In this document: positions 1 to 64,000 of the stretch, one piece after another
How the letters are laid out: every line of letters starts with the position of its first letter
Position numbering within the stretch: position 1 is the stretch's first letter
From: Bacteroidia bacterium
GTDB lineage: Bacteria; Bacteroidota; Bacteroidia; UKL13-3
NCBI GenBank assembly: GCA_965279165.1
Contig: OZ257140.1
Span: forward strand, 2,936,167 to 3,000,166
Direction: 5' to 3'
Length of the DNA stretch: 64,000 bases
Program-made: the position numbers and the translations under genes
The notes under the pieces: generated by a model
Database searches by the model: none
What the model was told of the DNA's origin: nothing
What the model saw: the letters and a program-made list of their open reading frames with translations, nothing else

Positions 1-1
1 C

Positions 2-1744
2 AAGTTTATGGTTGCCGGGGTTAATGCCGGTAGGCGCCGTGCATTGCCATTCATTGACGATTTTTCCGGATCGGTTCTTTACCCCGATCAGAGAAACTGG
101 TCTACCAAACATACGTATATCAACAACCATTTTCCTGTTCGTCCTCCAAGTGTAAATGTGGCGACTTTCGATGCACTGGATAAAAATGGTAACGCTTACA
201 TTACCGGTACTCGTTACAGTGATACCTTGACTTCCGTTTCCATCAATTTGTCTTCCTTAAGTGCATCCGATACCGGAGTTTATTTAAGTTTCTGGGTCGA
301 ACCGAAAGGTTTAGGCGATTCACCAAATCAATCCGATTCGTTGATACTCGAATTTCGTAATTCGGCAACAAACAATACTGCTTACCGCAATGTTTGGAAA
401 GGAGCCAGAAGTGCGTATCCAACAGATACTTTTACTTTGGTTACCATTCATTTGGATACCAATTGGTTTCATGATGATTTTCAATTTCGATTTAAGAATG
501 TAAGTACAAAATACGGTAACTTAAACCATTGGCATTTGGATTACGTGCGATTAGATAAATCAGGGCTCGCTGCCATGTCTTATTATAATGATGTGGCATT
601 GAGTGAAACACCCGGAACGATGATTACGCCTTATACTTCGATGCCGTATACGCATTTTGCTGTCAATCCCGCAGGTTTTTTAAAATCATCGCAAACAATT
701 AAAGCCTTTAATAATGCAGCAACTGCAAAACCAATTTCCTGGAGTCGCGAAATCTTTAACCCTTCGGGTGCACGTATCGATACTTTTGGAAGCGGACAAG
801 GAAATGTGATTCGTGAAATAACAGCTATTCTTCCGGGAATAAGTAACCTTAATACTGCACCAAACTCGGATTCTACTGTGTTTTCTGCTCGATATACATC
901 CACTACATTTGGTTCCGGAGATAATAATATTTTATCAAACGATACTGCTTCGGTTGTAACAGTATTCAGTAATTATTATGCTTACGATGATGGATCTGCT
1001 GAAAACGGATATGCCATTCAAAATACAACAGGAAAGGTGGCTTTGGAGTACAATTTAACCAAATCTGATACACTTTTTGGAGTTACGATGTTTTTTAACC
1101 AATCGGTATCAGATGTTAGTACACGCAATTTTGATTTGTTGGTTTGGCGTAATATCAATACCAATGGTAACGGAACGGGTGAAGATGAATTGGGAAGGTA
1201 TTCTCTTTTGTCGCCGGTGTATACCAATTCAATAAACGGATTCTATTTTTATAAGTTTGTTAACCCAATTATTTTACCTGCTGGTAAATTCTATATAGGA
1301 TGGTCGCAATCACAAATATTTAGTTTAAATATTGGGTTGGATGAAAATTATTTCGCAGGAAACAGTGCGGTAAACCCCAATATGTATTACTTTTTGGATG
1401 ATATTGGAGTGTGGCAACAAACAACACTCACCGGTGCTTTGATGCTACGTCCGGTTATTGGAAAGTGGCTTGATCCTCCTGTTTCTGTCGGAACGGTTTA
1501 TGCCAAAGAAGAACCTTCCTTATCTGTATATCCAAACCCTGCACAAGACTATATCTATATTAAAGGTTGGTCCGATAAACCTTACACAATTTGCTTATTG
1601 GATATTTCCGGACGTACCGTTGTTCAACCGATGCTGGTTAAAGATAAACTTGATTTACCCGAGTTACCTGCCGGGATGTATTTTGTGCATGTTATCGACG
1701 ACAAAGGAATTAATCGGGTAAAGAAAATTCTTATCCAGCGGTAA
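2..1744 (+). CDS. T9SS type A C-terminal sorting domain-containing secreted protein (5' partial, continues upstream of window)
   Basis: The ORF is open to the window edge and the ATG at 8 has no signal peptide after it, so the true start is probably upstream. The last ~80 aa (YPNPAQDYIYIKGW...GMYFVHVIDDKGINRVKKILI) match the Por/T9SS type A CTD pattern. The protein is rich in N/T/S, typical of adhesin-like repeat proteins. Confidence 0.75.
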   Translation, partial: KFMVAGVNAGRRRALPFIDDFSGSVLYPDQRNWSTKHTYINNHFPVRPPSVNVATFDALDKNGNAYITGTRYSDTLTSVSINLSSLSASDTGVYLSFWVEPKGLGDSPNQSDSLILEFRNSATNNTAYRNVWKGARSAYPTDTFTLVTIHLDTNWFHDDFQFRFKNVSTKYGNLNHWHLDYVRLDKSGLAAMSYYNDVALSETPGTMITPYTSMPYTHFAVNPAGFLKSSQTIKAFNNAATAKPISWSREIFNPSGARIDTFGSGQGNVIREITAILPGISNLNTAPNSDSTVFSARYTSTTFGSGDNNILSNDTASVVTVFSNYYAYDDGSAENGYAIQNTTGKVALEYNLTKSDTLFGVTMFFNQSVSDVSTRNFDLLVWRNINTNGNGTGEDELGRYSLLSPVYTNSINGFYFYKFVNPIILPAGKFYIGWSQSQIFSLNIGLDENYFAGNSAVNPNMYYFLDDIGVWQQTTLTGALMLRPVIGKWLDPPVSVGTVYAKEEPSLSVYPNPAQDYIYIKGWSDKPYTICLLDISGRTVVQPMLVKDKLDLPELPAGMYFVHVIDDKGINRVKKILIQR

Positions 1745-1781
1745 ACTTCATGTAATTGTTTTATTTTCGTATCAAACAAGG

Positions 1782-2093
1782 ATGATTATGCACGATATAA
1801 CAATTGAAGAATTGAAAGAAAGAATGGATAAAGGGGAGTCTTTAAACATTATTGATGTGCGGGAAGTGCACGAGTTTGATGAATTCAATATTGGAGCTAA
1901 ACTCATACCTTTAGGACATTTACCTGAACGCATTCACGAACTGGAAGCTTTTAAGGATAAAGAATTGATTCTCCATTGCCGTTCCGGAAACCGTAGCGGT
2001 CAAGCCAAACTTTTTTTGGAAGACCTTGGTTTTACAGGTGTTCGCAATCTGTTAGGAGGTATGCTGGCTTGGCAAGATAAATATGGGTCATAA
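1782..2093 (+). CDS. single-domain rhodanese-like sulfurtransferase
   Basis: 103 aa with the active-site loop HCRSGNRSG (Cys-X-X-Gly-X-X-Arg) of rhodanese/Cdc25-fold proteins. Confidence 0.85.
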   Translation: MIMHDITIEELKERMDKGESLNIIDVREVHEFDEFNIGAKLIPLGHLPERIHELEAFKDKELILHCRSGNRSGQAKLFLEDLGFTGVRNLLGGMLAWQDKYGS

Positions 2094-2098
2094 TCTTA

Positions 2099-4045
2099 TT
2101 GCCCATGAAAAGGATAATAAGTAAAGTACGAACTTATCCCGTAACTTCATTCCTATTAATAGCAATTTTTATTTCGGTTTTTGTAACCTTACAATGGAGT
2201 TGTAATGACAACCAATCAGTTGAAAAATCACTCTATTTAAACCACAACGATTCGGTTAAATATGTTGGTATGCAAACTTGCCAATCCTGTCATGCCGCTA
2301 TCTATAATTCATTTATACAAACCGGCATGGGTAGTTCGTTTGGGTTGGCCACACGAATAAAAAGTGCAGCTAATTTTGGAACACATCATGTTGTTTTCGA
2401 TAAGTACAACAACTTTTATTACTATCCGTTTTGGAGAAACGATTCGATGTTTATATCCGAATTCAGATTAAAAGAAAAAGATACTATTTATAAACGAACC
2501 GAATATGTAAAGTATATCATTGGATCGGGTCAACATACCAATTCACATCTAATGGAGGTAAATGGTTATATATACCAATTGCCATTAACTTGGTATTCGC
2601 AAAGCAAAAAATGGGACTTGCCTCCCGGATTTGAAAAGGGCAGAAACGTAAGGTTTAACAGAGATATTGGTTTTGAATGCATGAGTTGCCATAATGCATT
2701 ACCCGATTTTGTAGAAAATTCAACCAATAAATTCACCAATATTCCACAAGGTATTGATTGTGAAAGATGCCATGGGCCGGGCGAAATGCACGTAAAAGAA
2801 AGACTTACCGGCAGCAAAGTGGATACTTCTCAAATGCCGGATTATACGATTGTAAATCCGAAACGATTAACATGGGAATTACAAACAGATATATGTCAGC
2901 GATGCCATTTACAAGGAAATGCCGTTGTTAAGCACGGTAAATCATTTTCCGATTTTAGACCTGGAAAACATTTGTCGGATTACATGGATATTTACATGCC
3001 TAAGTACATCGGACATGAAGAAGAATTCATCATGGCAAGTCATGCACAACGTTTACAAATGAGTAAGTGTTTTATCAATGCGGATCAATCCAAAGCATTA
3101 ACCTGTATCACTTGTCATAATCCACATGTGAGTGTTAAAGTAACAGGTAAACAAATTTTTAACAATGCTTGTATACAATGCCACCAAGACAATAAAACCT
3201 GCACCGAAACAACCGCCCTACGAATGGCAAAAGAAGATAATTGCTGGGGTTGTCATATGCCTAAATCAGGTACCATTGATATTCCGCATGTAACGGTTAC
3301 CGATCACTTTATCCGAAAACCATTAAAGAAAAGAGTAAAGGATGAATTGAAAATATTTGCAGGAATATATTGCATCAATAATAAATCGAGTGACCAGGAA
3401 ACCAAGGCGAAGGCATACCTAGCTTATCGGGAAAAATTTGAAGGTGAAATGACTGCTTTGGATTCGGCAGAAAAGATCGTACAATCCTTAGGAAATACGG
3501 AAAATTCAAACATCGTATTGCGTATTCATTTGTTGTTTTTACGCAATGATTATTTGGGAATTATACGGTTAATAAAAAATATACAAATCCAAAGTTTAAA
3601 TGATCCGTGGACATGCTATCGTATCGGTCAGTCATACCAAAATGTGCAACAAAATGAAATGGCATATTCATGGTATGCAGAAGCAAATCGATTGGCACCC
3701 GAGAATCTTGATTTTGCCAATAAGCAAGGTGCAATATTAATTGCAATGGGAAAGGTGGAAGAAGGAATTCGATTGCTTGAAACATTGATAAAAACGCAGC
3801 CCAAACAACCTGAAGTATTGACAAATATTGGTTTTGGTTATGTAGTTCAGAAGCAATACGAATTGGCAATGAGATATTACGACCAGTCGCTTTCACTAAA
3901 TCCCGATATGCAACAAACCTTGTATAACAAAGCCGCCTTGTGTAATTTGTTAGGCCGAAAAATGGAAGCGAAAGCAATCCTTTTGCAATTATTGAAAAAG
4001 GATCCTACCAATAACCAACTTCAACAAATTTTAGAAACCATATAA
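2099..4045 (+). CDS. multiheme c-type cytochrome with C-terminal TPR repeats
   Basis: There is an N-terminal TM helix and seven CxxCH heme-binding motifs (CQSCH, CMSCH, CERCH, CQRCH, CITCH, CIQCH, CWGCH). The C-terminal third has TPR-like repeats (YRIGQSYQNVQQNEMAYSWYAEANRLAPEN...). Confidence 0.8.
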   Translation: MPMKRIISKVRTYPVTSFLLIAIFISVFVTLQWSCNDNQSVEKSLYLNHNDSVKYVGMQTCQSCHAAIYNSFIQTGMGSSFGLATRIKSAANFGTHHVVFDKYNNFYYYPFWRNDSMFISEFRLKEKDTIYKRTEYVKYIIGSGQHTNSHLMEVNGYIYQLPLTWYSQSKKWDLPPGFEKGRNVRFNRDIGFECMSCHNALPDFVENSTNKFTNIPQGIDCERCHGPGEMHVKERLTGSKVDTSQMPDYTIVNPKRLTWELQTDICQRCHLQGNAVVKHGKSFSDFRPGKHLSDYMDIYMPKYIGHEEEFIMASHAQRLQMSKCFINADQSKALTCITCHNPHVSVKVTGKQIFNNACIQCHQDNKTCTETTALRMAKEDNCWGCHMPKSGTIDIPHVTVTDHFIRKPLKKRVKDELKIFAGIYCINNKSSDQETKAKAYLAYREKFEGEMTALDSAEKIVQSLGNTENSNIVLRIHLLFLRNDYLGIIRLIKNIQIQSLNDPWTCYRIGQSYQNVQQNEMAYSWYAEANRLAPENLDFANKQGAILIAMGKVEEGIRLLETLIKTQPKQPEVLTNIGFGYVVQKQYELAMRYYDQSLSLNPDMQQTLYNKAALCNLLGRKMEAKAILLQLLKKDPTNNQLQQILETI

Positions 4046-4047
4046 GG

Positions 4048-5097
4048 ATGGCTAAGAAAAGTACAGGAGAGAAAAAAACGATTTTGCGCATTACATTGGT
4101 ATTGTTGCTAATTCTATTGTTTTCGGCAGGCTTAAAAATTTACGAAGAAGTTTTTGCCGATAATGTGAAAGAATCAACCGGAACAACCTATCTCTTTTAT
4201 TATACCAACAAATCAATGGATGAAAATTTTAGGGAAATTGCTACGCAAAAGGTGTTGAAGAAACCGGCCTCCTTGCAACGGATTTTATGGTTAACCGGAT
4301 ATAGCGATATGGTAAAGCCCGGAAGATACAAGCTGAAAAGTGATGATAGTAATTTGGACCTATTACGTATGATGGTAACCGGTAGGCAGGAACCTATGGA
4401 TATTGTTTTTACACAAGCAAACCGATTAAGTGATATTGCCGGTTTCTGGGGTAACCAACTGGAGGCGGATAGTTCCGAAATTGAATATTTACTTCAAAGT
4501 AATCTTTTGCAAGATTCCTTTCAACTGGATATATATAACCGTATTTCATTTTTTATTCCCAATACCTATAATTTTTACTGGAATACGTCAGCCGATAAAT
4601 TAATCAGTAGAATGATGAAGGAATACCGCAGTTTCTGGGATTCAACAAAAAAAGCCAATGCTGCACAATTGAATTTATCTATTCAGGAAATTGCAGTTTT
4701 GGCTTCTATAGTACAAAAAGAAACCAATAAGGTAAATGAAATACCTGTTGTAGCCGGTGTTTATTATAACCGTTTGGCTAAGAAAATGCCACTACAAGCA
4801 GATCCTACCATCTTGTTTGTATTAAACGATAATCGGATTAAGAGAGTAGGAGGAGAGATGTTAAAAATTAATTCGCCTTACAATACTTACACCAATGTTG
4901 GATTACCACCCGGACCAATATGCATGCCATCTGTGCAGGCAATTAATGCTGTTCTACATTTGAAAAAGCACAAGTACTTGTATTTTTGTGCGAAGGAAGA
5001 TTTCTCAGGCTACCATAATTTTGCAGTAGATTTTAATGGTCATCAGTTAAATGCAAGAAAATACCAGCGGGCATTAAACAAAAAAGGAATTAAATAG
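4048..5097 (+). CDS. mltG: endolytic murein transglycosylase MltG (YceG family)
   Basis: It has an N-terminal TM segment and the conserved YceG/MltG motifs (YYNRLAKKMPLQADPTILF ... NSPYNTYTNVGLPPGPICMPS). Confidence 0.85.
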   Translation: MAKKSTGEKKTILRITLVLLLILLFSAGLKIYEEVFADNVKESTGTTYLFYYTNKSMDENFREIATQKVLKKPASLQRILWLTGYSDMVKPGRYKLKSDDSNLDLLRMMVTGRQEPMDIVFTQANRLSDIAGFWGNQLEADSSEIEYLLQSNLLQDSFQLDIYNRISFFIPNTYNFYWNTSADKLISRMMKEYRSFWDSTKKANAAQLNLSIQEIAVLASIVQKETNKVNEIPVVAGVYYNRLAKKMPLQADPTILFVLNDNRIKRVGGEMLKINSPYNTYTNVGLPPGPICMPSVQAINAVLHLKKHKYLYFCAKEDFSGYHNFAVDFNGHQLNARKYQRALNKKGIK

Positions 5098-5611
5098 TAC
5101 TTAATGTTTTAGTTGGTGAGAATGCTGAAAAGGGGACTTCTATTTTTAAGAGGCAAGAGGCAAGAGGCATTAGACAGGAGGCAAGAGTATGTTGCCTTAT
5201 AAATTTTCATACAAATGGAAATGATTCTCCGTATTGAAGTACTAATTGTTTTAGTTACAGAGCCAATTTATTTTCTGACTTTTCAATAATTGTAGCCCTG
5301 AAAGGGCGACATATCCAAGCATCCTGCGAAGCAGGTTGATAACCGATAAAATTATTCATCACAGCCCTGAAAGGGCGACATATCTTTTTCGAAGAGTTAA
5401 GTTTTAGTACCAGATGTTTTGTGGTGCATTACATTGTAGGTAAGCTTTTTTGTTAAAAAGATGACTGACAAGGTAGTTTCTATTGTATCCAATCGCACCA
5501 CTGCACCATTCCCCATTCATAATTCATAATTCATAATTGTATCTCAAACTTCTATTAATCTGTATTATTCTACTTTAATAAACTATCTTTGATTTACAAA
5601 TAAATACCACT

Positions 5612-6244
5612 ATGAATACCAATTACGAAGAACAAATAAAAAACTGGATGTCCGATTGGCGCAAACGTTTCGAAGAAATGCAAGTACAATTTTCACTTGG
5701 TAAAATGGATGCAACCGAAACCTTTGAAAAGCAAAAGGAAATGTTGCGTAATGCAATTGTGGAATGGAAAAGTAACTTGGATAAGGCCGGCGACAAAGGA
5801 GAGGAGACGGTGACCGAAATGAAAGCGAAAATGGAATCTTTGATGTTGCAACTTAATTTAGGTAAAGCTGAAGGGAAAGATCTTTTCGAAGAACAACGCA
5901 AGAAAATCGAATTGGCTTTGCATGAAATCAAAGTATCAGCCAAAACCAATTACGATGAAAAGTTCAATGAGATGATGACTGTATTTGAAACCAGCAGCCG
6001 CGCCTTTAAAACCGGATTGGAAATTTTACAACTGCAATTTGCTTTGGCAAAAATGGATTTGAAAACAGATGCCAAAGAAATGCAAGAACAGGTAAAGGAT
6101 AAAATCGCTGAGATTACCAACTCCTACAAAGAACTGCAACAAATTGGCATGCAAAACCTCGAAGACTGGGGCAAACAAATGCAAGCCGGTTACGAAAAAA
6201 TGAAAACGATGTCGGAAGATTGGTTGAAAAAGATGAAGGGATAG
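5612..6244 (+). CDS. hypothetical alpha-helical protein with three internal ~45-aa repeats
   Basis: 210 aa, K/E/M/Q-rich, no signal peptide. The motif Q(F/L)xL(G/A)K(M/A)(D/E) recurs three times. Tandem-repeat islands flank it on both sides. Confidence 0.5.
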   Translation: MNTNYEEQIKNWMSDWRKRFEEMQVQFSLGKMDATETFEKQKEMLRNAIVEWKSNLDKAGDKGEETVTEMKAKMESLMLQLNLGKAEGKDLFEEQRKKIELALHEIKVSAKTNYDEKFNEMMTVFETSSRAFKTGLEILQLQFALAKMDLKTDAKEMQEQVKDKIAEITNSYKELQQIGMQNLEDWGKQMQAGYEKMKTMSEDWLKKMKG

Positions 6245-6249
6245 CTACA

Positions 6250-6318
6250 CTTATATCTTATAACTTATATCTTATAACTTATATCTTATAACTTATAACT
6301 TATATCTTAAACTTATCC
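6250..6318. repeat. CTTATATCTTATAA/AACTTAT tandem repeat island between convergent genes
   Basis: (cttatatcttataa)x3 plus partial units fill the whole gap between the stop of 5612-6244 (+) and the stop of 6313-7560 (-). Reverse-orientation relatives (ataagtt/ataagag) are at 50660-50697, directly after the 1606-aa gene stop. Confidence 0.85.
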
Positions 6319-7560
6319 TAAGTTAATTTTCAATCGCTGTCCGCTTTTAACCGTCTTACCTTTTAGGTGATTCCACTTACGGATTTCTTTAACGGTAACA
6401 CCATATTTATCGGCAATTTTTGCAAGGTTATCGCCACGTTTTACTTTGTAAGTTATTTTAGATCCGGATTTGGTTGTTGTAGCGTATTTGCTTCTCGAAT
6501 TATTTAGTGCGATTAATACTGAATCTTGGTTCGACTTAAAGTCGGGATTGGTTTGTAAAGTGGTAAATAATTGTGCTTTGTGGTAAGGTAAATGGATAGT
6601 AACTGCAGTATTCGACATCGGTAACATACCTCTCTTTAAGGCAGGATTATATTGTTTAAGCTCCTCCGGATTCATGGCAAGGGCTTCTGCTAAACTATTT
6701 AAGTTATATCGATTATCAACTAAAATGGTATCCATATAATAGTTGATCTGCACATTTTCGTCGGGATAAATATTGTGCTCCGAAGCATAATTCATTAAGT
6801 AAGCTGCTGCAACAAACGCAGGAACATAACCACGGGTTTCTCTTGGAAGGTATTTTTGAATTGCCCAGAAATTCTTGATTCCTCCGGCTTTGCGAATTGC
6901 TTTATTTACATTTCCCGGTCCACAGTTGTACGAGGCTATTACCAATAACCAGTCGCCATAAATACGATAAGAATTTGCCAGATATTTTATTGCAGCATCA
7001 GTCGATTTTTGAACATCCCTTCTTTCATCATAGGAAGCAGTTGTTTTTAATCCGTACATTCTGCCTGTAGGTGCCATAAACTGCCACATGCCGGCTGCGC
7101 CAACCGGTGATGTTGCCATTGGATTTAAAGCGGATTCAATAACAGCCAGATATTTTAACTCAATCGGTAAACCACTTCTATCGAGTGCTTGTTCAAATGC
7201 TGGAAAATATAATTTAGACCAGGAAAGTACTTTGGCTGATAATTTACGTCTGCGTAAGGTATATAAATCGATATATGGCCTTACAAACTCATTGTACTCT
7301 AAGGGAATTCTCGATTCTAAAATCGAAAGCCGATAAGCATAAACCGAATCTGCATAAATTGGAACATCTTGAACATCAAATCCGTATACATTTAAATCGC
7401 CTGAGGTTACTTGAGGGTATAAACGGCTGTTTAATTTCAGGGTATTGGTATCAATCAACGACAACATTTCTTCATCCGCTACAAATGTGCCTCTAACTTG
7501 GGTAAATCCAAGTTGGGTTAAGGTTAAAAGTATGCTTAAGACGAATGCGTGTTTTCTCAT
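6313..7560 (-). CDS. membrane-bound lytic murein transglycosylase (SLT domain) with C-terminal LysM domain, MltD-like
   Basis: It has a signal peptide and an SLT catalytic core (ESALNPMATSPVGAAGMWQFMAPTGR ... ASYNCGPGNV). The C-terminal LysM is YKVKRGDNLAKIADKYGVTVKEIRKWN. Confidence 0.85.
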   Translation of the reverse strand: MRKHAFVLSILLTLTQLGFTQVRGTFVADEEMLSLIDTNTLKLNSRLYPQVTSGDLNVYGFDVQDVPIYADSVYAYRLSILESRIPLEYNEFVRPYIDLYTLRRRKLSAKVLSWSKLYFPAFEQALDRSGLPIELKYLAVIESALNPMATSPVGAAGMWQFMAPTGRMYGLKTTASYDERRDVQKSTDAAIKYLANSYRIYGDWLLVIASYNCGPGNVNKAIRKAGGIKNFWAIQKYLPRETRGYVPAFVAAAYLMNYASEHNIYPDENVQINYYMDTILVDNRYNLNSLAEALAMNPEELKQYNPALKRGMLPMSNTAVTIHLPYHKAQLFTTLQTNPDFKSNQDSVLIALNNSRSKYATTTKSGSKITYKVKRGDNLAKIADKYGVTVKEIRKWNHLKGKTVKSGQRLKINLG

Positions 7561-7884
7561 ATTTTAAAATAAATGGCTTTTTTACGGGATAACTTGAAAG
7601 CCAAGATATACAAAAATAGTAAATTAGAAAAACATTTCCCAATTCCCTGCACAACCAAACGTAATTTATGTAGTATTAATTGTACAATATATCGTACCTA
7701 ACCGGTTAGAAACCATGGTATGCCTAACCAAAGCCAAACGGATGGCGCTTTTATTCCCAATGATAAGGAAGTGGTTATTTTGGTGCATTTTCAAGAAAAG
7801 CGTTTTACCGGAGAAAAGATGCCAACCAATAATTCGTAAGGGTTAGGCATTTATGGGGTGAATTAAATACTTTTGCGTTAAGAG

Positions 7885-8820
7885 ATGAAGATATACCGAA
7901 GTTTAAAAGATATTCCCAAAATCAATAATGCTGTAGTTACACAAGGAACTTTTGATGGTGTTCATGCTGCCCATCAAGTGATTATCGATAAATTAAAGTC
8001 TGTTGCTGCCAATCATCAAGGCGAAACAGTGGTAGTAACTTTTCATCCGCATCCGCGCATTGTATTGTATCCCGACGACCATGGTTTAAAATTATTACAA
8101 TCGCTTGAAGAGAAGGTGGAAGTAATGGAGCACCTCGGAATTGATCATCTGATTGTGATTCCATTTACAAGGGAGTTTTCACGATTGAGTTCCATGCAAT
8201 TTATCCGCGATATTATTGTAAATCGAATTGGTGCCCGTTATTTGGTGGTTGGGTATAACCATCGGTTTGGTAAAAACAGAGAAGGCGACCACGACCAATT
8301 AAACGAATATGCTAGGTTATATGATTTTGAAGTGATCGAAATTCCGGAACAAGATATCGATAACATAGCAGTGAGTTCTACCAAAATCAGAAAAGCACTT
8401 GAAGCAGGAGATATTATAACCGCGAATAAGTATTTACTCAAACCATTTCTGTTAAAAGGAAAAGTAATCAAAGGCAAACAATTGGGAAGAACCATTGGAT
8501 TTCCAACTGCAAATATACTGGTAGATGATTTGGATAAATTAATTCCGGCCGATGGCGTTTATGCCGTAAATATTTTTATACACAATAAGAAGTACAAAGC
8601 CATGCTTAATTCGGGATATCGCCCAACCGTAAACGGAACCCACCATGCAATTGAGGTTCATGTATTTGACTTCAACCAAGAAATTTATGGGGAAGAAATT
8701 ACCATTCAGTTTGTTGATAAACTTAGGGAGGAGTTTAAGTTTGATAGCGTGGATGAATTAAGAAATCAGCTCGAAAAAGATAAATTGCATGCCTTATCAA
8801 AATTGGTAGCTGCAAATTGA
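7885..8820 (+). CDS. ribF: bifunctional riboflavin kinase / FMN adenylyltransferase
   Basis: The N-terminus GTFDGVHAAHQ is the FAD synthetase nucleotidyltransferase motif, and the C-terminal riboflavin kinase domain is present. Length is 311 aa. Confidence 0.9.
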   Translation: MKIYRSLKDIPKINNAVVTQGTFDGVHAAHQVIIDKLKSVAANHQGETVVVTFHPHPRIVLYPDDHGLKLLQSLEEKVEVMEHLGIDHLIVIPFTREFSRLSSMQFIRDIIVNRIGARYLVVGYNHRFGKNREGDHDQLNEYARLYDFEVIEIPEQDIDNIAVSSTKIRKALEAGDIITANKYLLKPFLLKGKVIKGKQLGRTIGFPTANILVDDLDKLIPADGVYAVNIFIHNKKYKAMLNSGYRPTVNGTHHAIEVHVFDFNQEIYGEEITIQFVDKLREEFKFDSVDELRNQLEKDKLHALSKLVAAN

Positions 8821-9767
8821 AAAAGTATTTATTACGTATATCTTTTATTCTTATAGTTAGTATCTGTTCCTCTGTTGTTTCCTTGTATGCACAAGTGGAA
8901 GAAGAAGATTCAGTAATTACACTGGAGGAAGTGGAGGAAGAAATGGAAGGTGACGATATTGATCCGAATTATACCGGATACTCTGACATTACATATTGGG
9001 ATGTTTTGCGCGACCCCAATATGAAATTTGATTCCACCTTAATACCGGCAACCGAATTCTATCCTTTTGGATGGGATACTATGACCATCAATCCATATAA
9101 AGTGGATTTAAGATCCATGAATGATACGATTTTGCTGGCTCTTCGGGATAGTATGGATTGTTCTTTTCACCCACCGGCAATCGGCGATTTAACTTCAACA
9201 TTTGGATTTCGAACTTGGGGAAGAAGGGCAAAATTTCACTATGGAGTAGATGTAAGGATGGAAGTTGGCGATCCGGTTTATGCGATTTTTGATGGAGTGG
9301 TAAGAATTGCAAAGCGAAGTGCAGACTATGGTTATGTGGTACTTATCCGCCATTATAATGGTATTGAAACCTTATACGCCCATTTTAATCAATTGTTGGT
9401 TTATACCGGTAAAACCGTAAGGTCAGGAGATATTATTGGTTTGGCGGGAACCACAGGAAGATCAACCGGACCACATTTACATTTTGAAGTAAGATTTAAA
9501 GGTGAAAAAGTCGACCCTAGTAAGATTATCTATTTCCCTAATGGATCATTGATGAGCGATACCTTACAAATTGACAAGAGTTGTTTCAAACATTTGTATG
9601 AGGTAAAAGCAAAAAAATTAAAATCTCGATATCATGTGGTAAGACGAGGCGAAACATTGGGTAAAATTGCTTATCGATATGGTACAAGTGTAAAAAATCT
9701 TGCCCGACTCAATGGAATCTCAACCAAAACCAAATTAAGAGCTGGCCGGCGTATTCGGATAAGATAA
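8817..9767 (+). CDS. M23 family peptidoglycan metalloendopeptidase with C-terminal LysM
   Basis: It uses a TTG start that overlaps the ribF stop, followed by a signal peptide. M23 motifs HYGVDV and GPHLHFEV are present, and the C-terminal LysM is YHVVRRGETLGKIAYRYGTSVKNLARLNGI. Confidence 0.85.
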   Translation: MKKYLLRISFILIVSICSSVVSLYAQVEEEDSVITLEEVEEEMEGDDIDPNYTGYSDITYWDVLRDPNMKFDSTLIPATEFYPFGWDTMTINPYKVDLRSMNDTILLALRDSMDCSFHPPAIGDLTSTFGFRTWGRRAKFHYGVDVRMEVGDPVYAIFDGVVRIAKRSADYGYVVLIRHYNGIETLYAHFNQLLVYTGKTVRSGDIIGLAGTTGRSTGPHLHFEVRFKGEKVDPSKIIYFPNGSLMSDTLQIDKSCFKHLYEVKAKKLKSRYHVVRRGETLGKIAYRYGTSVKNLARLNGISTKTKLRAGRRIRIR

Positions 9768-9921
9768 ATATGGGTAAAATAGCCTTCCACTGCCTATTAC
9801 TAAAACACACAGTACAAAAACACTAAGTGCACTCCTCAACAATTCAATATATCAACAGATCTTCTTATGACAAATTGTAATAATTGTTTATTTTCGTCCA
9901 CTTTTAAAGAATTATAGAAAT

Positions 9922-11265
9922 ATGAAAATAGCGGTTGTAGGTACAGGATACGTAGGCTTAGTTACCGGTGCTTGTTTGTCGGATGTTGGTATAGATGTTA
10001 CCTGTATTGATATAGATAAGAAGAAAATTGAAAATTTAAATAATGGAATTCTCCCGATATACGAACCCGGCTTGGAGGAAATAGTGGAACGCAATGTGAA
10101 ATCAGGTCGTTTGCAGTTTTCAACCAGTTTGGCCGAAAGTATACATGGTTGTGATGTAGCATTTATTGCGGTAGGAACACCTCCTGGTGAGGATGGAAGT
10201 GCAGACCTGAAATATGTGTTGGGTGTGGCAAAGGAAATCGGCGAACATGTTGATGAATATATCGTTGTAGTTACCAAAAGTACGGTTCCTGTAGGAACAG
10301 CCATTAAAGTTAAAAAGACATTACAAGATGCATTAGATATACGTAAATCACGAACTACTTTTGATGTGGCTTCAAACCCTGAATTTTTAAAAGAAGGTGC
10401 AGCAATTGCCGACTTTCAAAAACCTGACAGAATTGTGATTGGCGTAGAATCACATCAAGCTGAAGATGTAATGCGCAAATTGTACCGTCCGTTTTTAATG
10501 AATGGTCATCCCATAATTTTTATGGATATACCATCAGCAGAAATGACTAAGTATGCTGCCAATGCTATGCTTGCTACTAAAATTAGTTTCATGAATGATG
10601 TAGCTAACTTATGTGAAATAGTAGGCGCAGATATTAACTTGGTTAGAAAGGGAATTGGATCCGACCCCCGAATCGGTAATAAATTTATTTATCCAGGAAT
10701 TGGTTATGGAGGTTCTTGCTTTCCTAAAGATGTTAAGGCTTTGGTTAGAACTGCAAAAGAAAACGGACATAACATGCGAATCCTGCAAGCTGTTGAAGAC
10801 GTGAACGAAGACCAGAAACATGTTTTGTTTAATAAAGTAACCAAGCATTATAATGGAGAGCTAAAAGGAAAAACTTTTGCGATTTGGGGACTATCCTTTA
10901 AACCTAAAACGGATGATATGCGTGAAGCACCATCTTTGGTTATTATTGATTCGATCTTAAAAGCAGGAGGGAAGGTTAAAACATTTGATCCTGTTGCCAT
11001 GCATGAGGCTAAAAAGGATTTAGGTGAACAGGTAGAATATTGCAAAGACCAATACGATACCCTTATTGATGCTGATGCTTTGTTGATTGCTACCGAATGG
11101 CCTGAATTTCGCTCACCAAACTTTAATGTGATGGCAAAACTGATGAAAGCAAAAGTGATATTTGATGGTAGAAATATTTTCGAATTGGAAGAAATGAGGG
11201 AACTTGGCTTTACTTATTATTGTATCGGAATCAACACTTCAAAAAATACCGCAAATGCCAGCTAA
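9922..11265 (+). CDS. ugd: UDP-glucose 6-dehydrogenase
   Basis: [19 protein letters not shown] is a Rossmann N-terminus, and the catalytic Cys region [10 protein letters not shown] is typical of the UDP-glucose/GDP-mannose dehydrogenase family. Confidence 0.9.
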
Positions 11266-12229
11266 ACGTATATTAATTACCGGTGCAGCCGGATTTTTGG
11301 GTTCCCATTTATGTGATCGTTTTATTAAAGAAGGTTACGAAGTATTGGGAATGGATAACCTTATAACAGGTGATTTGAATAATATTCAACATTTGTTTAA
11401 ATTAAAGGAATTTGAATTCTATAACCATGATGTAAGTAAGTTCATACATGTATCAGGAAAAATAGATTATATCCTGCATTTTGCTTCGCCGGCAAGTCCG
11501 ATTGATTATTTGAAAATTCCAATTCAAACATTAAAAGTGGGTTCGTTGGGTATTCATAATTGTCTTGGTTTGGCTAGGGTAAAGAATGCTCGTGTTTTAA
11601 TTGCCTCTACAAGCGAAGTGTATGGCGATCCATTGGTTCATCCCCAAAACGAAGAGTATTGGGGAAATGTTAATCCGGTTGGTCCTCGTGGTGTTTACGA
11701 TGAAGCCAAACGTTTTCAAGAAGCAATGACAATGGCCTACCATACTTACCATGGACTTGAAACACGGATTGTACGTATTTTTAATACCTATGGTCCACGC
11801 ATGCGATTAAATGATGGAAGGGTATTGCCGGCATTTATTGGTCAAGCATTACGTGGTGAAGATCTTACCGTATTTGGCGACGGTTCACAAACCCGTTCGT
11901 TTTGTTATGTTGATGATTTGATCGAAGGTATTTACAGGTTATTGTTAAGCGATTATGCCTATCCGGTTAATATTGGTAATCCCGATGAAATCACCATTAA
12001 ACAATTTGGTGAAGAAATTATCAAATTAACAGGTACCACCCAACAATTGATTTTGAAACCTTTGCCAAAGGATGACCCTAAACAACGCCAGCCGGATATT
12101 ACATTGGCTCGTAAAATTTTAGGATGGGAACCAAAGGTGAATCGTGCAGATGGACTAAAAATCACCTACGAGTATTTTAAAAATCTTCCTAAAGAAGAAT
12201 TATACAAATCAGCGCATCGTTTCGAATAA
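11255..12229 (+). CDS. UDP-glucuronate decarboxylase (UDP-xylose synthase), NAD-dependent epimerase/dehydratase family
   Basis: The start is placed at the internal Met ([23 protein letters not shown]), an 11-nt overlap with ugd. The 50-nt N-extension on the longer ORF looks spurious. The SDR-extended fold, the YDEAKR active site, and pairing with ugd support the call. Confidence 0.8.
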
Positions 12230-12230
12230 T

Positions 12231-13103
12231 TTATTCTTCAAGAATTATATACATCGTTATTCTTTGGTAAACCGAATCATTCACCAATGGAATGTTTTTT
12301 AGGTCCTGCAATCTTTTATAAAACCCATGTTGTGTGCGGTAGTTTATCAAAGCTTGGGATATTTTGTACTTAAAATATGGATGTGTTTTTAGCTCTTCGA
12401 TTCTTACTTTATTAAGAGAGTAGCGTCTGGCTTTATCCGGATTGACGATGATCTTTCCTTCCAAATCATACAAAAGATCAATATCAAATCCCCAAACTTC
12501 GGTAAGCTGATTTAAATGGATAAATCCACCAAGTTTGTAGCGGTAGTCAAGTATGCGATGCGTTAAAGCCGGACCAATTTTATATAAGGAAACTATTTGC
12601 GTAGAATCTGCTCCATTGAGTTCAATTGGATATTGTTGCCTGCATTTCTTAAAGGAAGTATCCAATATCTTATTATCTGTAACATTGCCAATATGTACTT
12701 GAGGAATTAATTTCGCTATCAATTCCTTTTCTAGGCCATATATTTTATTCAAATCTTTTGGAAATCGAAATTGCCCCCCTTTTTCTTTGAAATGTTGTAT
12801 GGTTTGGATGTTTGATTCTGACATTCCTAATTTCCTGAAAGTCTTGTCAGTTGCCGTATTCGGATCGAATTTCAAGTTTTCGATATCCGTTAATACTAAC
12901 GAATCACTACTTTTCTTAATAGAATCATCGCGCAGGTAAAATATTTTCAAATCCGCAACCGGAGGCGGAAACACCATGCTGTAAAGGTCGGGAAGGAAAA
13001 TTACAAATGCGATGAGGATGAGTAGAGCAGTAAATCCTTTTCTTTCCTGGTTATTGAAATAGAAAAAGGATTTGAATAAGTTTTCAATCTTTTTTGGTTT
13101 CAT
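12231..13103 (-). CDS. helix-hairpin-helix DNA-binding membrane protein, ComEA-like
   Basis: It has an N-terminal TM helix and three HhH-like repeats (e.g. KISQALINYRTQHGFYKRLQDLKNIPLVNDSVYQRITMYI). Confidence 0.55.
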   Translation of the reverse strand: MKPKKIENLFKSFFYFNNQERKGFTALLILIAFVIFLPDLYSMVFPPPVADLKIFYLRDDSIKKSSDSLVLTDIENLKFDPNTATDKTFRKLGMSESNIQTIQHFKEKGGQFRFPKDLNKIYGLEKELIAKLIPQVHIGNVTDNKILDTSFKKCRQQYPIELNGADSTQIVSLYKIGPALTHRILDYRYKLGGFIHLNQLTEVWGFDIDLLYDLEGKIIVNPDKARRYSLNKVRIEELKTHPYFKYKISQALINYRTQHGFYKRLQDLKNIPLVNDSVYQRITMYIILEE

Positions 13104-13212
13104 TAGGCTTCTTCTGTTTGTAAACGAAGAAGTAATATAGTAAAACAGCTACGAAAATCCCAAAAAAAGTTTCAGTTGCCATCCAAACCCAGAAGTTTTC
13201 TCCCCAATTCAT
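13084..13212 (-). CDS. possible small membrane protein (42 aa) overlapping the ComEA-like start
   Basis: I translated it by hand as MNWGENFWVWMATETFFGIFVAVLLYYFFVYKQKKPNETKKD. It has a single hydrophobic helix and overlaps the downstream gene start by ~19 nt in another frame. It is below the length cut-off of the ORF track. Confidence 0.25.
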   Translation of the reverse strand: MNWGENFWVWMATETFFGIFVAVLLYYFFVYKQKKPNETKKD

Positions 13213-13430
13213 GTTGTTTTTAATTTATTAAAGTGAGAAATGCACCAATTTTTCATAAAGCAATTCAACACTATACCGCAAATATAATCATGGCTGTTGG
13301 TAATCTGATTATCTTTTATTGAAAGTACCCATGAACCCATTCATCCAATCATTCATAATCCATTCCCGCATGTAAAAACTACGTCGTGCCTCCTTGTTTT
13401 TATCGCGCGGGATTGATTCGCCTAGCGTCT

Positions 13431-13480
13431 CATCAACATCCATCCAATCATTCATCATTCATAATTCATCATTCACATCG
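13431..13480. repeat. CATTCAT/CATCCAT heptamer tandem repeat island
   Basis: The sequence catcaacatccatccaatcattcatcattcataattcatcattcacatc has a second block at 13335-13363. The same family is at 38681-38710, 5515-5540 (cataatt), and in reverse orientation at 51344-51430. Confidence 0.85.
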
Positions 13481-13520
13481 TTTTCATCTCAATAAGAAAA
13501 TCCTTACTTTTGTTTATTCC

Positions 13521-14294
13521 ATGGGCAATCGGTTTCTTTTTTTATATATTATATTCACGCCAATCTATCTGGTTGCTCAGGTACCTTCTTCAAAAATGGA
13601 TTATATGGAAGGAGGAAACCGTATTCTTGATTTTAAAATAACCTACACGTATCAATATGTTGAAGGAGATATGGCTCAACGTTTTGGTAATCTTAACCAT
13701 GTTGGTGGTGGTATTGTATATAAAACCAAAAAAAACTGGGCAGCTGAGTTAGAGTTGGGATACCAGTTTGGAAATGAAGTAAAAGAACCGGGGTTATTGT
13801 ATTTTCTCACCAACAGCAGTGGTGTAGTAATGAACAGCGGAGGTTATCCTGCTAATTATACGTTAGGCGAAAGAGGGTTTAATTTCACCGTTAAAATGGG
13901 GAAGGTATTTGCACTTTCAGATTATAACCGAAACTCAGGTATAATGGTAATGGTCGGAGCCGGATATTATATGCATAAAATTAATATCCAGAATAAAGCC
14001 AACGATATTCCAATGCTAACAGAGGACTTAAAGAAAGGATACGACAGATTAAGTGGCGGTTTTGGTCTAACTGAATTTATAGGTTATATGTTTCATAGCC
14101 AGAACCGCTTTATTAATTTTTATATAGGATTTGATTTTGTACAATCGTTTACCAAAAGTATTCGCGGTTATAATTACGATCAAATGCAATTCGATACTAA
14201 AAAGCGAATGGATGTTACCAATGGATTGAGGGTTGGTTGGTTAATACCTGTATATTTAAATGCAGCCGACGAAGACGAATTTGATTTTAAATGA
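13521..14294 (+). CDS. hypothetical secreted/outer-membrane protein (start corrected to internal Met with signal peptide)
   Basis: The ORF-track start at 13386 reads through the CATTCAT repeat island and would give a His-rich N-terminus. MGNRFLFLYIIFTPIYLVAQV is a plausible signal peptide. The gene overlaps waaA by an ATGA junction, which suggests an operon. Confidence 0.6.
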   Translation: MGNRFLFLYIIFTPIYLVAQVPSSKMDYMEGGNRILDFKITYTYQYVEGDMAQRFGNLNHVGGGIVYKTKKNWAAELELGYQFGNEVKEPGLLYFLTNSSGVVMNSGGYPANYTLGERGFNFTVKMGKVFALSDYNRNSGIMVMVGAGYYMHKINIQNKANDIPMLTEDLKKGYDRLSGGFGLTEFIGYMFHSQNRFINFYIGFDFVQSFTKSIRGYNYDQMQFDTKKRMDVTNGLRVGWLIPVYLNAADEDEFDFK

Positions 14295-15541
14295 GCAAAA
14301 TTGTTGGTTTAGTAGTATATGTAATCGGCTTGAAGTTGTATCAAACTGCAATAAGAGTGCTGTCGCCTTTTAATACGCGTGCCTCAAAAATGCGCGAGGG
14401 AAGAAAGGGTGAATTTGAAAGGATAAAAACTACTTTGCAACCGGAAAATCGCAAAAGAATTTGGTATCATTGCGCATCACTTGGCGAATTCGAACAGATT
14501 CGTCCAATATTAGAGAGATTGAGACAAATGAAATCGGATTTTGCAGTTGTTGTAACCTTTTTCTCTCCTTCCGGTTTTGATCAACGTAAAAATTATCCGT
14601 TGGCAGATTATGTATTTTATCTGCCATTCGACAGCAAGACGAATGCTAAAAGAATGGTTGATTTGGTAAATCCAACACAGGTGTTTTTTGCCAAATATGA
14701 TTTATGGTACTTCTATCTCAATGAATTAAAAAATCGGGGGATACCAGTGTATTTGGTGTCGGCAAATTTTCGCCCAACCCAGATCTATTTCAAATGGTAT
14801 GGTGCTTTTTTTAAAGAAATACTATTTGCATTTACCCATATTTTCTCCCAATTCAAAACCAGCACCGAATTATTACATGCAATTGGGTTAAAGCAAGCAT
14901 CGACCAGTGGTGATACTAGATTCGACAGGGTATTGGAATTGGCAAAAAATGCAACCGACAACATGATATTGGATGGTTTTACCAAAGATTCATTTGTTTT
15001 GGTTTTAGGTAGTTCGTATGATAAAGAAGATTTAATTGCAGCAGGTTTGAAACTTCGGGATTTAAATCTCAAGCTAATTGTTGCGCCTCACCATATTGGA
15101 GAAAAGAGAATTGCAGAGTGTGAAAATAATTTCGGGATTACTAATGTTTTACGTTATTCAAAAGCAAATAACAGCAATATACAAGAAGCCCGGATTTTGA
15201 TACTGGATAATATGGGAATGTTAGGCAATTCATATAGGTATGCCGACGCTGCATTTGTTGGTGGAGGATTTGGCAATAATGGCATTCATAATATCCTTGA
15301 ACCGCTAGCTCATGGTGTTCCGGTTTTATTTGGGCCGAATAACCATGCTAAATATCCGGAAACAATTTTAGCCATGAATAATAAGGTTGGATTTTGTATT
15401 ACAGGAACCAACGAATTAGATGAATTTATAAAAAAATCTATTCTACCCAAGAAGGAAAGAGAAAATTTACAGTTGCTTTGTGCCGAGTATGTAAATAGCC
15501 AATGTGGTGCCACCGACCGAATAATAAAGGCACTGAATTAA
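14291..15541 (+). CDS. waaA: 3-deoxy-D-manno-octulosonic acid (Kdo) transferase
   Basis: WYHCASLGEFEQIRPILERL is the classic KdtA/WaaA N-terminal motif, and a glycosyltransferase GT30 C-terminal domain follows. Confidence 0.9.
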   Translation: MSKIVGLVVYVIGLKLYQTAIRVLSPFNTRASKMREGRKGEFERIKTTLQPENRKRIWYHCASLGEFEQIRPILERLRQMKSDFAVVVTFFSPSGFDQRKNYPLADYVFYLPFDSKTNAKRMVDLVNPTQVFFAKYDLWYFYLNELKNRGIPVYLVSANFRPTQIYFKWYGAFFKEILFAFTHIFSQFKTSTELLHAIGLKQASTSGDTRFDRVLELAKNATDNMILDGFTKDSFVLVLGSSYDKEDLIAAGLKLRDLNLKLIVAPHHIGEKRIAECENNFGITNVLRYSKANNSNIQEARILILDNMGMLGNSYRYADAAFVGGGFGNNGIHNILEPLAHGVPVLFGPNNHAKYPETILAMNNKVGFCITGTNELDEFIKKSILPKKERENLQLLCAEYVNSQCGATDRIIKALN

Positions 15542-15678
15542 AATAGATTCCGGTTCTTCTTTTGGTATTTGAAAGGAGTGTTATTAGCAATTACATGGCA
15601 AAGGTATGGTATAACAAAAAACCGCTATGTAAATGGAATATCAATAAGTATACTTGCAGTTCGTATCGATAAGTAAAA

Positions 15679-16836
15679 ATGGAAGAATTGAATATCAGTT
15701 TCAAAGAGACAGAAAACCAGCAGATGGTAAAGCAAATGGCAAAGGATTTTGCAGAAAAATATATCCGACCTTTTGTGATGGAATGGGATGAAGCACAAAA
15801 ATTCCCTAAAGAAACAATGCAGGAAATGGGAAAACTGGGATTACTAGGGGTTTTGGTTCCTGAAAAATACCAGGGCGCAGGATTGGGTTATTATGAATAT
15901 GTTGCGGCTATACAAGAAATTACGAAAGTGTGCAGTTCTGTTGGTTTATCCATGGCTGCGCATAACTCTTTGTGTACCGGACATATTTTGCAATTTGGAA
16001 ATGAAGAACAGAAAGAAAGATGGCTTCCTAAACTTGCAACAGGCGAATGGATTGGAGCCTGGGGTCTAACGGAGGCCAATACCGGTAGCGATGCATTGCG
16101 AATGAAATGTGTAGCTAAGCAAGATGGAGATCATTGGATTTTAAACGGCGCTAAAAATTGGATTACACATGGTATTTCGGGAGAAGTTGCCGTGGTGTTA
16201 GCGCGTACAGGCGACTTATTGGATTCGAATGGCATCACCGCATTTGTGGTTGAACGTGGAACACCCGGATTCAGGGGTGGAAAAAAGGAAAATAAATTAG
16301 GAATGCGTGCTTCAGAAACGGCAGAAATGATTTTTGAAGATTGCCGTATACCCGCTACCCAAATTTTGGGAAAAGTAGGAGAGGGTTTTAAACAAGCAAT
16401 GAAGGTATTGGATGGAGGACGCATATCGATTGCTGCACTCTCTTTGGGTATTGCAAAGGGAGCATATGAAGCTGCGAAAAAATATGCACAGGAAAGGGAA
16501 CAATTCGGACAGCCAATTGCTAATTTTCAAGCGATTTCTTTCAAACTTGCCGACATGGCTACACGCATTGAAGCTGCTGAATTATTGACTTATCAAGCTG
16601 CTGATCTAAAAATGAAAGGCAAGCCTATGACCAAAGAGTCGGCAATGGCAAAATACTATGCCAGTGAAGTTGCAGTTTTTGCATCCAATGAGGCCGTTCA
16701 AATATTTGGAGGATATGGATATACAAAAGATTTTCCGGTAGAGAAATTTTATCGCGATTCAAAACTGTGTACCATCGGTGAAGGAACAAGTGAAATTCAG
16801 AAGCTGGTTATAGCCAGAGCGATATTGAAGGACTGA
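15679..16836 (+). CDS. acyl-CoA dehydrogenase (short/branched-chain type)
   Basis: 385 aa with the ACAD signature ([14 protein letters not shown]), an FAD-binding region, and a C-terminal catalytic Glu region ([15 protein letters not shown]). Confidence 0.9.
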
Positions 16837-16842
16837 AGGGAG

Positions 16843-16887
16843 GGGGTGATGGCTAATGGGTAATGGCTGAAGGGTAATGGCGCATGG
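16843..16887. repeat. GGGTAATGG-type tandem repeat island, left arm of an inverted-repeat pair flanking the four-helix-bundle gene
   Basis: The sequence ggggtgatggctaatgggtaatggctgaagggtaatggcgcatgg begins 7 nt after the acd stop. It is the reverse complement of the CCATTACCC island at 17723-17780. Confidence 0.8.
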
Positions 16888-17331
16888 TCGCATAATAACA
16901 ATCATCATACGAATTCAATAATTGAAGTTAAAAATGTATTCACCGAAAAAGCTTTGAATTATTTCTGTTTATTGTAAAAATTTCCTAAGCATACCAAAAG
17001 AAAGTTTATCAAAGATTTCTAATTGTAGTTTACTCTGCAGATGGATCAAAAGTTGAAAAGTAAATACCTACAATAATTTGGCATTGATAGTATTTACTGC
17101 CATTAACAGGCTTAGTCAAGAACAATGCTATTTACAGCCTAAAATTGATTTTGGTATATTTGCAAATAAACATGTTTCGAATAGGCATTGTGCTTCAACT
17201 CCCTACTATTGCCAATTCTGATACCGTTAAACACTATTTAATTTCTGCATAAAGAAACAAGAATCACAATAGCTTTCTATTAGTAGTTACTTCATTTTTG
17301 GGCTTTATTTGTCTTTCTAACCTATGAAATC

Positions 17332-17688
17332 ATGAGAAATTTCAGAGAACTCAAAATATGGGATAATTCAATGCAGATTATCATTCCTATTTATATAATC
17401 ACCAGCAAATTTCCATTGGAAGAGCGATTTGGATTGACTTCGCAAATGCGAAGAGCGTCTGTTTCAATTGCCTCTAATATTGCAGAAGGTTGCAGCAGAA
17501 ACAGCAACAAAGAATTCAGAAGATTTCTTGAAATATCCTTAGGTTCCGCCTACGAACTCGAAACCCAATCCATTATAGCCGGAGAGCTTGGCTATATATC
17601 CAAAGAACAATTAGCCGGCTTCCTTCTGAATTTTGTTGCGTTACAAAAACAAATCAACACACTAATTAATAAACTAAAAATCGAATGA
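17332..17688 (+). CDS. four-helix-bundle protein (23S rRNA intervening-sequence protein family, TIGR02436-like)
   Basis: 118 aa. The motifs FRELKIWDNSMQI ... RASVSIASNIAEGCSRNSNKEFRRFLEISLGSAYELETQ are characteristic of this family. A paralog is at 51946-52296. Confidence 0.85.
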   Translation: MRNFRELKIWDNSMQIIIPIYIITSKFPLEERFGLTSQMRRASVSIASNIAEGCSRNSNKEFRRFLEISLGSAYELETQSIIAGELGYISKEQLAGFLLNFVALQKQINTLINKLKIE

Positions 17689-17722
17689 CCAATTTCTCTT
17701 CCAAATTTGGAATCTTCGCAGC

Positions 17723-17780
17723 CCCATTACCCATTACCCATCTGCCATTACCTATTACCCATAAGCCATTACCCATCAGC
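17723..17780. repeat. CCATTACCC-type tandem repeat island, right arm of the inverted-repeat pair
   Basis: The sequence cccattacccattacccatctgccattacctattacccataagccattacccatcagc is the reverse complement of the 16843-16887 island. Confidence 0.8.
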
Positions 17781-17876
17781 TATAAGCTACATTCCTTGCT
17801 TAATCCAAATATTTCCCCTAATATTGCATCCCCCTTAAAATAAGAAGGGAGACTTAGGGAAAGGAGGTGTATAAAA

Positions 17877-18074
17877 ATGATATTCGTAAACGTAAAAGAA
17901 AATGAATCTTTAGACAGAGCGCTAAAGAAATTTAAAAAGAAGTTTGAGAAGACCGGAGTTGTAAAAGAACTGCGCGAGCGTCAATCATTCACCAAACCTT
18001 GTATTAAGAAACGACAAGAGAAAATTCATGCATCCTATAAGTTGTTTTTACAACAACAGGAAAGCAATGCTTAA
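17877..18074 (+). CDS. rpsU: 30S ribosomal protein S21
   Basis: 65 aa with VNVKENESLDRALKKFKKKFEKTGVVKELRERQSFTKP, matching the bS21 family. A strong Shine-Dalgarno-like GGAAAGGAGGTG lies 8 nt upstream of the ATG. Confidence 0.9.
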   Translation: MIFVNVKENESLDRALKKFKKKFEKTGVVKELRERQSFTKPCIKKRQEKIHASYKLFLQQQESNA

Positions 18075-18110
18075 TGCAGTAATTTCTAACTTATAACAAG
18101 CAATTATTAA

Positions 18111-18145
18111 ACCCTGTAGCTATTAGTTACAGGGTTTTTTGTTTT
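18111..18145 (+). terminator. rho-independent terminator after rpsU
   Basis: accctgta-gctattag-tacagggt is an 8-bp stem, followed by tttttgtttt. Confidence 0.8.
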
Positions 18146-18175
18146 ACGGAATATTGTGGTAATTTTGAATAGAGA

Positions 18176-19081
18176 TTGTTGGGTATGATAACCGAAAAGA
18201 CTGAAAAATTTGTTCAATTCCTTACCTACGAAAAGAAATTTTCTCCGCATACCATAAGCAACTATTCTTCAGATATTCTACAATTCACTCAATTTCTGGA
18301 ATTAACTTATGGAATAAGCCAAGTAACCGCTATTACACATTTACAAATTCGTTCGTGGATTGTATCACTCATGAATGAAAAAATTTCGGCCCGTTCTGTT
18401 GCCCGAAAAATTTCGACACTTAGATCCTTTTTCAAATTCCTGAACAGGGAGGGCGATTTAACTTTTAATCCTTTACAAAAAGTGAATTTGCCTAAAACGG
18501 TAAAAAGACTTCCGGTTTTTGTTGAAGAAAAACCAATGAATCGCTTGTTTGATCAGGTTTTGTTACAAACTGAAGGAGATACCTTGGAAATGCAACGCAA
18601 TCGATTAATTCTATTGTTATTCTATTCAACAGGAATACGTTTATCTGAGTTAATTGGGATTAAAAAGCAGGATGTCGACCAGAGTAGGGGGACCTTAAAA
18701 GTACTGGGTAAACGTAATAAAGAACGGATTATCCCGTTAACTTTAGAGGTTCTTGTCGAGATTAAGAAATTTCTGGATTTGGAGGAGCAACTAAAATTTA
18801 ACAGCGAATACTTGTTTTTAACAAATAAAGGAGAGAAATTGTATCCTAAATTGGTATACCGGATAGTAAATAGTAGTTTGGATATGGTGACATCGATCGA
18901 AAAAAGAAGTCCGCATGTTTTGCGCCACACATTTGCAACCCATTTATTGAATAAAGGAGCCGATTTAAATGCAATAAAGGAGCTCTTGGGACATGCAAAT
19001 CTGGCAGCCACGCAAGTTTATACCCACAATAGTATCGAACGATTAAAACAAGTTTACAAGAAAAAGCACCCACGTGCCTGA
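18176..19081 (+). CDS. tyrosine-type site-specific recombinase (XerC/XerD-like integrase)
   Basis: The C-terminal catalytic region HVLRHTFATHLLNKGADLNAIKELLGHANLAATQVYTH has the R..H..R..Y tetrad spacing of tyrosine recombinases, and there is an N-terminal SAM-like core-binding domain. It sits between rpsU and hpf. Confidence 0.85.
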   Translation: MLGMITEKTEKFVQFLTYEKKFSPHTISNYSSDILQFTQFLELTYGISQVTAITHLQIRSWIVSLMNEKISARSVARKISTLRSFFKFLNREGDLTFNPLQKVNLPKTVKRLPVFVEEKPMNRLFDQVLLQTEGDTLEMQRNRLILLLFYSTGIRLSELIGIKKQDVDQSRGTLKVLGKRNKERIIPLTLEVLVEIKKFLDLEEQLKFNSEYLFLTNKGEKLYPKLVYRIVNSSLDMVTSIEKRSPHVLRHTFATHLLNKGADLNAIKELLGHANLAATQVYTHNSIERLKQVYKKKHPRA

Positions 19082-19158
19082 TAAAATTCCTGTCAAAACA
19101 AAATAACAGAGGCTAGTGGTTAGGACAGGTAACTGCTACTTCGCAAACGAAACATACC

Positions 19159-19467
19159 ATGAAAATAAACATTCAATCCATCCATTTTGATGCCGACCAA
19201 AAGTTACTTGAATTTATCAACCGAAAAATTGAAAAGGTATTGACTTTTTTTGATGATATTAAAAGTGCAGATGTGTACTTGCGGGTTGAAAAGGATAGTG
19301 AAAAAGAAAATAAGACCATAGAAGTAAAATTAAATATCAATGGAAATCCGATTTTTGCTACCGAAAAAAGCAGCACATTTGAAACCGCAACAGATATGAT
19401 TGTAGATAAACTGGTGGCCCAAGTAAAAAAGCACAAAGATAAATTATACGAAAAAGCATCTTCTTAA
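19159..19467 (+). CDS. hpf: ribosome hibernation promoting factor (short HPF/RaiA)
   Basis: 102 aa; MKINIQSIHFDADQKLLEFINRKIEKV ... VYLRVEK matches the sigma-54 modulation/ribosome-associated inhibitor family. Confidence 0.85.
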   Translation: MKINIQSIHFDADQKLLEFINRKIEKVLTFFDDIKSADVYLRVEKDSEKENKTIEVKLNINGNPIFATEKSSTFETATDMIVDKLVAQVKKHKDKLYEKASS

Positions 19468-19488
19468 TAATTGATATTCAAATAGAAA

Positions 19489-19520
19489 GGTCCGGAATAA
19501 TTAATTCCGGACCTTTTTTT
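19489..19520 (+). terminator. rho-independent terminator after hpf
   Basis: ggtccggaat-aatta-attccggacc is a perfect 10-bp stem, followed by ttttttt. Confidence 0.85.
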
Positions 19521-19628
19521 ATACTAAATTTGGTAATGTTCAAATAATCCCCCAACTTCGCGCCCCTGTTACGCTTCCAACATCTCTTTAAATAATTTTA
19601 CAAAAAGTTTGCTTCCTATTTGCATTCA

Positions 19629-19659
19629 TCCTGCAAAACACTACATTTGCAGTCCTTTT
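19629..19659 (+). promoter_or_regulatory. candidate Bacteroidota sigma-A promoter (-33 TTTG / -7 TAnnTTTG) for the tRNA-tuf operon
   Basis: TTTG at 19629-19632 and TACATTTG at 19652-19659 have a 19-nt spacing that matches the Bacteroidetes consensus. It lies ~55 nt upstream of tRNA-Thr. Confidence 0.4.
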
Positions 19660-19712
19660 TTAAGGATAGTGTGGTGTTGGTAGTTCTTTGCAGTGAAAGC
19701 AATATAAAAAAA

Positions 19713-19785
19713 GCCACTTTAGCTCAGCTGGTAGAGCAACTGATTTGTAATCAGTAGGTCGCTGGTTCGATCCCGGCAAGTGGCT
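19713..19785 (+). tRNA. tRNA-Thr (anticodon TGT)
   Basis: I folded the cloverleaf by hand: acceptor gccactt/aagtggc, D-arm gctcagctggtagagc, anticodon stem ctgat/atcag with loop ttTGTaa, T-arm gctgg-ttcgatc-ccggc. Confidence 0.85.
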
Positions 19786-19850
19786 CAGTGGTCTGTTGTG
19801 GTTTGGAAGCCAATCAAGATTTTGAATAAGGTAGTTGCCTTATTTTGAAC

Positions 19851-19933
19851 GGGGAGATACCAAAGTGGCCAACTGGGACGGACTGTAAATCCGTTGTCTT
19901 ACGACTTCAAAGGTTCGAATCCTTTTCTCCCCA
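19851..19933 (+). tRNA. tRNA-Tyr (anticodon GTA), long variable arm
   Basis: Acceptor ggggaga/tctcccc, anticodon stem acgga/tccgt with loop ctGTAaa, a long variable arm, and T-loop ggttcgaatcc. Confidence 0.85.
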
Positions 19934-20059
19934 CATCGTCCACCATAGCTTGGCGAAGGTGGACAACAAAGCAACCCGGGTTGCTGATAATATTGCTTTC
20001 AAACGGAATTGGATTTCGGGAAAGTAAAATCATCTTGGTTAAACCCAAGGTAAAAAAAT

Positions 20060-20132
20060 GCGAGAGTAGCTCAGTTGGTAGAGCGACAGCCTTCCAAGCT
20101 GTAGGTCGCGGGTTCGAGCCTCGTCTCTCGCT
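20060..20132 (+). tRNA. tRNA-Gly (anticodon TCC)
   Basis: Acceptor gcgagag/ctctcgc, anticodon stem acagc/gctgt with loop ctTCCaa, and T-loop ttcgagc. Confidence 0.85.
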
Positions 20133-20207
20133 CGAAATGATAGGACATTGGACTTGGTCATTGGTGCATTACCAATGACCAATCGCCATTGACCAATGAC
20201 TTAAAAA

Positions 20208-20507
20208 GCCGTTGTAGCTCAGTGGTAGAGCATCCGCCGGTTGGCGGAGAAGAGGTTGAGAAGATAGGAAGTGAAGAAATAAGCCGTTGTAGCTCAGTGG
20301 TAGAGCATCCGCCGGTTGGCGGAGAAGAGGTTGAGAAGATAGGAAGTGAAGAAATAAGCCGTTGTAGCTCAGTGGTAGAGCATCCGCCGGTTGGCGGAGA
20401 AGAGGTTGAGAAGATAGGAAGTGAAGAAATAAGCCGTTGTAGCTCAGTGGTAGAGCATCCGCCGGTTGGCGGAGAAGAGGTTGAGAAGATAGGAAGTGAA
20501 GAAATAA
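20208..20507 (+). repeat. tandem array of four identical 75-bp units, each a 3'-truncated tRNA-Thr(GGT) copy with the anticodon arm replaced by a perfect GC hairpin
   Basis: The unit gccgttgtagctcagtggtagagca|tccgccggttggcgga|gaagaggttgagaagataggaagtgaagaaataa starts at 20208, 20283, 20358 and 20433. Its first 25 nt equal the 5' acceptor strand and D-arm of the tRNA at 20508. The next segment is a 6-bp/4-nt hairpin (tccgcc ggtt ggcgga), and the tail is purine-rich. The T-arm and 3' acceptor strand are absent. All three frames are open on both strands, so the ORF-track entries here are artefacts. Confidence 0.85.
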
Positions 20508-20579
<72 letters not shown>

Positions 20580-20837
20580 CAAGTAGTTGGGGAAGAAGGT
20601 CAAGGGTACTTCCGATTAATATCGGAACCGAAAGCTTTCAAGTTCTTTCAACCACAAAGATTTGGAAGGAAAAATAGCAAGTATAGGTGAATAAGGTTGC
20701 TATTTCGGTCAAAAAACTATACAAAGGGTGTAGTTAACGTGAGGAGAGAAGGGTTAATAAAGCAGAAACTAAAATGCAATCGATTAACCAATGAAAAAGG
20801 AAACTCAATATAAATAAAACATAAAAATTAAATCAGT

Positions 20838-22025
20838 ATGGCAAAAGAAAAATTCGACCGCAGCAAACCGCACGTAAATATCGGTACTATCGGTCACGTT
20901 GATCACGGGAAAACTACCTTAACAGCTGCTATTACAAAAGTATTATCAGATGCAGGTCTTTCTGAGGCACGTTCATTTGAATCTATTGACTCTGCGCCGG
21001 AAGAAAAAGAGCGTGGTATCACTATTAACACTGCTCACGTAGAGTATTCAACAGCAAGCCGTCACTACGCACACGTAGATTGCCCGGGTCACGCGGATTA
21101 TGTAAAAAACATGGTAACAGGTGCTGCCCAAATGGATGGCGCTATACTTGTTGTTGCATCAACAGACGGACCTATGCCGCAAACACGTGAGCATATCCTT
21201 TTGGCTCGCCAGGTTGGAGTTCCTCGTATCGTTGTATTCATGAATAAAGTGGATATGGTTGACGACGAAGAATTATTAGAAATCGTTGAAATGGAAATCC
21301 GTGATTTGTTAAGCAAATACGAATTCCCTGGACAAGAAATTCCTATTATCCGTGGATCTGCCTTAGGTGGATTAAACGGAGAAGCTAAATGGGTTGAGAA
21401 AATCATGGAATTGATGAATGCAGTAGATACTTACATTCCGGTTCCTCCTCGTGCAACTGAACTTCCTTTCTTGATGCCGGTAGAAGATGTGTTCTCGATT
21501 ACAGGTCGTGGAACTGTTGCTACAGGACGTATCGAGCGCGGAATCATCAACTCTAACGAAGGTGTTGAAATCATCGGTCTAGGTGCTGAAAAATTAACAT
21601 CAACGGTAACAGGTGTTGAAATGTTCCGCAAAATTCTTGACCGTGGTGAAGCTGGAGATAATGTTGGTTTATTGTTACGTGGTATTGAAAAAGAAGCTAT
21701 CCGTAGAGGGATGGTTATTTGCAAACCGGGTTCAGTAACACCGCATACAAAATTCAAAGCTGAAATTTACGTATTGTCAAAAGACGAAGGTGGACGTCAC
21801 ACTCCGTTCTTTAACAAATACCGTCCACAGTTCTATTTCCGTACTACAGACGTAACTGGCGAAACCCAATTACCTGAAGGAATGGAAATGGTTATGCCTG
21901 GTGATAACGTTACGATTACTGTGCAGTTAATCGCACCAATCGCAATGGAGAAAAACTTACGTTTCGCTATCCGTGAAGGTGGTAGAACAGTAGGTGCCGG
22001 ACAGGTAACTGAAATTTTAGACTAA
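20838..22025 (+). CDS. tuf: translation elongation factor Tu
   Basis: 395 aa with [18 protein letters not shown] and NKVD GTPase motifs and the canonical EF-Tu sequence throughout. Confidence 0.97.
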
Positions 22026-22088
22026 TCATAGTTTAAGTAGATACTGAATGTTGGGTAATTTGATTATCCAACATTTGGTGTCTCATAA

Positions 22089-22322
22089 ACGAGTGTAGTT
22101 CAAGGGTAGAATAGTCCCGCACGTGCGGGATTGATGGGAGTTCGGTAGAGGAAAAAATTGATGTTGGTTTTAAAAGTTGAATAATGAAAAAGTTAAAACC
22201 AATAAACGAGTGTAGTTCAAGGGTAGAATAGTCCCGCACGTGCGGGATTGATGGGAGTTCGGTAGAGAAAAAAATTGATATTGGTTTTAAAAGTTGAATA
22301 ATGAAAAAGTTAAAACCAATAA
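22089..22322 (+). repeat. two tandem 117-bp units, each a 3'-truncated tRNA-Trp copy with the anticodon arm replaced by a palindromic GC hairpin
   Basis: Units start at 22089 and 22206 and differ at 2 positions. Each is acgagtgtagttcaagggtagaata (= the tRNA-Trp 5' acceptor strand and D-arm), then gtcccgcacgtgcgggat (cccgcacgtgcggg is a perfect palindrome), then tgatgggagttcgg (variable loop and 5' T-stem), then an AT-rich tail containing the 10-bp hairpin ttggttttaa...ttaaaaccaa. The ORF-track entry 22033-22431 (-) is an artefact of this. Confidence 0.85.
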
Positions 22323-22393
22323 ACGAGTGTAGTTCAAGGGTAGAATAGCGGTCTCCAAAACCGTTGATGGGAGTTCGAATCTCTCCACTCGTG
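22323..22393 (+). tRNA. tRNA-Trp (anticodon CCA)
   Basis: Acceptor acgagtg/cactcgt, anticodon stem gcggt/accgt with loop ctCCAaa, and T-arm gggag-ttcgaat-ctctc. It sits between tuf and secE, the conserved position. Confidence 0.85.
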
Positions 22394-22459
22394 CAAAAGT
22401 AACTTGGGAGTTCGAATGGCATCAATAGCAAGGAGTTCGCCCATGTAATTGCAAAAGCA

Positions 22460-22657
22460 ATGAATAAAATAAGAGAATATATAAAATTATCTACGGATGA
22501 GCTTGTTAATAAAGTAACATGGCCTACCTGGGAAGACCTTCAGGAAAGTACCATCATTGTGATGATTGCTTCCTTGTTAATTGCCCTTGTAATCTATGTA
22601 ATTGATATAATAAGCAGCGGATCACTGGGTTTTTATTACCAACTGTTCCAAAGCTAA
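22460..22657 (+). CDS. secE: preprotein translocase subunit SecE
   Basis: 65 aa; the N-terminus YIKLSTDELVNKVTWPTWEDLQESTIIV is followed by a single TM helix. It occupies the conserved position between tRNA-Trp and nusG. Confidence 0.85.
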   Translation: MNKIREYIKLSTDELVNKVTWPTWEDLQESTIIVMIASLLIALVIYVIDIISSGSLGFYYQLFQS

Positions 22658-22664
22658 GATTAAG

Positions 22665-23222
22665 ATGGAAACGAATACAACACAGGATCAATTTAAATGG
22701 TACGTAGTGCGTGCAATAACCGGACAAGAAAAGAAGGTGAAAGCACAAATCGAATCTGAACTCGAGCGATTGGGTTTATTGAAGCATGTACCACAAATAT
22801 TGATTCCTACGGAGAAGGTTTACCAGATTAAAAATGGTAAGAAAACTACAAAGGAGAAAAGTTATCTGCCGGGATATATACTAATTCAGGCGGAATTGTC
22901 GGGTGAAGTGCCGCATACTATTGCTTCTATTAATGGAGTAGTTGGATTTTTAGGCGGTAAGGATATGCCTACTCCTTTGCGTCAGGCAGAAGTGAGTAGA
23001 ATTCTTGGTAATGTAGATGATATCTCTACACAAGGAGAAACAATGGTTGAGCCTTTCATCCTGAATGAACCGGTTAAGGTAATCGACGGTCCATTCAGCG
23101 GGTTTAGTGGAGTGATAGAAGAAGTGATGGAAGACAAAAAGAAATTAAAGGTAATGGTAAAAATCTTCGGAAGAAGAACCCCGCTTGAATTGAATTTCAT
23201 GCAGGTTGAAAAAGAAAGTTAA
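22665..23222 (+). CDS. nusG: transcription termination/antitermination factor NusG
   Basis: An NGN domain (KWYVVRAITGQEKKV) and a C-terminal KOW (VIDGPFSGFSGVIEEV) are present, in the conserved gene order. Confidence 0.92.
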   Translation: METNTTQDQFKWYVVRAITGQEKKVKAQIESELERLGLLKHVPQILIPTEKVYQIKNGKKTTKEKSYLPGYILIQAELSGEVPHTIASINGVVGFLGGKDMPTPLRQAEVSRILGNVDDISTQGETMVEPFILNEPVKVIDGPFSGFSGVIEEVMEDKKKLKVMVKIFGRRTPLELNFMQVEKES

Positions 23223-23270
23223 AAGAAAAGACAAATAGTTCGCCTTGGGTGGACATAAAAAACAAGAGTT

Positions 23271-23711
23271 ATGGCTAAAGAATTAACAGGATTTATTAAA
23301 TTACAGATTAAAGGCGGCGCAGCTAATCCGGCACCTCCAATCGGACCTGCATTGGGTTCAAAAGGGGTTAATATCATGGAATTTTGCAAGCAGTTTAATG
23401 CGCGCACCCAAGATAAAGGCGGAAAAGTATTGCCTGTTGTAATCTCCGTATACAGCGATAAATCTTTTGATTTTGTAATCAAAACACCTCCTGTTGCATC
23501 CCAATTACTGGAAGCAGCTAAGGTTCAGAAAGGTTCTGCTGAATCGAACCGTAAAAAAGCGGGTTCGGTAACCTGGGAACAGGTGAAGAAAATTGCAGAA
23601 GATAAAATGCAAGACATGAATTGCTTTAAGGTAGAATCAGCCATGAAAATGGTAGCAGGTTCTGCTCGTAGCATGGGTATCACAGTTACGGGTGATGCTC
23701 CGGTGAATTAA
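23271..23711 (+). CDS. rplK: 50S ribosomal protein L11
   Basis: [34 protein letters not shown] is the canonical L11 sequence. Confidence 0.95.
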
Positions 23712-23729
23712 TATAATAATAAAGACACA

Positions 23730-24428
23730 ATGACCAGAATAACAAAGAAAAGAAAAGCGGTGATAGGCAAGGTAGATGTTGCAAAGCAATATGCCCTGAC
23801 CGAAGCTTCTAAACTGGTGAAGGAAATTACCTACACAAAATTTGATTCGTCGGTAGACATCGATATCCGTTTGGGTGTTGATCCTAAGAAGGCAAATCAA
23901 ATGGTACGTGGCGTGGTATCTCTTCCTCACGGAACAGGTAAAGATGTAAAGGTATTGGCTCTGGTAACTCCGGAGAAAGAAGCCGAAGCAAAAGAAGCAG
24001 GAGCTGATTTTGTAGGATTGGATGAATACATCGAAAAAATATCCAAAGGTTGGACCGATATCGACATCATTGTTACCCAGCCTAACGTAATGGCTAAACT
24101 GGGTAAATTGGGTAAAATACTCGGACCTCGTAACTTGATGCCAAATCCTAAATCAGGTACCGTTACCCTCGAAATTGGTAAAGTAGTACGTGAAGTAAAG
24201 GCCGGGAAAATCGACTTTAAAGTAGATAAAGAAGGCGCTATCCATACTTCTATCGGAAAAGCATCGTTTGCCCCTGAAAAGTTATACGACAATGCGGTTG
24301 AGTTAATTCAAACCATTGTTAAACTTAAGCCTTCATCAGCTAAAGGAACTTATCTTAAAGGTGTAAGCATTTCAAGTACCATGAGTCCGGGAATTTCAGT
24401 TGACACTAAATCTGTTCCAGGCATTTAA
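23730..24428 (+). CDS. rplA: 50S ribosomal protein L1
   Basis: 232 aa with conserved L1 sequence (VDVAKQYAL ... [15 protein letters not shown]). Confidence 0.95.
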
Positions 24429-24439
24429 AAAATACCCTT

Positions 24440-24973
24440 ATGAATAAAGTAGAAAAAGGAGCAATTATAGAGCAACTCACTCAGAAGCTGAATGAGTACA
24501 AATTCATCTATTTAACGGATGTATCAAGCTTAAATGCAAAGAAAACAAGTGACCTGAGAAGGGCGTTTTTTAAAGATGGTATCAAAATGGAAGTAGCAAA
24601 AAATACTTTGATTGAAAAAGCCATACAAAAAACAGATAGAGATTTTGGTGGATTAGTAGATACATTAACCGGAAATACCGCTTTGTTATTTGCTCAAGAC
24701 AGCAAATCACCTGCAAAAATTATTAAAGCATTCCGTAAAGATAGCAAAGACCCTCAACCTAAACCTCAATTAAAAGGAGCATTAATCGATACCGATATTT
24801 TTATTGGCGATAACCAATTGGATGCTCTGATTTCATTGAAATCGAAAAACGAATTAATCGGTGATATCATCGGATTATTACAATCACCAGCTCAAAATGT
24901 TATTTCAGCATTACAAAGCAGCGGTGGAAAACTTGCAGGTATCGTTAAAACATTAAGCGAAAAGCCTGAATAA
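24440..24973 (+). CDS. rplJ: 50S ribosomal protein L10
   Basis: 177 aa with L10 family features, located between rplA and rplL. Confidence 0.9.
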   Translation: MNKVEKGAIIEQLTQKLNEYKFIYLTDVSSLNAKKTSDLRRAFFKDGIKMEVAKNTLIEKAIQKTDRDFGGLVDTLTGNTALLFAQDSKSPAKIIKAFRKDSKDPQPKPQLKGALIDTDIFIGDNQLDALISLKSKNELIGDIIGLLQSPAQNVISALQSSGGKLAGIVKTLSEKPE

Positions 24974-25019
24974 AATTTAACAATTCAATAAAAACAATAA
25001 CAATTAAAACCCTAAAATT

Positions 25020-25397
25020 ATGTCAGATTTAAAAGCGTTTGCTGAACAACTAGTAAGCTTGTCAGTAAAAGATGTAAATGAGTTAGCTAAAATCCTTAAA
25101 GATGAATACGGTATCGAACCCGCAGCAGCAGCAGTAGCAGTAGCAGCAGCACCGGCAGGTGGTGGAGCAGCAGCAGCTGAAGAGAAAACTTCATTTGATG
25201 TTATCTTGAAAAGTGCAGGACAACAAAAATTAAACGTGGTAAAAATCGTTAAAGATTTAACCGGTTTAGGATTAAAAGAAGCTAAAGAATTGGTTGATGG
25301 AGCTCCAAAACCAATTAAAGAAGGCGTTGATAAAGCAACTGCTGAAGACCTTAAAGCTAAGCTTACTGAAGCAGGAGCAGAGGTTGAAGTTAAGTAA
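25020..25397 (+). CDS. rplL: 50S ribosomal protein L7/L12
   Basis: An Ala/Pro-rich hinge ([23 protein letters not shown]) and the C-terminal domain [28 protein letters not shown] are present. Confidence 0.95.
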
Positions 25398-25421
25398 TTT
25401 GCTTCAATACACATTTAGGAA

Positions 25422-25457
25422 TTTGACCCCGGTTTTACCGAGGGTCAATTTTCTATT
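25422..25457 (+). terminator. hairpin plus T-run after rplL (terminator/attenuator 1)
   Basis: ttgaccc-cggttttaccga-gggtcaa is a 7-bp stem, followed by ttttctattt. Confidence 0.55.
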
Positions 25458-25503
25458 TATGTAAACCGAGGTTTTGTCAGCCAGCTGGCTGATGATACCC
25501 AAC

Positions 25504-25532
25504 CACCTGTGCGCAGGTGTTTTTGAATTTTT
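25504..25532 (+). terminator. rplL-rpoB intergenic attenuator/terminator 2
   Basis: cacctgtgcgcaggtg is a perfect palindrome, followed by tttttgaattttt. A partial terminator between rplL and rpoB is a conserved bacterial feature. A further palindrome cagccagctggctg lies at 25479-25492. Confidence 0.65.
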
Positions 25533-25589
25533 AAAAAGACCGGTCCGATGACCGGTTAGTTCAGGTCAAAATCATTAAAAAACAACATC

Positions 25590-28500
25590 TTGGCTAAAAA
25601 GAACATATTAACAGACGAAAGAATAAACTTTTCCTCTGTAAAGAAAGTGATCGATTATCCGGATTTTCTGGATGTTCAAATCGAATCATTCAAAGAATTT
25701 TTTCAATTAGATACCACATCCGAAAGTCGCGAAAATGAAGGCTTGTATAAAGTTTTTCAAGAAAATTTCCCGATCAGCGATACCAGAAACATATTTGTGC
25801 TGGAATTCTTGGATTATTTTGTGGATCCGCCACGTTATTCCATCGACGAATGTATCGAACGTGGATTAACTTACAGCGTACCTTTAAAGGCAAAATTAAA
25901 ACTGTCGTGTAACGATCCGGAACACGAAGATTTTCAAACCATCGTTCAGGATGTATACTTGGGAACTATCCCGTATATGACACCTAGCGGAACTTTTTGT
26001 ATCAATGGTGCAGAAAGGGTTATCGTTTCCCAATTACACCGTTCACCAGGTGTATTCTTTGGTCAGTCTTACCATACCAACGGAACCAAGTTGTATTCGG
26101 CCCGTGTTATCCCTTTTAAAGGATCATGGATTGAATTTGCAACTGACGTTAATAACGTAATGTATGCGTATATTGATCGTAAAAAGAAATTCCCTGTTAC
26201 AACCCTGCTTCGTGCAATTGGTTACGAAACAGATAAAGAAATTTTGAATCTGTTCGACCTTGCCGAGGAAATTAAAGTAAGTAAATCCGGTTTGAAGAAA
26301 GTTGTGGAGCGTAAGCTTGCTGCAAGGGTTCTTAAAACTTGGGTGGAAGACTTTGTGGATGAGGATACAGGTGAAGTGGTTTCCATCGAAAGAAATGAAG
26401 TAATCATCGAACGCGATACCGTGTTGGAAGATGAACACATTGACTTGATTCTGGAAGCAGATGTTAAAACAATATTATTACATAAAAATGAAGCAAGTCA
26501 AAACGACTTTGCTATCATTTTAAATACCTTACAAAAGGATACAGCAAATACCGGAAAAGAGGCGCATGAACATATTTATCGCCAATTGCGTAATGCAGAT
26601 CCACCGGATGAAGAAACAGCAAAAGGAGTTATCGATAAATTATTTTTCTCCGATAAACGCTATGATTTAGGTGAAGTAGGAAGATACCGTATCAATCGCA
26701 AATTGGAACGAAATGTTTCTAGCGAGGTTCGCGTATTAACCAAAGATGATATCGTTGCTATCATAAAATATCTTATCGAATTATCTAATTCGCGTGCAGA
26801 TGTGGATGATATTGACCACTTAAGTAACCGTCGTGTACGTACTGTTGGCGAACAATTGTATTCACAGTTTGGTGTAGGACTTGCCCGTATGGCTCGTACC
26901 ATCCGCGAACGTATGAATATCCGCGACAACGAAGTGTTTACACCGGCAGATTTGATCAATGCCAAAACGTTGTCTTCTGTAATTAACTCTTTCTTTGGAA
27001 CCAACCAATTATCCCAGTTTATGGATCAAACCAATCCATTGGCTGAGATTACACATAAGCGCCGTATGTCGGCACTTGGTCCCGGTGGTCTTTCCCGCGA
27101 GAGAGCAGGATTTGAGGTGCGCGACGTTCATTATACCCATTATGGACGTTTATGTACTATCGAAACTCCGGAAGGTCCGAATATCGGTTTGATTTCTTCT
27201 CTGTGCGTTCATGCTAAAATTAATGGCATGGGATTCATTGAAACTCCTTATTTAAAGGTTGACAATGGAAAAGTTCAGGTAAATACTCCTGTTACGTATT
27301 TAAGTGCAGAAGATGAAGATGGAAAAACCATCGCACAATCTAATGCCGTTTACGACGAAAAAGGAAACTTTAAAGACGATAAAATTAAGGCACGTTTCGA
27401 AGGCGATTTTCCGATGTTAGAACCGGAAAAAATCGACTTTATGGATATTGCTCCTAATCAAATTGTATCGATTGCAGCGTCAATGATTCCATTCTTGGAA
27501 CATAACGATGCGAATCGTGCTTTGATGGGTTCGAATATGCAACGCCAGGCAGTTCCTTTGTTGCGTCCGCAAGCACCAATTGTTGGTACCGGACTGGAAG
27601 GTAAAATTGCACGTGATTCGCGTACCTTAGTTGTTGCAGAAGGAAAAGGTGTGGTAGATTATGTTGATGCAAACCGTATTACCATTCGCTACGAACAATC
27701 GGAATCCGATAAACTGGTAAGTTTCGGAAACGATATGAAAACGTATAACCTGATTAAGTTCCGTAGAACCAACCAAAATACCTGTATCAACTTAAAGCCT
27801 ATTGTTAGCAGAGGCGAATCGGTTGAAAAAGGTCAAGTACTTTGTGAAGGTTATGGAACAGAAGGTGGAGAATTGGCTTTGGGTCGCAATTTAAAAGTAG
27901 CATTCATGCCTTGGCAAGGATTTAACTTTGAGGATGCGATTGTAATTTCTGAAAAAGTTGCCAAAGAAGATATTTTTACCTCTATACATGTTACCGAATA
28001 CGAATTGGAAGTTCGTGATACCAAGCGTGGTGAGGAAGAATTAACCAACGATATTCCTAATGTAAGTGAAGATGCAACTAAAAATCTCGACGAAAACGGA
28101 TTGATACGCATTGGATGTGAAGTTGGAGAAGGTGATATCTTAATTGGTAAAATTACCCCTAAAGGAGAAACTGAACCATCTCCGGAAGAGAAATTGTTAC
28201 GTGCCATTTTTGGAGACAAAGCCGGCGATGTGAAAGATGCTTCATTAAAGGCACCTCCATCATCATCCGGTGTAGTAATCGAAAAGAAATTATTTGCACG
28301 TACCAAAAAGGAAAAAGCCGCAAAAGCAGAGGACAAAACCAAAATTGCCAAACTTTCTGACGAAAACGAAAAGAATATCAAAGCAATTAAAGGACAATTA
28401 GCCGAAAAATTATTTACTGTTTTATCGGGTAAAACATCCCAAGGTGTGTTCAATGTATACAACGAAGAGTTAATTCCAAAGGGAACCAAATTTACTTTGA

Positions 28501-29405
28501 AGAATTTACTGGAAATGGATTACGACCATATCAATGCGAATAACTGGACTACCGACGCAGAGAAGAACGAAATGGTTAGACAAATTCTTTCTAATTATAA
28601 AAACAGATTAAACCAAGAGATTGCTGATTTCCGCCGCAAGGAATATGCTATAACTGTAGGTGATGAATTACCAACCGGTATTCTGAAACTGGCAAAAGTA
28701 TATATCGCCAACAAGCGTAAGTTGAAAGTGGGTGATAAGATGGCCGGTCGTCACGGAAACAAGGGAATTGTGGCACGTATCGTTCGCGAGGAAGATCTTC
28801 CGTTCCAGGAAGATGGTACTCCGGTTGATATCGTGTTAAATCCATTGGGTGTGCCTTCGCGTATGAACTTGGGTCAGATTTATGAAACTGTTTTAGGATG
28901 GGCCGGAAAAGAATTAGGGTTGAAATTTGCAACTCCGATTTTTGATGGTGCTTCTGAGGAACAAGTATTAGAATATTGCCGTCAAGCAGGAATTCCTGAA
29001 TACGGTAAAACCTATTTATACGATGGTTTATCGGGTGAGCGTTTTGACCAACCGGTTACGGTAGGGGTTATTTATATGCTTAAACTAGGACATATGGTGG
29101 ATGATAAGATGCATGCGCGTTCGATCGGACCTTATTCATTAATTACGCAACAACCATTGGGTGGTAAAGCCCAGTTTGGAGGTCAGCGTTTTGGTGAGAT
29201 GGAGGTTTGGGCACTCGAAGCGTTTGGTGCAGCTAATATCTTACAGGAAATCCTAACCATTAAGTCGGATGATATTATTGGACGTGCCAAAACGTATGAG
29301 GCAATCGTAAAAGGCGATAACCTTCCACAACCTGGTATTCCGGAATCGTTCAATGTATTGGTACATGAATTAAGAGGTTTAGGTTTAGATTTAACATTGG
29401 AATAA
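25590..29405 (+). CDS. rpoB: DNA-directed RNA polymerase subunit beta
   Basis: 1271 aa with canonical RpoB sequence throughout (e.g. the rifampicin cluster region [33 protein letters not shown]). The longest ORF uses a TTG at 25590 and there is no nearby in-frame ATG, so the exact start codon is uncertain. Confidence 0.95.
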
Positions 29406-29498
29406 AAGTTATTGCGTTATCGGAAATCAACTTATTTAAAACAATAATCTGAAACCCTTTAACAGTAACTATTAACCCATAACTAATAACAAAGCAAA

Positions 29499-32400
29499 AT
29501 GTCGAAAAAAGATATAAAATTAAAAAGCAATTTCACCCGTATTCGTATTGGATTGGCATCGCCTGAATCCATCTTACAGCGTTCACATGGTGAAGTAACC
29601 AAACCGGAAACCATTAATTACCGTTCCTTTAAACCGGAAATGGGTGGATTATTCTGCGAAAGAATTTTTGGACCAATTAAGGATTACGAATGCCATTGCG
29701 GAAAATACAAACGTATCCGTTACAAAGGAATCGTTTGCGATCGTTGCGGTGTAGAAGTTACAGAAAAGAAAGTGCGTCGCGAACGCATTGGACATATCAA
29801 CCTGATTGTGCCCGTTGCACACATCTGGTACTTCCGTTCGTTGCCTAATAAAATTGGTTACTTATTGGGAGTTCCTTCCAAGAAATTGGATATGGTTGTT
29901 TATTACGAACGTTATATCGTTTGTCAACCAGGTATCAAAACAGCGGATGGGGTTCAAAACCTGGATTTATTAACTGAAGAAGAATACCTGGATATTCTGG
30001 ATTCGTTACCAAAGGATAACCAACATTTAGATGATAACGATCCTAACAAATTTATCGCCAAAATGGGTGGTGAAGCATTATGGTTCTTATTGTCGCGTAT
30101 CGAACTGGATTCTTTGTCATACGACCTGCGTTTAAAAGCATCAACCGAAACTTCCCAACAACGTAAACAAGAAGCGTTAAAGCGTCTTAAAGTTGTTGAA
30201 GGTTTCCGTGCTTCACAGGTACATGGTGAAAACCGTCCGGAATGGATGGTAGTGAAAATACTACCGGTTATTCCACCGGAATTACGTCCACTCGTTCCAT
30301 TGGAAGGTGGTCGCTTTGCAACTTCCGATTTAAATGATTTATACCGTCGTGTTATTATCCGTAATAACCGTTTGAAACGTTTAGTTGAAATCAAAGCACC
30401 TGAAGTAATTTTACGTAACGAAAAACGTATGTTACAGGAAGCTGTTGATTCGTTGTTCGATAATACCAGAAGAGTAAGTGCAGTAAAAACAGAAGGTAAT
30501 CGTCCATTGAAATCTTTAAGCGATATGCTCAAAGGTAAACAGGGTCGTTTCCGTCAGAATTTATTAGGTAAACGTGTCGATTATTCAGGTCGTTCCGTAA
30601 TTGTGGTTGGACCGAATTTAAAATTACACGAATGCGGTATTCCAAAGAATATGGCTGCCGAATTATTTAAGCCGTTTATCATTCGTAAATTATTAGAGCG
30701 CGGAATTGTAAAAACAGTAAAATCAGCGAAAAAACTGGTTGATCGCAAGGAAGCGGTTATCTGGGATATCCTAGAAAATATTTTAAAAGGACATCCCGTT
30801 TTATTAAACCGTGCTCCTACACTCCATAGATTAGGTATTCAATCTTTCCAGCCAAAATTGGTAGAAGGAAAAGCAATACAATTACATCCTTTGGTTTGTA
30901 CCGGCTTTAATGCGGATTTTGACGGGGATCAGATGGCGGTACACGTTCCATTAGGAAATGCTGCAATCTTGGAAGCCCAAATGTTGATGCTTGCATCGCA
31001 TAATATTTTAAATCCTGCTAATGGTGCTCCAATTGCTGTTCCTTCACAGGATATGGTTTTGGGTCTTTATTACATTACCAAAGCACGTCCTTCAACCAAA
31101 GAACATTTTGTAAAAGGGGAAGGGTTAACATTCTATTCTCCGGAAGAAGCAATTATTGCTTACAACGAGAAGATTGTTGATTTGCATGCAGTTGTGAAAT
31201 GTAAAGTAAGTATCAAAGAAGATGGTCAGTTGGTAAATAAAATTATCGAAACTTCGATGGGTAAAATCCTGTTTAATCAGGTTGTGCCTACTGAATATGG
31301 TTTCATCAACGAATTATTAACCAAGAAAAATCTTCGTGATATCATTGGAAGTATCATCAAAGAATGCGGCATGGACAAATGTGCTAAATTCCTGGATGAA
31401 ATCAAGAGTCTTGGATACCATTACGCATTCAAAGGAGGTTTGTCCTTCAATTTGTCTTATGTAATGATTCCTGCCGAGAAAGAGAAATTTGTGAAGCAGG
31501 CAATGGCTGAAGTAGATGATATCTGGAGTAACTATAACAATGGTTTTATTACCAACAATGAGCGTTACAACCAGGTTATTGATATCTGGACCCGTATTAA
31601 CTCACGTTTGGCAGATACATTATTAAAACAATTAAAGGAAGACCAACAAGGATTCAATCCGATTTATATGATGTTGGATTCGGGTGCACGTGGTTCGAAA
31701 GAACAAATTCGTCAGTTAGGCGGTATGCGTGGATTGATGGCAAAACCTCAGAAAAACCTTTCAGGAGGAACTGGGGAAATCATCGAGAATCCAATTCTTT
31801 CCAACTTCAAGGAAGGTTTATCCGTTATCGAGTACTTTATTTCTACCCACGGTGCGCGTAAAGGTTTGGCCGATACCGCGTTAAAAACTGCGGATGCAGG
31901 TTATTTAACACGTAGGTTACACGACGTTGCGCAAGATGTAGTGGTAAATGAAGAAGATTGCGGAACCTTACGTGGAATTCCAATTTCAGCTCTGAAGGAT
32001 AATGAAGAAATAGTTGAAACATTATACGAGCGTATTTTAGGTCGTACCAGTGTGCATGATATTTATGATCCATTAACAGCAGAATTATATTGTACTTCAG
32101 GCGAAGAAATCACAGAAGATATTGCAACCAAAATTGATTCATCTCCTTTAGAGACAATCGAAATTCGTTCGGTATTAACTTGTGAAACCCGCTTGGGAAC
32201 TTGTTCTAAATGTTATGGAAGAAATCTTGCAACAGGCAGAAAAGTTCAAAGAGGAGAAGCAGTTGGTGTTATTGCTGCACAATCTATTGGTGAGCCGGGT
32301 ACACAGTTAACCCTTCGTACTTTCCACGTGGGTGGTACAGCTTCCAATATTGCTGCTGAATCACAAATGAATGCGAAGTTTGCCGGTATTCTTGAGTTCG

Positions 32401-33794
32401 AAGAAATTCGTACGACAGATATGAGTAACGAAGAAGATGGTAATTTCCAGGTGGTATTAGGTCGTCAAGGCGAAATTCGTATCCTCGATGAAACTACCCG
32501 TCAAACAATTGTTACCATGAATATTCCTTATGGAGCGCATTTGATGGTGAAGAACGGTCAAAAGGTTGCTAAAGGAGATAGAATCTGTAAATGGGATCCA
32601 TACAATGCGGTTATCATTTCGGAACTTGCAGGACAAATTAAGTTCGAAAACATTATTGAGAATGTAACATTCAAAGATGAGTCTGATGAGCAAACCGGTC
32701 ACAAAGAAAAAGTTATTATCGAATCCAAAGACAAGACGAAGATTCCTTCTATCCTTGTTGTAGATAAAAAAGGTAACCCATTACGCGAATACAATATTCC
32801 GGTAGGGTCGCATATTATCGTAGAGAATAAAGATAATATTACTGCCGGACAGATTATGGTGAAACTTCCACGTATCATTGGTAAAACAAGAGATATTACA
32901 GGAGGATTACCACGTGTAACGGAATTATTTGAAGCACGTAATCCTTCTAACCCTGCAGTAGTAACCGAAATCGATGGTGTTGTTAGCTTTGGTGGTATCA
33001 AACGTGGTAACCGTGAGGTAGCAATTACATCAAGAGACGGTGAAACCAAAAAATACCTGGTATCATTATCGAAACATATCTTGGTACAAGAGAATGATTT
33101 TGTGAAAGCAGGATCTTCTTTATCCGATGGTTCTATTTCTCCTCAAGATATCTTGAGAATTGAAGGTCCATTAGCTGTACAACGTTATATTTTGAATGGT
33201 ATCCAAGAAGTTTATCGCTTACAAGGGGTAAAAATCAACGACAAACATATTGAAACTATCGTGCGTCAGATGATGCAGAAAGTGGAAGTAGAAGATGCCG
33301 GTGATACTTTATTCTTAGAAGGCGAAGCGGTTGATAAATGGAACTTTAAATTAACCAACGACTGGATTTACGACAAGAAGGTAGTAATGGATGCGGGCGA
33401 TTCGACCAACTTAAAAGCAGGTCAGATTGTACACGTTCGTAAATTACGCGACGAGAACTCCATGCTAAAACGCCAAGATAAAAAACTGGTTCAAGTGCGT
33501 GATGCAGTTCCGGCAACTTCGAGCCAGGTGATTATGGGTATTACCAAAGCTTCTTTGGGTACACATAGTTTCATGAGTGCTGCATCGTTCCAGGAAACAA
33601 CCAAAGTATTGAACGAAGCTGCTATCTCAGGTAAAGTAGATAACATGCTTGGATTAAAAGAAAACGTAATTGTTGGACATTTAATTCCTGCCGGTACCGG
33701 TATGCGTGATTACGAAAAACTAGTTGTAGGATCAAGAGAAGAATATGAAATGTTGATGGCTTCCAAAGCGGAAAACTTAGCAAATCAGAACTAA
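29499..33794 (+). CDS. rpoC: DNA-directed RNA polymerase subunit beta'
   Basis: 1431 aa with a zinc-binding [20 protein letters not shown] and the catalytic NADFDGD motif. Confidence 0.97.
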
Positions 33795-33814
33795 TCTTAT
33801 AACCTTATAATATA

Positions 33815-33854
33815 AAGCCCTTCCTGAGTTTCAGGAGGGGCTTTTTGTTTTTTT
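33815..33854 (+). terminator. rho-independent terminator after rpoC
   Basis: gcccttcctga-gtt-tcaggaggggc is an 11-bp stem with 1 mismatch, followed by tttttgttttttt. It is preceded by a cttataa repeat (33795-33815) directly after the stop. Confidence 0.8.
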
Positions 33855-33918
33855 AAGGGGATCTAAATTTATTCTTTGAAACTCCGCATTTCCATTAAAT
33901 GGACTTTTTGAGGAACGA

Positions 33919-34260
33919 CTAATTAATTTCTAAACAGCCTGTATCAACGTAGTTATTGTCGGTTAGAAAGGCTTTTATTATATCCGAATGGGTATGAATG
34001 ACCTTTATTAAATTGTCTGTTGATGTATTTCCCATCCTCAGCCAAATTACTTTAGGTGGATGTCCATATAGAGTTACAAGGTCATAAAAATCAGCATCAA
34101 AGGTCACAATCGAATAATGCTCCCTTTTTGCGAAATCCCATATTTCACGGTCACTCTTATTTTCCAAGCCTAATTCTCTAACTTGGCCGCATTCGGGGAA
34201 TGTAAGTTTGAGATTTAATGCAACTCGGAATGAAATATTTTGATCGAATAAGAGTTTCAC
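33919..34260 (-). CDS. DUF5615-family PIN-like putative toxin
   Basis: 113 aa; MKLLFDQNIS ... DREIWDFAKREHYSIVTFDADF ... HPPKVIWLRMGN matches the DUF5615 pattern. Its start overlaps the upstream DUF433 gene by ATGA. Confidence 0.7.
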   Translation of the reverse strand: MKLLFDQNISFRVALNLKLTFPECGQVRELGLENKSDREIWDFAKREHYSIVTFDADFYDLVTLYGHPPKVIWLRMGNTSTDNLIKVIHTHSDIIKAFLTDNNYVDTGCLEIN

Positions 34261-34481
34261 GAAGCAATGAGAATTTTATGCTCCCTGTCAGCTGCATAGG
34301 AAAGGGCTGCTTGAATGTCTTCTAATTTCAATTCAGGAAAGTCTTTAAGTATCTCTTGAGTTGTCATTCCTGAAGCAAACCAGCTCAAAATATCATAAAC
34401 GCTAATTCTCATTCCACGAATGGTTGGACGACCGAATCTGGTCTGCGCATCAATGGTGATTCTTTCTGAATAGTGTTCCAT
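34257..34481 (-). CDS. DUF433-family putative antitoxin
   Basis: 74 aa; FGRPTIRGMRISVYDILSWFASGMTTQEILKDFPELKLEDIQAALSYAA matches the DUF433 consensus. Confidence 0.7.
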   Translation of the reverse strand: MEHYSERITIDAQTRFGRPTIRGMRISVYDILSWFASGMTTQEILKDFPELKLEDIQAALSYAADREHKILIAS

Positions 34482-34720
34482 TCCGCTAATTTAATGAAAA
34501 AGCATTTAGTTTCATAATTGATGTATATGGCATTACAACGACGTTCTCGCCGACGTCTCGTCCGTGAACCTATCGTTTAATACAATTCCCAAAAATAGCC
34601 ACCATAATTTCGATTTAGATTGGCTTCACTTTATGGACCAATTAAGGCTTTAGCAATACTATAAACTTATTTAAATAATCACGGACGTGACGTTAGCGAG
34701 AACGGTTTTAAAAAGCAAGC

Positions 34721-35605
34721 CTATCGCGACTGTTCATAAATTTCTACCAAATTGGCTTTTAATTTAGAATGTTGGAAAAACCCGGGTTCGTTTAAGATAG
34801 AATTGTAGTAAATTTCTTGTTGAAGTTCCGGTTCTTCTGCTAAACTGTTGTAATGTGCCAATAAAACATCGTATAGTTTATCAATGTGTCGATCATAGTA
34901 AAATTCCATTTTTTCATAACCCATTATTTCGAAATCTGCCATATTGAAACTCTTAAAATAATAATAGTAGTTGTTGTTAAAAGTTGGCAAACGATTGCAA
35001 TAAGAAACAATTCTTTGTGGATTTTTAATTTGAATCAACGTTTGAAAACGGGCTGCAACCAATGCTTCTAATAGGTTTACAAAAAATATGGTACGCTCGG
35101 TAGAATCTTTTAATCCATAGGAATCTATGTCGATATTGGTGGCACTTAAATCGGTATTGGTAATTAAGTTGCCTAGTCCACCATTTATCCGATAATAGTA
35201 ATTGTCGAGCAACCAACGTTCGTCTATTTGTTTGGTTAAAGTTTCTTTCGCCACATCCATATCGGGTCTAGGTTTTTTTGTTTTACTGATGCGGTTATAA
35301 TGTATTTCTCTTACAACATACCATAGCAACATTTCAAATCGTTCGGGTCTTTGCATAAAAGTGGAAGTAAATAATGCAGGAGTTCCTTTGTTCGAAAGAA
35401 TCATGGCATCGGCAAGTTTATTGAGTAATGGTGTTCTTAACGAATCTATCGATTTAGCAAAATGGTCGTTTTTTGCAACCATATTGCCCGAATAAAATTG
35501 GCTCATGGCAACCAAGTTTTGTATATCTGCATAAGCAAATTTTACTTGGGCATTAATAGTGGTTGCCAATAGAAGGCAAAAAATGGACAGGGATTTTCTA
35601 GACAT
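34721..35605 (-). CDS. hypothetical secreted protein
   Basis: 294 aa with an N-terminal signal peptide (MSRKSLSIFCLLLATTINAQ). It is Tyr/Asn-rich and I do not recognise any domain. Confidence 0.55.
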   Translation of the reverse strand: MSRKSLSIFCLLLATTINAQVKFAYADIQNLVAMSQFYSGNMVAKNDHFAKSIDSLRTPLLNKLADAMILSNKGTPALFTSTFMQRPERFEMLLWYVVREIHYNRISKTKKPRPDMDVAKETLTKQIDERWLLDNYYYRINGGLGNLITNTDLSATNIDIDSYGLKDSTERTIFFVNLLEALVAARFQTLIQIKNPQRIVSYCNRLPTFNNNYYYYFKSFNMADFEIMGYEKMEFYYDRHIDKLYDVLLAHYNSLAEEPELQQEIYYNSILNEPGFFQHSKLKANLVEIYEQSR

Positions 35606-35800
35606 GGATGTATGGTTTGGATGGAACTTTTAATACCTGCACAATTTATCAAAAAAAATGAATTTTGCTAATTCTACAAACATTTGCTTAATCGCAATAA
35701 CTATTACCACGTATTTGATCCGATTATCTTTATTCCTCTCCCGTTGCAATCCATTGAAAATTCGATTTGAAAAATATACATTTGTTTAAACTTCAATCCC

Positions 35801-36499
35801 ATGAAAAGATTATTCCTCATTGCTTTCGGATTTGTAATTACTTCCAATACATTGATTGCACAGGTTAAAAGTGGCATCACTTCTTTAACTTTTAATGGCT
35901 ATGCCAGGGCCATGACAGTAGGTGATGACAAAGATGAGATTGACTTGCGTTTTGTTGGTTCTACCTCTACCCGCATAGGGGATAGTTTATTGTCGGATAT
36001 GATATTAACTTATTCGGAACAGGAAATCGGAAAATTTCTAGGGCATGATTTGTTACCGGTATCCCGTGTTAGAAGTAAAAATACCCCGGATGATTTAAAT
36101 GGATCCTTGTTTGTGATGGAAACCATCACTGAAAAGAAGGCATTTAAAGAACTTGATTACGACGAAGTAATTACCATACAATGTAGTATTAACCGAAATA
36201 GCTCGAAAACGGTGAAAGGCAACAAAATGTATGAACCGATCATTACATTGAATATTCGCATTACAGGAAGAGACGGAGAAAAAATTTATAAGAAAAGTGA
36301 GTCGTTAAAATTGAAAGATCAATGGATAGCTGCAGCATTAATTGAAGAAAAACAGGCGGATGGAAAGTTCGACGTGTCGTTAAAAAATCTAAAAACCGTT
36401 ACCGTGGATACCGGTGGCAGCGATATGGCAAAAGGTGTGAGTGCCGTTGAATTACTTGACTGGTATAAACAAGTTTTAGGGAATGCGCTTATTCGATAG
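35801..36499 (+). CDS. hypothetical secreted protein
   Basis: 232 aa with a signal peptide (MKRLFLIAFGFVITSNTLIAQ). No domain recognised. Confidence 0.55.
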   Translation: MKRLFLIAFGFVITSNTLIAQVKSGITSLTFNGYARAMTVGDDKDEIDLRFVGSTSTRIGDSLLSDMILTYSEQEIGKFLGHDLLPVSRVRSKNTPDDLNGSLFVMETITEKKAFKELDYDEVITIQCSINRNSSKTVKGNKMYEPIITLNIRITGRDGEKIYKKSESLKLKDQWIAAALIEEKQADGKFDVSLKNLKTVTVDTGGSDMAKGVSAVELLDWYKQVLGNALIR

Positions 36500-36576
36500 T
36501 GTTGAAGTGTTGCCCACCTTCGCTAAAGCTACGGTGGACGAGTGTTGAAGTGTTAAGGTGTTAAGGTGTTGAAGTA
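36500..36576. repeat. GTGTTRAG octamer tandem repeat island
   Basis: The sequence gtgttgaagtgttgcc ... gagtgttgaagtgttaaggtgttaaggtgttgaagtac starts at the stop codon of 35801-36499. The repeats bracket a short hairpin ccacc-ttcgctaaagctac-ggtgg. Confidence 0.8.
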
Positions 36577-36712
36577 CGGGTAGTAGAGACCACTCAACAG
36601 TTTTCGTGACTAGGCCTAATTACGTATTTACTCAATTACTTAATTACTTCTTTCATGTTTTTTGTCACAAATGACCTAAGTCATCTTTAATAAGCCAGTT
36701 ATGGGTTAACCT

Positions 36713-38545
36713 TTGCTGCAAATGAATGAAATAACAACTAAAGGTCATACCTTTCATATACCGGTAATGGGATTGGCATATACCATTGACACTCCTTTAA
36801 AAGTAGCGAAATACGGAATATCTTCAGTAATTTCTATTGTGGAAGATGTATTGATAGAACAAATGCGGGAATTCCACGCCAAACAGGCCGGAATAGTATT
36901 TAATCCAATACCAATAGATTCAAAAGATTGTCGTGCAAATCGCATTACTGCATACCTAAATTTGGTGCATCAATTGGTGAACGAACAAATCTCTGCCTTA
37001 AAAATTTCTGATTTTTCAAAAGGGTCGGAATTACATAAATACTTTGAATTGTTACCTGAAAATGCTGCACTCAAATTAGTTTATAACAATATGTTAGTTA
37101 TGCAAGAGGGTAAGGATAAAGAAGCTTTGCAAACTTATTTAAAGGATAATATTGTTGCCGGCGATATTGATGTAAACATTATGTCGAAGGCCGATCGGTT
37201 TACCTTTACCAAAGCCGGTGATGCAATTATCGACGAAAATTCGATGGCACTTGCTGCCTTACGCGGTTTTGCCAATAGCAATCTTACCTCTTCTGTGGTA
37301 TTATCAGCAGGATTTAATCCACGGTTGTATGCCTACCTCGAAAATTTCAAAGATTTTTTTCCGGATGCAAAAGGACAAGTAAAAAAGAAGATCATTTTAA
37401 AAGTAAGTGATTACCGTTCGGCATTAACACAAGGAAAATTACTGGCAAAGAAAGGGGTATGGATTTCAGAATATAGGATTGAATCCGGTTTGAATTGCGG
37501 AGGTCATGCCTTTGCTACAGATGGAATTTTACTTGGGCCGATTTTAGAAGAATTTAAAAGGAACCGCGATTCCTTGCAAAAGGAATTGTATACGATGTGT
37601 AATCTTGCGCTTGAAGCAAAAGGAGCAATTCCATTTGCAGGTATTCCTATTATGAAAATATCAGTACAAGGTGGTGTTGGTACTTCTTTGGAAAACGATT
37701 TATTACTCGATTATTATAAAGCCGATAGCATTGGATGGGGAAGTCCGTTTTTGCTGGTTCCGGAAGCTACCAATGTAGATGAAGAAACATTGAATCAATT
37801 GGCAAATGCACAAAAAGAGGATTATTACTTGAGTCATTCATCACCTTTCGGAATACCATTTAATAATTTTCATCCTTCATCCTCACAGCAACAACGTTTA
37901 CAAAGAATAGAAAAAGGTGTTCCCGGAAGTCCTTGTTATAAAAAAGGCCTGGCTAGCAATACCGAATTTACAAAGGAACCTATTTGCACTGCTTCAAGGG
38001 AATACCAGCATCTAAAGATTAAACAGTTGCAAAGTGCAGGATTGCCTGAAGCTGAATATTTAGATGCTTATAACGCTGTTATCGAAAAGGAATGCCTTTG
38101 TGAAGGACTTGCAGCATCTGCTATTATTAAGAATGACATCAAACCATTGCATAAATTAAAAGCAGTTGCTATTTGCCCTGGACCAAACCTTGCCTTTTTC
38201 TCCGGTAAATTTACCCTTGCAGAGATGGTAGGACATATTTATGGTCGTTTTAATATTCTAAACCAGGAAAGAAGACCACATATGTTTGTTAACGAACTCA
38301 AGTTGTATGTAGATTATTATAAGAATGAATTAAATAAGAATGTGCAGGAATTAACAGCAAATAAAGCACGTCAACTCAAATCATTCCAAACCAACCTGCT
38401 CGAAGGAATTGACTACTACAATAAACTAATTGGTGAGTTGAAAATTGATGCGGAAAAATTTGTTGAAGACATGAAACAGGATTTGCTTGAATTAGAAGCG
38501 GTTTTGAGGCATCTTACGTACGACAAAGAAATGAGTAGAATTTGA
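36713..38545 (+). CDS. hypothetical protein (610 aa), unrecognised family
   Basis: It is a long ORF with coding-like composition and no signal peptide. It contains ESGLNCGGHAF and Cys-containing segments (KECLCEGLAASAII, AVAICPGPN), and the C-terminus is coiled-coil-like. I could not assign a family from the sequence. Confidence 0.6.
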   Translation: MLQMNEITTKGHTFHIPVMGLAYTIDTPLKVAKYGISSVISIVEDVLIEQMREFHAKQAGIVFNPIPIDSKDCRANRITAYLNLVHQLVNEQISALKISDFSKGSELHKYFELLPENAALKLVYNNMLVMQEGKDKEALQTYLKDNIVAGDIDVNIMSKADRFTFTKAGDAIIDENSMALAALRGFANSNLTSSVVLSAGFNPRLYAYLENFKDFFPDAKGQVKKKIILKVSDYRSALTQGKLLAKKGVWISEYRIESGLNCGGHAFATDGILLGPILEEFKRNRDSLQKELYTMCNLALEAKGAIPFAGIPIMKISVQGGVGTSLENDLLLDYYKADSIGWGSPFLLVPEATNVDEETLNQLANAQKEDYYLSHSSPFGIPFNNFHPSSSQQQRLQRIEKGVPGSPCYKKGLASNTEFTKEPICTASREYQHLKIKQLQSAGLPEAEYLDAYNAVIEKECLCEGLAASAIIKNDIKPLHKLKAVAICPGPNLAFFSGKFTLAEMVGHIYGRFNILNQERRPHMFVNELKLYVDYYKNELNKNVQELTANKARQLKSFQTNLLEGIDYYNKLIGELKIDAEKFVEDMKQDLLELEAVLRHLTYDKEMSRI

Positions 38546-38578
38546 GTAGGAGGCAGGAGGCAGGAGGCAAGAGGCAGG
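38546..38578. repeat. GGCARGAG purine-rich tandem repeat
   Basis: ggaggcaggaggcaggaggcaagaggcagg starts right after the stop of 36713-38545. A relative, agaggcaagaggcaagaggcattagacaggaggcaagag, is at 5149-5187 after mltG. Confidence 0.8.
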
Positions 38579-38700
38579 TGTGGGATATTTGAATCTGTTT
38601 TGGTATAAAGTACCATGCAAGAATTCAATCGCCGCATGTAAAAAGGTATCGTACCTCCTTGTTTTTATCTTGCGGGATTAAAACATTCATCATTCATCAT

Positions 38701-39084
38701 TCATCCCTCATAAAACTCAATAGGCAAATGATCCGGATCTGCAATAAAGGTAAATCGTTTGCCGGTAGTTTCATCCGTGCGAATTGGTTCAGGTAGGATA
38801 TTCTTTGCTTTTAAATAGTCAATCCAGTTGTCGAGATTGTCAACTGTAAATGCAATATGTCGTAAGCCCATTGCTTCGGGGTAGGAGGGTCGAGCCGGGG
38901 CTGAAGGGAAAGTAAAAAGTTCAAGTCTATAATTTCCATCTAACGAAAGGTCAATTTTATGGCTATTTCGGTCTGCCCGATACGTTTCATTCACCAATTT
39001 AAATCCTAGAATTTCGATATAAAATTTACGGGACAACGCAAGATTGGAACAAATAATGGCAACATGATGGATTCCTTTTAGCAT
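38701..39084 (-). CDS. VOC family protein (glyoxalase/bleomycin resistance/dioxygenase fold)
   Basis: 127 aa; GIHHVAIICSNLALSRKFYIEILGF ... LRHIAFTVDNL are the paired beta-alpha-beta-beta-beta modules typical of VOC proteins. Confidence 0.75.
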   Translation of the reverse strand: MLKGIHHVAIICSNLALSRKFYIEILGFKLVNETYRADRNSHKIDLSLDGNYRLELFTFPSAPARPSYPEAMGLRHIAFTVDNLDNWIDYLKAKNILPEPIRTDETTGKRFTFIADPDHLPIEFYEG

Positions 39085-39090
39085 ATCATT

Positions 39091-39939
39091 TCAATGGTTA
39101 AAACGATAGGAATCGGACTTAAAAGGAGTATCTAAATATCGTTTAACCGTTGTATTAAATAAGTCGGGGTTTTGCCTGCAAATAAAATGGGTTTCGCCGG
39201 GAAGTATGCACAAATTGGCTTTGGGGATATTTTTATAAATGTATAAAGAATGTTCTTCCTTTATCAGGTCTCTGTCGCACGACATAACCAATACCGGTAT
39301 TTTAATTTTTTGTAATTGTTCTTTAGAAATATGGGGTTGGAATTCCATCATACGGTACCGAAGCGCTATGGTTTTCCAATCCGATGAGGTATCCTTTAAT
39401 CCGATATTAAACTCTGCTTTTTCTCTGATTGATTTCATTTCTTCAACTGTTCTTGGATGCAAGGCAGTTGTGTCGGGAACTATATTGGCACCAAAAGCTA
39501 CAATTTTTTGTATATGCTCAGGGAAGTAAACGCCAAGCAAAAGGCCGAGAATTCCACCATCACTTTTACCTATTACCAATACGGAATCTAATTGCATCAC
39601 TTTAATAAATGCAGCAACATCTTCAGCCAATTGAATATAACTGAGCGTATCCTTACCAAGGGATGATTTTCCTCTACCTCTGTTATCCAAGGCAAAAACT
39701 TTATAGTATCTTGAGAAGTAAGCTATTTGTGGACCCCATCCACTAATTCCAGTGCCATTACCATGCAATAAAAGTAATGGTTGACCGGCACCATATGTTT
39801 CGTAGTAATGATTGACGCCATGAATGGAAATATATTGACCGGCATTTTTATTGTTACCATAAGGCAAAGGATTTTGTGCCAATGCAATGCAATGCACGAA
39901 TACAAAAGTTAATATGACTAACAGAATTTTGGGTTTCAT
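39091..39939 (-). CDS. alpha/beta-fold hydrolase
   Basis: It has a signal peptide, the oxyanion-hole motif LLLLHGNG, and a nucleophile elbow GKSDGG. Confidence 0.75.
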   Translation of the reverse strand: MKPKILLVILTFVFVHCIALAQNPLPYGNNKNAGQYISIHGVNHYYETYGAGQPLLLLHGNGTGISGWGPQIAYFSRYYKVFALDNRGRGKSSLGKDTLSYIQLAEDVAAFIKVMQLDSVLVIGKSDGGILGLLLGVYFPEHIQKIVAFGANIVPDTTALHPRTVEEMKSIREKAEFNIGLKDTSSDWKTIALRYRMMEFQPHISKEQLQKIKIPVLVMSCDRDLIKEEHSLYIYKNIPKANLCILPGETHFICRQNPDLFNTTVKRYLDTPFKSDSYRFNH

Positions 39940-39942
39940 ATT

Positions 39943-42102
39943 TTACTTTTCAAAAGTGACAATACCTGTTCCCGTATCATAGAATGCAGCAACTATTTTT
40001 AGGTCATTATTTTTTATTCTGGTATGCAGGTATTCACTACCGGATAATATATCTTGGATGGAGTTTGTTGCGTTTAACTTGATTACCTTATCAAAAATAT
40101 GTTTGTCGGAAGTGATTCCTGACCTGTCGGCATTACAAGCAGAAATTGCTCTTTCAATTTTGTCGGCAACCGATGTAATTAATTCGCCGTGATCTTTGTG
40201 GTTGATGGTGTAAGCAACCGCCCCACAGTTTGAATGACCCAGAACTACAATTAATTTTGTGCCTAATTCTTTGCAGGATAATTCGATGCTTTCAATAATT
40301 TCTTTGTTGATGATATTGCCGGCAATACGAATAGAAACAACATCTCCTAAACCAACATCAAAAATTAATTCAGGACTGGTTCGCGAATCGATACAACTAA
40401 CCACAGCCGCGATTGGACTTTGGTTATAGGTTGTTTCATGCATTTGTAGTTTGAAGTATTTCTCAGTTGATTTACCATGCACAAATCTATCGTTACCTGC
40501 TTGAAGAAATCCGATAATTTCGTTTGGTGTAAGTTTTTGTTGCGTTTCTTTATTTAAGGCATTCGAAAATTGAATTTGATTGTCGAGATCATAATGGTCT
40601 TTTACTCCAATAATATTCAATTGGATATTTTTTTCGAAAGCAACTGTATTCTTAAAATCCTTCAAAAGTTCCAGCACATCATCGTCAATAAAGTCGGAAT
40701 AGGTAGCATCAATAATTACTTTAGAATCTTCGGGTATATTCCATAACGTTTCTTTTATTTTGTCTTTGCTAAAAAAAGAAACCTGGCTTGAAAGCTCAAT
40801 TCGAATTGTATCTCCAATACTTAGCTTTTCAATATCAACCGTAAATGGATTTTTGAAATTGCTTTTCAAGAGATAGAAGATACTGACTACAGATCCAATT
40901 ACTATTCCGATAAGCAAATCTGTAAACACAATACCAACAACAGTTGCAATAAACGGTATAAACTGATTTGCTCCTTTTTTGTACATTTCAACAAAAAGTT
41001 TCTTTTGCGCAAGTTTGTATCCAGTAAAAATTAAAATAATAGCAAGTGAAGCGAGGGGAATGAAGTTAAGGATCGGACCTAAAAACAATAAACTAACCAA
41101 TAAAAATATACCATGTAAAATGGTTGATACTTTTGTTTGTCCGCCAGCATTAATATTTACAGAGCTTCTTACGATAACCGAAGTAATCGGAATTCCACCC
41201 AAAAACCCGGATGTCATATTTCCGATACCTTGTGCAATTAATTCCTTGTTTGGGGATGCCACCCGTTTATGTGGGTCTATATTTTCTACTGCTTCAAGAT
41301 TTAATAAGGTTTCGAGTGAAGCAATAATGGCAATCGTAATTGCTGTTAACCAGACATTATAATTGGTTATGCTTGTGAAATCAGGTAAAGTTATTAGTGA
41401 ACCCACACTTTCAAACTTTGGGATATTAACGGTATGTGAAGCTTCAATGAATAAACCGGGAATAAAATATTCGAAGAATAAATTGAGCAATGCACCGAGT
41501 ATAACAATAAATAGAGAAGCCGGTAGAAATTTTAATTTGTGAAGAGGTGTTTTTTCCCACGCAACCATAACACCCATTGAAATTAAAGATACAATTAAGG
41601 CTCCCCATTGGAAGTAATTAAGCATAAAAAACAGTTCTGAAAAAGTATTGTGTCCATCCTTTTGGATGAAAGTAAAATCTTCTTCAATATCCTGGTCATA
41701 TCCTACCGCATGTGGAATTTGTTTTAATATTAAAATAATACCAATCGCAGCAAGCAAACCTTTGATAACATTGGAAGGGATATAATTAGCAATAAAACCT
41801 GCTTTTAAAATACCACTAACCAATTGAATGGAACCTGCAATAACAACTGCAAGTAAAAATATTTCAAAGCTGCCAAGGTTGGTGATTGCGGATAACACAA
41901 CTGCTGCTAAACCCGCTGCCGGTCCGCTAACACTGGTATGCGAATCGCTAACGAAACCAACCAATATTCCACCTATAATTCCTGCAATTACGCCTGCTAA
42001 TAAAGGAGCTCCACTTGCAAGGGCCACACCCAAGCATAAAGGCAGGGCAACTAAGAATACTACTAATCCTGCGGGTAAATCGTGTTTGAGTTTTGAAAAC
42101 AT
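39943..42102 (-). CDS. SulP-family anion transporter fused to a C-terminal beta-class carbonic anhydrase
   Basis: The N-terminal ~480 aa are polytopic SulP (GLVVFLVALPLCLGVALASG ...), followed by a STAS-like region. The C-terminal ~200 aa carry beta-CA motifs (SCIDSRTSPE ... GHSNCGAV). Confidence 0.8.
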   Translation of the reverse strand: MFSKLKHDLPAGLVVFLVALPLCLGVALASGAPLLAGVIAGIIGGILVGFVSDSHTSVSGPAAGLAAVVLSAITNLGSFEIFLLAVVIAGSIQLVSGILKAGFIANYIPSNVIKGLLAAIGIILILKQIPHAVGYDQDIEEDFTFIQKDGHNTFSELFFMLNYFQWGALIVSLISMGVMVAWEKTPLHKLKFLPASLFIVILGALLNLFFEYFIPGLFIEASHTVNIPKFESVGSLITLPDFTSITNYNVWLTAITIAIIASLETLLNLEAVENIDPHKRVASPNKELIAQGIGNMTSGFLGGIPITSVIVRSSVNINAGGQTKVSTILHGIFLLVSLLFLGPILNFIPLASLAIILIFTGYKLAQKKLFVEMYKKGANQFIPFIATVVGIVFTDLLIGIVIGSVVSIFYLLKSNFKNPFTVDIEKLSIGDTIRIELSSQVSFFSKDKIKETLWNIPEDSKVIIDATYSDFIDDDVLELLKDFKNTVAFEKNIQLNIIGVKDHYDLDNQIQFSNALNKETQQKLTPNEIIGFLQAGNDRFVHGKSTEKYFKLQMHETTYNQSPIAAVVSCIDSRTSPELIFDVGLGDVVSIRIAGNIINKEIIESIELSCKELGTKLIVVLGHSNCGAVAYTINHKDHGELITSVADKIERAISACNADRSGITSDKHIFDKVIKLNATNSIQDILSGSEYLHTRIKNNDLKIVAAFYDTGTGIVTFEK

Positions 42103-42167
42103 AGTTGCAATTTATTCAATAAAGATAAAGTTATGAAATGTGGAAGTTGATTTTAGTTTTTTTACCG

Positions 42168-43430
42168 CTAATGCTGCCGAGAAATAAATTTCCTGGCACC
42201 AACTAGTTCATCAAACTTAAATTGTATATTTTTATGGTAGATAAGTATCAAGTATTCATTTTCGGTATTGGCATGACATCCTTCCAGGGTAACTTCATCT
42301 GGGGCACCATCTTCGTTTTTAATGGCATAAATATATTCGTATCTGCCTTGTTTCAACAGTACATTACAATCATAGCGACCTCTGTTTTTATTGTAGTACA
42401 TCTTGAATTCCGGTAATAATTTCCAATCTGTCAATTCACCATAAACATAAACATCTCCGGCTTCAATCGGCATCATACTCATCAGATAAAAATTAACATC
42501 TGCATAATCCCCATCGACCACCGGATTTATGCCGTCCTTGTTATCTATTATCCTCCTTCCATTGTTATCAAGATATTGAAAATATTGCTTACTCCCTCTT
42601 TCTTCATCGTAGTTTAAGTAAACATGATAGATACTGTCGCGGGTTTTGGTACGAACATTTACACTTAATTGTCGCAAACTACGAAAATCAAAGAACCTGA
42701 ATTCGTTTCCTCCCGGGTATAATCCATCTTCATAGGAATTATATTCCAGAATATTGTCGTGTATAAATTTGGGTTTAAGTTTGGTAAGTGCATTGTCCCA
42801 TCTGCTGTTTTGCATTACCACTGCTGTTACAGCTCCAAATGGATCAATAATTTGATATCCTTTATGATCAACCGAAAAGATTACTTCTTGCTTGCTATAG
42901 CGGTATTGAGCAAGGGTTGAATTTGTAATTTTTGCATCTATCGTAACTGCAGATTTTAAAACCATAAAACGACGGGTTAATACCAGATCTGTTTCGTCAA
43001 AATTGCGGAATACCTTTAACAGATAGTTCCCTGCAATCATTAACTTCATATTGTCGTTTGGTAAAACCAGGTTATAATGAACATATCTCTGATAAGTATT
43101 GGTCGAAAATTTCCAATCATTGATATTGTCTAATGTCATTCCCTGAATATATTCGGTTTGTTGCATTGGAGTTGGGTTCCAGTTAGCGTCGCAATGCACA
43201 ACCGTATATTGAAAATATTCGTTTTTATTTCCAAGCATATCAAATCCAAGTGATAAAAGTTCATCCGATTGTAAATTTATAATAGGATAACGGTCATCAA
43301 TATTCAATTTAGAAAATACAACAGATTTTATTCTCGGATCATAAATAATATTATCATACACCAAATCTTGTTGAGAATAGACGATTTGACTGAAGAAAGT
43401 AAAGACAAGAAAGAGTAAGTATTTATACAT
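42168..43430 (-). CDS. hypothetical secreted protein
   Basis: 420 aa with a signal peptide (MYKYLLFLVFTFFSQIVYSQ). No domain confidently recognised. Confidence 0.55.
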   Translation of the reverse strand: MYKYLLFLVFTFFSQIVYSQQDLVYDNIIYDPRIKSVVFSKLNIDDRYPIINLQSDELLSLGFDMLGNKNEYFQYTVVHCDANWNPTPMQQTEYIQGMTLDNINDWKFSTNTYQRYVHYNLVLPNDNMKLMIAGNYLLKVFRNFDETDLVLTRRFMVLKSAVTIDAKITNSTLAQYRYSKQEVIFSVDHKGYQIIDPFGAVTAVVMQNSRWDNALTKLKPKFIHDNILEYNSYEDGLYPGGNEFRFFDFRSLRQLSVNVRTKTRDSIYHVYLNYDEERGSKQYFQYLDNNGRRIIDNKDGINPVVDGDYADVNFYLMSMMPIEAGDVYVYGELTDWKLLPEFKMYYNKNRGRYDCNVLLKQGRYEYIYAIKNEDGAPDEVTLEGCHANTENEYLILIYHKNIQFKFDELVGARKFISRQH

Positions 43431-43504
43431 GATTTGTAATCGTTAACGCAAAATACGAATTATTATGATAGATGCGAACGACTAACAACAATCAATTGGT
43501 GTGT

Positions 43505-45436
43505 TTATGTTAATCGGGTAAGTTCCTCAAAGATTGTTTCGTATTCTTTTTCTAACTGCGTTAAAGTTAATTTGTTGTGATCATAAATTGATCGCAATGT
43601 TTCCAGTTTCTTAGTATCGGCGGTAATATGGGGGTTTCCGAAATCTGATTCATTTGCGCTTATTTGATTTTTTAATGCAGCAATTTCGGCCTCAATGTCT
43701 TCGAATTTCTTATTTAAATTAGCGATATAATTATTGGAAACTTTTTTGTCCTTGTTTTCTTGTTTTTTTTCTTCTTGCTTAACTATAGACTTTGGCTTCT
43801 CGTTTTTTTTTGAAGGATTATTTTTTGTCTGTTCAGCAAGCAATTGTTGAGAACGCCAATATTCGTATTCGGCATAGGTTCCGGGGTATTCCTTTAGTTC
43901 GTGATTCTCAATCCACCATATTTTATTTGCAACACTGCTAACAAAATGGCGATCGTGGCTAACTACTAAAAAGGAACCTTCATATTGTTGCAGGGATTGA
44001 ATCAGAATATTGATGGAACGCATATCCAAGTGGTTGGTAGGTTCATCCAGAAGCAGAAAATTAGCTTCTTCTAGTAAAGTTTTAGCCAAGGCTACCCTTG
44101 CTTTTTCGCCACCTGAAAGTACTTTTATCTTTTTGAATACCTCATCGCCCGCAAACAAAAAACAGCCCAATAAAGTTCTTAATTCATTATCGGTGCGCAT
44201 TCCGGCATACAAACGTAATTCGTCGAGTATTTCATTTTCGATATTCAACGATTCTAATTGGTGCTGTGCATAAAATGCCTGGTTTACATTATGCCCTTTG
44301 ATAATTTCACCTTCATAGGGTTCAACGCCTGCTATCATTCTTAACAGGGTAGATTTACCTTTACCATTGGCTCCGATTAATGCAATTTTATCTCCTTTTA
44401 ATAAATGACGTTCTGCATTTTTAACAATCTCTACATCCGGAAAAGATTTAGAAGTATGTTTTAAATCGGCTATAACCTTACCGGATTGTCTCGCAATTCT
44501 GAATTGAATATTTATTTCTCTGTTATCATCTTCGGGAGCTTCAATGCGATCTAATTTATCCAGCATTTTTACCCGACTCTGCGCCGCAGTTGCTTTGGAT
44601 GCCTTTGCTTTAAATCGGTTAATGAATTGTTCCTGTTGTTTAATAAATTGTTGTTGGTTGTCGAATTGACGTTGGTGCATCTCTGATCGCTCCGCCTTTT
44701 GAATCAAATAATTTGAATACGTACCGGGATATTCGGTTAGTTTCGACATGGCAACTTCTACAATTTTAGTTACCATTTTATCCAAAAACTGCCTGTCGTG
44801 GGAAACAACAATTACAGTTCCATCATAAGTTCTTAAATAGTCTTCGAGCCACTCTATGGTAGGTAGATCCAAGTGATTTGTTGGCTCATCCAGCATTAAT
44901 AAATTTGGATTTTGCAATAACATTTTTGCCAACAAAACCCGCATGCGCCATCCGCCGGAGAATTTTTTATATGGCTGTGTTAATTGTTCCGTGGTAAATC
45001 CTAATCCCTCTAATACTTTTTCTGTTTTATGGTGCAAATTGTAGCCATCCAATTGCTCAAATTCATGCTGTTTATCGCTAAGAAGATTGATGATAGCATC
45101 TGAATGGTCTGTTTCCATCTTGTGCAAAATCACTTCGATTTCTTTTTCTAATTCTAACGCTCTTTCAAATGCACCAAGGGCTACATTGAGAATACTATCT
45201 TCAGTTTCAAAGGAAAGTTGATCCTGATTTAAGAATCCAATGGTTAAACCTCTTGGTTTGGAAATACTGCCCGCACTTACTTGGTACTCTCCATTTATAA
45301 CCCTTAATAGGGTTGATTTTCCGGTACCGTTCATGCCTATTAAACCGATTCGTTCGCCCGGTTTAATATGCCAATTGGCGTTATCATAAAGGTATCTGCC
45401 TCCAAATTCAAAAGAAATATTATTTATGGATATCAT
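43505..45436 (-). CDS. ABC-F family ATPase (tandem ABC domains, no TM domain)
   Basis: There are two Walker A motifs (GMNGTGKST; GANGKGKST) and two ABC signatures (LSGGWRMR; LSGGEKAR), with a linker and C-terminal coiled-coil typical of Uup/EttA-like ABC-F proteins. The start is placed at Met8 (MISINNISFEFGG). Confidence 0.85.
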   Translation of the reverse strand: MISINNISFEFGGRYLYDNANWHIKPGERIGLIGMNGTGKSTLLRVINGEYQVSAGSISKPRGLTIGFLNQDQLSFETEDSILNVALGAFERALELEKEIEVILHKMETDHSDAIINLLSDKQHEFEQLDGYNLHHKTEKVLEGLGFTTEQLTQPYKKFSGGWRMRVLLAKMLLQNPNLLMLDEPTNHLDLPTIEWLEDYLRTYDGTVIVVSHDRQFLDKMVTKIVEVAMSKLTEYPGTYSNYLIQKAERSEMHQRQFDNQQQFIKQQEQFINRFKAKASKATAAQSRVKMLDKLDRIEAPEDDNREINIQFRIARQSGKVIADLKHTSKSFPDVEIVKNAERHLLKGDKIALIGANGKGKSTLLRMIAGVEPYEGEIIKGHNVNQAFYAQHQLESLNIENEILDELRLYAGMRTDNELRTLLGCFLFAGDEVFKKIKVLSGGEKARVALAKTLLEEANFLLLDEPTNHLDMRSINILIQSLQQYEGSFLVVSHDRHFVSSVANKIWWIENHELKEYPGTYAEYEYWRSQQLLAEQTKNNPSKKNEKPKSIVKQEEKKQENKDKKVSNNYIANLNKKFEDIEAEIAALKNQISANESDFGNPHITADTKKLETLRSIYDHNKLTLTQLEKEYETIFEELTRLT

Positions 45437-45840
45437 ATTAGGGCCGCAAAGATACAATACCTTTGGGATAGTACAAAGTAACGAGTAACATCCTAATCAA
45501 ACTTGATTTTAATATATGGAATGGCACCATATATGCAACTTTTTATGGAAAGGGTTATGTTTTTTTTTTATCATTTAATTTATTATATGATTACTGACTG
45601 TTTTATCTCAAAAGTCTCTTCCCGACTCGATTTTAGTGGTTCGAAAGCGTATAAATTAATATAAAATTACGTTAATAATATGGAGGTTTTGGAGCTTTTG
45701 ATTTTGTTTTTTTTCTTCAAATAGTCCATTTTACTGGCATTTGCGGTTTTTTGCAGTTTTTTCACACAATTCTTAAGCAAATTTTAGGTTTACTGTTTTT
45801 AAATTAGGTTGTATCTTTCCACTGTAAAAACGAGAAAATC

Positions 45841-48800
45841 ATGACTAAAATGATTACAACAATTGGCAGATTTATAGTGGTGCTCTTAATGTGCCTGTCT
45901 TTTCAAAATTTATATGCTACCCATATGGTTGGTAGTGATATCACGTATAAATGTTTGGATGCAAATGGAAACTATAAAGTTACCCTTGTTTATTACCGCG
46001 ATTGTTCGGGAGTTCCAACCTGCGGAGGAAATTGCAGTGCAATTGCATCTTGTACCAAAAATGTTTCGGTTCGTGGAGCCGACCCATCTTGTAATGGTAC
46101 GTTGTTTTTGAACTTTACAGTAACAGGTGTAAGTGTTCGTGATGTTAACCCAAATCCACGTTGTGCAAATGCAAAAATGATTTGCGATAATATGGGATGT
46201 GTTTCACCGGGAAGTTTAACTCCCGGGATTGAACGATACGAATTTCAAGGTATCGTAAATATTGGTCCTTCATCTGGTATTCCTGCCACATGTTGTAATG
46301 TTGTGTTTTCATTTGAGGAATGTTGTCGTAATGGAGCCATTCAAAATATTTCGCCACAAAATTTTTATACCGAAGCAACGGTAAACCGTTGTGCGGCTAC
46401 TTATCCGGATTGTAACTCTCCGGATTTAACCAACGACCCTTATGCTGTTTTATGTGCAGGTCAAGGATTTATTTTTAACAATGGTGCTTTTGATCCGGAT
46501 TTGGATTCGTTGGTATATTCATTTACTGCTTCTTTATACGGTTACGGCGTTTCGGCAACTTATATTGCTCCATACTCGTATGATATACCAATGCCATACA
46601 AACCACCGTTGAGTGGAAATTATCCATTTGGTATCAAAGTAGACGCATTAACCGGAGATATTATGTTTACCCCAAATGCATTTCCTTTTACCGGATGTTT
46701 GGCATTACGCATGGAACAGTGGAGATTAATCAATGGGGTATATGTGGTCGTCGGGGTTACACGAAGGGATTTGCAGATGTATATCAAATACTGCGACCCG
46801 AATACGCCACCTACACTTCGAACCGATCCACCCGGGATTCCGCCGCTCAAACCCAAAACAAAATATGAGGTCTGCGCGGGGGATCAGGTATGCTTTGATG
46901 TGATTGCAAAAGATACCGATTTTAATCCACCAACCATTTCGGATACTACTTTCCTTTCGTGGAATAAAGTAATGGAAAACTTCGGTGCTACTTTTATTCC
47001 AAATTATAATCCTGCTGCCCGTAAGGTATTAGGACCGAGAGAAGATACCTACAAAGTTTGCTGGACACCGCAAGATATCCATTGCAAACGCGGACAACCA
47101 ACAACCTATCCGTTTACCATTAAGGCAGTGGATAGCCGCTGTCCGTATCCCGGAATTATCACCCAGGCATTTTCGATACGAGTCTTGCCACGGGCAGATG
47201 TTTCGGTTGATAAAGTGGATAACCAATGTGGCCGATGGGTGGTCAGGTACTTGAAGAATCCTGCCCTTGTGCCGGCTCAAACTTTCCAGTCTACCACCAT
47301 TATGATTGCCAAAAATCCGGAGGATTATTCCTTTATGGGTGGCGCGTATACCTACGCCAATGTGCAATCAAGTCCTGTTTTGTATTTCCCTAAAGGAGGA
47401 AAATACCTCATTGAGGTAACCATTAATATGCTTGGTCCATCCACCGGAGGATTTTGCTCTCGCACTTACCGCGATACGTTGTATGTAATCACACCGGTTA
47501 CTTCCATTATACGCGATACGTTTACTTGTAAAAATGTTAGCATGACCATCAGTGCATCGGGCCAATTCGGAAGTGCACCGTATACCTACCGTTGGTACAA
47601 CAATATAAAAGATACCCTAACCCCATTAAATGGTCCGGTTTATACCAGTGCCAATTACAATGTATCACCAACATCAACCCGCCATTATACTTTGCAGATA
47701 AGGGATATCAACGGATGCCGGAGCTGGGATTCGATAGCCGTGCAGGTAAAACAATTGCCGGTAGGATTGCTTGCCGATTCGGCTCGTATCTGTTTTGGCG
47801 ATACTTTCCTGCTGGATCCCGGAAATAATAACGGCAATATCCGCAGTTATTTATGGAATACAGGAGATACCACAGCCACCATTGCTCGAAAAGATTCCAA
47901 TACATTTACGGTAATCATGACCGATACATTTGGCTGCGTTAATCCGGATAGTTTAAAATTATTTGTAAATGCAAAAATTAATGCCCGTGCGGGATTGGAT
48001 ACCTTCATTTGTCAGAAAGATACAACCTTGCTGATGGGCGAAGGCGGCAGCCAGTATATGTGGAAGAACCTTGCCAACGGACAAACCATATCGGCAAAAA
48101 GTTATATTCCATTTGTAAAGGTAAATCCAACCAATACGGCAGCAGCTACCAAATACCAGGTAACGGTTTACCAGAGTTACCCCGATACCACCAATAAAAA
48201 TTTGGAATGTAGTGCCGTGGATACGGTAGCCATATCGGTACGTCCATTGCCAACCTTAAGCAAACCATCCACCCCAACCATTGCTTGTTATGGAAGTTTG
48301 GTTGCAAACTTATATCCGTTTAATACTCCTGTACCGGGCCAACAAGGTGGAACAGGTGTGTGGAGTTATCCAAAAGCACCGGGTGCAGTAGTGTTCCCAA
48401 ATACCGGACCAAGCATTACTTCACAACCTGCCGTAAAACTGGATAGCTTAAAAAATAAACCAAGCGGGGATAGTTTTAATACACACGATAACTATGTAAA
48501 CTTTACCTATACCGAACCGGTTTATGGATGTAAAAATACCGACTCTGCCATTGTACGTATATATGGCCGTCCACCGGTAGATGCAGGAACAAGATTAACC
48601 GTATGTGAGAACATCACCGGAACGATAGATTTACAGACAACCGCTTATCAGGGGCTTCCACCAAACGGACATAATGTACAACCAAAGTACAACTCGGGTT
48701 TATCGGCACAGTATAACTGGATAGGAAACGGAATTGATTCGGTGATGAGTCCGGTGAAGAAGTTTTACTTTAATCCGAGCAAAGCAGGCGTACTTAAATT

Positions 48801-50661
48801 ACCTGCAGTAAATGTGATTACCTATAAGTATTATCAGAGCTACGGACCATGGACCTATAATTTTGTGCCATATACCACCCAATGTGTAAACAGCGATACT
48901 ACGATATTTGCCGTAACAGCGATACCACAAATTAATGCAGGCAGCGAGATTAGTGTATGCAAGAATGAACCGGTATTTAATATTGCTACCAAAACAGGCG
49001 CAACCATCTCGCCAATTACAGGAGAATCGTATTGGATAGCAAAAAATGCAAACACCACCGGCAAAGGAATAGTAAATGCAGGGGTTGACTTTGATGCATC
49101 ACAACCGGGTGTACCATACTCGGCAAGCAAGGAGATGATTATTTTCAAAGATTCATCCACCGGATGTTTGGTATCGGATACCACCTATTTAACCATTGTT
49201 GGATATCCAAAAGTAGATGTAAGCTTCTCGTTGAATGATAAAAACGATAGTGCACATACGATGTGTTTGTCGACCGGAAATTACGATGTGTATACTTGGA
49301 TTAACGATACCTTAAAGGCAGGATATACCAATAGTGCAGCACCGGAGTATTCGTATTTGGGAACACCGGCATGGCATCCGAAAAACATAGGAACTATAAA
49401 TGATGGTTTACCTAAAGCTGAATTTAACAGCAACGAATCAGGACTAACCGCAGGAACGCATGATTTAATATTTAAATACTCGCAATCCAATGGAGTAATC
49501 ACTTGTTCCAATACCGATGTAGCGAAAATGACCGTAGAACAACCTCCTGTTGTAAACGTAACACCGGGAGGAGCCATTTGTGCTTACGACAATGATATCC
49601 CGGTATCGGTGGATGTTCAACCAACTACGTATACCATTAACTGGAGCACCGCACCGGGAGCAGGAACTTTTGGCAACAATGCAGCTACCAACACTACCTT
49701 TACCCCATCGCAAGCATCAAAAGATGCAGGCACAGTTTGGGTATATGCCACTACTTTGCAAACAGGAACCTGTGTACCACAAACCGATTCAACCACCGTG
49801 CGCATCGACAAAGTTCCGGTGGCAGGATATAACTGTCCGGATTGCGATGGTTGCGAACCATTAACTTCTAACCTGAATGCATTACCAACAGGTGTATCGA
49901 ATGCTAAATTCAATTGGGTATGGATAGATGGATATGGCAACAACAACAGCGATTCGGCCTTTACCAGAACGATACCATTTTATGGAACCGATGGAGAACA
50001 TCCATTTAGTTTAATCGTTGAGAGTGGGGAGTCGACTGCTTGTAGAGATACGATAGAAGGTAAGATGGTAGTGAGAGCAAAACCGCAAGCCGGCTTTACG
50101 TTTGATCCACCGTACACCACGATTGCAAAACCATTCTTTACTTTTACCAATACATCAACCGTAAAAGACAATACCATATTAAGTTATATCTGGGATATGG
50201 GCGATTTACCGGGAGTAGATCCTGCATCGCGCATCATGACCGATCCGAATCCTGCAGGTGTGCCGTTTAAGGAAGACACTACCTTGATTAAACTAAGGGT
50301 AACAAGCGAGTACCAATGTTGGGATACCACATCGCATATCATGAAAGTAGAGCCGGACATTACGGTATTTACACCGAATGCATTTTACCCGAACAGCAGT
50401 GTTCCTTGTCCGGATGGAAATGAAGATTGTAACCGCAGTTTCCAAATTGCAGCAACCGGTTATGCATCGGTAGAGATATTTGTATTTAACCGTTGGGGAC
50501 AACAGGTATATTATTCGAATGTAGCGGAAGAGGGATGGAACGGAAGGATTAACAACAAAGGGGATGAGTGTCCGCAGGATGTATATATTTATCAGGTGAA
50601 TGCAACGAGCTTCAATGGTAAGTTGTATAAATACTCGGGATCGATAACGTTACTACGATAA
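45841..50661 (+). CDS. very large secreted protein with T9SS type B (gliding-motility-associated) C-terminal domain
   Basis: 1606 aa with a signal peptide and a Cys-rich N-terminal ~200 aa. The body is Thr/Asn/Gly-rich and beta-rich. The C-terminus VFTPNAFYPNSS ... NRWGQQVYYSN ... GWNGR ... YIYQVNATSFNGKLYKYSGSITLLR matches the type B CTD pattern. Confidence 0.8.
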   Translation: MTKMITTIGRFIVVLLMCLSFQNLYATHMVGSDITYKCLDANGNYKVTLVYYRDCSGVPTCGGNCSAIASCTKNVSVRGADPSCNGTLFLNFTVTGVSVRDVNPNPRCANAKMICDNMGCVSPGSLTPGIERYEFQGIVNIGPSSGIPATCCNVVFSFEECCRNGAIQNISPQNFYTEATVNRCAATYPDCNSPDLTNDPYAVLCAGQGFIFNNGAFDPDLDSLVYSFTASLYGYGVSATYIAPYSYDIPMPYKPPLSGNYPFGIKVDALTGDIMFTPNAFPFTGCLALRMEQWRLINGVYVVVGVTRRDLQMYIKYCDPNTPPTLRTDPPGIPPLKPKTKYEVCAGDQVCFDVIAKDTDFNPPTISDTTFLSWNKVMENFGATFIPNYNPAARKVLGPREDTYKVCWTPQDIHCKRGQPTTYPFTIKAVDSRCPYPGIITQAFSIRVLPRADVSVDKVDNQCGRWVVRYLKNPALVPAQTFQSTTIMIAKNPEDYSFMGGAYTYANVQSSPVLYFPKGGKYLIEVTINMLGPSTGGFCSRTYRDTLYVITPVTSIIRDTFTCKNVSMTISASGQFGSAPYTYRWYNNIKDTLTPLNGPVYTSANYNVSPTSTRHYTLQIRDINGCRSWDSIAVQVKQLPVGLLADSARICFGDTFLLDPGNNNGNIRSYLWNTGDTTATIARKDSNTFTVIMTDTFGCVNPDSLKLFVNAKINARAGLDTFICQKDTTLLMGEGGSQYMWKNLANGQTISAKSYIPFVKVNPTNTAAATKYQVTVYQSYPDTTNKNLECSAVDTVAISVRPLPTLSKPSTPTIACYGSLVANLYPFNTPVPGQQGGTGVWSYPKAPGAVVFPNTGPSITSQPAVKLDSLKNKPSGDSFNTHDNYVNFTYTEPVYGCKNTDSAIVRIYGRPPVDAGTRLTVCENITGTIDLQTTAYQGLPPNGHNVQPKYNSGLSAQYNWIGNGIDSVMSPVKKFYFNPSKAGVLKLPAVNVITYKYYQSYGPWTYNFVPYTTQCVNSDTTIFAVTAIPQINAGSEISVCKNEPVFNIATKTGATISPITGESYWIAKNANTTGKGIVNAGVDFDASQPGVPYSASKEMIIFKDSSTGCLVSDTTYLTIVGYPKVDVSFSLNDKNDSAHTMCLSTGNYDVYTWINDTLKAGYTNSAAPEYSYLGTPAWHPKNIGTINDGLPKAEFNSNESGLTAGTHDLIFKYSQSNGVITCSNTDVAKMTVEQPPVVNVTPGGAICAYDNDIPVSVDVQPTTYTINWSTAPGAGTFGNNAATNTTFTPSQASKDAGTVWVYATTLQTGTCVPQTDSTTVRIDKVPVAGYNCPDCDGCEPLTSNLNALPTGVSNAKFNWVWIDGYGNNNSDSAFTRTIPFYGTDGEHPFSLIVESGESTACRDTIEGKMVVRAKPQAGFTFDPPYTTIAKPFFTFTNTSTVKDNTILSYIWDMGDLPGVDPASRIMTDPNPAGVPFKEDTTLIKLRVTSEYQCWDTTSHIMKVEPDITVFTPNAFYPNSSVPCPDGNEDCNRSFQIAATGYASVEIFVFNRWGQQVYYSNVAEEGWNGRINNKGDECPQDVYIYQVNATSFNGKLYKYSGSITLLR

Positions 50662-50980
50662 TAGTTATAAGTTATAAGATATAAGAGATAAGAGAGCAAA
50701 GTCTATAAAAGTTTAAGGTTAGGAAAATTTTCTCGAAGCAGGATAACGGGCAGGGGGTGAGCGGCATGTTTGAGCTCCTTTTTATTTGACTTGGATGAAG
50801 TTTTAAAAATATAGCAGCCTCAGGTGGTTACAAATGACTTGAAGCAAGGTGAAAATAAAAAGAGCGAGTAGCGAACACCCGGCCATGTAGTAATGCGAAG
50901 AAAATAATAATTTGAAATACGTGAGCTAGCCGCATTTACTACATGGGGCCCGCATAAAAAAATAAAGAGAAAATTATTGT

Positions 50981-51343
50981 TTAGTGTTTGTGGTCGTCCC
51001 CAAACACATTTAATTTATGTCCTAAGGCATGCGAAAAATCACGAATATCTTCGGCAACTTCTTTGTTATCGGTTGCGCGTTCAAAGGTGTCTGCAAGGGT
51101 TGCTATGGTTTGAAATAGGAACAAATTCATTTCTTCCACATTCATGTCTTTTGTCCATAGGTCGATGCGCAATGCATTTTGTTGCAGCCCATCCCATAAA
51201 GATAAAATTACTGATTTTGCTTCTTGTTTACCATCCACATCTGCATCATCCGCCTCCCATTGAATGGATAACGGTAGATTGTCTTTGTCTAAATGAATAC
51301 TGAAATTTATGTGTGATGATTTTACGATTTCCGGAGTTGACAT
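50981..51343 (-). CDS. possible gliding motility protein GldC (tentative)
   Basis: 120 aa, soluble. The motifs SLWDG ... LRIDLWTKDM ... EEMNLF are as I remember them from the GldC family; this call is not verified. Confidence 0.4.
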   Translation of the reverse strand: MSTPEIVKSSHINFSIHLDKDNLPLSIQWEADDADVDGKQEAKSVILSLWDGLQQNALRIDLWTKDMNVEEMNLFLFQTIATLADTFERATDNKEVAEDIRDFSHALGHKLNVFGDDHKH

Positions 51344-51430
51344 GATGAATTATGAATTATGAATTATGAATTATGAATGATGAATGATGAATGATGAATG
51401 ATGAGTTATGAGTTATGAGTTATGAGTTAT
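51344..51430. repeat. ATGAATT/ATGAATG/ATGAGTT heptamer tandem repeat island
   Basis: It has (atgaatt)x3, (atgaatg)x4 and (atgagtt)x4 in tandem, directly abutting the GldC-like start codon. It is the reverse complement of the CATTCAT islands at 13431-13480 and 38681-38710. Confidence 0.85.
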
Positions 51431-51461
51431 GAGTTATTGGGTATAATTGACTGCAAATATA

Positions 51462-51791
51462 TTATTTAGGAAGGGCATTTTTTAATTCCTTCAGAAAAGC
51501 TTTCAGGTTGGTTAATTTTTCCAGTAAAACTGCCTGTGGTTCAATATGGGGTTGGGTTTTTAAGTATGCTTTTGCGCCTTCTAAGGTCATGCCTTTTTCT
51601 TTAACCAGGTGATGAATGAGTTTGATTATTTGAATATCTTTTTCGGTATATTTTCGTGTACCTTTTTCTGATTTATAAGGTTTAATCTGTTTAAATTCTT
51701 TCTCCCAAAACCGAATCAAAGAAGGAGCTTCGCTTATTAAAGAGGCAACTTCGGAGATGGAGAAGAGGGTTTTGGTTGGTGGATTTTGCAT
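51462..51791 (-). CDS. MerR-family transcriptional regulator
   Basis: 109 aa; the N-terminal HTH FSISEVASLISEAPSLIRFWEKEF is followed by a short helical C-terminus. Confidence 0.7.
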   Translation of the reverse strand: MQNPPTKTLFSISEVASLISEAPSLIRFWEKEFKQIKPYKSEKGTRKYTEKDIQIIKLIHHLVKEKGMTLEGAKAYLKTQPHIEPQAVLLEKLTNLKAFLKELKNALPK

Positions 51792-51945
51792 TTAAAGCTA
51801 CTTTAATTGGTTGAAGGCAATTGGTCAAAAGCGATCGGTCCAAAGCATTCTGTTGAAATTAAATGGTCGAAAGTTATCGATTCAAAGTTATTGGTTAAAA
51901 CTAAATTAGAAAGCGCAATTTGAATAATTGACATGAAAATTTTAT

Positions 51946-52296
51946 TCATAAACTTTTTCTTAAGGCTTGAATTGAAATAATCAGTCTGGATGTTTTCTCA
52001 TAATAAATTACAAATTGCTCCTCATTAATTCTATTCCGTCCTTTCGCAAGATACAAACAACTTAATACCTCAATTCCGAATCGCAAGGCATACCCAAGAA
52101 ATCTTCTAAATTCAGGTGTTGATTGACCTGTTGAACCTTCTGCTATATTCAATGATATGGAATCACTTGCGCGTTGAATTTGAGATGTAAGGATGTAAAG
52201 TTCTTCTTTTGGGAAACTTTGCGTTAAAAAATATATATTATTGGAAAGTTCAATTGCTTCTTTCCAAACCCGTAGATTTTCAAATTTGAATTGCAT
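51946..52296 (-). CDS. four-helix-bundle protein (23S rRNA IVS protein family), second paralog
   Basis: 116 aa; LRVWKEAIELSNNIYFL ... RASDSISLNIAEGSTGQSTPEFRRFLGYALRFGIEV is the same family as 17332-17688. It is flanked by the inverted repeats 51821-51846 and 52375-52400. Confidence 0.85.
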   Translation of the reverse strand: MQFKFENLRVWKEAIELSNNIYFLTQSFPKEELYILTSQIQRASDSISLNIAEGSTGQSTPEFRRFLGYALRFGIEVLSCLYLAKGRNRINEEQFVIYYEKTSRLIISIQALRKSL

Positions 52297-52409
52297 AAAA
52301 TTAGGCTAGTATTACATACAATAATAATAAACATTACATAAATAAGCTTTATTTCATCAATCATTTGACTGATTGCTTTGGACCGATCGCTTTGGACTGA
52401 TTGCTACAT

Positions 52410-53372
52410 CTAGTCAAACGACTGCGCCGGTCTTTCCGCCATTTCTCGCATCGAGGCATAATCGGCTTCCGTTAAATCGTTGAAGAAATAATTGATTGGA
52501 TTGATTTTGTTTTTACCGCGAATAACTTCATAATGTAAATGTGGTGCAGCTGATAATCCCGTATTACCAACAAATCCAAGTAATTGGCCGCGTTTAATGG
52601 TTTGTCCCGGTCTTACTTTTACCCGCGACATATGTGCATATAAAGTTTGGTATCCGAAACCATGGTTAACTACCACATGATTTCCATATCCACGATGTCC
52701 TAATTCTACCAACGCGATTCGGCCATTGCCGGTGGCATAAATTGGAGTGCCGGTTGGTGCCGTAAAATCAATACCGGTATGCATCTTATATGTTTTGTAA
52801 ATAGGATGTAAACGATAGCCGAATCCGGATGCCATATGTTTAAGCTGACGGTTGGTGATGGGTTGGATTGCCGGAATTGCAGCAAGGAAATCGCTTTTGC
52901 GAGCTGCCAACCTTGCCAATTGATCAAAAGAAACGGATTGTAAATTAAGGTCGGAAGTTAATTTATCCATCTTTTTTGATAAATCAATTACAATGTCTGA
53001 ATGATCAAATCCTTTTAGCTTTTCATAATTGTCGTTGATATAAGCTGGTTTAGTGCGTTTAATTGGGTCGGTTTCAAAAATTGCACGGTAAATGGAGGCA
53101 TCTTTATCTTGTAAATCAATTAATTGTCGGTTCATCCGCTCGAGCCGTTGGTTCATTCGTTGGGTTTGCAGTTGATAATCTTCAATTTCCCTTCTTAATA
53201 TTTTTTCTTTGGGAGAGTCGATATAATTATAAGCCAATAAAAGTATTGCAGAACCCGCTACGATTGAAGCGGACAAAAAACCAAACACCCGCAAAATCAC
53301 CACCCTAACGCTTGTGGTCACTTTTTCGAAATCAAGACTATGAGGATTATAAAAGTATTTTATTTTTGCCAT
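52410..53372 (-). CDS. M23 family peptidase with N-terminal TM and coiled-coil (EnvC-like)
   Basis: It has a TM helix, a coiled-coil (LQTQRMNQRLERMNRQLIDLQDK), and the M23 motifs HTGIDF and APHLHYEV. Confidence 0.85.
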   Translation of the reverse strand: MAKIKYFYNPHSLDFEKVTTSVRVVILRVFGFLSASIVAGSAILLLAYNYIDSPKEKILRREIEDYQLQTQRMNQRLERMNRQLIDLQDKDASIYRAIFETDPIKRTKPAYINDNYEKLKGFDHSDIVIDLSKKMDKLTSDLNLQSVSFDQLARLAARKSDFLAAIPAIQPITNRQLKHMASGFGYRLHPIYKTYKMHTGIDFTAPTGTPIYATGNGRIALVELGHRGYGNHVVVNHGFGYQTLYAHMSRVKVRPGQTIKRGQLLGFVGNTGLSAAPHLHYEVIRGKNKINPINYFFNDLTEADYASMREMAERPAQSFD

Positions 53373-53479
53373 CCGTTTGATGAAGTATCATATGCAGGAA
53401 GTAAGAGAATAGTATCCTACTTTTGCCACTCCATTACCACGAAAATAAGGTTTTATTTGAATAAGAATAATTAAGCACC

Positions 53480-56110
53480 ATGACGGCAGCAGAAGTAAGA
53501 GAAACATTTTTAAGATTTTTTGAAAGCAAAGGCCATACCATTGTAGGTTCTGCACCCATTGTTGTGAAAGACGATCCAACACTTATGTTTACCAATGCAG
53601 GTATGAACCAGTTTAAAGATTGGTTTTTAGGAAATGAGCCGGCCAAGTATAAAAGGGTTGTAGATACACAGAAATGCTTAAGGGTTAGCGGTAAGCACAA
53701 TGATTTGGAGGAAGTAGGAGTAGATACATACCACCATACCATGTTTGAAATGTTAGGGAACTGGAGCTTTGGAGATTATTTTAAAAAAGAAGCAATTGAA
53801 TGGGCATGGGAACTGTTAACCAAAGTATACAAGTTACCAAAAGACCGTTTGTATGTTACGGTTTTTGAAGGTGACAAAAAAGAAGGACTAGCGTTTGATC
53901 AGGAAGCTTATGATAACTGGGCTTTGTATATTGCAGTAGACCGGATTTTAAATGGCAACAAGAAAGATAATTTCTGGGAAATGGGTGATACCGGACCATG
54001 CGGACCCTGTTCAGAAATTCATATCGATTTGCGTTCTGATGCCGAAAGGGCATTGGTTGATGGAGCTACCTTGGTAAACAACGACCATCCTCAGGTTATC
54101 GAAATATGGAACAATGTGTTCATGGAATTTAACCGAAAAGCCGATGGCAGTTTAGAAAAATTGCCTGCACAACATGTGGATACCGGTATGGGTTTTGAGC
54201 GTTTGGTAAGAGCCTTGCAATGTGCTAAAGATGGAAAAAGTTCCAATTATGATACCGATGTTTTTGTACCAAGTATTCAGTTTATTGAAAAACATGCAGG
54301 GATTAACTATGGTTTCGGTGATTCGAAAACCGATATAGCGATGCGTGTGCTTGCCGATCATATAAGGGCAATTTCTTTTGCTATTGCTGATGGACAATTA
54401 CCTAGCAACAATGGCGCAGGATATGTAATTCGGAGGATTTTACGCAGGGCAGTAAGATACCAATACCAGTTTTTGAATTTGAAAGAACCGTTTTTGTGTA
54501 AACTAGCCGGTTTGATAGCCGAAAGTTTTAAACAGGTTTTTCCGGAATTACATGCGCAAAAGGAATTTGTGGCAAAGGTGATTAAAGAAGAAGAAATTGG
54601 CTTTTTAAAAACGTTGGAAAAGGGGATTTCTAAAATAGAAGATCTGGTTAAAATGAATACCGATTCAAAGTTATTAACCGGTATTGTATCTTTTGAACTG
54701 TATGATACTTTTGGATTTCCGATTGACCTTACCTGTTTAATTGCAAAAGAAAATGGATGGGAAGTAGATTTGAAAGGATTCGAGGAAGAACTGCAAAAGC
54801 AAAAAGCACGTTCCAGAAAAGCTACCGAGTTAACCACCGACGATTGGATGGTGATTGGAGAGGAAAATCCAACAGTGTTTTTAGGATACGAGCAAACGGA
54901 AGCTGAAATTAAGGTTATAAAATACCGTAAAGTTAAAGCAAAAGGTAAGGAAAGTTACCAGGTTGTATTTAACCAAACGCCATTTTATCCGGAAGGTGGA
55001 GGACAAATTGGAGATAGTGGATATCTGTTACATGCCAATGAAAAAATTGCCATATACGATACAAAGAAGGAAAATAATCTGATTATCCATTTTTTACAGA
55101 CTCTTCCTGAAAATTTAAATGCAGAATTTACTGCTATTGTTGATAAGGAGAAACGGAGATTAACTGAGAATAACCATTCTGCTACCCATTTATTACATGC
55201 GGCATTAAGATTGGTATTAGGAATCCATGTGCAACAAAAAGGAAGTTTGGTTAATGACAAACATTTGCGTTTCGATTTTTCCCATTTTTCTGCCATGACG
55301 GATGAGGAAATCGCTTCAGTGGAACATATTGTAAATCGAAAAATCAGAGAAAATATCACTTTAGATGAACGTCGTTCGGTTGCAATAGAAGAAGCCAAAA
55401 CATTAGGGGCAATGATGTTATTTGGTGAGAAATATGGAGAAACAGTTAGGGTTATAACTTTTGATCCTAAATATTCAAGAGAATTATGCGGAGGTACTCA
55501 TGTAAAAGCTACCGGAGAAATTGGGTACTTTAAGATTGTTTCGGAAAGTGCTGTAGCTGCCGGTGTGAGAAGGATTGAAGCAATTACGGCGGATGGGGTG
55601 GATCAGTTGGTTGCATCAAATTGGTTAGCCGTTCAACAAATAAAAAAATTATTAGGTAGCCAGGATATTATTAAATCAGTTGAACAACTTATTGCAGACA
55701 AATTAGAATTAAGTAAAAAACTTGATTTGTTCGAAGGAGAAAAAACCATTGTTATAAAGGAAAATTTAAAATCGAAGGTGTCTACCAACAATGGTATTAA
55801 TTGTGTTGTGGAAGAAATAGAAATCGCAACTGCCGAGCAATTAAAAAACCTATCTTTTCAGTTAAGGACAGAAATCGAAAATTTATTTTGTGTTCTGGCT
55901 TGTGTGATTGATGGTAAACCAATGTTGAGTATCATTATTGCTGATAATCTTGTAAAAGATAGAAAATTACATGCCGGTAATATTATCCGCGATTTAGCAA
56001 AGGAAATACAAGGTGGAGGCGGCGGACAACCTTTCTATGCCACAGCAGGAGGAAACAATAAAGCCGGAATAAAAAATGCTTTGGAAAAAGCATATCAATT
56101 GGTGCAATAG
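53480..56110 (+). CDS. alaS: alanine--tRNA ligase
   Basis: 876 aa with class II aaRS motifs (FTNAGMNQFK), an editing domain with HSATHLLH, and a C-terminal DHHA1 GGGGG motif. Confidence 0.95.
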   Translation: MTAAEVRETFLRFFESKGHTIVGSAPIVVKDDPTLMFTNAGMNQFKDWFLGNEPAKYKRVVDTQKCLRVSGKHNDLEEVGVDTYHHTMFEMLGNWSFGDYFKKEAIEWAWELLTKVYKLPKDRLYVTVFEGDKKEGLAFDQEAYDNWALYIAVDRILNGNKKDNFWEMGDTGPCGPCSEIHIDLRSDAERALVDGATLVNNDHPQVIEIWNNVFMEFNRKADGSLEKLPAQHVDTGMGFERLVRALQCAKDGKSSNYDTDVFVPSIQFIEKHAGINYGFGDSKTDIAMRVLADHIRAISFAIADGQLPSNNGAGYVIRRILRRAVRYQYQFLNLKEPFLCKLAGLIAESFKQVFPELHAQKEFVAKVIKEEEIGFLKTLEKGISKIEDLVKMNTDSKLLTGIVSFELYDTFGFPIDLTCLIAKENGWEVDLKGFEEELQKQKARSRKATELTTDDWMVIGEENPTVFLGYEQTEAEIKVIKYRKVKAKGKESYQVVFNQTPFYPEGGGQIGDSGYLLHANEKIAIYDTKKENNLIIHFLQTLPENLNAEFTAIVDKEKRRLTENNHSATHLLHAALRLVLGIHVQQKGSLVNDKHLRFDFSHFSAMTDEEIASVEHIVNRKIRENITLDERRSVAIEEAKTLGAMMLFGEKYGETVRVITFDPKYSRELCGGTHVKATGEIGYFKIVSESAVAAGVRRIEAITADGVDQLVASNWLAVQQIKKLLGSQDIIKSVEQLIADKLELSKKLDLFEGEKTIVIKENLKSKVSTNNGINCVVEEIEIATAEQLKNLSFQLRTEIENLFCVLACVIDGKPMLSIIIADNLVKDRKLHAGNIIRDLAKEIQGGGGGQPFYATAGGNNKAGIKNALEKAYQLVQ

Positions 56111-56189
56111 TTATTGTTGTTATCCAATCATGACGAATGTCGTTTGTTTCCTTAAGGGTATTTCATTATACTTGTATGGGGCCTTTGAT

Positions 56190-58373
56190 ATGATTAGACG
56201 TTTGTTTGTTTTGATTCTTTTAGTTGTTCTAATAACAACAAATTGTTTGGCCCAAAAGCCAAAGGTCGCATTTGTGTTGAGTGGTGGAGGAGCCAAAGGA
56301 TTTGCCCACGTTGGTGCATTAAAAGTACTAGAAGAAGCGGGTATCAAGCCTGATATTATTACTGGAACAAGCATGGGAAGCGTTATTGGATCCATGTATG
56401 CCGTTGGTTATCGCACCGATTCACTTCAAAAAATTATTAGTCAAACCGATTGGGATGATGTGGTGTATGATGGGGTTTCGCGAACTACCTTAAATGGAAT
56501 TGAACGCGCACGATACGATATGTATTTTGTAAAGTTGAATTTTGAAAAGACAAAATTTCAATCTATTAGTGGAATGGTTAAAGGAACCAAAGTACACAAT
56601 CTATTATCATCTCTTTGTTTACCTGTTTCTAACATACGCGATTTTAATAAATTCCCAATTCCGTTTGCCTGCATTGGAACCGATATTCAGACCGGCAATA
56701 AAGTAGTACTGGATAGTGGTTATTTACCGGATGCCGTGCGGGCAAGTATGGCAATTCCAACTTTATTTACTTCTATTGAATTAGAGGATAAAATCCTAGT
56801 AGATGGTGGATTAACTCAAAATTATCCATTAATAGAAGCTAAAAATATGGGAGCCGATATTATTATCGGAATCGATGTTGCAACAAAATCTAATCGTGCT
56901 GAGTTAGGTTCATTTGTAAATATTATGATGGAAGCTATATTTTTACATGGATATCAGTTTTATGAACAGGAAAAACATTTACTCGATTTAAATATTAAGC
57001 CCGACCTCACCCATATCAGTCCACTTGATTTTGCTTTAGGTGATAGCATTATGCGCATTGGAGAGTTTGCTGCTCGTAAACAATGGGATGAGATATTGGC
57101 ACTTAGTCATCGCATTAACGGTAATTCAAAACTAGATACGCCAATCGTTACCAATAAAAAGTGGTTGCATAAAAGCTATAAAGTAAAGAATATAAATATT
57201 GTAGGTCTTAAAACTATACCCTTGTTTCAATTGAATCATATTACCGAAGAAGCAAAGGGCAAAACAATGTATGTAGAAGGAATTGAAGCTTTGATTGAAA
57301 AATATAGAAGTACCGATTTGTTTAAAGACATTACTTTCAGGTTTGATGATTATAATGATTTAGGATTATTGAATATTTATGTGAATGAGAAACCTCCGGG
57401 AGAGTTTGATGTAGGATTAAATTATAATGTTTACCATGAAGCGAGTCTTTTGCTTGGGTTATCTTATCGTAATTTATTGTTTAAAGGTTCTATCTTAGAA
57501 ACCAATATACGTTTGTCGTCCATGCCTAGATTTGATGTTAGTTATTATTATCAAACATCTTTCAAGCCACTTATAGGTATTGAAGTTTCTTCTTCAAACA
57601 TTATACAAGGTTTATATTCAAATTCAGTAAAGCAAACGGATGTGAATAGTGTTTTAACTACTTTTTACATTAAGTCGAAATTCCCGCTAACTAAAAACCA
57701 ATTATTGGGTGTTGGTTTTGGATCAGAGTTTGCAAGTTATGAATCGGATTTGATCTTTAATTTTGATGAGTCATTTAAGTTGTCAAATTCGAAACGTTCA
57801 GAGAATTTTGTGTTGTTTTACATGGCAGATAACCGTGATGATGCTTACATTTCAACCAAAGGTAGTATGCTGAAAACAGATTTGTATGTAGCCAGTAATG
57901 ATTTTGACGTGAGTAAAGTTTGGATAAATTTTACTTTGAAGGCTGAAAATCATTTACCACTTGCAAGATTCATCAGCGTTAGCAATTCGTTTTATTTGGG
58001 TTTTAATGCAGCCAACTATCAAAAAGGTAATTATCAGTTTTTGTATTCAATGGGAGGGATGTTAGATATGAAATTCAGGAATTATTTGCCATTTAGCGGA
58101 GTTGAGTTTGCGCAGGAATTAAGCAGAAATGTAGCTCAGTACAGGCTTCGAATACCGGTACGGCTGGCTAAGAACAATTATCTTTCACCCAATTTAGATT
58201 TAGCGAAAACTGCTGAATACTTTGAGGATATGGTAAATTTAACCGACTTTATGCTTGGATATGGATTATCGTATGAATACAGAAGTCCAATTGGGCCAAT
58301 TGTATTTAACTACAACCGTTCCAACCGCAATTATCTGAACTATTTCTATCTGAATATCGGTTACTGGTTCTAA
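56190..58373 (+). CDS. patatin-like phospholipase fused to an Omp85-type beta-barrel (PlpD-like, type Vd autotransporter candidate)
   Basis: The start is placed at MIRRLFVLILLVVL (signal peptide). The patatin motifs GGGAKGFAHVG and GTSMGS are present, and the catalytic DGG is in VDGGLTQNYP. The C-terminal ~350 aa are a beta-strand-rich surface-antigen-like barrel ending in an aromatic residue. Confidence 0.65.
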   Translation: MIRRLFVLILLVVLITTNCLAQKPKVAFVLSGGGAKGFAHVGALKVLEEAGIKPDIITGTSMGSVIGSMYAVGYRTDSLQKIISQTDWDDVVYDGVSRTTLNGIERARYDMYFVKLNFEKTKFQSISGMVKGTKVHNLLSSLCLPVSNIRDFNKFPIPFACIGTDIQTGNKVVLDSGYLPDAVRASMAIPTLFTSIELEDKILVDGGLTQNYPLIEAKNMGADIIIGIDVATKSNRAELGSFVNIMMEAIFLHGYQFYEQEKHLLDLNIKPDLTHISPLDFALGDSIMRIGEFAARKQWDEILALSHRINGNSKLDTPIVTNKKWLHKSYKVKNINIVGLKTIPLFQLNHITEEAKGKTMYVEGIEALIEKYRSTDLFKDITFRFDDYNDLGLLNIYVNEKPPGEFDVGLNYNVYHEASLLLGLSYRNLLFKGSILETNIRLSSMPRFDVSYYYQTSFKPLIGIEVSSSNIIQGLYSNSVKQTDVNSVLTTFYIKSKFPLTKNQLLGVGFGSEFASYESDLIFNFDESFKLSNSKRSENFVLFYMADNRDDAYISTKGSMLKTDLYVASNDFDVSKVWINFTLKAENHLPLARFISVSNSFYLGFNAANYQKGNYQFLYSMGGMLDMKFRNYLPFSGVEFAQELSRNVAQYRLRIPVRLAKNNYLSPNLDLAKTAEYFEDMVNLTDFMLGYGLSYEYRSPIGPIVFNYNRSNRNYLNYFYLNIGYWF

Positions 58374-58379
58374 TATTTA

Positions 58380-59504
58380 TCAGGCCGATTTCTTTAACGC
58401 AAGTGACGTTTCACTTTCTTCTCTTCCAAATCGATACATCACTCTGAAATGGGCTCTTAACGCATCGTACAAAGTTTCATTTACCAAATATGGAATATCA
58501 AATTCACGTGCTGTTTCTTCTACTATTTTTGATATGGCTGGATAATGCACATGACATACCTGAGGAAATAAATGATGTTCAACTTGATAATTTAAACCTC
58601 CTACATACCAGGTTATAATCGGATTTCTTCTCGAAAAATCCATGGTTGTATTCATTTGATGAATGGCCCAATCGTTTTCAATTACTCCTTCGGCATTAGG
58701 TAACGGGTGCGTGGTGCCTTCAACCGTATGGGCAAGTTGAAATACCACTGTTAAGATAATACCGGAAACAAAATGCATCAACATAAATCCGGCTAAAATC
58801 TGGTAAAAAGGAATTCCTAAAACGGCAACCGGTAAAACAAACATCAGGGTAAAATAAAATAGCTTCACCCCAATAATTTTCAATAAATTTATTCTGTTTT
58901 CTTGAGAAGAATATGGATTGACGCCATTTTTGACATGTTTGTTGAATTGAACAAAATCTTTGGCCATTGCCCAATAAAAAGTAAGTAAACCATAGAACAG
59001 TATCGCATAAATCCATTGAAATGCATGGAAGAACTTTAGTTTGGTATGTGGTGAAAAGCGCAATACCAAACGGTCTTCAATATCTTCATCTACATTGGCA
59101 ATATTGGTATAGGTATGATGCAAGATATTGTGTTGCAGTTTCCAATTCATTACTGATCCACCAATTAGATTTAAGGTATGTCCCATTAGAAAGTTAACGG
59201 TTCCGTTTGATGAATAAGCTCCATGGTTTGCATCATGCATTACGCTCATACCAATTCCGGCAATTGCAAAACCCATGATTGTCCATAATACTAAACTAAT
59301 TCCGAAAGAGGGTTGGAGGTTTAAAATAAGTATAAAAGGCAATATGTATCCGATTAACATGGTTATACTTTTAAAAACCATCATACCGTTGGCGTGTGAT
59401 TCGATGCCATTTTCTTCAAAATACCTGTCAACCCTTTTTTTTACCGTTGGATAGAATTGGCTTTTTATTGGAGCATTAAATTTTACCTTCTGTTTTAATT
59501 GCAT
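58380..59504 (-). CDS. membrane fatty-acid desaturase
   Basis: Three histidine boxes (HDANHG, HNILHH, QVEHHLFP) and multiple TM helices. Confidence 0.85.
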   Translation of the reverse strand: MQLKQKVKFNAPIKSQFYPTVKKRVDRYFEENGIESHANGMMVFKSITMLIGYILPFILILNLQPSFGISLVLWTIMGFAIAGIGMSVMHDANHGAYSSNGTVNFLMGHTLNLIGGSVMNWKLQHNILHHTYTNIANVDEDIEDRLVLRFSPHTKLKFFHAFQWIYAILFYGLLTFYWAMAKDFVQFNKHVKNGVNPYSSQENRINLLKIIGVKLFYFTLMFVLPVAVLGIPFYQILAGFMLMHFVSGIILTVVFQLAHTVEGTTHPLPNAEGVIENDWAIHQMNTTMDFSRRNPIITWYVGGLNYQVEHHLFPQVCHVHYPAISKIVEETAREFDIPYLVNETLYDALRAHFRVMYRFGREESETSLALKKSA

Positions 59505-59651
59505 TTAATCAGTTGATTTAATTGGTAAAACTAAGTAATAGTTGCAAGATTATTCAAATTGATGTGCAATATCATAAAACTTAATATTTTGATAAAATGG
59601 AAAATTGCGTAATATTTATATGCCTGCATCGTTAACATTGCCTGAATCCGC

Positions 59652-62426
59652 ATGGTGGTAAAACAATTTACACTTATTTGTCTGTTCATCTTGTTAACCG
59701 GCTTCGGGCTTTCTGCTCAAAGTGTAATTAAAGGTAATTTAAAAGATACCGTTAATTACAAACCCATGGCTTATTCAGCTGTTGCCCTTTTGCGGTATCA
59801 AGATTCAACCATGGTAAAATTTGTTTGGGTGAACGATAAAGATGCCTTTCGATTCGACAACTTACAGCAGGATACCTATTACCTACAAATTACACGACCG
59901 ACCTTTGCAGATTATTTCGAAAAGATAGTGTTGGGAATGGAAGTTGAAAAAGACCTGGGCACTATTGTAATGATTTCAAAGTCGAATTTACTGAAAGAAG
60001 TACTGATAAAAGAGAAATCAAATGCAATTCGAATTAAAGGTGATACCACCGAGTTTTTGGTAGATAGTTTTTTAACCAACAAAAATGCAAATGTCGAAGA
60101 TTTACTTAAAAAGCTTCCCGGAATTCAGGTGGATAAGGATGGAAAGATTATGGCACAAGGCCAAGAAGTAAAAAAGGTACTTGTAGATGGAGAAGAATTT
60201 TTTGGAGAAGATCCAACAGTAGCAACACGAAACTTAAGAGCCGACAATGTTGAAAAAGTACAGGTATTTGATAAAAAAAGCGAACAAGCTACCTTTAGTG
60301 GAATTGATGATGGGGTAAAAGAAAAGACCATTAACCTGCAACTAAAAGAAGATGCTAAGAAAGGATACTTTGGTAAAGTAAGTGTAGGTGCAGGAACAGA
60401 TCAAAGATACGAGAATGATGCGATGGTAAATATGTTTAAAAACAAACGCAAGTTTTCGGCCTATGGTGCGATGAGTAATACCAATAAAACCCGTTTAAGC
60501 TGGGATGATGCCAATAAATTTGGTGGAGGTAATGGGGATAATTATGAAGTGGATGATGCATCCGGCTATATGTACTTTTATAGTACAGGAGATAACATGA
60601 ATTTCGATGGGGTTGGTATTCCTCAAACTTGGTATACAGGAGTACATTATTCGGATAAGGTGCTTGGTGATCGCCATAATTATGCGCTAAATATTACCAG
60701 AAAGGATTTATCGACGGAAGGTTTGGACCGAAACAATACCAAATATATTTTACCCGACACCTTATATTACGTTAACCAATTAAAGAATGTTATTAACCAA
60801 CGCATGCAAACTGCCATGTCGGGATCGTACGAATGGAAAGTAGATTCTTTCTCCACTTTAAAGTTTAAACTGTCAATTAAGGAAGGACAAAATATTTCAA
60901 AGGTATTTACACTTGCTGATAATTTAAACGAAAACAACGAATTGGTAAATAGCAATATTAGAACCAATACCTATGATACAAGAAACCAGAATGAAAATTC
61001 CTCTTTAAGCTGGAATCGTAAATTTAGGACAACAGGAAGAAGTTTGACCATGCAGTTTAATCAGACATTTACAAAGAATACAGGAGAAGAATTTGTGCAA
61101 TCGATAGTAAATTTATACGATACTTCCGGGGCTATTTTTAGCAGCAACGTCATCGACCAAAAGAAAGTTACCAATGCCCTTACCAATACCTATTCGGGCA
61201 AAGGAACGTATACCGAACCGCTTTCAAAATATTGGTTTATAAGTGGCGATTACGATGTAACGGCAACTTTAAGTACTTCCGATAGAAATACAAATGCAAA
61301 GCAAAATGGGGAATATACACTGCATGTAGATAGCTTAAGCAATAACCTGGATTATGATATTTTGGTAAACAAAGGAGGTCTTGCTATTCGTTACGTAAAG
61401 AAAAAATTGAATATTTCGTTCGGTGCTAAAACCTCCTATACCGATATGCGGCAAACCGAAATTTCAACCAACAAAACATTCAACCAATATTTTTTCAATC
61501 TTTTTCCATCGGCTTCGTTTAATTATAAACCCAAAACTACAGCCAATTTAAATTTTGGATATAATGGAAGTACAAGGCAGCCAAGTGTGCAGCAAATTCA
61601 GCCAATTCAAGATAATTCTAATCCGCTTGATATATACATTGGAAATCCTGATCTGGAACAAAGTTTTCGAAATAGTTTTAATTTTTCATACAATACATAT
61701 AAACCGATTTCCGGACAAAGTTTTTATACTTCGGCACAATTTTCATTTACCGAAGATGATTTTACCTCCTTCGATCAAGTGGATAATTATGGAAGAAAGA
61801 CCCATAAAACCGTAAATGTGGATGGAAACAGCAGTTTTTGGGGAGTGGCTTATTATTACTTTTCTATCAAGAAATACCATCTTCGTTTCGGCTCCAATTT
61901 AAATCCGTATGTTTCTACCAATGTTAATTATATCAATGGATTAAAGAATACCAACAAATCGCAACGAATTGGTTTCGGACAAAATATGTCGTACGAACTC
62001 GAGAAGAAAGCCGAATTTACAGTAGATGCAGATTGGACTTTTAACAACGGAACTTCTTCGTTGCGACCGGATGTAGTTACCCGTTACTGGTTGCAAACCT
62101 ATACGCTTTATGCCAAACTTTTCTTGCCGTCTAAATTTGAATTAAATGCCGATTGTGCTTTTAATATTCGTCAGAAAACAAGTGATTTTGATAACGATGT
62201 AAATGTTATTATGCTAAATGCCGGCGTATCGAAAAAGTTCTTGAAAAGTGAAGCTTTGGTTGCAGGCATTTCGGCATATGATTTGTTAAACCAAAATTTA
62301 GGATTCGATAGAAATGTGAGCAGTAATTATATTAATGAACATACGTATACGGTGTTGAAACGATATATACTTTTTACCTTAACATGGAATTTTACCAAAG
62401 GAGCAGTTGAACAAGATGAAGATTAA
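59652..62426 (+). CDS. TonB-dependent-receptor-like outer membrane beta-barrel protein with N-terminal carboxypeptidase-regulatory-like domain
   Basis: It has a signal peptide, an N-terminal beta-sandwich-like region (VIKGNLKDTVNYKPMAYSAV), a plug-like segment, and then ~700 aa of amphipathic beta strands ending in an aromatic-rich C-terminus. Confidence 0.7.
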   Translation: MVVKQFTLICLFILLTGFGLSAQSVIKGNLKDTVNYKPMAYSAVALLRYQDSTMVKFVWVNDKDAFRFDNLQQDTYYLQITRPTFADYFEKIVLGMEVEKDLGTIVMISKSNLLKEVLIKEKSNAIRIKGDTTEFLVDSFLTNKNANVEDLLKKLPGIQVDKDGKIMAQGQEVKKVLVDGEEFFGEDPTVATRNLRADNVEKVQVFDKKSEQATFSGIDDGVKEKTINLQLKEDAKKGYFGKVSVGAGTDQRYENDAMVNMFKNKRKFSAYGAMSNTNKTRLSWDDANKFGGGNGDNYEVDDASGYMYFYSTGDNMNFDGVGIPQTWYTGVHYSDKVLGDRHNYALNITRKDLSTEGLDRNNTKYILPDTLYYVNQLKNVINQRMQTAMSGSYEWKVDSFSTLKFKLSIKEGQNISKVFTLADNLNENNELVNSNIRTNTYDTRNQNENSSLSWNRKFRTTGRSLTMQFNQTFTKNTGEEFVQSIVNLYDTSGAIFSSNVIDQKKVTNALTNTYSGKGTYTEPLSKYWFISGDYDVTATLSTSDRNTNAKQNGEYTLHVDSLSNNLDYDILVNKGGLAIRYVKKKLNISFGAKTSYTDMRQTEISTNKTFNQYFFNLFPSASFNYKPKTTANLNFGYNGSTRQPSVQQIQPIQDNSNPLDIYIGNPDLEQSFRNSFNFSYNTYKPISGQSFYTSAQFSFTEDDFTSFDQVDNYGRKTHKTVNVDGNSSFWGVAYYYFSIKKYHLRFGSNLNPYVSTNVNYINGLKNTNKSQRIGFGQNMSYELEKKAEFTVDADWTFNNGTSSLRPDVVTRYWLQTYTLYAKLFLPSKFELNADCAFNIRQKTSDFDNDVNVIMLNAGVSKKFLKSEALVAGISAYDLLNQNLGFDRNVSSNYINEHTYTVLKRYILFTLTWNFTKGAVEQDED

Positions 62427-63165
62427 AATATTAACTATTTGGATTGGTATTTTGTTGCAGGTAGTTTCGGTGTCTGCGCAACAACTTTTGTTTCAAGGGA
62501 AAATTCTATTTGAAAGAAAGGAGAACATGCATAAACAACTCGATGAAGAAGGAGGGAACTGGGCATTGGAGATGAAAAAAAGATTACCAAAGTATCGCAC
62601 AGATATTTTTCAATTGGCATTTAATAAAACCAAATCAATTTATACGCTGTATCAAGAAGATGAGAATACCATGGTAGCTAATTCGTTTTGGAGAGTTGCC
62701 TGGAATAATACTGTTGTTACGGATATTGCATTAAAGGAACAATCGTCAGAGAAGGCGGTTTACGACAGAAACTACCATGTAAAAGATTCTTTGCCTGTTT
62801 ATCAATGGAAGTTAACCGGCGAATACCGCGAGATTGCCGGTCATACTTGCCGTAAAGCTACTACTGTTGTCATGGATTCGTTATATGTAATTGCATTTTA
62901 TACCGATGAAATTCCGGTTAGTGCAGGACCAGAATCATTTCAAGGTCTTCCGGGTATGATACTTGGGTTGGTGGTGCCAAAAATTCATTTTACAATCTTT
63001 GCTACCAAAGTGGAATCGGCTGTGATGGATGAAAAGCAGTTTATACCTACGCCTTTTAAGAAACCAAAAAATATTAATCGGCCAGGGTTGTTCAAAGAAA
63101 TCGAAGAAGCCCTTGAAGACTGGGGTAAATGGGGTAGGAAGATTTACTGGAGGGTAGTTATTTGA
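62407..63165 (+). CDS. GLPGLI family protein
   Basis: It has a signal peptide and the diagnostic GLPGMILGL motif. It overlaps the upstream beta-barrel gene by 20 nt. Confidence 0.75.
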   Translation: MNKMKIKILTIWIGILLQVVSVSAQQLLFQGKILFERKENMHKQLDEEGGNWALEMKKRLPKYRTDIFQLAFNKTKSIYTLYQEDENTMVANSFWRVAWNNTVVTDIALKEQSSEKAVYDRNYHVKDSLPVYQWKLTGEYREIAGHTCRKATTVVMDSLYVIAFYTDEIPVSAGPESFQGLPGMILGLVVPKIHFTIFATKVESAVMDEKQFIPTPFKKPKNINRPGLFKEIEEALEDWGKWGRKIYWRVVI

Positions 63166-63244
63166 TGCGATATGTATCCATCATTCAGCCATCGATTGAT
63201 AACAACCTTTTTCAATCCACAACCAGAAATACTATATTCGTCGG

Positions 63245-64000
63245 GTGCGAAACCCCAATTTAAATCCCGATGAAGAAAACCTGAATGGTGCTGAAAAAGA
63301 ATTTGAGCGTGTTTTACGTCCAAAAACATTTGAAGACTTTACCGGACAGGGAAAAATTATTGAAAACCTTCGGGTATTTGTAATGGCTGCCCGCCAAAGG
63401 GAAGAGGCGCTTGATCATGTTCTATTACACGGACCTCCGGGATTGGGTAAAACGACCTTGTCCTATATCATTGCAAATGAATTGGGGTCTAAAATTAAAA
63501 CTACTTCCGGTCCGGTACTCGAAAAACCGGGCGACTTGGCAGGATTGCTAACCAATCTGGAAAAAGGGGATGTATTATTTATTGATGAAATTCATAGGCT
63601 CAGTCCGGTAATCGAAGAGTTTCTTTATTCGGCTATGGAAGACTACCGCATTGATATCATGATTGATTCAGGTCCTAATGCACGAAGTATCCAATTGGAA
63701 GTAAATCCTTTTACTTTAATTGGTGCAACGACGCGCTCCGGTTTATTAACATCTCCTTTGCGTGCCCGTTTTGGAATCAATGCCCGTTTAGAATATTACG
63801 ATAGGAAATTGATGGAAAAAATCATCGAACGTTCAGCTGATATTATTCAAACCCGTATCGACCCAAAAGCAACGGCTGAAATCGCCAAAAGAAGCAGGGG
63901 TACACCACGAATCGGAAATGCTTTGCTGCGTCGTACAAGGGATTTTGCACAAATAAAAGGCGATGGAACCATCAACCTCGAAATAGCCAAATATGCCCTA
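63245..64000 (+). CDS. ruvB: Holliday junction branch migration ATPase RuvB (3' partial, runs off window)
   Basis: Walker [13 protein letters not shown] and Walker [11 protein letters not shown] are present, with strong RuvB similarity throughout. The frame has no in-frame ATG after the upstream stop at 63200, so I place the start at GTG 63245, giving (M)[12 protein letters not shown]. The frame is open to the window end. Confidence 0.85.

Follow-up and report, generated by a model that had tools for sequence, protein, structure and literature searches.

How does a small gene come to lie, inside an inverted repeat of its own, between an M23 peptidase gene and the gene for a MerR-family regulator, and what could that repeat be doing there? 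The question is raised by a 64,000-nucleotide stretch of contig OZ257140.1 from a Bacteroidia bacterium (assembly GCA_965279165.1; the whole stretch is hereafter called the window). A preliminary description of the window recorded a 116-aa four-helix-bundle (4HB) gene flanked by a perfect 19-bp inverted repeat, and a second gene of the same family flanked by a different one, and considered a cassette-like or IVS-like unit more plausible than coincidence. The unit occupies about 51805-52405 on the minus strand, and its parts and neighbours are as follows.

51462..51791, minus strand: MerR-family regulator gene, the co-oriented downstream neighbour
51805..51902, minus strand: 3' array of seven degenerate 14-nt units, reading ...GCTTTGGACCGATC... 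on the sense strand
51946..52296, minus strand: 116-aa 4HB gene, PF05635 (23S_rRNA_IVP) / TIGR02436
52297..52363, minus strand: AT-rich spacer of 67 nt between 5' arm and start codon, from reading of the sequence
52364..52405, minus strand: 5' arm, upstream of the gene on the sense strand, about three 14-nt units, GCAATCAGTCCAAA / GCGATCGGTCCAAA / GCAATCAGTCAAA (period 14, 2.8 copies)
52410..53372, minus strand: M23 peptidase gene, the co-oriented upstream neighbour and presumed source of read-through

The arms were placed by a repeat search of the window at 51817-51853 and 52368-52404 (37 nt, 86% complementary, gap of 514 nt), and direct reading of the sequence delimits a perfect core of 20 nt, 51828-51847 and 52374-52393, which contains the 19-mer described earlier; the left-arm coordinates then given are about 2 nt off. 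The direct repeat that had been noticed on either side of the right-hand core is recovered by the repeat search as GACTGATTGC at 52364-52377 and 52392-52405 and belongs to a 14-nt tandem array of 2.8 copies at 52367-52405 (TRF), and the TTGGTC-rich repeats reported at 51801-51900 resolve into seven degenerate 14-nt units at 51805-51902. Tandem head-to-tail units of 7 or 2x7 nt in spacers, by which heptamer arrays are recognized, are thus present on both sides of the gene, and since the right and the left arm are both 14-nt arrays, the inverted repeat amounts to two mirrored arrays of one 14-nt (2x7) unit. The 5' arm proper (52368-52404) begins 5 nt past the M23 stop codon, and the 3' arm proper (51817-51853) stops 25 nt short of the MerR start codon.

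Between the arms, the gene at 51946-52296 is the only open reading frame with family support, and its placement between the M23 and MerR genes is likewise as described; the order on the minus strand is M23 peptidase, 4HB, MerR, GldC, with AlaRS divergent. The product is a clear member of PF05635 (E 7.7e-30, 103.7 bits against a threshold of 33.8) and of TIGR02436, "four helix bundle protein" (94 bits, cut-off 24), and an identical protein is on record from another contig entry. A profile built from its relatives matches PDB entry 2GSC (XCC0516) with an E value of 2e-24 and is also related to 2RLD; both structures contain five chains, so that members of the family are pentameric in the crystal. 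By homology, the protein would be an Avd-like pentameric scaffold that binds nucleic acid. PADLOC returned no defence-system match at E <= 0.01 for either paralog in the window, and when 51300-52500 was compared with Rfam, no RNA family matched even with the limit relaxed to E <= 1.

The second unit lies on the plus strand, at 16844-17797, and has the following parts.

16844..16887, plus strand: 5' arm, (GGGTAAT/GGCTAAT)n, beginning 8 nt past the stop codon of an acyl-CoA dehydrogenase gene
17332..17688, plus strand: paralogous PF05635 gene, 118 aa
17723..17797, plus strand: 3' arm, (CCCATTA/GCCATTA)n, upstream of rpsU (S21, 17877-18074)

Its arms, (GGGTAAT)n at 16844-16887 and (CCCATTA)n at 17724-17767, are 80% complementary over 44 nt. 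The neighbours are the acyl-CoA dehydrogenase gene and rpsU, and a tyrosine recombinase gene is found one gene past S21. Alignment of the two 4HB proteins, which the preliminary description had called for, gives 39% identity. A second case in the same window, of the same build and with another repeat sequence, is thereby borne out.

Chance alone might have placed two of the many heptamer arrays of this genome in neighbouring spacers, one inverted relative to the other. The spacers of the window do contain many unrelated heptamer arrays that have no 4HB gene nearby, and "empty" inverted heptad pairs exist, at about 20156-20200 in the window and also in Xanthomonas (PMC4692102). However, when inverted repeats were scored from flank to flank for 45 genes of the window, the gene at 51946-52296 reached 22 and the next best 11, and the pattern extends far beyond the window. 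When metagenomes were scanned with an alignment of relatives, loci being retrieved via a few conserved peptide patterns and inverted repeats being scored ungapped, 80 loci were obtained, 74 of them with usable flanks, and in 56 of these 74 the upstream/downstream inverted repeat beats all 20 shuffles. A score of at least 14 is reached by 55% of 58 4HB genes and by 1.1% of 941 other genes at the same loci, the latter taken from greedy ORF maps rather than curated annotation (Mann-Whitney p = 3e-29). The five top-scoring "other" genes include the window gene itself and two divergent PF05635 genes (L111:822-1187 and L141:5097-5459), each with its own repeat units, and these two are a blind recovery of the family. 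Members as distant as 34-48% identity, on viral contigs, show the same design with quite different units, and the score of a unit's own arms has a median of 14, compared with 7 for pairs drawn across units. In minimum-free-energy folds computed with 120-nt flanks, at least 15 base pairs join flank to flank in 83% of 99 units (median 36) and in 30% of 138 control small genes (median 8; p = 5e-20). The bracket is thus shown to be a property of the gene family and not of the genome's spacers in general. With some 100 units in unrelated contexts, chance placement deserves next to no credence, and we reject it as effectively refuted by the comparison of family and control brackets, the blind recovery of members and the comparison of folds.

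The history of the site was followed by a scan with the M23 protein, one genome per species, which retrieved 80 loci from related Bacteroidia. About 50 MAGs of related Bacteroidia keep the order alaS(-)|M23-MerR-GldC, and in most the M23-MerR spacer measures 0-50 nt; among the loci scanned, only the window and two others (L006 and L200) have a 4HB gene in it, whose products are 61% (L006) and 69% (L200) identical to that of the window. This shows that gene and arms are an insertion relative to most relatives. In a tree of the M23 proteins the three carriers are scattered within one clade, and outside that clade the spacers are short and plain. Within it, four loci without the gene (L008, L009, L011 and L018) have enlarged spacers with heptad arrays, and the (AACCAAT)n array found upstream of MerR in gene-less members resembles the outermost, AACCAAT-type units of the window's 3' array; in the closest relative (L001) the spacer contains a 24-nt inverted repeat around 151 nt and a 27-nt tandem repeat. 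A tblastn search of the L001 spacer, and of the surroundings of solo AAGAGGC/AGGAGGC arrays in the window, detected no 4HB remnant. The distribution is accounted for most simply by a single early gain, after which the gene was lost several times and arrays stayed behind as relics, though the M23-MerR spacer may instead have been entered repeatedly. The three 4HB copies (61-69% identity) have diverged about as much as their M23 neighbours (67-69%), which suggests vertical descent.

The arms of the three orthologous units, in contrast, have diverged so far that they are no longer recognizably alike. Compared with the arms of the two orthologs, those of the window score 7-8, which is background, and compared with each other 22; the orthologs' own arms score 11 and 6. 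The window arms thus share nothing detectable with those of the orthologs, yet are highly complementary to one another. The preliminary description had made its reading depend on gene and repeats being inherited together. Strict co-inheritance does not hold, since an arm-type array, (AACCAAT)n, is present in relatives without the gene.

An insertion bracketed by inverted repeats brings to mind a mobile element acting at the DNA level, whose arms would be terminal inverted repeats (TIRs) with reiterated subterminal sites, as in MITEs and at the ends of Tn7 and hAT elements, and whose RNA stem would be incidental. A TIR-like bracket around a single small gene, the occurrence of the family in many unrelated contexts with several copies per contig or window, and the finding of two subfamilies at one and the same site, between the halves of a split metH gene, all agree with such an origin, as does the earlier idea of a mobile IVS, attributed to Ralph & McClelland in PMC4990558, which cites them. 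However, no target-site duplication is seen, the sequences immediately outside the arms (…GATGTA| and |CTTCAA…) not being direct repeats, and no transposase or recombinase lies in or beside the unit, where the 4HB gene is the only ORF with family support, although an enzyme could act in trans. In addition, the three copies at the M23-MerR site look vertically inherited, contigs of the same strain show no polymorphism in presence or orientation, and the strong bias in the orientation of the upstream gene (see below) would not be expected from transposition alone, even if selection could filter insertions. We consider this origin improbable.

Invertons, which abound in Bacteroidota, are likewise recognized by inverted repeats around a short segment, and the gene could accordingly be a phase-variable segment that a recombinase flips by crossover between the arms. 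The segment stands in the same orientation in the window, in both orthologous loci (L006 and L200) and in all contigs of the same strain that were retrieved, and 93% of the family are co-oriented with the upstream gene; no recombinase adjoins the 51946-52296 unit, and the arms are degenerate arrays that offer no defined crossover site. Among the same-strain contigs compared, neither inversion nor array-length polymorphism was found. Inversion is thus very improbable here, and we reject it on account of the constant orientation at orthologous loci, in same-strain contigs and across the family.

The orientation of the neighbours points to transcription. Of 43 units, 40 (93%) have a co-oriented upstream neighbour (background 67%, p = 5e-5) and 33 have both neighbours co-oriented (background 42%, p = 5e-6), and the spacers beside 4HB genes, with medians of 71 and 79 nt, are largely filled by the arrays. 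Promoters of Bacteroidetes have a -7 box, TAnnTTTG, that differs from the sigma-70 consensus. Among 4HB genes, 10% have this box in the 80 nt before the gene, compared with 34% of genes that have a divergent neighbour and hence require a promoter of their own; in the spacer of the window unit (52297-52363) no exact copy is present, only versions with one mismatch. The arms are also biased with respect to strand, the 5' arm having positive GC skew (G-rich) in 20 of 24 units of the HB1-like type, represented in the window by the gene at 17332-17688, and being purine-rich in 43 of 59 units of the HB2 type, that of the gene at 51946-52296.

Several units occupy sites between closely linked genes, and some are even found between the halves of one gene. 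In three loci a split methionine synthase gene (metH) is interrupted between the Hcy-binding part and the rest, by an HB2-type gene in L206 and L208 and by an HB1-type gene in L162. In L208 and L162 the upstream ORF takes its final codons and its stop from the 5' array, and the 3' array reaches into the opening codons of the ORF downstream in L208 and ends just before the downstream start codon in L162, so that the arms of these two units overlap the coding ends of the split gene and lie within annotated coding sequence. In Xanthomonas campestris, a published table of repeats lists a GGGAATC-type array that lies 6 nt after bccP and overlaps the start of XCC0516 (PMC4692102 supplement), the PF05635 protein crystallised as 2GSC. 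Taken together, co-orientation, short spacers, the scarcity of promoter boxes, split-gene sites and strand bias argue that the units are transcribed within host transcription units, with the arms present in the RNA, and we infer that the 4HB gene owes its transcription to read-through from its upstream neighbour.

The preliminary description had staked its reading on the arms being able to pair in predicted structure. In both window units they pair as a terminal stem in MFE as well as centroid RNA folds, with fold z scores of -3.9 and -4.0. Judged by the stem length that RNase III requires of its substrates, the modelled stem of the 51946-52296 unit, with at least 20 perfect base pairs, would be compatible with cleavage by this enzyme.

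The reading that we favour, with a probability of about one half, is that of an IVS-like cassette located outside rRNA: read-through would transcribe it, a long stem would loop out its ORF, and RNase III would possibly cut the transcript. According to this model, a promoter-poor PF05635 gene was inserted into the short M23-MerR spacer, bracketed by mirrored 14-nt (2x7) arrays, and would be transcribed by read-through from M23. In the transcript the arms would form an imperfect duplex of about 37 bp that loops out the ORF and brings the M23 stop and the MerR start to about 30 nt from each other, compared with 618 nt in the linear sequence; since looping would restore the proximity of M23 and MerR, the host operon could tolerate the insertion. 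Like the stem of the rRNA IVS, the duplex may serve as an RNase III substrate and release a 4HB RNA with paired ends. Cleavage would not be universal, however, because a cut in units such as L208 and L162, whose arms lie in the coding ends of the neighbours, would remove a stop or a start codon. The preference for a cassette over coincidence expressed in the preliminary description thus gains support from the insertion, the family-wide bracket, the suggestive association of repeat unit with subfamily and the match to the architecture of the Coxiella IVS (see below).

The repeat units themselves bear on how the arms are kept alike. Across the family, trinucleotide self-matches number 1733 at period 7 and 1476 at period 14, and about 400-570 at other periods, and a second class of units has a periodicity of 8 nt. 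HB2-type units read RGTC[C/G/A]A[C/T] or AAGTCCGR, and those of the nearest HB1 relatives TTAGCYN/TTGGCYN, the class to which the GGCTAAT/GGGTAAT of the window belongs. More distant HB1-like units and those on viral contigs include CGTTACA, AGGGTGT, AGGAGGC, AGAAGGC, AGTGGAG, AGGAACT, AGTTGCC and ACGTTCA. Where a single contig has several paralogs (L111, L141 and the window), each has a different unit, and the heptads of the two window 4HB units differ from those dispersed elsewhere in the window. That the repeat sequence co-varies with the protein subfamily, a possibility raised earlier, agrees with the difference between HB2 and nearest HB1 units across hosts, but the HB1 sample is small and distant members use many units; the evidence that repeat class follows subfamily across hosts is suggestive. 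Slippage-driven expansion is common in these genomes.

In the cassette model, the 7/8/14-nt periodicity would be a mutational signature, slippage-driven expansion being the easiest way to lengthen a stem and to match its sides again, and it may be intramolecular template switching or gene conversion, and not compensatory selection site by site, that keeps the arms alike. Selection on individual RNA sites would predict an excess of G·U pairs. In 65 units with 2341 aligned arm positions, of which 1857 are Watson-Crick, there is none (sense-strand G·T 89, A·C 112), and compensatory RNA covariation is therefore not claimed. Complementarity is only about 80% and stems mostly from both arms sharing one repeat family, the mismatches falling for the most part where the repeat unit itself varies, and when the units of an arm are shuffled, the score drops only modestly (mean z 1.1 by block permutation, a value subject to ascertainment bias). 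These three observations, the positions of the mismatches, the weak effect of order and the lack of a G·U excess, characterize the arms as the same repeat family, mirrored, rather than as exact palindromes. Homogenisation of the arrays (slippage, template switching between arms) or a ligand with sequence specificity accounts better for their likeness than compensatory selection on single sites does.

Such a ligand could be the 4HB pentamer itself or a partner, with the arrays as its reiterated DNA or RNA binding sites, in autoregulation or packaging or because the protein makes or maintains the arrays, and arm pairing would then be a by-product. Avd, a relative, binds nucleic acid in diversity-generating retroelements (DGRs), and the pentameric state seen in the crystals 2GSC and 2RLD would suit reiterated sites. 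In the HB2 subfamily a core with 7- or 8-nt spacing recurs across many hosts at 50-75% protein identity, the nearest HB1 relatives have another class (TTAGCYN/GGCTAAT), and paralogs on one contig differ. The lack of a G·U excess and the mismatches at variable unit positions point the same way. However, the units of HB1-like members are extremely diverse (CGTTACA, AGGAGGC, AGTGGAG, AGTTGCC, ACGTTCA and others), so that binding specificity would have to change very fast, and unrelated heptamer arrays are common in the window away from 4HB genes. Symmetric sites would also leave the 93% co-orientation with the upstream gene and the strand bias of the arms unexplained, and we know of no report of sequence-specific binding for the PF05635 family. 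Binding sites are thus a possible but rather unlikely explanation of the arrays.

The cassette model touches on three puzzles, decades old and without an assigned function, namely the S23p/4HB family, with thousands of copies and solved structures, the rRNA IVS, and the heptamer repeats of Cyanobacteria, Bacteroidota and Xanthomonas. In about 100 relatives examined, gene and matched mirrored arrays travel together outside rRNA, and the units sit in host transcription units, including the essential split metH and probably accB-XCC0516 in Xanthomonas. What would be annotated as a hypothetical protein with odd repeats becomes a testable model, that of a looped-out and possibly RNase III-processed cassette that is tolerated in operons; annotation is affected as well, because such arms can provide stop or start codons to adjoining genes.

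A wider proposition, which we advance tentatively and hold to be unlikely as it stands, is that PF05635 genes with mirrored arrays constitute a widespread and hitherto undescribed class of intervening elements for mRNAs, of the same element type as the 23S rRNA IVS and situated between co-transcribed or split genes (metH in L162, L206 and L208), and that the arrays, possibly with the 4HB protein as binding or propagating factor, have given rise to at least some of the STRR-like heptamer repeats in Bacteroidota, Cyanobacteria and Xanthomonas.

Among known systems, REP/REPIN-RAYT and MITEs have in common with the present units a small gene between inverted copies of a short repeat, further copies of which are scattered through the spacers of the genome. 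However, the repeats here are tandem arrays and not single palindromes, the heptads dispersed elsewhere in the window are others than those of its two 4HB units, the protein lacks a transposase fold and no target-site duplication is seen. The bAvd proteins of DGRs have a homologous four-helix-bundle fold and belong to a pentameric family; weak matches to the corresponding profile (PF22296) were obtained for HB1-like members, and none is reported for HB2 at E <= 0.01. In contrast to DGRs, neither a reverse transcriptase (RT) nor a template/variable repeat (TR/VR) accompanies the gene, whose neighbours are M23, MerR, GldC and AlaRS (acyl-CoA dehydrogenase and S21 for the paralog), and the repeat search found no long direct repeat of coding sequence near the 51946-52296 unit. 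A role as DGR component is rejected, since no RT or TR/VR is nearby.

Heptamer repeats have been described as cyanobacterial STRR, as GGGAATC arrays of Xanthomonas with 70-75 inverted pairs (PMC4692102), and as TAACTGA repeats of Beggiatoaceae, Cyanobacteria and Bacteroidetes (PMC4679880), and arrays that include inverted pairs are reported from Xanthomonas, Nostoc, Beggiatoaceae and Bacteroidetes (PMC4692102, PMC4679880). As with the arrays here, their period is 7 and they lie in spacers with a preference for co-oriented genes; single arrays as well as convergent inverted pairs are known, and the published arrays are transcribed (PMC4692102, PMC4679880). The published arrays were, however, not linked to PF05635 and were proposed to act as G-quadruplexes or translational regulators (PMC4692102, PMC4679880), whereas the arrays here form a matched, mirrored pair around one gene family.

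The closest counterpart in architecture is the IVS of 23S rRNA, known from Coxiella burnetii, Leptospira, Brucella and Xanthomonas. In Coxiella, an S23p ORF lies within a stem of 28-bp terminal inverted repeats that is cleaved by RNase III in vitro (PMC4990558). The window unit has an ORF of the same family (PF05635), a similar size (about 600 nt, compared with about 430-760 nt) and terminal inverted repeats predicted to pair into a long stem around the ORF, and both occupy a position in a host transcript where an insertion is tolerated. The unit differs in lying not inside a 23S rRNA gene, at helix 25 or 45, but between M23 and MerR; an Rfam gathering scan found no rRNA anywhere in the window. 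Of the four defining features of an IVS, it thus shows two, the ORF family and the enclosing TIR stem, and departs from the 23S rRNA location, as do its relatives here, which lie between protein-coding genes or split-gene halves (L162, L206 and L208); the fourth, excision by RNase III, would be compatible with the length of the predicted stem. For the units here, the arms are tandem 7-, 8- or 14-nt arrays. A literature search found no paper linking the PF05635/TIGR02436/S23p family to heptamer or tandem arrays, which is in itself no proof of novelty. The protein family, the rRNA IVS and heptamer arrays were each already known; what appears to be new is their link, through mirrored arrays around PF05635 genes outside rRNA.

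In three of the related loci (L162, L206 and L208), methionine synthase is split into an Hcy-binding and a pterin/B12 part, and between them lies a gene of the four-helix-bundle family PF05635; two different subfamilies are represented.

PF05635 genes within split methionine synthase
L162:1440-1915
L208:2400-2930
L206:2330-2950

The gene is located at the interdomain linker in all three (between …PR(K)… and …LSGLEPL…). The arrays supply the stop codon of the upstream ORF in L208 and L162, and in L208 the downstream ORF also takes its first codons from an array. This arrangement raises the possibility that the methionine synthase gene was split by insertion of such a PF05635 unit.

Another locus, L111, carries three consecutive PF05635 genes within 2.3 kb (L111:426-2698), the second and third each with their own, differing mirrored arrays (GAGTATT-type and GTCCACA-type).

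PF05635 genes of L111
426-782
822-1187
2345-2698

The closest relative, L001, has no four-helix-bundle gene in its M23-MerR spacer, which holds a 24-nt inverted repeat (83%) enclosing 151 nt (L001:6975-7173), and a 27-nt tandem repeat. The inverted repeat may be a relic stem that remained after loss of the gene.

Within the window, the layout (AAGAGGC/AGGAGGC)n … (CATTCAT)n is common to two spacers, 5148-5538 and 38548-38711, with ~320 nt and ~105 nt of non-coding DNA, respectively, between the arrays; CAGCCCTGAAAGGGCGACATATC additionally occurs twice in the former. In L181, L183 and L188, the arrays on either side of the PF05635 genes are built from AGGAGGC and AGAAGGC units. No four-helix-bundle remnant was detectable by tblastn in either window spacer. 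The MerR-GldC spacer is filled by (ATGAATT)x13 (51345-51437), the reverse complement of which, (ATTCATA)x3.4, lies 46 kb away at 5515-5538; (ACTTATA)x10 is likewise distant from its complement (AGTTATA/TATAAGA; 6249-6316 and 50663-50693), and the same heptads thus occur in both orientations at distant spacers of the window.

An ‘empty’ hairpin of mirrored heptads (TTGGTCA… / …TGACCAA), enclosing no gene, is located at ~20156-20200, ~20 nt past tRNA-Gly. Its TTGGTCA unit is identical to that of the cyanobacterial heptamer repeat STRR2 and is similar to the 3′ array of the HB2 unit in the window's own M23-MerR spacer. Two further tRNA genes are preceded by tandem repeats.

tRNA genes with upstream tandem repeats
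20508-20580, tRNA-Thr(GGT); whole region with copies 20206-20580
22323-22394, tRNA-Trp(CCA); region with repeat 22085-22394

Ahead of tRNA-Thr(GGT) are four perfect 75-nt tandem copies, each consisting of the 5′ part of the tRNA (acceptor and D arm) followed by a stem-loop unlike that of the tRNA (TCCGCCGGTTGGCGGAG) and ending in a purine-rich stretch; the copies are not recognised as tRNAs by Rfam or by ARAGORN. A 117-nt unit (x2.3, 98% identity) runs into tRNA-Trp(CCA), and looks like a second tandemly duplicated partial tRNA.

Outside the window, at XCC0516-XCC0517 of Xanthomonas campestris, bccP (accB) and XCC0516 are separated by an array of (GGGAATC) type according to a published table of repeats, whose authors made no remark on the gene family (PMC4692102). 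XCC0516 is the PF05635 protein of PDB entry 2GSC.
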